This document shows, piece by piece, positions 1 through 64,000 of a stretch of DNA of 64,000 bases. The translations under genes were made by a program, and so were the position numbers. Each line of letters opens with the position of its first letter. The stretch's first letter is position 1. The notes below the pieces were generated by a model. It was given only the letters and a program-made list of their open reading frames with translations. It was not told where the DNA came from and made no database searches. The stretch is from the NCBI RefSeq assembly GCF_001194135.2, contig NC_068990.1, positions 68,800,653-68,864,652 of the forward strand. Reading direction: 5' to 3'. Source of the DNA: Octopus bimaculoides. Lineage: Eukaryota.

Positions 1-91
1 CTCAAGAACACAACGCACCGCCCACTCAGGGATCGAACACACGATCGAGCGATCGTTAGTGCAATTGCCTAACCACTAGGCCACTCACCTT
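1..91 (-). mobile_element. tRNA-derived SINE 5' head (family D-like), cut by the window start
   Basis: Reverse strand reads GGTGAGTGGCCTAGTGGTTAGG...GTGTTCGATCCC (Pol III A-box and B-box), then GCGTTGTGTTCTTGAG, a typical SINE post-tRNA segment. Confidence 0.65.
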
Positions 92-527
92 CACATATAT
101 ACATAAATACAGGGTTAAAATGCACGCGAGTAGCACACATATACATATATGTGTGTGTGCGTGTATTCATGTGTATGTGTGTGCGTTTGCATACATTAAT
201 AAATGCACAGATAGATATACGTACAACATCTTAAATGCCCGAATAGTACATTCATGCAATCTGGAAAAACTACATTTTTAGAAGAAACATCAATCAGGTA
301 ACACGGCTATTTCAAATACAATCTGTAAGCGGAACAGTAAAAATATGCAAGACTTTTCTCAAGTACAGAATGTGAATCTGCTTTTACTATCAAAATTTCA
401 ATCCAGTTACTCCCTTACAGAAAAACCTTCAGATTATGAAAAACATAACAGAACTTACATACATGCAAGGTGGGCTTTTTCGAAATCCTGTGTATGCACG
501 TATATGTGTGTGTACGAAATGCCGATA

Positions 528-970
528 TAGGCATGGCTTTGTGGTGAGGAGCTTGCTTCCCAACAACATGGTTCTGGGTTCAGTCCCACTGCGTGGCATC
601 TTGGGCATGTTTCTTCTACTATAACCTCCGGCCGACCACAGACATGTGAGTGGATTTGGTAGACGGAAACTGAAAGAAGCCAGTCGTGTATATGTATATA
701 TATATATATATATATGTATGTACATATGTGTATATTAATGCGTGTGTGTCTTTGAGTTTGGCGTTGCTCTCTCCCTCACCATCGCTCGAAAACCGATGCT
801 GGCATGTTTACGTCCCCGTAACTTAGCAGTTCGGCCTCAGCGACCGATAGAATAAGCACTGAGCTTTAAAAATAAGTCCATAGGTCGATTTCTTCGATTA
901 AAACCCTTTAAGGTGGTGCTTCAGCATGGTCATAGTCAAATGACTGAACCTAGCTAAAGAATAAAAGAAT
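528..970 (+). mobile_element. SINE family B, full length, with internal (TA)n/(TG)n microsatellite
   Basis: tRNA-like head TGGCTTTGTGGTGAGG...GGGTTCAGTCCC; body GTGGATTTGGTAGACGGAAACTGAAAGAAGCC; tail CAGCATGGTCATAGTCAAATGACTGAA...AAAGAATA; homologous to the copies at 21011 and 39171. Confidence 0.9.
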
Positions 971-1973
971 ATGTACATATTGTTCTATTCAAATATGTTT
1001 CTTCTCCACTCAAATATTTTCTGAAACGTTTACGTTTTATCCACCACAAAGATTAAGAGGCAGCCATATTACATGAAGTTCAAATAATTGTATACTTATT
1101 TTCCAAATAATGATTCCGGTAAATCCTCGTCTTTGACTATTGCCCTCTTTTACCTTTTACCTGTTTCTTTTTTTCTTCTTTTGATGAGGAAGAGGATTTT
1201 TTATAAGAATTCTCAGGTGCGTAGTTGCAAGAGTTGCCAAATACCTTCTTATATAAATATTGATCGATACATATGTATATATAATATACATATGCACGTG
1301 TGTCCTTGTGTGTGTGTGTGCACGTGCGTGCATATGTCTGTATGTGCATGCATGTGTCTTTGCATATGTCTGTATTTATGTCTGTATATGTTTGTGTGTG
1401 TGCGTGTTTACAGATTGTGCATGTATGTTGTAAATATTAGTAAAATATATGTGCATTCGCCTGTAAAATGTATGTACTCATATTTTGTAAATCACAATCT
1501 CAAAATGAAATATAAAAAGAAGGAAAAGAAAGGAATACAAATGCTGAAGAATTCCAAGAAAATGAAATGAAAATTAACATTTTCAGAATAGTTCCCAAGA
1601 TATGTTCTGGCTTTAACAATAACTGACTTAAAATCGATACAGAACTGATTGAAAAAAAAAATGGAAACGAAAGTAACGGAAAGAAACAAACAAACAAAGA
1701 CAGAAAGAAAAAAGACAGAAAGAAAGAAAGGAAGAAAGAAAGAAAGAAAGAAAGAAAAGGAAGAGAGAAAGAAAGAAAAGAGAGAAGAAAGGAGCAGAGA
1801 GAGCGAGAAAGAGCAACAGTGGATGAAAATAATGTCCTTTTTTATGTTGCATTCTGCTGCTAGAATTTCATTGTATGGGTATATAATTGGCATTCTATCT
1901 TGCCTGAAGCTACATGTTACATATATCAAACGTGCATGCATTTATTCTGTATATCAGTCTATACATACATCTA

Positions 1974-2045
<72 letters not shown>

Positions 2046-2994
2046 NNNNNNNNNNNNNNNNNNNNNNNNNNNNNNNNNNNNNNNNNNNNNNNNNNNNNNN
2101 NNNNNNNNNNNNNNNNNNNNNNNNNNNNNNNNNNNNNNNNNNNNNNNNNNNNNNNNNNNNNNNNNNNNNNNNNNNNNNNNNNNNNNNNNNNNNNNNNNNN
2201 NNNNNNNNNNNNNNNNNNNNNNNNNNNNNNNNNNNNNNNNNNNNNNNNNNNNNNNNNNNNNNNNNNNNNNNNNNNNNNNNNNNNNNNNNNNNNNNNNNNN
2301 NNNNNNNNNNNNNNNNNNNNNNNNNNNNNNNNNNNNNNNNNNNNNNNNNNNNNNNNNNNNNNNNNNNNNNNNNNNNNNNNNNNNNNNNNNNNNNNNNNNN
2401 NNNNNNNNNNNNNNNNNNNNNNNNNNNNNNNNNNNNNNNNNNNNNNNNNNNNNNNNNNNNNNNNNNNNNNNNNNNNNNNNNNNNNNNNNNNNNNNNNNNN
2501 NNNNNNNNNNNNNNNNNNNNNNNNNNNNNNNNNNNNNNNNNNNNNNNNNNNNNNNNNNNNNNNNNNNNNNNNNNNNNNNNNNNNNNNNNNNNNNNNNNNN
2601 NNNNNNNNNNNNNNNNNNNNNNNNNNNNNNNNNNNNNNNNNNNNNNNNNNNNNNNNNNNNNNNNNNNNNNNNNNNNNNNNNNNNNNNNNNNNNNNNNNNN
2701 NNNNNNNNNNNNNNNNNNNNNNNNNNNNNNNNNNNNNNNNNNNNNNNNNNNNNNNNNNNNNNNNNNNNNNNNNNNNNNNNNNNNNNNNNNNNNNNNNNNN
2801 NNNNNNNNNNNNNNNNNNNNNNNNNNNNNNNNNNNNNNNNNNNNNNNNNNNNNNNNNNNNNNNNNNNNNNNNNNNNNNNNNNNNNNNNNNNNNNNNNNNN
2901 NNNNNNNNNNNNNNNNNNNNNNNNNNNNNNNNNNNNNNNNNNNNNNNNNNNNNNNNNNNNNNNNNNNNNNNNNNNNNNNNNNNNNNNNNNNNNN

Positions 2995-3179
2995 GTATTT
3001 CGTCTGCCATTACGTTCTGAGTTCAAATTCCGCCGAGGTCGACTTTGCCTTTCATTCTTTCGGGGTCGATAAATTAAGTACCAGTTATGCACTGGGGTCG
3101 ATGTAATCGACTTAATCCATTTGTCTGTCCTTGTTTGTCCCCTCTGTGTGTAGCCCCTTGTGGGCAATAAAGAAATAAG
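2995..3179 (+). mobile_element. SINE family A' (variant with alternative tail), 5' end lost in the gap
   Basis: B-box GAGTTCAAATTCC and body GGGGTCGATAAATTAAGTACCAG; tail TTTGTCCCCTCTGTGTGTAGCCCCTTGTGGGC also present, inverted, at about 63345-63385. Confidence 0.85.
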
Positions 3180-3380
3180 AAACGTTGGCACACAGGGCGA
3201 AATGCTTAGCGGTATTTCGTCTGTCTTTACGTTCTGAGTTCAAATTCCGCCGAGGTCGGCTTTGCTTTTCATCCTTTCGAGGTCGATAAATTAAGCACCA
3301 GTTGCGTACTGGGGGCGTTCTAATCGACTAGCCTCCACTCCAAAAATTTCGGGCCTTGTGTCTAGAGTAGAAAATAATAT
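3180..3380 (+). mobile_element. SINE family A
   Basis: GGCGAAATGCTTAGCGGTATTTCGTC...GAGTTCAAATTCCGCCGAGG...GGCCTTGTGTCTAGAGTAG; matches the copy at 27018-27240. Confidence 0.9.
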
Positions 3381-3673
3381 TGAGACGAACGATGCATATT
3401 TTTGCATTAAAAAATTAGTACCATACAGACGTACTTATTGAGAAGAGACTAGATTGGCTAAAGAGAGAAAGAAGACGGCAGAAATGAAACAGAGAGGGAT
3501 AAAAAATGAAAGTAATTAGAATGAAAATATAGAACAAAGGGTGCAAAGGTGAAATGAATGGATATAAAGACATGTTTAAGATATAGAAGTCAAAGCAAAT
3601 ACATTCATTAAAAAAGTGTAAGAGGAAAAGAAACATCGAAGAAAATAATGGTAAAATTATAATTAACAATAGT

Positions 3674-3880
3674 TTCGATTTTTGGCAAATGCCAGGAATT
3701 TCAGAGAAGGGAGTAAGTCAATTACATTGGCCCTAGTGTTTAAGTGGTACTTATTTTATCAGCCCCGAAAGGATGAAAGGTATAGTCAGCCCCGACGGCA
3801 TTTGATCTCTGAATGTAAAGACGGGAAAAATGCCGCTAAATATTTTGCCGGCACAGTAACGTTTCTGCCAGCTCGCCGTC
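3674..3880 (-). mobile_element. SINE family A (diverged)
   Basis: Reverse-complement homology to family A; ends ...TTCTGCCAGCTCGCCG on the + strand. Confidence 0.85.
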
Positions 3881-4483
3881 TAAAAAACTTATTTTTAATA
3901 TTAAAATACACAGAGTAATTATTTAAAATTATCAAGAGTTGTATTATAGGGATTATGCATGAGAATTGCTTGGTTTAAATGGAGGTTCATAGAAAGGAGA
4001 ATTTGTTACTACCCTTGCGCCAATAGGAATAACTAAAAATAGCTAAAAGATTATCTTAATTAATAAATATGTCCACATTAACCTTTAGACCTAAACAATT
4101 TTTCGAGATATTTTTTATAATCAAACTGCTTCGCCGGTTTGCATGGATTTGCCCGACTGATCAAGTCCCCCATCATGATGCGACAACATTCGAAAGTGCA
4201 ATATTCCGTGTCTGTTTTGGTGATCTACCGAAATGTTTTGTGGAATTTAAATGAGCGATGAGATGCCGAGATAAATATAACACAGAATTGCTTTTAAGAC
4301 TCACTAATCTTAGTTCAGTTACTTATATGGATATTAGTTTAAACTTAAATACGAATAAATTCCGCCATTAAGGAAAAATCAGCAGGATCAGACTATAACA
4401 ATAATATTCTAATCGCCCGCCTAATATTCTAATATTTATTTTGAATCATATTTTCTAATGTTGATAAACATTATCTTGATATT

Positions 4484-4684
4484 CTTTTCTATTCTAGGCA
4501 CAAGGTTCGACATTTTGGGGGAGGGGACCAGTCGATTAGATCGACCCCAGTACGCAAATGGTACTTAATTTATCGACCACGAAAGGATGAAAGGCAAAGT
4601 CGACTTCGGCGGAATTTGAACCCAGAATGTAAAGTAAGACGAAATACTGTTAAGCATTTCGCCCGGTGTGCTAGCATTTCTGAC
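4484..4684 (-). mobile_element. SINE family A
   Basis: + strand GAAAGGATGAAAGGCAAAGTCGAC...GGAATTTGAACCCAGAA is the reverse complement of the family A body and B-box. Confidence 0.9.
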
Positions 4685-5650
4685 ATATCTTGATATTATT
4701 TTCAAATAATAGTCTTTATGAACATGTCTTATTATTATATTGAATCACTCTGCAGAAGTAGTTTTAAAGGACTAAATACAACAGGAGAATTTTTGAATGC
4801 CTGCAAATACGCCTTGAAATATCTGGTGTCTAACTTCTCAACGCGTAACATAATTTCTTTGACATTTTTAAAAGTCACTCATATCAGAAACCAACATTTT
4901 ATGACACTTTCCATCACCTCACATGACCGAAGACTTCTGAGATATATTCTGTAAATTTTCAAGTCACCTCCCTTGCAAGCCCCACACAATTTTGACTCTT
5001 ATTTTTATATGGTAAAAGTTACTTTACATATAATTACTTTCGTTTTTCTTTCATTTTTTCTAACCTTCTAATTTCTATAAAAACTAACAATATCATTTTT
5101 TCTAGTATTTATTTGTTAATACATGTTTCGTACTTATATGTGTGTGTAGGGAGTATATATGGAGATACATATAACATACCTTCTACATGCACATATTACA
5201 AAAAAATTTCCACGTATATGAACATGTTTGTGCGTGTACGCACGTGTGTATGTGTGTGTGCACGTGTTTTTATGTGAGTGTATTTAATACTTTAGGAAAA
5301 ATGCAATAAAATATGAATCCATATATAAAAGCTAAAAATGACAAAATGTTTCAGATATCTATTTGACAATAAACTATCAATAATATTAGAACACCGAGAT
5401 TATTGGAATGATTTTTGAACAGTCAATATCGTTTTGTAAATTGTTGCAATCTTCCATTCCGTTTTACCTCATTACTTGGATTCCCGCATTCCTTTCGTTA
5501 ACGGATTTTCTTATCTAGTGTTCTTTTTCGTCTTCGCTTTGGTTTTCGTTGTCACGCTGCGCCATTGATTGGCCGTGTTTGTATGATTGTCTACAGGTGC
5601 ATGTATATACATAAGTGTGTTGCTACACACACACACGTGCACGCACACAA

Positions 5651-5692
<42 letters not shown>

Positions 5693-5883
5693 GCGTATGT
5701 ATATGTGTATGTATCGTATTTATTCGAGTATAAGTAGCTTCCTTAATTTGGTGTTAAATTTTCGCACAAAATAATTTTCTGTCATAGTTTTTAGCAGTGC
5801 TCTGTTCATTAGTTACCTCCCACCAGGTTTTTTTCAGTTAAAATCAAGTACAAAATAGTGCGACTAATGCACGAGTGAATATC

Positions 5884-5918
<35 letters not shown>

Positions 5919-6084
5919 TACGTACGTATGTATGTATGTATGTATGTATGTATGTATGCATGTATATGTATGTATGTATAGAATAGACATATAATGTTTA
6001 TAAATAATCATGCCTATACACGCATGTCTACGAATATACACATACAACTTGTATGCATATATATGTTTGTATGTGCGTATTCCC

Positions 6085-6200
6085 TTTGTAATGGATCTCC
6101 GTTGTTTAACGATGACGATTCGTTTGTTCGATCAACAGAGTTACCTGCTTCTGAATTAACGCGTAGGTGGCTGAATATTCCACAGACATGTTACCTGAAC
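6085..6200 (-). mobile_element. Old fragment related to the 3' segment of SINE family C
   Basis: Reverse strand GTCTGTGGAATATTCAGCCACCTACGCGTTAATTCAGAAGCAGG...GTTGATCGAA aligns by eye with about 58120-58185. Confidence 0.6.
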
Positions 6201-6875
6201 GCTATTCTAAGAGATTGCTTTCTTACTCGATGAATTCACCGAGGAAAAAACAAAGCGGTGAGTAGAAGATTTACTTTTTTCAAAATACGAAGGGGTTTTC
6301 ATACGTCATCACAAAATCTGTTGGATTAAAGCTTGGCCTACGTTTGACGCAAGAATTGCTCCATAACTTTGGAACAAGGTATATGAAAGAGCGTATCATT
6401 TCTTTAAAACTAAGACGAGACGAACATGAACGGTGCTTTCCACAGGTTACTGTTATAATACATGAGGGTGACTTAACAAAATGAGCACAACTACAGACAT
6501 TGGTATAGATTTTCAATCTTGACTTGTCGTTACAGTTATGGTTGAGTACTGAAAGGTAGTAAGCGCCGAGTCGTTACACTGCAACATGTAACTAACGATT
6601 TATGACCTGCATATGTATGGAAGTCATCATTACCACCAAATATCACAAGTCTAGTCCCAAATTAATCTCCATTGTATATCTACGCAATTGTTTATGAGTG
6701 TATGAATAGCGCATTTTCATCCCAGTTGATAACAACTGCTGTTAGAGTTAGTGATGTTAATAAATTAAACTTTACTCTGTACAGCATTCAGAACAGCACA
6801 ACCCACTTGAATCTGTGATCCAAATTCAAGTCACAGGCTCTTATGAGTTACTTCCCGTGTGTACAAGTGTGTTTA

Positions 6876-6907
<32 letters not shown>

Positions 6908-7136
6908 AGTAATTGAGGGAGATAAACGTACCTCCGTTAGTTATTCGCTAAAACAAACATGACATCTTTGGAGAGTCATTATAGCCATTTACAACACACA
7001 CAGATGTTTGTAAATTCACTCCTGCTTAAATCTGTAATAGTATTAATACTATGACGTCAACGTTCTTTTACGAGTGAATAGCTTCTGTTTCAAGTCACGC
7101 ACTGTGATCAAATCAGTTGCCAAACTCGTACAATTC

Positions 7137-7184
<48 letters not shown>

Positions 7185-7857
7185 NNNNNNNNNNAAAAAA
7201 AAAAAACACACACACACATCTATGTATGAATATTGGTAGGTAGGTAGGTAGGTATAAGCACGCTAGCAACACGCTCGGTATTCTTTGGATCCTCAGACAT
7301 GTCTAAAAGGAAATTCTTCATGCAAAAATCTATCAAGAAACGAAATATTTTAAAATATTTTCTTTTATTTATTTCTTTTTTCTGGATTTTCCAATATCGT
7401 TTCTTGTTTTCTTCTAAATCGAGCCTGCCCTCTCCTTGTTCCTACGTAATGCATATTCACTGTTACCATAGTAACGGAAAATGGATAAAACAGACATTTC
7501 AGTTTTATACCTACACGAGAATAAATAGTAAATTCATAAAACTAGAGGTTTACCTATTAGTGCTGGAGACCAAAGATTGAAAACTAAGGATGGAACAAGA
7601 CAAAAAGTTTAAGTGAAATGCCAAGGAGATTTACAAACGTGTCAGAATTTAACAAACCAACGCGAATCAATATATCAGAACACTATATTATAATGATTAA
7701 TGTGAACTGAAGAAAAAATATTTTTTTAAATGTTTCTAACTATAGCTGAAGTCGTTTCTCGGTGTTGAAAACATACAACACTGCTTTTTAATTATCTTGA
7801 TATCAGAAATATATTTTATTGCAATATGTATATAAACATGTGTGTGTGTGGGTGTGT

Positions 7858-7902
<45 letters not shown>

Positions 7903-8754
7903 NNNNNNNNNNNNNNNNNNNNNNNNNNNNNNNNNNNNNNNNNNNNNNNNNNNNNNNNNNNNNNNNNNNNNNNNNNNNNNNNNNNNNNNNNNNNNNNNNN
8001 NNNNNNNNNNNNNNNNNNNNNNNNNNNNNNNNNNNNNNNNNNNNNNNNNNNNNNNNNNNNNNNNNNNNNNNNNNNNNNNNNNNNNNNNNNNNNNNNNNNN
8101 NNNNNNNNNNNNNNNNNNNNNNNNNNNNNNNNNNNNNNNNNNNNNNNNNNNNNNNNNNNNNNNNNNNNNNNNNNNNNNNNNNNNNNNNTTTGTAAGTACA
8201 GATACGTGTTATATAAATACATATATATATATGCATATACAAGTGCATGTACAATGAATATATGTTTGTAAGTACAGATACGTGTTATATAAATACATAT
8301 ATATATATGCGTACACACAAATGTACCTACGCAGGCAAATATAGCTGTATATACACAGAAAAACAAACACACATTTATACACACACTCGCATATATACAT
8401 GCACACACACATACACATACAATCTATTTGATTCCATTACTATTCCACTTTGCAATTACAACTTGGATTGCTAATGTTACATCGAATGTGCTTCATTTTA
8501 AAATTTAGAATTGTACATTTGAAATTTAATTTCATGCATGAGAGATGAATGTATATATATCAGAGCTATACACATTAATAGTATCCTGATTATTTTCAAG
8601 ATATCAATATCTTTGGCACCAGAGGGTGAGCTAATTTGGAGAAATACCATTGATACTTAAATCTTTATGATCGTGTGATCGTCAGTCAACATTTCCGAAC
8701 AGACATACTAATGTACACACATACACACACACATTCATATATATGCATACATAC

Positions 8755-8870
<116 letters not shown>

Positions 8871-8908
8871 GAGAGAGAGAGTCTGTGTGTGAGAGAAAGA
8901 GAGAGAGA

Positions 8909-8976
<68 letters not shown>

Positions 8977-9559
8977 TGCACATACATGTCACTCGCAGAT
9001 GCATATATTCACATATACCAATATACATCTCCTCATCAAGAAATAATTTATGCATACATTTAATTCATTTTTCTCCGTTCACTAATTAATTCAGAAAGAC
9101 ACCATTTAGTTCAGTTGAAGACAAGTGATAAAATATGAAAAATATTTTAATGAAATAACTAAATCCAGCGAAGCCATTCTTCACAAGCTGCAATTAAGCA
9201 AGACATGAGCAATAAACAATTTCAATTTAGTCTCGGTTGTGTGGCCACGTGAAGACGTACAACACTAGCAAAACAATTGTTATTTTGTATTTTGTATTTT
9301 TTTGTCAAATCAATCATTATCGCCATCTTTACGCTAATCATTATTATCATTATAACATTTTCATTAATTTCACTTCCTCAACATTGCCAGCATCTTTACA
9401 ATCACTGTTATCATCAACATCACATCCTTCATCAATGCAATTATCATTATTACGATAAATACCATCAGAAAACTTATAAGCAGCTTACATATGCTATGAC
9501 GTCATTCATGATATCGCATGCATCAATAGGTTTTCTTTTAGAATTTATCAGATTTTGGG

Positions 9560-9890
9560 GTTTGTGTCAACTGGGGGAAATTTGTTCAGATTATTTCTTA
9601 GAATGGGGCTGGTTTCGTTTCCTTAATAATCAGCTTTTGCTTTGTTCTTGTTATTGTATTTGTCTGTAAGGTCAAGTGACCGATTTGTAGGTGGTGTTCT
9701 GTCTAGAATTAGCCATGTAATATCTGTATTATCTCCTCCTTGTCTCCAGCTAATACATTTTCAAGATGTCTTTATTTCTAAAGACAGAACTGTAGACATT
9801 TGAAATACTTTAGCATTTCAACTGTTAGTCATCCTACACAAGCTCGACATACTGTTTAATATCACAACTGAATGGCTTGCATGGTTTTGA
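9560..9890 (-). pseudogene. Decayed Penelope-like element GIY-YIG endonuclease C-terminal fragment
   Basis: Manual minus-strand translation gives KQYVELV...SSVFRNK...DITWLILDRTPPTNRSLDLTDKY with stops. This resembles the PLE endonuclease pattern YIGLT...FK.R..NH.SSFR...ITWSILDRA.PY....C.LCLTEK. Motif recognition only, no search run. Confidence 0.5.
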
Positions 9891-12800
9891 GGAAAATTTA
9901 CAGAGCAGTTCGCATCAGCTGAGAACCCGAAGACGATTTCTGTTCTGTATAGTTTTTATCTGCTTTCTGAAATTGTCAATGTTATCTTCGTTCGTGCTAA
10001 CCGCTGTCAGAACGCCGTCCCTCCTGTATAGCCCGCACTATTGTCATCAATCATACGCTCGATAATGGTTGGTAAGGAGACCTACTAATTGTCTATATCT
10101 TAAGCCGGTTGTAAATGTTCATGGTAACATTAAAATCTCCAGCACAAGCTAACCGTATACAACATGCATCCATGCTTAAACGGGGAGAGAACCTGGCATT
10201 TATGATGAGAAAGTCATTCCGCATGAATTTTGTAGATATCTTTTGTGAAGTGAATTAGGTTTAAAGGTTGTTTATTAGTTACTGAAGGCCCACCTGTATC
10301 AAATTGGATTGATCAGCGATTATGATTGTTTTCAATATAAAAGAAATATTTGATAACAGCTCTAACATTATAACATTTATTCAATCTTGTTCATAAATTC
10401 TTCAAGGATGAGTACAAATGCCTGTGTATGATCTTTACAGATGTTTTCAAACTAGCGGTGAAGTTGAGGCAGCTGATGTTGTGCCTCAACGTCTGGAGAA
10501 CAATATCCACGAGGTAAAACATACGGAGGAAAACATACTCCACGCTTCTAGAAAAAATGACACCGTAAACTAGGTTATAATATAAAACACAGTAGCTTGT
10601 TAGATATCAGCCATTTCTATGAAATCCCTGAATTGTTTATTTGCAATATTTTCATATATTTTTCTGTGAAGTTAAAGGAAGACTAGCGTGCAACATGCAA
10701 TACAACAAGACCCAGGTCATCTGGTCACCTTAAAAAAGTCAAGCCATTGTAAACCGACTACTTTTCAGCACACTGATAGCTAAGTATAGTTGTTCTGCTA
10801 CCATTTTAAGTATGTTTTTCTATGATATCAATTATCACATGTACGTATTATTAGAGGCTATACAGTAATGTAAGGGTCTACTGTGAATGTTTGTGTTTTT
10901 TCCCACGATCATACATAAGCAACCGCAGTAGTCAATAATCCGTCCGTCGGTCATCTTCAACCACCATTTCCTAGCAGACGTGAGACTAAACAACAAAATC
11001 TTTACCTCTAAAGATGGTCATGTGCACGACCGAAATTTCAGTTTACAAATGTCATTCTCATCTTCTTCCACTGCCATAAGAAATATATTCCACACTCTTC
11101 CTACTCTGACAGATTGTGGGGTTGCAAATCATAAACACTTCGACATTACATTGGTTTTTAAAATATATACAGCCAGTTATTTATGTAACAAAACGTGTGA
11201 CGAGTTGATTTGATATCCCACATGAATATATCTGTATGTGGCATCCTCTACACGCTGGCAGTATACTTAAATACAGTATTATATAGCATTTATGTATATA
11301 CAAAACATGGAACTGTACTGGTTGTATAATCTTGTCTCAGAGAAAATGTGTATGGAAATACATATACACATATTCTATGATAGTAATCATCATCCTTCTG
11401 TGTGTCAAAGCATTCACCTGAGTGTGTGTGGGGGCGGCTGTGTGTGCCTGTGTGTATTTTGTAAATTCAGAAATAGATTGATTGATGTAAACACAGCATG
11501 GAACACCTTCCTCTTGAGACACCAGTTTTTTTTTTGTTTTTTTTTACCAAAACATGACTACTCAGAAATTAATGTTTTTTTGTTTTTTTCTTAAAGTCTT
11601 AAAACTTTGTTCCAACTCAGCTTTACTATTTGCTGCTTTAAGCTTAATGCAATGCCGGTTCTGATTATGTATGTCTCGAACGAACTATTCAAATCTGAAA
11701 TAGGAGTAGAATAACTACTATGTTCTTTCTTACGTAAAATTTGTGAGATCACGTCATGGAAACGCATTGAATATAAGTATATTCTAAACAAGCATGCTGC
11801 ATTCAGGGATTAACATATGCCTTGTTAATGCGCAAGCTCATTGATAATCGTTGTCTGAACGCTCTGTTTACTCTAACCAAAGAAACTTAAGTGAAATAAG
11901 GAAATAATGTGAAATCCACTTTCTGTTACTGTGTAACTGTCCAAACTATGGATCACCTGCTGGTTTTGCCAATTACTGAACTCTTCCACGTTGCAGGAAT
12001 GGTTTGAGTAAATAATACAAAGAATATGTAAGATGGCTTACAAATATAAAGAAATATGATATAGACACGAAACAATAATAATTGGTTATCTGTATGATTC
12101 ACTTCTCAAAACCAGAAGAGAGATAAACTTCAAATTGGTGTGTTCACATTTAAGTTAACTTAAACATGCAATTCAGATCGTGTTTACTCAAACCTAAAAA
12201 CAAATATATTATCACATTAATATGGAATATATCCACACGTGCTTGCAAACTAATCTCTCCCCACCTCTCACTCTTTCTTTCTCTCCCCCTCTCTCACTCT
12301 TTCTTTCTCTCCCCCTCTCTCACTCTTTCTTTCTCTCCCCGCCTCTCTCTCTCTCCCTCTCTCTCTCCCTCTCTCTCTCTCCCTCTCTCTCTCGATTTAT
12401 TCCTTAGATATTTGTCATAATAGGGAACATGGGTCTTCTTGAAAGGTGTTTACAACCAATTCTACAATGTATGTGTGTGTGTGTACATACAGATATATAA
12501 ATGTATGTATGTAGGTATGTATGTAGGTATGTATGTATGTATGTATACAATGTTCTGGCTTATTCACTACTATGTATATCATAATTTATCATCATCCAAG
12601 GTAGCTAGATTGTAGAGAGAGGAGTTGCCAGAATTCATTAAAGATTTTGCCACTTGCATCACACAAAGTAAATATGGTTATTTAGTGAATTTGCCTATAA
12701 GTATGATTTTTTTACATATATGCATCCGTTTCATTACCTTCAAAAGGCGATATAGAACTTGATTAACATCCCCAATCTATTGCTTGCTACAAGAATTTGT

Positions 12801-13035
12801 CTCATTATTTTGAAACACTATACGGCGTGTTCTATTCGCAAAAAAGAAAATAATAAAAGTGACAAGAGAATCTCTTCCCTTCTCTTCCCCCCTCTCTCTC
12901 TCTCTTTCTCCGACCATTCCATCTACTTGTCTACAATTTGGATATCTAACATCTTATATCGAATGCTAACATGTTATTACCTCTTTCATTCTCTCTCAAT
13001 CTACCTATATATTTGTTGTTTATGTTGTTGTTTAT

Positions 13036-26219: not shown

Positions 26220-26480
26220 AGGTTCAAATTCTACTGCGGTTTACTTTGCTTTACATCCTTTCGGAGGTTCGATAAAATAAAACGCCAGTCAAGAAACAAG
26301 GCTTATGTAATCGACTAGAATCCGTCCTCCCAAAGTCGGTAACCTTCCGCTTTAAATTAGAAATATTATTGCAATAAGAGAATAAGTACTGTCGTCGATT
26401 AATTCGACTAAAATACTTCAAGCTGGTGACCCAGCATGGCCGCGATCTAATGACTGAAATAAGTAAAAGGTAAAAGATAT
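26220..26480 (+). mobile_element. Decayed family A body fused to a family B 3' tail
   Basis: GTTCAAATTC...CATCCTTTCGGAGGTTCGATAAAATAA, then AATAAGTACT...CAGCATGGCCGC...GACTGAAATAAGTAAAAG. Confidence 0.7.
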
Positions 26481-27017
26481 ATATATAACTGAATTTGAAG
26501 TACCTCATGCCAAGTCATCATACAGGTCATAGCACTACACAAGCTCCACATACATGCCCTTTATCTTCCTCTATGTTCCGCGGTTGGCTTTATTATCTCT
26601 ATTACTAAATTAAACTCTTCAAGAAGCCCCGATCCTAGCGCCCCAGACGAATGCCTTCTTTGCCTGTTTGTACCAAACATGCAAATAACTTTAAAAAAAC
26701 CTGACGATGTACACTTTCAATCAGTTTACAAGGATTCAACAAAGAGAGTATAACAGGAAAATCCGTGAATTGTAACGTTGTAATGATGCTCAGGGTGTTA
26801 GAAAATGTATTTAAACTTATTGACAAATTCGCGTTGATGAGGACTAAATTTCGCCTGCTAACTTATTCACCTATGGGTTGAATAAATGGTCAGCCAAAAC
26901 TTAAAAATCCAGTCAATACTAATCTTACAATAAGTTTACCACTATCGTATTCGAGTCATCCCTTCAGGAAATATTTGTGTTATTCTTAAAATTGCTTTAA
27001 TATAAGAACTTGAAAAA

Positions 27018-27240
27018 GGCGGCGTGCTGGCAGAAACGTTAGCACGCCGGGCAAAATGCTTAGCGGTATTTCGTCTGTCTTTACGTTCTGAATTCAAATT
27101 CTGCCGAGGTTGACTTTGCCGTTCATCCTTTCTGGGTCAATAAGTAAAATACCAGATGCGTACTGGGGTCGATCAAACCAACTGCCCCCCCCCCAAAAAA
27201 AAAGACATTCCGGGCGTTGTGCCTAGCGTAGAAAAGAATA
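27018..27240 (+). mobile_element. SINE family A, full length
   Basis: Head GGCGGCGTGCTGGCAGAAACGTTAGC (A-box-like), GAATTCAAATTC (B-box), tail GTGCCTAGCGTAGAAAAGAATA. Confidence 0.95.
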
Positions 27241-27944
27241 TAAGGACCTGAAAAAATTGTTTACCGACATTACATTAAAAGAAAAAAAAGCAGCACAAAA
27301 TCGGTTTCATCAATAGTCGAGAGTAAGATTAATTTGATAAAATTTGGACTAAACTATAATATTTTGAATGTGTAAGAATGGCAGACTCGAATAGAGAACC
27401 TTAATATTCAACCTGCTGAGAGTAGATGATAGTCAACGATGAGGATGATAATTTAGGGAAATTATTGCTTGAGTGTCTCTTCTTAACAGCGTGGTTGTTT
27501 ATAAACGAGTATTGGGCTAAAGAGTTGTCTATAAATGAGGTGGGTCTTAGACAGAAGAGATAAGATAAGTCAAATGACGGAATGGAGTGAATGTTCTTGA
27601 CTTTCTACCGCTATCATGCATGATATTACAAGTTGGGATTACTCTCTTATGATATTTGCTTTTAGTTAAAGTTATATAGCTACAGAAGCCCAGTACTTAT
27701 AAGAAGCCGGTCAAATGTAACGAAAAGCTGAGAGAATGAAAGCTAGTCGATTTCGCGTAAGTTCTTAAACGCTGATAAAACAAGAATGAGTCCCATTCCA
27801 CTGTCGCCCTTCCAACATCCTTTGACATTTCTAAGTAGAGGGAATAACAAAAGTCGTTGGATACTGGCACTTTGACATTTCGTCGTGTGAATACATTTGA
27901 TTGGTAGAATTGATAGATTGAGAAACAAAATGACTTGGAGTGTT

Positions 27945-28115
27945 TAGTTGCATGCCTTTACGTTCTAAGTTCAAATTCCACAGAGGTCGTCTGAAAAATT
28001 CATTCTTCCTTAGTCGATAAAATAATGTGCAAATCAAATATTGAGGTATCGATTTAATCGATTTAATCGATTCTACTCGTCTTCACAATTTCGATGCCTT
28101 GTGCCTCTGCTAAAA
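27945..28115 (+). mobile_element. SINE family A, old and diverged
   Basis: TTTACGTTCTAAGTTCAAATTCCACAGAGGTCG...GTCGATAAAATAA...GCCTTGTGCC. Confidence 0.7.
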
Positions 28116-29292
28116 ATCAATATTTCTACAAGGACGCTGAGAAAGCTAAATATTGCCATAAAAGAACTAGAAACATACTGATCATACAGTTTGGTAATTT
28201 TGAAGAGGTGTTAGGATGTCAGAAAACAATTGGTCGATACATAGCAACAATATGTTTAGATTAGATAAGGCCGTACAGACAGAGAAGTAAAAAAAGAAAA
28301 TCTTCAATAGAAACTTACAAAGAAAAATCTATAAGAATAACATTTATTGTTGATACCGAACGGCTTAAGATGGTAGATTGGATGGCTCGTACAGTGACAC
28401 AACTGACTGATTTAAAGTATTTAGTTATATCTCTTTAATTTCTGAGTTCAAATCCCATCAGTACGGACACGGTTTTTTTTTAATCTTTTACAACAAATGA
28501 TTCTAGTGAAGTACTGGAATTGATCTCATCCTCATCTCTACCCTTCTCTAAACTACGTGGCCCTGAGCCAAAGTTAGAAATCACATTATTTATTACTATT
28601 ATTTCCAGATATTTTTAATTAATGACCAAAACCAATGATTAAACTAAAAATAAAAGGAATACAGAAATGTAAATTAGGGGAGAAAAAATTACAATTTATC
28701 AGCCATTCCAGTGCAACAGAAAATTAATTATACAACTGCCTCTTCCCACCACCACCCACCCATCTTACTCCTTCATCCCACCAGATTTTGTTGCTTTTTA
28801 GCGTCCATTTTCTTTTCATCTTGCATTTTGTCTCCATCTGTTCGTTTCTCTCTCATTCTCTACATATCTCTCTTTTCTCCCTCCCTCATACTCTTTATCT
28901 CTCCTTTTCCTTTCCGTCTCTATCACGTATGTTTTACATCACCACTCACTCTCGCGTTTCTAAATATCTTTCTTTCTTTCTTTCTTTCATTCTTTCTTTC
29001 TTTCTTTCTTTTTTATCTTGTTCGTTTTCGTTACTTCTGACACTGCAATTTGTTTATTTTTTATTATTCATCATACTGCAGTTGTTGATGCAGTTGTCGT
29101 TGGAGCTGCTGTTTTATTTAAATCAAATGATTGTAATTTTTTTTCCTAAAAAACGAATTTCAGTGAAACTCTTATCGATTTATCGAAATGGTTCTGTAGT
29201 GAAATGATACCCCGCCTGTGTTTATAACTCTCAATATAATTGATTATACATATGTGTGTGTGTGTGTGTGGGTGTGTGTGTGTACGTATGTA

Positions 29293-29362
<70 letters not shown>

Positions 29363-29637
29363 TGAGTGTGTGTGAGAGAGAGCGAGAGACAGAGACAGAT
29401 AGAGAGAGACCAAGTTATATCGAAGTGTAACCAAGTCTGGGTATATATAATGAAACTATAGTGTAGTAGTAATTGCAATGGATATAAATTTATGAAAAGC
29501 TTCAATTTAATCGACTATTTGTTATACTATAAATTCCATAAAGTTTATTCTTTGATATAATCTTCGATGTATGTATGTCCGAATGTATGTATGTATGTAT
29601 GCATGTATGCATGTATGCATGTATGTATCTGTGTATG

Positions 29638-30012
29638 TAGGGGCAGACATTGCTGTGTAGTAAAAAGTTTGCCTCCCAGCCACATTGTTCCGGGTTCAGT
29701 CCCACTGCGTGGCACATTGGCAAATGTCATCTGTTACAGCCCCTGTCCACAGGAATTTGTGAATGACTTTGGTAGACTGAATCTGTGTGGAAGCACGTTG
29801 TATATAGATATATGTGTGTATATGTTTATATCTTTGTGCTCTAAACGTTTTGATATCAATTCGTCGAAAAAAAAACGATACAGTAAGTTCTATACTTACA
29901 AAAATGCTGGGGTCAATTTGTTCGGCTAAACCTTTGAAGGCGGTGTCCCAGCCTGGCTGCTGTGAGACTGAACCCGGAACCATGTGGTCGAGAAGCAAGC
30001 TTCTTACCACAC
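29638..30012 (+). mobile_element. Chimeric family B: + strand head and tail with an inverted head fragment at the end
   Basis: Head ...CCGGGTTCAGTCCCACTGCGTGGCAC near 29690; tail part GAAGGCGGTGTCCCAGC near 29940; then GACTGAACCCGGAACCATGTGG...CTTACCACAC (head in reverse) at 29965-30012. Confidence 0.75.
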
Positions 30013-33000
30013 GTACACTGAAATGTACTCTGATACATTTGTCAGCATTTATTCTAGAGGCTTTATTTTACTGAATGAAAATACGCATCGTGTTTTATGC
30101 CGACTAAATATACATTTGAACAGCAAAATTACTTTACTATTAGAATGTATGAATACGCTTGATCTACCGTATGTGTAACACGCCACTTTTCAGCATTTGT
30201 TGGAATTAACTTCACTGAAACCTCCCATATCTAGGTTATTGTTGTCGATCCTGAACTGAAGTATGTTTTATATACTATAAGAACCTTGAATTCCTGTGCA
30301 GTTCGTAAAAAATGGTATACGTATGCCAGTTACAATCAATGAGTATTCAATGGCGATTTTAGTTAGTCTCTGAATCCACACTACATATTATTAGAAAATT
30401 CTAAAATGAAACTGTAGTATATTTGGGACATGTATATTACTGTACGATTTTGGCAAGAGACGTAAAATTTTACTTTGGTTCTCACAATCTTCAAATATGT
30501 AAAACACACATACACATGTTTGTGAGTGTTTGTGTATGTACGTGTATCATTACATACATATATAATGCCATCCGCAGGAAAAATCCCACCTTGGCATAAA
30601 TATAAGTAACTTCTCAACTATGGAATACAAACATATATACTTATCAGCATATGGAATACAGGTGGAACATATTTTTTCACGAAGTGCAAACGTAAGAGAG
30701 CTGAAAGTTATTTCCGACGGAAAACAAAAGTCATTTATTGTCATAAGGGTTAACGGCTTCGTATTTGTGTACATCTCTACCAAAAATAAGCGAGAAGGAG
30801 AACTTCTAATATCTGCATGAAAACCCATAGCTCCTCTCCGTTGATTATAAATTTACATATATGCTAATTATCATTGGTGCAGTTGGTGATGTAAGTAAAT
30901 ACCTAAGACTTAATCTGGAAAGGCTAGGATCTTCAGGTAGAAGAAAAGACCAGCTAACTCGAAGTTTACAGATACAATCTGTGAATGGAACAGTAAAAGT
31001 ACGTAAGTCTTACTTAAAGATTGACATGTTACAATTCTCAGTATTGTTATCAAAGGAGCGTTTTGTTTCTTTGTTAGAAAAAGTTCCCTTATTCTAGAAA
31101 GAGGAATAAATGAAAAGAAAAATCACATTAATACATACACACATATATGTTGTTGCACATGCGTTGATAAGCAATTGAGAATATGTACATTTTTAATATG
31201 GCATATAAGAGATCTGCATTTTCCTGCATGTAAAAATATTTGGACACAGTAGTAGTGAATGAAACAGTAGCTAGAGAGTGAAACGGTGAATAAATTGCAC
31301 TTATACTCTTGTGTATACATAAATCTATCAATACCGATTCCACTTGTCTTCACACTCACTGAAATCAAATAAATAGGGGAAAATTTAAGCATATTCCAGC
31401 GTCTAATTTTTTTATTCATTTATTTATTTATTTTTGCGTATCTTTTTAATATTCTTTTCAACATTTACTTTTTTCTTTTGTCATATCTAACATTCCAGAA
31501 ATCTTTATTTTAAGATGATTTTTTTTTTTCCAATATTACTTATTTGCTATTAACAATTAAATTATCCAATTTATTTCATTTTCTGTTAGAAATAAATGTA
31601 TATGCAACTGAAAGGGGGAAAAAACCAAAAGAAAATTTAATTTCCTTATTGGGTAATCAGTTAGGAAGTATAGAGTCTAGGGGTTACACCTTACCGCCTC
31701 TGACACAGTTAGATAAAATTGGGAGTGCCAGATAATAAACAATTTAGCTCTGTTGGTTTGATCTTTCCACCAGTATCAGGAATAATGCTTTTCTGTTTGT
31801 GTAACAGTCAACTCTATTACACGTAGGTTCCAATAACGTCTTTCTGTCTGTTATTTATTCTTTCAGGGACTAGCACCTGTATTCTATCATACACACTGAG
31901 TTGTTCCCTGAAAGATGGCACTGAATATTCCTTATCTCAATAATCTGTGAAACGAAAAGCGGAAGCTATTGAACAGAGTCGGTATGCTTTGCTTCCAGCA
32001 TTGAAAATGAAGTTTGAATAAGATTGTTATCCTTAGCTACTGTCAATGGCTCTATAAATATAATTTCTGTAACGGTTAATCTTAATAGCGATAAGTTGTA
32101 TAGTTGTGCGCTGATCTCACCAATATGAAGAATTAAGAATTGTGTAGTTACTATCCGTAAACCATTCTCTCGGTCATAAAAATAAAATAATACACAGGCA
32201 CCGCGAGGCGTTATTCAGCGTCAGGTAATAGGCAATTAATCACATGTTTGGACTCACTCTACGAAATCTATCGTATCTAATAACTAACCCTATCACCAAT
32301 GCCTATAACATAATTTATTAATCGAAGTATTACAAGATTCTTTGAAGATTCAGTGGAGTATGTGTGAGATGTCCATTAGCTGCAATAAAAAGGTATAGAG
32401 GAAGTATAAGGGTGGCTACCAAAATGTATAAAGGGAAGTCTACAGGAGATATTAATCTCCCAAATTGGAAATGTTGTTTTTTTTCTGTTAGTTTTATTGG
32501 TGTTTGCATCCATCATCCATCTTACTTGAAAACATTATTACTATCAACATGGTTCATACAAACATCATAGTCGATATGGTTGCTGTCATCTCATAAACAT
32601 AACTACCATCGCTACTATCTTTCATATTAGTTTTACTGTTATTAATCTCTATCAGAGATACTAAGCTTTAGTTTTTCTTTATGGAGTCGGTTACATATGG
32701 AATATTCCGAAATGTATATGAAATGTTGCGGGGATATTGCAAAGGCTAGTTCTGCTTGTTTGGAATATCGACTCAGTAACAATTCTCCGCAAGAGAAGTT
32801 CAAAGGATTATGACATGGACAAAATATGTTGAGACCTAGTTTTCTATTGCGATAAACATTTGACTATGTAAAATCCTCGTACAAATGAAAGAATAAATTA
32901 TCTCATATGAAATTTGCGCTCGGATCTATGAAATTCTGAACTTGTTTCTTTCAATCTGGAATTAGTTCATCTCTCTGCTATGTGTGACTTTTATATGAAT

Positions 33001-33219
33001 TTTGGTTTCAAATTTTGGCACAAGGCCAGTAAATTCGAAGGAGGTATAAATTGATTACATCAACTCCATTTTTCGAAAAATACAGAACGCGTCTAAATAT
33101 GCACGCATAACCAACTTTGATCTCTTTATATATTTTAATTGACGATAACATCACTGCATATACATCTCCCCACTAAACTAGTTTTCGAATTTTTGTATAT
33201 ATATGTGTGCGTGTGTGTG

Positions 33220-33282
<63 letters not shown>

Positions 33283-34075
33283 GCGTGTGTGTGTGTGTGT
33301 GCGCGCGTGTGTATGTGTGTATATTTCCCACCCCTAACGAAAGCTGAACAGTTATCTCTCCTGCTCACAATAATGACAATAATAACGATAACAAATTACC
33401 TCCCCTTAGTTTTTCTACTGTTTGAATCATTCACTTATAAATATCACACACAACATGAACCAAACACTTCCTTCTTAAGAAAACTACGTATTTAAATAAT
33501 TACATCGCAAAATCAAGAATAGCGAAAGGGAAATTGGTCGATATATTAAAAATTATATTAAAACTATGTAAAGTATGTGCATTTTCCTTCTTTAATTTCT
33601 TATATATGTTACAACGCACCACGTGGGGATAATCGAAGTTCCTCGTTGTCAATGATATTTCTAACTTTCCACACATGACCTCAAAGATGACTATTCAGTC
33701 CCGCTGTAGATCTGCATGGTTTCCAGCTGATTAATTTCTGCACACGACACTATTCTCCCATTGCCATAGGATTTTCAACAGAGGAAATGACAAATGAGGT
33801 CACCAGAAAGAAACATTTGTACTTCACTGGATGATTGTGCTAAACGCTTGTACAACACGAATGCTACTCTCTGAGTGTCTGTGATTAGTTCCTAGTGACA
33901 GGCCGAAACGAGATAGCCAGTAATCACGTGAAGCCGCAGGTTTTATATATCAGGATGTTCTTTTGTCCTTGTCTTAGAAGGATGCTGGGACACCAACTAC
34001 GGGTTTCTCTTTCCCAGTAGTTTTAATTAAACGGCTGTTGATTCTCTATAGTTCATCTACCTTTTGACACATCTA

Positions 34076-34289
34076 TCTTTTACTTGCGTCAGCCATTTTG
34101 ACTGCAGCCAAGCTGAGACACCTCCTGTAGTCAAACAAATCGATCCAAATCGTAGTACTTATTCTAGCATTTTGTCGAACCACTAAGTTAGGTGGACGTA
34201 AACACACCTACACATATTGTCAAATGGTGGTTGGGCACAAACGCAGATAAGCAGACAAACACACGAATATATATATATATATATATATG

Positions 34290-34358
<69 letters not shown>

Positions 34359-34495
34359 GACGAGCTTCTTTCAGTTTCTGTCTATCAAATCCACTCAAAG
34401 CTTTGGTTAACCTGAAGCTATAGTAGTAGACGTTTGCACAAGGTTTCACACAGTGGGACTGAACTCGTATCCACGTGGTTGGGAAACAAACCATC
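34076..34495 (-). mobile_element. SINE family B, diverged, with long internal (TA)n
   Basis: Reverse-complement homology across tail, body and head. Confidence 0.85.
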
Positions 34496-35034
34496 CTGCA
34501 GTTCGTTCAAAAAAAAACATTCCACATACACTAAGCAGGCTTCGTGGTGTTGCCAGCTCAGTCGCTGATGACCCAACTGGGAAACATGTTGTACTGGGTT
34601 TCCTGATACCAGCAGCACTCAAGAGTGACCCGAGACATGTATGTATATATACATACAGATATACATATATACATGCATTCATAGATATACATATATATGT
34701 GTGTATGTATACATGTATAAATGTGTATGTACATACATATATATGTGTGCATGCATGCAAATATATGTGTAAGCATACGCACCTATATGAGTATGCATAT
34801 AAATACAGAGACATATATATACATAGACACGTACATAAACTACATAGATATTCGCATTCATACCTACATATACGTATATGTATATACTCATACACACAGA
34901 GGTACATATACACACACTTATCCACATATATACATATATGTTTATGTATTCATTCAAACATAATATGCATGTGTGTGTGTGTGTATGTGCATATACAGGC
35001 ATATATACAGGTGCGCATATGTTTGTGAATGTAG

Positions 35035-35074
<40 letters not shown>

Positions 35075-35729
35075 GCATATATACATATATATACATATGT
35101 ATATAAAGAAACAAACCCACACACAATCACACAGACAGAAACAGAACACAATTAAGATAAAACGAGGGAAATCAGACAAAAAGTTCAAAAGATCTAAAGA
35201 AACAAAGCATAAGTTTGTTATAACGAGTGACAGCTTGAAATCCCAGATGGTATTAAGTTGAAAATTAAAGCAGAATCTCCAATCTTCAATTGTATAAAAT
35301 CATTCATTTTGGTGGATACAAAAATGGATCAGAACAAACAGCAGGAGATTGCAGCGAGAAGCTGCAAGATTTCATTGTGTTTGTTTCCTTTTTGTATTTT
35401 AAATTAGAAAATATTTTTTTCCATGTGTGTTATGTACATATACATCATATATATATGTGTGAGGTTTTCTGTATCTGAGTGTTTTTTTCTGTCTATGTAT
35501 GCATGTATATGTGTGTGTGTGCATATGTGTATGTATCTGTATCTATCTACCTATATATACATTCATACATACGGCCTCTCCCGCCGAAGACGATGTATGA
35601 CTGCGCAGTGAGAAGAGAAAAAAGAATATCCAGCCAAATAGACCATCAACCACCCATATTACTATTACAACTATTCACCAATGTTTACAATTCTTTCACT
35701 TCACCTGGTGACTCCTCATGCCACCAAAA

Positions 35730-36030
35730 GCTATATGGATATGAACATGTTTTATTAAACCAGCACGTAACCCGGCTGAGAAATGAGCTGGGCGTAGTTT
35801 GCAGGGTGACTGTCGTTCTGCTGATTTATTTTCCTATTTTCCCGTAACTGCTCCTCTTGAAATATCCTTTGAGTTCCGAAATTTTGAAGTTGAGAAAACA
35901 CTTTTTCCTCCATTCTGCACAGTTTCTTGCAAGATTCTCCAAGTTTTCTTTCCTAATGTTTAGGCGTTTCAAATCATCTTTGAATTTGTCCTCATACTGC
36001 AGAAGTGACCGGCTTACCACTGCGTCGGAA
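35730..36030 (-). pseudogene. RTE-clade LINE C-terminal relic
   Basis: ORF 35826-36020 LQYEDKFKDDLKRLNIRKENLENLARNCAEWRKKC matches the RTE/BovB-type pattern RYKD.LK..LK...I....WE.LA.DR..WR. Downstream GLIKHVHIH resembles the terminal zinc-finger-like motif. Confidence 0.7.
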
Positions 36031-36495
36031 ATTTAAATGCTGATCATGTGTATGTGTGTGTGTGGTGGGGGGTAGTAACTAAACACACGCGAATCCCTTA
36101 AACCACGTCTTAATTCGCGTACTAAAGGCAGTTTCTTTTTTCGTTGAGTGCTCAACAAAATATCTAAAATGTGTTGGGTTTATGACCAATCTATATGTAA
36201 ATAAAATAAATGGAAAGAATATATATAAAAGCAACCCTTGAAAAATAAAAAGTTATATAGAGGCTTCGTTCGCGGTACCGAAGCGTTGTATCTTGATAAT
36301 CTTGCCTTCATGTGGAATCATATATTCCTTGAGGATAAGAAGTCAAAGGCAAAGCACGTTTAGCGTTACGTAATTTCACGTTAACACAATATCTTCATGA
36401 ACGCAGTGCATCTGTCACACAGTCAGCCCCAAGCCGATCACAGCCTTGTAATTCAAATTGGTAAAAGGAAACTGAATGAAGGTTCTCATGTGTAG

Positions 36496-36702
36496 AAGCT
36501 GACCAGACGAGTTGAGTTTAAATCAAGGTGCCGGTGAGAACCACTGACGAGCGTTAATGTAAACACAATATCACTAGTGATCTAGCTATGTCCGGCGCTT
36601 AGGTAGCCTGCCTCCCTTGTTAGTAAATAAGATGGTGCGTTACTGTGGTCACGAGTTGCTTTGACTATTATTTCTAGCAATGCTGGTGCTTTAGTAACGT
36701 AT
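36496..36702 (+). repeat. Hammerhead-bearing repeat unit, copy 1 (core degenerate)
   Basis: Roughly 80% identical by eye to 36811-37041. Keeps CTGACGA (36544-36550) and a perfect stem III palindrome ATCACTAGTGAT (36570-36581), but the GAAA core reads AATA. Confidence 0.85.
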
Positions 36703-36810
36703 AAATTTTGGGCTTTCGGTTGAAAAATTTCTAACAAGCCATCCTTATTATTTATAATTTACACCTTTACTATCTATGAAATCAGCATATGATTTCTATG
36801 GTTATCTTAT

Positions 36811-37041
36811 AAGCTGACAAGGCGAGTGAGTTGTGTTTAACCCAAGGCGCCGGTGAGAGCCACTGACGAGCGTTAATGTAAACGCGAAATCACTGGTTAT
36901 CTGGCTATGCCCGGTGCTTAGGGATCTCGCCTCCGTTGTCTGTAAATAAGACTGCGTTATTGTGGCTATGAATTGTTTTTGACTCTTATTTCTAGCAATA
37001 CTGGTGCTGAATCGCGCTCCAAGTCGCTTTAGTGACGTATA
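36811..37041 (+). repeat. Hammerhead-bearing repeat unit, copy 2 (candidate non-LTR retrozyme)
   Basis: Direct repeat of copy 1, offset 315-319 bp, ending in CGTATA followed by (CA)n. Confidence 0.85.
36847..36917 (+). ncRNA. Type I hammerhead ribozyme with intact catalytic core
   Basis: Stem I AGCCA(36858-62)/TGGCT(36902-06); CTGACGA(36863-69); stem II GCGTT/AACGC with loop AATGTA; GAAA(36886-89); stem III ATCAC/GTTAT (one mismatch, 2-nt loop); cleavage triplet AUC at 36899-36901; distal stem I GCGCCGG/CCGGTGC beyond a 4x4 internal loop. Confidence 0.8.
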
Positions 37042-37379
37042 CACACACACACACACACGTAATTCTGGTTCATTGATCAGGTTTATATTTCAATTGATGA
37101 TGGAAATGTAAAACAAGGAAGGTGTATTTTATAAAACAACAACGAAAAGGTTTACAAACGAACAAAATATTTATGTTAAATCACTCAATACTTTGTTTGA
37201 CATCTGATTTATCCCGCACAAACAGTAACGATGCATGATTTCGACAAAATATTTGCAGTAACCTAGGGTTAATACTAAAGTTCTAAATATCCCGTGTTTA
37301 AACCTGCAGTATTTTGTCTTAAATCCGAAATTAATGAAGCATCATAAGCTGCCATTATATATATATTTTTTTTATGATC

Positions 37380-37760
37380 CTATGCTATTAGATTAATGCC
37401 AGGCGAGCCAGCTTGCTGTCCAAATTGAATGATATCATTATCTCCGAGCCAGTTTTTCATGCATATTGCAGACTGAGAAGGTGCACCAATCTGTTGGAAT
37501 GTACAGGTATTATGTACGATCATATAAGTTCGAAGTTTCCACAGATTATCTGAATAGATTTTAACTCTACCTGTCAAGGTATTTTCATAAATTTGTCCGA
37601 AACCGCCATAATTGTTTTCAAACTTTTAGTTAGCCCTTGTTTCATACGTTCTGCGTAACATAAAACTTTTCTTTCAACACCTTCCATGTTATTCTGCTGG
37701 TTGAAAATAAATTGGGAATGTGTGTCATATATGATACATGGACGCCAGAGAAGTATATCG
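37380..37760 (-). pseudogene. Decayed Tc1-family (DD34E) transposase C-terminal relic
   Basis: FQQ[I]GAPSQSAICMKNWLGDNDIIQFGQQAGSPGINLI[A] aligns with the Tc1 pattern FQQDNAP.H...W...WP..SPDLNPIE, with exactly 34 residues between the mutated D and E positions. Confidence 0.6.
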
Positions 37761-38425
37761 GTTGTATCACATCTGTTGCAAAGGACAAACAAAGAGTCAA
37801 AATCTACCTTTTGCAAAGATGCATTCGCAAAATATCATAATGGATGGCCGCTAGTTGACTCTTGCAACTCCATGCCGGGGACTGTAACTTTAATTTGATC
37901 GAAAACGAACATAGATAGTAATATGGCTTTAAACCAATTCATTTTAGTGTAATTTTTATTATCCGTGTAAAACTGCAGAGGATGCGGGACTCTCAGTTAC
38001 AAGTGTTATGACACTAAATCATTCGGATCAGCCAAACGGTTCCACCGACAGGACGAAATCCAAAGATTTCTAGAGAATATGACAAATACATTTGCAGAGG
38101 TTAATATCTTTTTGAATCTGAAGCTATTGAAAAGTAGGGAAGCAATTTCAACCCCATTTTTATATTATTCAGGTGGTAATTTTTTAAATATTTCAAATAT
38201 TATATTAATGCACCTGACAATAAATGAAACCTCAAATACAAGACAAAATTACGAAATATTTCATCATTCAAATATCATATAACGTAATATAAATTAATTA
38301 ACTTTATTAAGTGGAAATATTTTCTAATAGATAGTTGAGATAATTGGTTATCTTTATAGCAAATCATAATTCGAATAATGTTAAATAATTTTATATCAAG
38401 AACTTTGACTTGAACTGTAGATAGA

Positions 38426-38485
<60 letters not shown>

Positions 38486-52482: not shown

Positions 52483-52901
52483 NNNNNNNNNNNNNNNNNN
52501 NNNNNNNNNNNNNNNNNNNNNNNNNNNNNNNNNNNNNNNNNNNNNNNNNNNNNNNNNNNNNNNNNNNNNNNNNNNNNNNNNNNNNNNNNNNNNNNNNNNN
52601 NNNNNNNNNNNNNNNNNNNNNNNNNNNNNNNNNNNNNNNNNNNNNNNNNNNNNNNNNNNNNNNNNNNNNNNNNNNNNNNNNNNNNNNNNNNNNNNNNNNN
52701 NNNNNNNNNNNNNNNNNNNNNNNNNNNNNNNNNNNNNNNNNNNNNNNNNNNNNNNNNNNNNNNNNNNNNNNNNNNNNNNNNNNNNNNNNNNNNNNNNNNN
52801 NNNNNNNNNNNNNNNNNNNNNNNNNNNNNNNNNNNNNNNNNNNNNNNNNNNNNNNNNNNNNNNNNNNNNNNNNNNNNNTATATATATATATATATATATA
52901 T

Positions 52902-53070
52902 GGGAGAATGTACGAAAAAAAAACAACAGACGAGGACAGGTGGTGTAAACAACAAAAGGATGTATTAGTTTGACGCTCGGGAATACAGAAAGTCTTTAAC
53001 GTTTCGAGCTACGCTCTTCAACAGAAAGAATACGCAGAAAACAAGGAGAAATACACGGAGAAGAAATAAA
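52902..53070 (-). mobile_element. Short (TA)n-embedded element with a minimal hammerhead-like motif (Penelope-type terminal repeat derivative?)
   Basis: Minus strand TCTTT-CTGTTGA-AGAGC-GTA-GCTC-GAAAC-GTT-AAAGA at 52993-53029. Confidence 0.45.
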
Positions 53071-53089
53071 GGTTATATATATACACTAG

Positions 53090-53360
53090 TGTAGTAAGTT
53101 CGATTCTCGGACCGGGCAAAACACTTTATTTTACGTTGCTGCAACTTACTCAGCTGTAGAAAGAAGTTGCGACGTCACTGGTGCCAAGTTGCATCGGACT
53201 TTCCCTTCGATAACATCAGTGGTGTGGAGTGGGGAGGCTGGTATGCATGAGCGACTGCTGGTCTTCCACAAACAAATTTACCCAGACTTGTGCCTCCGAA
53301 GGGAACTTTCTCAGTGCAATCCCATGGTCATTCATAAACCAAGGGTGTCTTTACCCTTTA
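53090..53360 (+). mobile_element. SINE family D body with truncated head
   Basis: AGTTCGATTCTC B-box remnant, then GCAAAACACTTTATTTTACGTTGC, a typical post-tRNA SINE segment; tail ends GTCTTTACCCTTT. Confidence 0.6.
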
Positions 53361-53938
53361 TGAATTATTGGGATAAATACTACCCAAAGATATCAAATTA
53401 TTTCTGCTATGCAAAGTGGTTCGTCTAGAGCTCAATAAAAGCGGCAATATTGAGGATAAGAGCAATAATATAATGGTGTATGAATGCTACCAGAGGGAAG
53501 AGACGGTTGAAAATGAAACCAAAATATATTAATAAATAAACGCATAAAACATTTAAAATCTTCTTCGGGATATTATATATAATATATTACGTGGTAATTT
53601 CAATATGTAGTTTGACTTTATTTTTTAAGCCTTTCGATTTAACGTAAATATAAATCATTACATATACGTATGTATTTACTTTTATACATACATACATACA
53701 TATATACATACATAAATACATACATACATGTATATATATATCCCTATACGTATATAAACATGCACACATTTACATAAATACATACACGTAAATCCAAACA
53801 CACCTTACATATACATACATATTTGTATATACAAATATATATGCATGCACTCATTTATATACATACACACGCATAGACAGAGGGAAAGGTAGATAGATAG
53901 ATAGATAGATTGATAGATAGATAGATAGATAGATAGAC

Positions 53939-54011
<73 letters not shown>

Positions 54012-55221
54012 TAATTATGAAGCTTCGTATGCGTGAGCGTATACATATGCGTGTTATTTTTNNNNNNNNNNNNNNNNNNNNNNNNNNNNNNNNNNNNNNN
54101 NNNNNNNNNNNNNNNNNNNNNNNNNNNNNNNNNNNNNNNNNNNNNNNNNNNNNNNNNNNNNNNNNNNNNNNNNNNNNNNNNNNNNNNNNNNNNNNNNNNN
54201 NNNNNNNNNNNNNNNNNNNNNNNNNNNNNNNNNNNNNNNNNNNNNNNNNNNNNNNNNNNNNNNNNNNNNNNNNNNNNNNNNNNNNNNNNNNNNNNNNNNN
54301 NNNNNNNNNNNNNNNNNNNNNNNNNNNNNNNNNNNNNNNNNNNNNNNNNNNNNNNNNNNNNNNNNNNNNNNNNNNNNNNNNNNNNNNNNNNNNNNNNNNN
54401 NNNNNNNNNNNNNNNNNNNNNNNNNNNNNNNNNNNNNNNNNNNNNNNNNNNNNNNNNNNNNNNNNNNNNNNNNNNNNNNNNNNNNNNNNNNNNNNNNNNN
54501 NNNNNNNNNNNNNNNNNNNNNNNNNNNNNNNNNNNNNNNNNNNNNNNNNNNNNNNNNNNNNNNNNNNNNNNNNNNNNNNNNNNNNNNNNNNNNNNNNCCA
54601 GAAGTGATATTCGTTTATTCATCCACAGAGAAATTCATGCGTACGCATACACTCATACGTACATGTGTATAGTGATAGATATACACACACATACATATAC
54701 ATACGTATATACACGCATCCACTCTCACACACATGCACACACACACATTTGTAGTGACAGGCTTCCACACAATTTCCTTATGCATTAATTTACAGTTTTT
54801 TCCGTGTGACTGAACGTAAATATCTCAATATATGTATAAATGCAGCAATTAGAGAACTAATAATATGTAGTTAATAGATATATGTAAAGTACTCGACAAG
54901 ATATAGCATTAAAGTTGTGAAACTTTCGGAATTTAACGTAATGCTATAAGTTGAACGCTAAAATTTGTGTCTTTTCCTCGTGCATACACACTAAATATTT
55001 TCTTATAGACATCTGTATTGACTTTTCTCATTGCTGACGCCGTTCCCTGCATATGCGCAAATGTAATTCTCTCACAAATAAATTATACTTCATAATCGAG
55101 GCACCGATGAAGCGATAAGGTGTTATTCAGGCACTCAACTATGATTCAACTGCATCTCATAGCAGAAACAGATGTAAGCTAATGAAATTCATTAGATAAT
55201 CATTTATTCTTTTGTCATCGC

Positions 55222-55277
<56 letters not shown>

Positions 55278-55279
<2 letters not shown>

Positions 55280-55460
55280 CGGAGTGGATAAAACAGGGGA
55301 CAACTGATGAAGGGAATGTTCTTTATGTTTCATGTCTCGTTTCTCTGTTATTTTTCGTTGTTCGAAAAAAATTTTGTTTTCTATGTTTTTGTTTTTTTAT
55401 GTTCTCGTTTCTCATTTTGTCCACGTTTTTTTATGTCCTGTACCCATATATTGCATGTGT
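55278..55460. mobile_element. Short T-rich element inserted in (TA)n
   Basis: Complex sequence bounded by (TA)n on both sides; contains CTGATGA-AGGG...CTTT but no GAAA. Confidence 0.4.
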
Positions 55461-55841
55461 ATATACATATATATATGTAGGCATGTACACATATGTATGT
55501 ATATATGCGTATACTTATATACTATTTATAAGATATATATATATATATTTATATATATATATATATACAAATACCAAAAGTCACAACATTATCCTCAAGA
55601 TACAGGACTAGATGCTGCAACGGCTTCGATTTCTAGGGCTTACAGCTCTTCAGTATCTTCCCACAGAGCCTGAGAGACCTGCATGGGGTAGATGTAGGTT
55701 ACTTCAAAACAAAAATAGATTTTCTCCAGTCAAGAGTTCCTGAAGAACCTACCTCGCAGCAGCAACATCAAACTACCTCATTCGCGAAATGCTACATATC
55801 AAAGGAAGTTTAGGGAAAGTGTAGCAAAGCAAACCGTGGTA

Positions 55842-55888
55842 CCCCAGCATGGCCGCAGCTCTCGAGCTGAAGCTAGTGACAAAACAAG

Positions 55889-55954
<66 letters not shown>

Positions 55955-56003
55955 CATTTTCATTTTATCTAGTTTCAGCTCATGAGCTGTGGCCATGCTG
56001 GGG
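55842..56003. repeat. Inverted repeat: 35-bp arms (4 mismatches) around an (AT)n-rich spacer
   Basis: CCCCAGCATGGCCGCAGCTCTCGAGCTGAAGCTAG (55842-55876) versus the reverse complement of 55969-56003. Confidence 0.9.
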
Positions 56004-56031
56004 CACTGCCATATATATACATATATATTTT

Positions 56032-56563
56032 GCAAATACTAATTGGGCACAGATAGCGTGTCAATAGCCAGCAGGAGATATCTTCCTGGGATCACAAGCT
56101 ACAGCAGCATCGACCCTTAAGGGTTAGCCACATCTAGGTGGCAAATATACCCCCACGATGTTACGCTGCTACTATTTATATCTCGCTCAGAGATTTATTA
56201 TTGCTTGACTTCACTATTTCGAGACCAGTGACTTTTCGTCACTGGAAAATGTATATATATATATTTGCATTGAGAATCACTTCCCATCGCCAACCGGTGG
56301 TTGTCACACGCGGATGTCGGGTCAATACCCACAAACTCAGGTCCATGTCGATCACATCAGGCTGGAGATGGGAATGATTACTTCTCTTTGTAAATACTGA
56401 TAGGACACAGATAATGTGTCAATAGCCAGCTAGAGGAGATGTCTTCCTGGGGTCACAAGCTACAGCAGCATCGACCCTTAAGTTTTAACCACACTTAGGT
56501 GGCAAATATACTTCACGATGTCGTGCTGCTAATGTTTATATCTCGCTCAGAAACTTATTATTG

Positions 56564-56566
<3 letters not shown>
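56032..56566. repeat. Structured direct repeat, period 358 bp (copies 56032-56206 and 56390-56566)
   Basis: Shared blocks GTGTCAATAGCCAGC, TCACAAGCTACAGCAGCATCGACCCTTAAG and TTTATATCTCGCTCAGA; the whole region lies between (TA)n tracts. Confidence 0.9.
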
Positions 56567-56611
<45 letters not shown>

Positions 56612-57854
56612 CAGAATTCAAAGGCACTAATAGATAAAATTCCCTCACTGTTTGGCCAAGCTGATGGGCGAAACTTGATGCCCTATTCATCTCGATCATT
56701 ACAATAAATCTAACACTGCTCTCAGTATAGAATAACTGCAAGATTAAATATTGAATAGCGATTTTTAAAAGTGTTATAAAATTTGTTTAATATCCACACA
56801 GGGACACATACACAAATATATGCTTATATTTATACACACACATATATGCTTATATTTATACACACACATATGTTTGTGTGTGTGTGTGTGTACGTAAACA
56901 AATAGGTCATGTGAATATCTACGACCTATTTATGACTATATTTGTATTACGTATGTAGGATGTTGTAGTATGTGCGAATGAGTGAGTGAGCTTTTTTTAA
57001 TGTTACAATAGAAATGGCTATATCAATTGACACAGAACGTATACAATGATAATATTCGTAGAAATATTTTATAAAAGCTCATAAACGAAATCAATTGGTC
57101 AGCATTAACGAATTTAAAATGGAAAACGTAAAGAAATCAACACAAGACCAAGAATATATTGCCATTGTTATGACTTTCAAATCAAAAATATGGTAAATAT
57201 TTTTGCATCCTGGTGGTAATACAGACAGATTTAAACTGACATTTAAACAATCACGGACTAAATATCAATAAATTATTGAACCGCTAAACGGCTGGGTAAA
57301 AAAAAAAATTGACATTAAAATGTATAATCGATAGTTTTAAACTATGTGCAGTTCCCTCGTTAATTTATCCAAGTTATAGCTGCACAATTTCGCATGACTT
57401 AAGTTATAGTTCCACCATTGTGCATGGTTAGCCATGCTATATTAAGGTGGGTAACAGCTGACATATTTAACGTCTATTTTTGATTTTTTTCACTTATTTT
57501 TCAATTTATTTTTATATATTTCTTCAATTTTCTTTTCTTTTTATGATCTCGAACTTTCGGTAAAGTCTTTGGATAATGTCTGGAATCGTTCAAATGTTTT
57601 CTCAAATATTACAAAGAATGTTTTCTTTTATATTTCCACTTTTTGCTTTAGTTCTACCAAATGTTGAAGTTTCGTTACAATAAAGTATTTGTTACTAGCC
57701 ATCATAATTAGAAAAAGTGTAGTTTGTTTGTTTGGGAATACAATTTTGAAGCTTTGTCATAATTTTGCGAGTACAGTGCAGTGCTTATGAGAAAGAGAGA
57801 GAGAGAGAGAGAGAGGAAAAAAGGAAATTTTACATATGCATGGCGAGGTGGAAG

Positions 57855-58222
57855 AGAGAAATGGTCGAGTGGTTAATGCAGCGGACTCACGGTCGTAGGT
57901 TTCGATTCCCAAACCGGGCGTTGTGAGTGTTTATTGAGCGAAAACACCTAAAGCTCCACAAAGCTCTGGAGCGGGGGTGACAAACCCAGCTGTACTCTTT
58001 CACTACAACTTTTCTCTCACTCTTTCTTCCTGTTTCTGTTGTGCCTGTATTTCAAAGGGCCAGCCTTGTCACACTCTGTGTCACACTGAATCTCCCCGAG
58101 AACTACGTTAAGAGTAGACGTGTCTGTGGAGTCCTCAGCCACTTACACGTTAATTTCACGAGCAGTCTGTTCCGTTGATCGGATCAACTGGAACCCTTGT
58201 AATCGTAACCGACAGAGTGCCA
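57855..58222 (+). mobile_element. SINE family C, near full length
   Basis: A-box TGGTCGAGTGGTTA, B-box GTTTCGATTCC, complete body to ...CCGACAGAGTGCCA. Confidence 0.9.
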
Positions 58223-58427
58223 CGATGGTACTTATATGCTACTGCACCGTAATCTGCTTTTCCTTTTGTTTTCCTTAATTACATTTACCAAAAGTGAAGA
58301 TTGATTGATAAACCTACCACATTAGTGTACAAGTGTGCCTGCAGCCGCTTCGCCTTACTCTAGCAGTTGTCGATGCTATTGTTGATGAGGAATAAAGTTT
58401 AAAAAATTTTTTAAAGAAACGGAAAAA

Positions 58428-58752
58428 AATAAGAACACTCAGAGAGCGCAAACCTCCGCCAAGACAACACCAGGGCCCTCACAACGATTAGCCTGAGATG
58501 ATTCTTAAAATGAGAATATCTGAAATAAACTCGACTACTCTCACAAACAAAAATACTAAAAAATGAACCCGACCGCTCTCAAACATTAAGTAAAAGTACC
58601 GGGAAAATCCCAAAATCTAATCAGTTCGTGCTTAGTCAAGAGGCTAATTCATCCGAATTCATCCAGCGGTTCTTGAGATATCTTGTCCACGGACAAACAA
58701 AAAAAAACGCGACTGAAAACAATACCTCTGCCTTAGCGAAGGCGAGGGTAAT
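58428..58752 (+). mobile_element. Helentron-associated-like non-autonomous element (HINE-like)
   Basis: 5' CCTCCGCCAAG (58453-63) echoed by the 3' hairpin CCTCTGCCTT-AGCG-AAGGCGAGGG (58725-48), preceded by a GACAAACAAA microsatellite remnant; no ORF. Confidence 0.6.
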
Positions 58753-58762
58753 AAAAATATAG

Positions 58763-58810
<48 letters not shown>

Positions 58811-59246
58811 TCTTATTTAGATTAAGTAACGCGATGATATAAAAATTAATGAAGTTTTAATATTCGAAGTCTTCAGTGCTCACAAAGATGATGGCTGTTT
58901 TTGTCCCGATCTTGTCACTATATCTGCATTTATTGATGTACAAATAAATTTATAAGAAAAATCATATCTATTTTACTCAGTGACTAACCCTGATAATTAC
59001 TGACTGTCACTACGAAAGATATTCGAAATGGAAGACGTAAATACGTAAAGGCAGAGCGATGTCAGAAAATCTCTTTGATACTTAACATAATATGATGTTT
59101 TCTATAATGTTCACCTTTACTGACAAATGTCGCCTTTAATTATGTATTCATATGAATGGGTATTTGGAATTTTTTATTCCATCTTAAATACCGGTAGTCT
59201 TGTAATTTGACCACAACACTACCACATCCGTTTTTCAATAACAAAC

Positions 59247-59277
59247 TAGTAGGAATGAGCACGCACCATTCCTACTA
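59247..59277. other. Perfect 11-bp hairpin
   Basis: TAGTAGGAATG-AGCACGCAC-CATTCCTACTA. Confidence 0.6.
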
Positions 59278-60278
59278 TTTAGGAACTCTGTTGCATAATT
59301 AAATTTCCTCGTTTATGAAATCAACACAGTATTTGATAGAACCTGCATCTTTTAATGAAAGATAAAAGTAAGTCACAACTGCAATACGGCAATAGGGGGT
59401 TGTCATTTTCTGGTTATTCCATCAGTGTTTGATATAACATTTTGCTCTAACTCCTCGATTATTCATTCTTCCAAACCAATTGGAGCTGCTTTTCATTAAT
59501 TTTGCAATAGCTATCGACAATGTAAATTGTGACAATCTTTCTCCCAGCCAAATCATTTCAAAATCGCTCAATATTAAAGTATGTCAAAATTTCTAGACGA
59601 ATCTCAATATCACCCCTTACACAGTGTAGGATCCATGATATGAAATAAGAACATCATCCGAGAAAAAGAAGTATCAGGGTAAATCAACTGATTTCAGGTA
59701 AACTCACATACTTTGAACTGCGAGAAGAATTTGATTCCAAACAGTGTACTATATAGGTCGAAGGTAAAACGTCACACACACACACATACACACACACAAA
59801 CACACACACATTTTAGTAATAAATATTTCTCATCCCGTAGGTATAAAGAATTTATCTATTTAAATAGTATTTATGATTGAAGAAATTGGTGTCTCTCAAA
59901 ATAAAATGTAGACATCTAAAACTTATTTGAATAAATTGGTGAAAATACAATTACAGTATAATATTGACTTGTTTCGATTAACCAGGAAATCAATTTTCAC
60001 AAATTCATAGTGAAGCGGGGGGATAAAATAAATTAGATCTACGTCAGCGTATTACTGCTATTTACTTTATCAGCTCCAGCATAATGAAGGGTAAAATCAA
60101 CGATAACGATATTTCAGTTTAGAGGAATCAAGCTGAAAATTGCAAAGTTATTTAGTGACGCAGTATGCTACTGTTTCTATTAGTGTAATGACGATATACT
60201 ATTAAATCAATGAGAAAAACAGAAACTATTCATAAAAAATCCACTGAAGAATTTGCAGCGTGAAAACGTTATTTATCA

Positions 60279-60996
60279 TTTATTTTGGACATTCGTTATT
60301 TCAACGAGAATCTTGAAGTTTGTTTTTCATTTGTCAACACTTGAAAATATCGTGTAAAGTATAGCTTTTTTTTTTTTTTCATGATTCGCCACTTGGATAA
60401 TAGAATCTGCTGTGTTTTGCGTTGAAATTTGTTTAAGTTTGTAGTAAATAAACATGTAATGTAAAAATAATTATCACTCTGCTTATTGGATACTTACACA
60501 CAGTGATGCTGACACTTAAACTCATAAACATACATGTACATGACAACCAAATCTTCGCTCAATCTCCTTCCTTCTTTGCCGTCTTAAGAAATCCAAGCAT
60601 AAAACTGAAAATAATCCGAAGTGGTAATGGCTGGAAAAATCACTGAACATAAACCGGCACGATCCGGGATGATATGGGTTTAAACACACCTCGTCTAATT
60701 AGCACATTGTTATTAAATGAAGTTCTCTGAAATATTTCTTACTAAAGACTGTATATTTGTATCTGGGAGAATCATGCCAGATATTTGAATACACATACTT
60801 CAAGAAACAAGACCATGCCGAACACTAAATTAGTAATAAAGAAAACACAAGTCATTCTCGCTTCAAACTCCACAAAAGAGTGAAAAACAAAGTTATCTTC
60901 AGTTAGATTTGTACACAGGGTGCAGAGGTCAGAACATATACTGCAAGATAACATAAGCGCTTTAATGCCAGTGTCATTGCGGCTTCCGAGACACAT
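60279..60996 (-). other. Possible 3'-terminal exon of a minus-strand gene (unproven)
   Basis: Acceptor-like TCCTGTCTCTCCAG|ATG at 60996; repeat-free sequence downstream; AATAAA at 60279-60284. No recognisable peptide. Confidence 0.2.
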
Positions 60997-61524
60997 CTGG
61001 AGAGACAGGATTCTTACAGTTCTAAATGCTTTGACCCGGGTTCAACAATAGCGTCGATATAATTTAAATAAGGACGGAATGAAAAAATAGGGTGCAACTA
61101 GGTTGACGTTGGCAATTTGGCACGGATGACTGGGTATTCAGCACTTTTCTTTTAGAGACAGTAATTTTTTTTTAGCACTAGAAACAAACACACACAAGAG
61201 AAATATTGTAACAGAATGAGTGAGCATGAGAGAAGAGAGACGTTATAATTTATTGAATGTATATGAGTGACTAAATATTTTCCTTATCCTCGTACGCATA
61301 ACGATAAATACGCGCGCATACATGAATGGAGGGAGTAGGGCGAAAAGGAAGAAGAGAGAAACATTAGAAAGGGAGGAAACATGAAAACGTCTGATGTCAA
61401 ATAAGTCAGCATCGAATCAGCTATGCCAAATATACGGTGCCAAAACTGTTGTGCAGAAATGGTCCCATACCCAAATGAATTATTTGACAACGTAGTACAC
61501 ACACGCGCACGCACACGCACACGC

Positions 61525-61570
<46 letters not shown>

Positions 61571-61593
61571 CACTTGGTAATTACACGACACAA

Positions 61594-61818
61594 AGCCGGT
61601 GATCTGGCAGAATCGTTAGCACGCCAGGAAAAATAATTAGCAGCATTTCTTCCGTCTTTACGTTTTCAGTCCAAATTCTTGCCGGGATTGACTTTGCCTT
61701 TCATGCTGTCGGAGTCGATAAAATAAGTACCAGTTGAGCACTGGGGTCGATGTAATCGACTTATTCCCTTCCACCTAAATTGTTGGCCTTTTACCAACAT
61801 TTGAAACCTATAATCATT
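61594..61818 (+). mobile_element. SINE family A
   Basis: CTGGCAGAATCGTTAGCACGCC...GGAGTCGATAAAATAAGTACCAG. Confidence 0.9.
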
Positions 61819-62682
61819 AGACACTGCATATTTCGATGGATTACCAGACAATTTGTATTATATTTCACGAAATTATGTTAAATACACATCAGTTGAAGAC
61901 CCTACTGCTATTAAAATGCTTGAGTCACATTGATTTTTGTGTAACTAAAGTACTTTTCGAACTAGTCTTCAATGGTAGGCTGCATGCTACTATTATACAG
62001 TAAAGTTCACTATGGTAGACTTCACTAAACAACAACCACAATTCATTCTGTAATGATTTTTTATCAGATGAGATCTTTTGTAAGAAATCATGAAACCAAC
62101 CGGAAAATGCATTTACTTGTTTATTTATTTATTTTGTTATGTATCTGCTTGTTTATGCATATTTTTTTAAAATAAAATATACATTTGGATTTTGAGAACC
62201 GAATACAAAAACGACATCGCAATAGGAAAACGAACAACATCAAGGACAACAACAACAACAATGAGCTTCTATATCGTCATTCAACCAGCTTGAAATCGCA
62301 GTTAAATTTCATTCGTATCATGCCTTATTGTCTTTAAAAACTGAAGTGGACACATTTAAATAATGTGATTCCCATGACATGAAATTCGTGGATGAAAGAA
62401 AAGAAAAGGATGCTCGCCACTAGATCTTAGATCATAGATCTGTACTTTCGGTAATCGCCTGGAGCTAAGAAGCAGCAACAACAACAACTACTACTACTAC
62501 TACTACTACTACTACAGTAGCAGCAGTACTAGCTGCAACTATGATTTCCAATGTATTAAGACTTCAGATGTGCTGTAAAAGAATGGGGAAACGATGTGGC
62601 GTTCATTGCTTTACGGCATGCATTCTTAAAATATGCAAATCGGGACTTAACTAGGCAGTAAAAGACAATAACTAATATTAAT

Positions 62683-63150
62683 AATGATCTCAGATGTTGG
62701 CTCAAGGTCAGAAATTTCAGGGGATGGGTAAGCTGATTACATCAATCCCCAGTACACAACTGCTACTTATTTTATCGACTCCAAAAGGATGACAAGCAAA
62801 TTCGACCTCGGCGAAATGAGAACTCAGAACATGACATACTAATAATAAGTTTATATTTAGCATAAAGTTAACATCCAGGAAAGGATTGTTACAATGACAA
62901 AGTACTTAACAACCGTAGAGTATTCAATATGATAATGATTTTAAGTTTTGGCTCAAAGCCAGCAATTTAGAGGGAGGAGATAAATCGTTTACATTGACAC
63001 CCAGTGTTCAGCTGCTACTCATTTTATCGATTCCGAAAGGATCGAAGACAAAGTCGATCTCGGTGAGATTTGAAATCCGAATATAAAGATAGGCGAAATA
63101 CCACTAAGCATTTTGCTCGGCGTGCTAACGATTCTGCCAGCTCGCCGCCC
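62683..63150 (-). mobile_element. Two tandem family A copies (62683-62835 partial; 62932-63150 full)
   Basis: Repeated TTGGCTCAAGG/TTGGCTCAAAG tail and body; head ...GCCAGCTCGCCGCC at 63150. Confidence 0.85.
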
Positions 63151-63162
63151 TATAGTACTTAA

Positions 63163-63565
63163 TAATAATTCTTTGTACTGAAGGCACAACGCCTGAAATT
63201 CTGTGGGCGGGGGACTAGTTGATTACATTGACCCCAGTGTTTCACTAGTATTTATTTTATTGACCCGAAAGGATTAAAGGCAAAGTCAACCTCGAAGGAA
63301 TTTGAACTCAGAACATAAAGACGGACGAAATACCTATTTCTTTACTGCCCACAAGGGGCTACACACAGAGGGGACAAACAAGAACAGACAAACGGATTAA
63401 GTCGATTTTATCGACTCCAGTGCGTAACTGGCACTTAATTTATCGACCCCGAAATGATGAAAGGCAAAGTCGACCTCGGTGGAATTTGAACTCAGAACGC
63501 AGTGGCAGACGAAATACCGCTAAGCATTTTGCCCGGCGTGCTAACGGTTCTGCCAGCTCGCCACC
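63163..63565 (-). mobile_element. Composite: family A' copy joined to the body of an older family A copy
   Basis: Minus strand: head-body-alternative tail (...GTAAAGAAATAG) joined at about 63334 to GTATTTCGTCC and a second body with the standard tail. Confidence 0.85.
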
Positions 63566-63609
63566 TCAGAGAAGACTTGATAGAAGTATTATAGGTGAGC
63601 CACTGTTGT

Positions 63610-63722
63610 TCATGTTGATGTTGATGACAACGATTCTGACAATATCAGCGATGATGACGACGCCAATGATAATGATGACGATGTCAACGAGGAGTCGTAT
63701 AATGACGACAACGATGATGATA
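63610..63722. repeat. Degenerate (GAT/GAC)n trinucleotide tract
   Basis: GATGACAACGAT...GATGATGAT; gives Asp-rich pseudo-ORFs. Confidence 0.85.
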
Positions 63723-64000
63723 TCCTTGTCTGAAGTCAAGATTTTCCTCATCGATAGATAAAAATTCTCTCCTCGACTCTTATTTTCTTCTACATTCCTA
63801 TCGCAATACGAAGACTTTTGAGCGATGTAATTGCGTCTTCTTTTCACTGTTCCAGTTTCTCTGTTTTTAGCTTCATTTGATTTTAGTTTTAATCTTTACA
63901 AGTAAAAAAAAAAGACACAGAGTTTATATGTAAGCATATGTAGGTATACTTGTTGGATGTCTGTATTTAGGCACTACACACACACACACACACACATATA

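What the first reader, a model, noticed from the sequence alone, without database searches (positions are those of the whole stretch)
36811..37041. Intact-looking extended type I hammerhead ribozyme in a ~319-nt-period repeat: candidate cephalopod non-LTR retrozyme
Seen: all conserved core nucleotides are in the correct order and spacing. Stem I AGCCA/UGGCU, CUGACGA, stem II GCGUU/AACGC with loop AAUGUA, GAAA, stem III, and AUC at 36899-36901 (predicted cut after 36901). Stem I continues through a UGAG/AUGC internal loop into GCGCCGG/CCGGUGC and a further CCCAAG/UUAGGG segment. Established: natural hammerheads use loop II to stem I internal-loop contacts. Type I hammerheads in tandem units of a few hundred nt define non-LTR retrozymes, such as newt satellite 2, schistosome SM-alpha and the coral and mussel families, which yield small circular RNAs. 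Inference: the 319 nt between the two homologous cleavage sites (36582 and 36901) is a retrozyme monomer. I do not know of such a family described in octopus, but could not check.
Basis: partly seen in the sequence, partly recalled or inferred. Interest (0 to 1): 0.9.

Follow-up and report, generated by a model that had tools for sequence, protein, structure and literature searches.

The report
Decayed hammerhead-ribozyme tandem repeat relic
A 546-bp, 1.7-unit tandem repeat carries one hammerhead self-cleaving ribozyme motif with a complete catalytic core and one dead copy, so it is most likely a decayed insertion of a known kind of ribozyme-bearing mobile element, not an active or new system.

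Summary
At 36841-36923 (+) there is a type I hammerhead with every conserved core base. Helix I is 5 bp and extends through an internal loop into 12 more pairs. Helix II is 5 bp. The predicted cut follows C36901. A descriptor of this stringency is expected 0.0067 times per shuffled window, or about 3e-4 with the helix I extension.

- The repeat is 1.7 units (36495-37040, period 315-319, about 81% identity).
- The upstream hammerhead is dead (G12A, A14U, three helix mismatches).
- The downstream copy has a C·U mismatch in helix III. Its catalytic fold is predicted 6-8 kcal/mol above an alternative fold.
- Rfam gives no gathering-level hit. The best matches are HH9 at 15.9 bits and RAGATH-1-hammerhead at 11.9 bits.
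- I could obtain no other copy, and I could not verify the host.
- No RT or endonuclease coding remnant lies nearby.
- The array starts where the (TA)n tail of a tRNA-like SINE would begin and ends at (CA)9.

Best reading: a relic of a canonical metazoan type I hammerhead retroelement (a non-LTR retrozyme, or a Penelope-like-element derivative). This locus cannot release a unit-length RNA. It is a new member of a known kind at most, of modest interest.

The parts
36495..37040 (+). Whole hammerhead-bearing tandem array, about 1.7 units. It is bounded 5' by the end of a SINE body and 3' by (CA)9.
   Evidence: Direct repeat D1/D2 with spacing 318-319. blastn gives 36493-36690 vs 36808-37008 at 80.8% identity. 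Pairwise alignment. The 5' boundary comes from SINE alignment A1.
36495..36809 (+). Unit A: a full-length unit of 315 nt with a dead hammerhead. The segment 36704-36809 is present only in this unit.
   Evidence: Alignment of A against B. Unit A region 36491-36645 folds no better than shuffles (z +0.48). No Rfam hit even at E<=10.
36522..36604 (+). Degenerate hammerhead of unit A. GAAA has become AAUA (G12A, A14U). Helix I has two mismatches and helix II has one. Helix III (36570-36581, ATCACTAGTGAT) is a perfect 12-nt palindrome.
   Evidence: The helix III self-duplex is -17.4 kcal/mol.
36810..37040 (+). Unit B: a partial unit of 231 nt that carries the hammerhead with a complete core. It has a 20-nt insertion relative to A at about 37009-37028.
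   Evidence: GC 0.47 against 0.36 for the window.
36841..36923 (+). Type I hammerhead motif of unit B, including the extended helix I.
   Evidence: Sequence. Only descriptor hit in the window. Rfam HH9 aligned end to end at 15.9 bits, E 0.091 in a 96-nt search. Fold z -3.96.
36858..36906 (+). Catalytic part:
- Helix I proximal, 36858-62 / 36902-06.
- CUGACGA 36863-69.
- Helix II 36870-85.
- GAAA 36886-89.
- Weak helix III 36889-36900.
- C17 = 36901, with the predicted scissile bond between 36901 and 36902.
   Evidence: RAGATH-1-hammerhead model aligned over 36858-36906 at 11.9 bits. Energies.
36810..36950 (+). Long imperfect hairpin (rod) formed by the sequences flanking the hammerhead. It prolongs helix I, for example GGCGAG 36821-26 / CUCGCC 36926-31.
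   Evidence: The + strand folds at -52.9 kcal/mol and the - strand at -43.0. The 319-nt monomer 36583-36901 folds at -101.1 kcal/mol, z -5.06.
36333..36494 (+). Context: a diverged copy of a tRNA-like SINE on the same strand. The array begins exactly where the SINE's (TA)n tail begins in four other copies.
   Evidence: Alignment A1 with copies near 631, 21265, 39518 and 43062.
37041..37058 (+). Context: (AC)9 microsatellite abutting the 3' end of the array.
   Evidence: TRF; sequence.

Best explanation
The region 36495-37040 is an old, decayed insertion of a non-coding retroelement that carries a hammerhead ribozyme. It holds 1.7 head-to-tail units of about 315-319 nt. The element is of the kind called a non-LTR retrozyme, and a 2026 preprint argues that such elements derive from the terminal repeats of Penelope-like elements.

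In a live copy of such an element the cycle would run as follows:
1. The tandem units are transcribed.
2. The type I hammerhead in each unit cuts after C17.
3. This releases a unit-length RNA with 5'-OH and 2',3'-cyclic phosphate ends.
4. A tRNA ligase (RtcB type) circularises it into a highly base-paired circle.
5. A reverse transcriptase supplied in trans copies the circle round and round. This gives new tandem insertions.

What is shown here:
- A complete hammerhead core with helices I and II in unit B.
- The repeat structure.
- The strongly paired monomer.
- The decay of unit A.
- The absence of any coding capacity.

What is inferred from the known families: the whole life cycle, and membership of a multi-copy family.

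At this locus the cycle cannot run. Only one cut is possible, after 36901, because the upstream hammerhead has lost G12 and A14. The surviving hammerhead also has a weakened helix III.

Comparing the two units suggests the original ribozyme had a 4-bp palindromic helix III (AUCA-CUAG-UGAU). Such a helix could form either a hairpin or a 12-bp inter-ribozyme helix, as in the double hammerheads of newt satellite 2.
For: - Core and helices read directly from the sequence.
- Only hit to a strict hammerhead descriptor in the window, with 0.0067 expected per shuffled window. The helix I extension has probability about 0.048. Only about 4% of the window lies in short-range direct repeats. The joint chance expectation is therefore roughly 1e-5 per window.
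- Among 4227 Rfam families, the best matches to the motif are two different hammerhead models, each aligned in the correct register: HH9 at 15.9 bits and RAGATH-1-hammerhead at 11.9 bits.
- The 319-nt monomer folds at -101.1 kcal/mol, z -5.06. The + strand hairpin is about 10 kcal/mol more stable than the - strand.
- In the 12-pair extension of helix I, all four pairs that differ between the units stay paired. One is a double change (C-G to A-U) and three are wobble changes.
- Unit length, GC of 44-47% and the lack of an ORF, LTR, PBS or PPT match the published description: 150-450 bp and GC below 50% (PMC7229834).
- The architecture matches the 'canonical metazoan type I' description: helix I about 6 bp, helix II 4 bp, and a short palindromic helix III (PMC4209133).
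- A structure-guided restoration of helix III makes the catalytic fold isoenergetic with the MFE (-35.4 against -35.6). It also gives a -17.4 kcal/mol dimer helix.
- The array is flanked by microsatellite-like sequence at both ends. This fits the microsatellite insertion bias reported for Penelope-like elements (PMC8557442).
Against: - No Rfam hit at gathering score over the whole window and none at E<=10 over 701 nt. The sub-threshold scores would occur by chance many times in a whole genome.
- Only two copies exist, and they sit in this one locus. No third copy is in the window and none is in any searchable collection.
- The hammerhead segment is no better conserved between the units than the rest: 13 differences in 83 nt against 20 in about 125 nt.
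- With two sequences the covariation is not significant; 261 of 500 shuffles do as well.
- Helix III of unit B is predicted not to form.
- No target-site duplication can be discerned.
- The 'ancestral' helix III was chosen using the structure, so that argument is partly circular.
Confidence: 0.65

Rival explanations
1. The hammerhead is a chance look-alike. An ordinary local tandem duplication of non-coding DNA happens to contain a hairpin with CUGANGA...GAAA...UH in the right order. No ribozyme was ever there.
For: - Rfam gives no hit at gathering score, and the best score is 15.9 bits.
- Extrapolating, a genome of a few Gb would hold on the order of ten chance matches of this stringency.
- The motif is no more conserved between the units than the flanks are.
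- Helix III is weak and the MFE fold is not the catalytic one.
- The window has several other short-range duplications.
Against: - The motif, the 12-pair extension, the rod-like monomer (z -5.06) and a repeat period in the retrozyme range all coincide. That is about 1e-5 per window if the features are independent.
- The two best Rfam matches out of 4227 families are both hammerhead models.
- The differences in the helix I extension keep pairing, through G·U on the + strand only.
- Helix III of unit A is a perfect palindrome, as in known canonical metazoan hammerheads.
Confidence: 0.15
2. The array is a fragment of an autonomous Penelope-like element. Two 5'-truncated 3' ends, or a piece of its pseudo-LTR, inserted in tandem, rather than a dedicated small non-autonomous retrozyme.
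For: - Penelope-like elements carry type I hammerheads in their pseudo-LTRs, form partial tandems and prefer microsatellite targets (PMC4209133; PMC8557442).
- A 2026 preprint relates retrozymes phylogenetically to pseudo-LTRs.
- The array is flanked by a SINE tail position and by (CA)9.
Against: - No RT or GIY-YIG remnant appears among ORFs from 35.2 to 39.2 kb or among the ten best ORFs of the window (Pfam).
- The hammerhead is of the canonical type, not the minimal PLE type. The PLE type has a 7-8 bp helix II, a bulged base 5' of stem II and no helix III.
- The period is 319 nt, not kilobases.
Confidence: 0.13
3. The hammerhead is part of a SINE, as in the schistosome SM-alpha family. The upstream tRNA-like SINE and the hammerhead repeat would form one composite pol III element.
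For: The SINE copy at 36333-36494 lies directly upstream on the same strand. From my own knowledge, SM-alpha is a SINE-like element that carries a hammerhead.
Against: - Four other copies of the same SINE in the window end in a (TA)n tail and have no hammerhead unit.
- ARAGORN finds no tRNA-like sequence in or near the unit.
- The units contain T runs that would stop pol III.
Confidence: 0.03
4. Unit B's hammerhead is a domesticated host ribozyme, like the conserved intronic HH9 of amniotes, that processes a host transcript.
For: The best Rfam match is the HH9 model, aligned over its full length. Unit B keeps the core while unit A lost it.
Against: - The score is far below the HH9 gathering score (15.9 against 52).
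- The asymmetry between the units, about 3 against 8 damaging changes, is not significant.
- Helix III is impaired.
- No gene or exon is recognisable in the window.
- No orthologous sequence is available to test conservation.
Confidence: 0.03

Closest known systems
Non-LTR retrozymes of metazoans: tandem repeats with type I hammerheads in coral, mussel and axolotl, and newt satellite 2 (Cervera & de la Pena 2020, PMC7229834)
   Same: - Type I hammerhead inside a head-to-tail repeat of a few hundred nt (here 315-319).
- GC below 50%.
- No ORF, LTR, PBS or PPT.
- A monomer predicted to be highly base-paired.
- A short palindromic helix III that suggests action as a dimer.
   Different: - Only 1.7 units are present, and they are 19% diverged.
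- One of the two hammerheads is dead and the other is impaired.
- Genomic copy number, expression and circular RNA are unknown.
- There is no sequence similarity to any described family that I could check.
Hammerheads in the pseudo-LTRs of Penelope-like elements (Cervera & de la Pena 2014, PMC4209133; Craig et al. 2021, PMC8557442)
   Same: - Type I topology.
- Partial tandem arrangement.
- Microsatellite at the insertion borders.
- Likely dependence on a Penelope-like reverse transcriptase.
   Different: - No RT or GIY-YIG coding sequence is nearby.
- The architecture is canonical, not 'minimal'.
- The repeat period is 319 nt rather than about 3 kb.
Rfam Hammerhead_HH9 (RF02275), the conserved intronic hammerhead of amniotes
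   Same: The secondary-structure layout is the same, including a helix I interrupted by an internal loop and then continued. The model aligns end to end.
   Different: The score is 15.9 bits against a gathering score of 52. There is little primary-sequence similarity outside the core, and the context is a repeat, not a conserved intron.
Schistosome SM-alpha, a SINE-like element with a hammerhead
   Same: A type I hammerhead in a short non-coding interspersed or tandem element, here adjacent to a tRNA-derived SINE.
   Different: The hammerhead unit is not part of the SINE. Other copies of the SINE lack it, and the unit has no tRNA-like head.

Membership tests
Hammerhead ribozyme, type I | Conserved catalytic core in order: C3 U4 G5 A6 N7 G8 A9; G12 A13 A14; A15.1-U16.1; H17 | tested here: met
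   In unit B: CUGACGA 36863-69, GAAA 36886-89, U36900 and C36901. Unit A fails this test; its GAAA has become AAUA.
Hammerhead ribozyme, type I | Helices I and II flank the core, with helix I open-ended (type I topology) | tested here: met
   Helix I is 5 bp plus a 12-pair extension. Helix II is 5 bp with G10.1-C11.1.
Hammerhead ribozyme, type I | Helix III closing the three-way junction | tested here: inconclusive
   The pairs are A-U, U-A, C·U, A-U around a CUGG loop. Ensemble probability is about 0, and the catalytic fold lies 6-8 kcal/mol above the MFE. Short helix III is normal for metazoan type I hammerheads that act as dimers.
Hammerhead ribozyme, type I | Match to a curated covariance model at its gathering score | tested here: not met
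   No hit over the whole window. HH9 scores 15.9 against 52. RAGATH-1-hammerhead scores 11.9 against 56.3.
Hammerhead ribozyme, type I | Tertiary contact between loop 2 and the internal loop of helix I | not testable with these tools
   Loops of suitable size and position exist: AAUGUA, and UGAG/AUGC. The contact nucleotides cannot be assessed from one sequence.
Hammerhead ribozyme, type I | Covariation of the helices among homologues | tested here: inconclusive
   Only two sequences are available. There is one double and three single compensating changes in the helix I extension, and 261 of 500 shuffles do as well.
Hammerhead ribozyme, type I | Self-cleavage at the predicted site | not testable with these tools
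   Needs in vitro transcription.
Non-LTR retrozyme | Head-to-tail repeat units of about 150-450 bp with low GC, no ORF and no LTR/PBS/PPT | tested here: met
   Period 315-319. GC 0.44-0.47. Only short spurious ORFs with no homologues.
Non-LTR retrozyme | A complete type I hammerhead in at least two consecutive units (criterion for an active element, 10.64898/2026.07.22.740005) | tested here: not met
   Unit A's hammerhead has lost G12 and A14 and has three helix mismatches.
Non-LTR retrozyme | Multi-copy family dispersed in the genome | not testable with these tools
   No host genome is available. No further copy is in the window or in the viral, metagenome or prokaryote collections.
Non-LTR retrozyme | Unit-length linear and circular RNA in vivo | not testable with these tools
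   No transcriptome access. The predicted monomer is strongly structured (z -5.06), which is compatible.
Penelope-like element (pseudo-LTR hammerhead) | RT plus GIY-YIG ORF between or next to the repeats | tested here: not met
   No Pfam match among ORFs from 35.2 to 39.2 kb or among the best ORFs of the window.
Penelope-like element (pseudo-LTR hammerhead) | Minimal hammerhead architecture: 7-8 bp helix II, a bulged base 5' of stem II and no helix III | tested here: not met
   Helix II is 5 bp without a bulge, and helix III is present and palindromic in unit A.
SM-alpha-like SINE with hammerhead | tRNA-like pol III head within the same unit as the hammerhead | tested here: not met
   ARAGORN finds nothing. 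The adjacent SINE family lacks the hammerhead in its other four copies.

The most novel reading that the evidence does not exclude
The family would have live tandem arrays elsewhere in the genome that produce abundant circular RNAs of about 320 nt, through a canonical type I hammerhead with a palindromic helix III that acts as a dimer. The library I could search holds no paper that links retrozymes with cephalopods. It holds only a count of 235 Rfam hammerhead loci in the giant squid genome.
Probability: 0.25. Interest if true: 0.5.

Novelty: new member of a known kind. Interest (0 to 1): 0.3.

Why it matters
If the family is real and live elsewhere in the host genome, it would add another animal lineage to those that make small self-cleaving circular RNAs. 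It would also give a further test case for the proposed dependence of retrozymes on Penelope-like elements. The locus itself is a decayed relic. Type I hammerheads in short tandem repeats are already known 'from molluscs to arthropods' (PMC7229834), so a specialist would not be surprised. The practical value is as a seed sequence for a genome-wide and transcriptome-wide search.

Tried and rejected
- **Rfam scans.** The gathering threshold over the whole window gave nothing. The E-value threshold over 701 nt gave nothing relevant. Weak hammerhead hits appeared only in 96-nt and 53-nt searches.
- **Other copies through spurious ORFs.** The 84-aa ORF over the hammerhead had no protein homologues.
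- **Other copies through exact or degenerate DNA patterns.** Viral, metagenome (two scans) and prokaryote genome collections all gave nothing.
- **Sequence strings in the literature.** Nothing was found.
- **Supplement of PMC7229834.** It does not mention cephalopods.
- **My own covariance model.** A model built from the two units found no third copy in the window with filters off.
- **Host identification.** A repeat-derived ORF had no homologues. An exact look-up of a 191-aa window ORF was not on record. No real coding sequence was found in the window. I left the third large protein search and the representative-library search unused, because two null results made success unlikely.
- **CpG decay to date the two units.** This was uninformative. 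The window's CpG observed/expected ratio is 0.86, and the losses were 4 against 2.
- **Target-site duplication.** None was convincing.
- **Possible Tc1/mariner remnant at 37383-37996 (-).** This was my impression only, and Pfam does not support it.

Full report
**Observation.** The window is a gap-containing draft of a eukaryotic genome, rich in microsatellites. It has 14 runs of N (5079 N in total), and GC is 33% with the N counted or 36% without.
- Helix I AGCCA 36858-62 / UGGCU 36902-06.
- CUGACGA 36863-69.
- Helix II GCGUU / AACGC 36870-85, with loop AAUGUA.
- GAAA 36886-89.
- AUC 36899-901, so the cut would follow C36901.
- Internal loop UGAG / AUGC.
- GCGCCGG 36847-53 / CCGGUGC 36911-17.
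- CCCAAG 36841-46 / UUAGGG 36918-23, with one A·A mismatch.

All conserved core positions are satisfied: C3 to A9, G12 to A14, A15.1-U16.1 and H17. G10.1-C11.1 is also present.

**Is it more than chance?** A regular-expression scan for CTGANGA...GAAA gives a dozen sites, but only 36863 has the helices. I wrote a descriptor requiring helix I >=5 bp, helix II >=5 bp and helix III >=2 bp. It hits once in the real window and 0.0067 times per dinucleotide-shuffled window, 2 hits in 300 shuffles. A further helix of at least 7 bp beyond an internal loop has probability about 0.048 for random flanks of this composition. About 4% of the window lies in short-range direct repeats.

The joint expectation is therefore of the order of 1e-5 per window. 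Extrapolated to a genome of a few Gb, the bare motif would occur by chance some hundreds of times, the extended motif about ten times, and the extended motif inside a tandem repeat less than once. The 89-nt motif folds at -35.3 kcal/mol, z -3.96.

**Covariance models.** There is no Rfam hit at gathering score in the window and none at E<=10 in a 701-nt search. With the laxest filters on 96 nt, the best of 4227 families is Hammerhead_HH9. It aligns end to end in the expected register, but at 15.9 bits against a gathering score of 52, E 0.091. On the 53-nt catalytic part the best family is RAGATH-1-hammerhead, at 11.9 bits, E 4.7. It is suggestive that two different hammerhead models come out on top, but neither score is evidence on its own. 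Unit A gives no hit at all.

**The repeat.** There are just two copies, 36493-36690 and 36808-37008, at 80.8% identity. Tandem Repeats Finder does not report the array. A pairwise alignment defines two units:
- Unit A, 36495-36809, is full length at 315 nt.
- Unit B, 36810-37040, is 231 nt. It has a 20-nt insertion and is truncated relative to A.

That makes 1.7 units. The distance between the homologous C17 positions, 36582 and 36901, is 319 nt.

Unit A's hammerhead is dead. GAAA has become AAUA (G12A, A14U), helix I has two mismatches and helix II has one. The unit A region folds no better than shuffled sequence (z +0.48).

Differences between the units are spread evenly: 13 in the 83-nt hammerhead and 20 in about 125 nt outside it. 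So the two copies show no sign of purifying selection on the ribozyme. Nothing in the pair argues against neutral decay.

In the 12-pair extension of helix I, all four pairs that differ between the units remain paired. One is C-G to A-U and three become G·U. With two sequences this is not significant. The wobble pairs work only on the + strand, and the + strand hairpin is about 10 kcal/mol more stable than the - strand.

**State of the surviving hammerhead.** Helix III of unit B is A-U, U-A, C·U, A-U around a CUGG loop. ViennaRNA gives the catalytic secondary structure -27 to -29 kcal/mol. A competing fold that pairs UGAC of the core with GUUA 36896-99 scores -35.3. Helix III has about zero ensemble probability.

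In unit A the same segment, ATCACTAGTGAT at 36570-36581, is a perfect palindrome. If unit B is given A's helix III and C at 36915, the catalytic fold becomes isoenergetic with the MFE (-35.4 against -35.6). The helix III self-duplex rises from -7.2 to -17.4 kcal/mol. This restoration used the structure as its guide, so it is an inference.

The result fits the published description of canonical metazoan type I hammerheads. They have a helix I of about 6 bp, a helix II of 4 bp and a short helix III capped by a small palindromic loop. They are inefficient alone but active as dimers in tandem repeats (PMC4209133; PMC7229834). It does not fit the 'minimal' hammerheads of Penelope-like elements, which have a 7-8 bp helix II, a bulged base and no helix III.

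**The monomer.** The 319 nt between the two C17 positions folds at -101.1 kcal/mol, z -5.06. The sequences on either side of the hammerhead pair with each other and prolong helix I into a rod. Published retrozyme circles are drawn as comparable minimum-free-energy structures (figure legends). GC is 44-47% against 36% for the window. This is within the published range for these repeats, below 50%.

**Surroundings.** Pfam finds no domain in the ORFs between 35.2 and 39.2 kb or in the ten most protein-like ORFs of the window. So no reverse transcriptase or GIY-YIG endonuclease remnant lies nearby.

Directly upstream, 36333-36494 is a diverged copy of a tRNA-like SINE on the same strand. The window holds four other copies. 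In those the body is followed by a (TA)n/(TG)n tail, and here the hammerhead array begins at exactly that point. The 3' end of the array abuts (AC)9 at 37041-58. I found no convincing target-site duplication.

Insertion into microsatellites is reported for Penelope-like elements (PMC8557442). This genome is so rich in microsatellites that the point is weak. ARAGORN finds no tRNA-like sequence, and the other SINE copies lack the hammerhead. So the array is not part of the SINE.

**Related sequences.** I could not obtain any.
- The spurious 84-aa ORF across the hammerhead has no homologue among the predicted proteins.
- Exact and degenerate core patterns find nothing in the viral, metagenome or prokaryotic genome collections.
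- The literature holds no matching sequence string.
- A covariance model built from the two units finds no third copy in the window with filters off.

The host could not be identified either.

**Literature.** Non-LTR retrozymes are tandem repeats of 150-450 bp with type I hammerheads. [quoted passage not shown] They are known in cnidarians, a mussel and amphibians, and are said to occur 'from molluscs to arthropods' (PMC7229834). A 2026 preprint defines an active element as one with at least two consecutive units carrying complete hammerheads, and derives retrozymes from the pseudo-LTRs of Penelope-like elements (10.64898/2026.07.22.740005). The giant squid genome paper lists 235 Rfam 'hammerhead 1' loci without further analysis (PMC6962438). 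No paper in the library links 'retrozyme' with a cephalopod.

**Verdict.** The most likely explanation, at about 0.65, is a decayed 1.7-unit insertion of a retroelement bearing a canonical type I hammerhead. That means a non-LTR retrozyme, possibly derived from a Penelope-like element.

At this locus the element is not functional. The upstream ribozyme is dead, so no unit-length RNA can be released, and the remaining ribozyme has an impaired helix III. It works like a retrozyme, but it fails the test for an active retrozyme, and family membership could not be tested because no other copies were available.

The rivals and their rough weights:
- A chance look-alike in an ordinary duplication, about 0.15.
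- A fragment of an autonomous Penelope-like element, about 0.13. This overlaps with the main reading.
- A SINE composite, about 0.03.
- A domesticated host ribozyme, about 0.03.

Novelty is at most a new member of a known kind, and interest is modest.

Noticed in passing
window 36333-36494(+), ~530-700(+), ~21190-21400(-), ~39490-39640(-), ~43000-43200(-): A tRNA-derived, SINE-like family has at least five copies in 64 kb. Each body is followed by a (TA)n/(TG)n tail. The copy at 36333-36494 is the most diverged and is the one interrupted by the hammerhead array (alignment A1).
   Followed up: partly
window 3000-3190(-), 3673-3915, 4445-4690, 43469-43789, 63420-63761: A second interspersed repeat family shows up through a recurring spurious translation (LIYRPRKNERQSRPRRNLNSE...). 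It has no protein homologues.
   Followed up: partly
window 2995-3329, 15657-15969, 56029-56566, 62981-63565: Other short-range direct repeats, with offsets of 183-417 nt and 73-89% identity. None contains a hammerhead core.
   Followed up: partly
window 37383-37996 (-): Three consecutive ORF fragments of high sequence complexity looked to me like the C-terminal part of a Tc1/mariner transposase (FQQ.GAP...). Pfam gives no match even at E<=5, so this remains only an impression.
   Followed up: partly
window 36570-36581: A perfect 12-nt palindrome, ATCACTAGTGAT, forms helix III of the dead unit A hammerhead. Its self-duplex is -17.4 kcal/mol. This suggests the original ribozyme could act as a double hammerhead.
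   Followed up: yes
window, 14 runs of N (e.g. 2046-2994, 48177-48804): The window holds 5079 N in 14 assembly gaps, many next to microsatellites. None lies within 36000-37500, so the hammerhead locus is not affected.
   Followed up: yes
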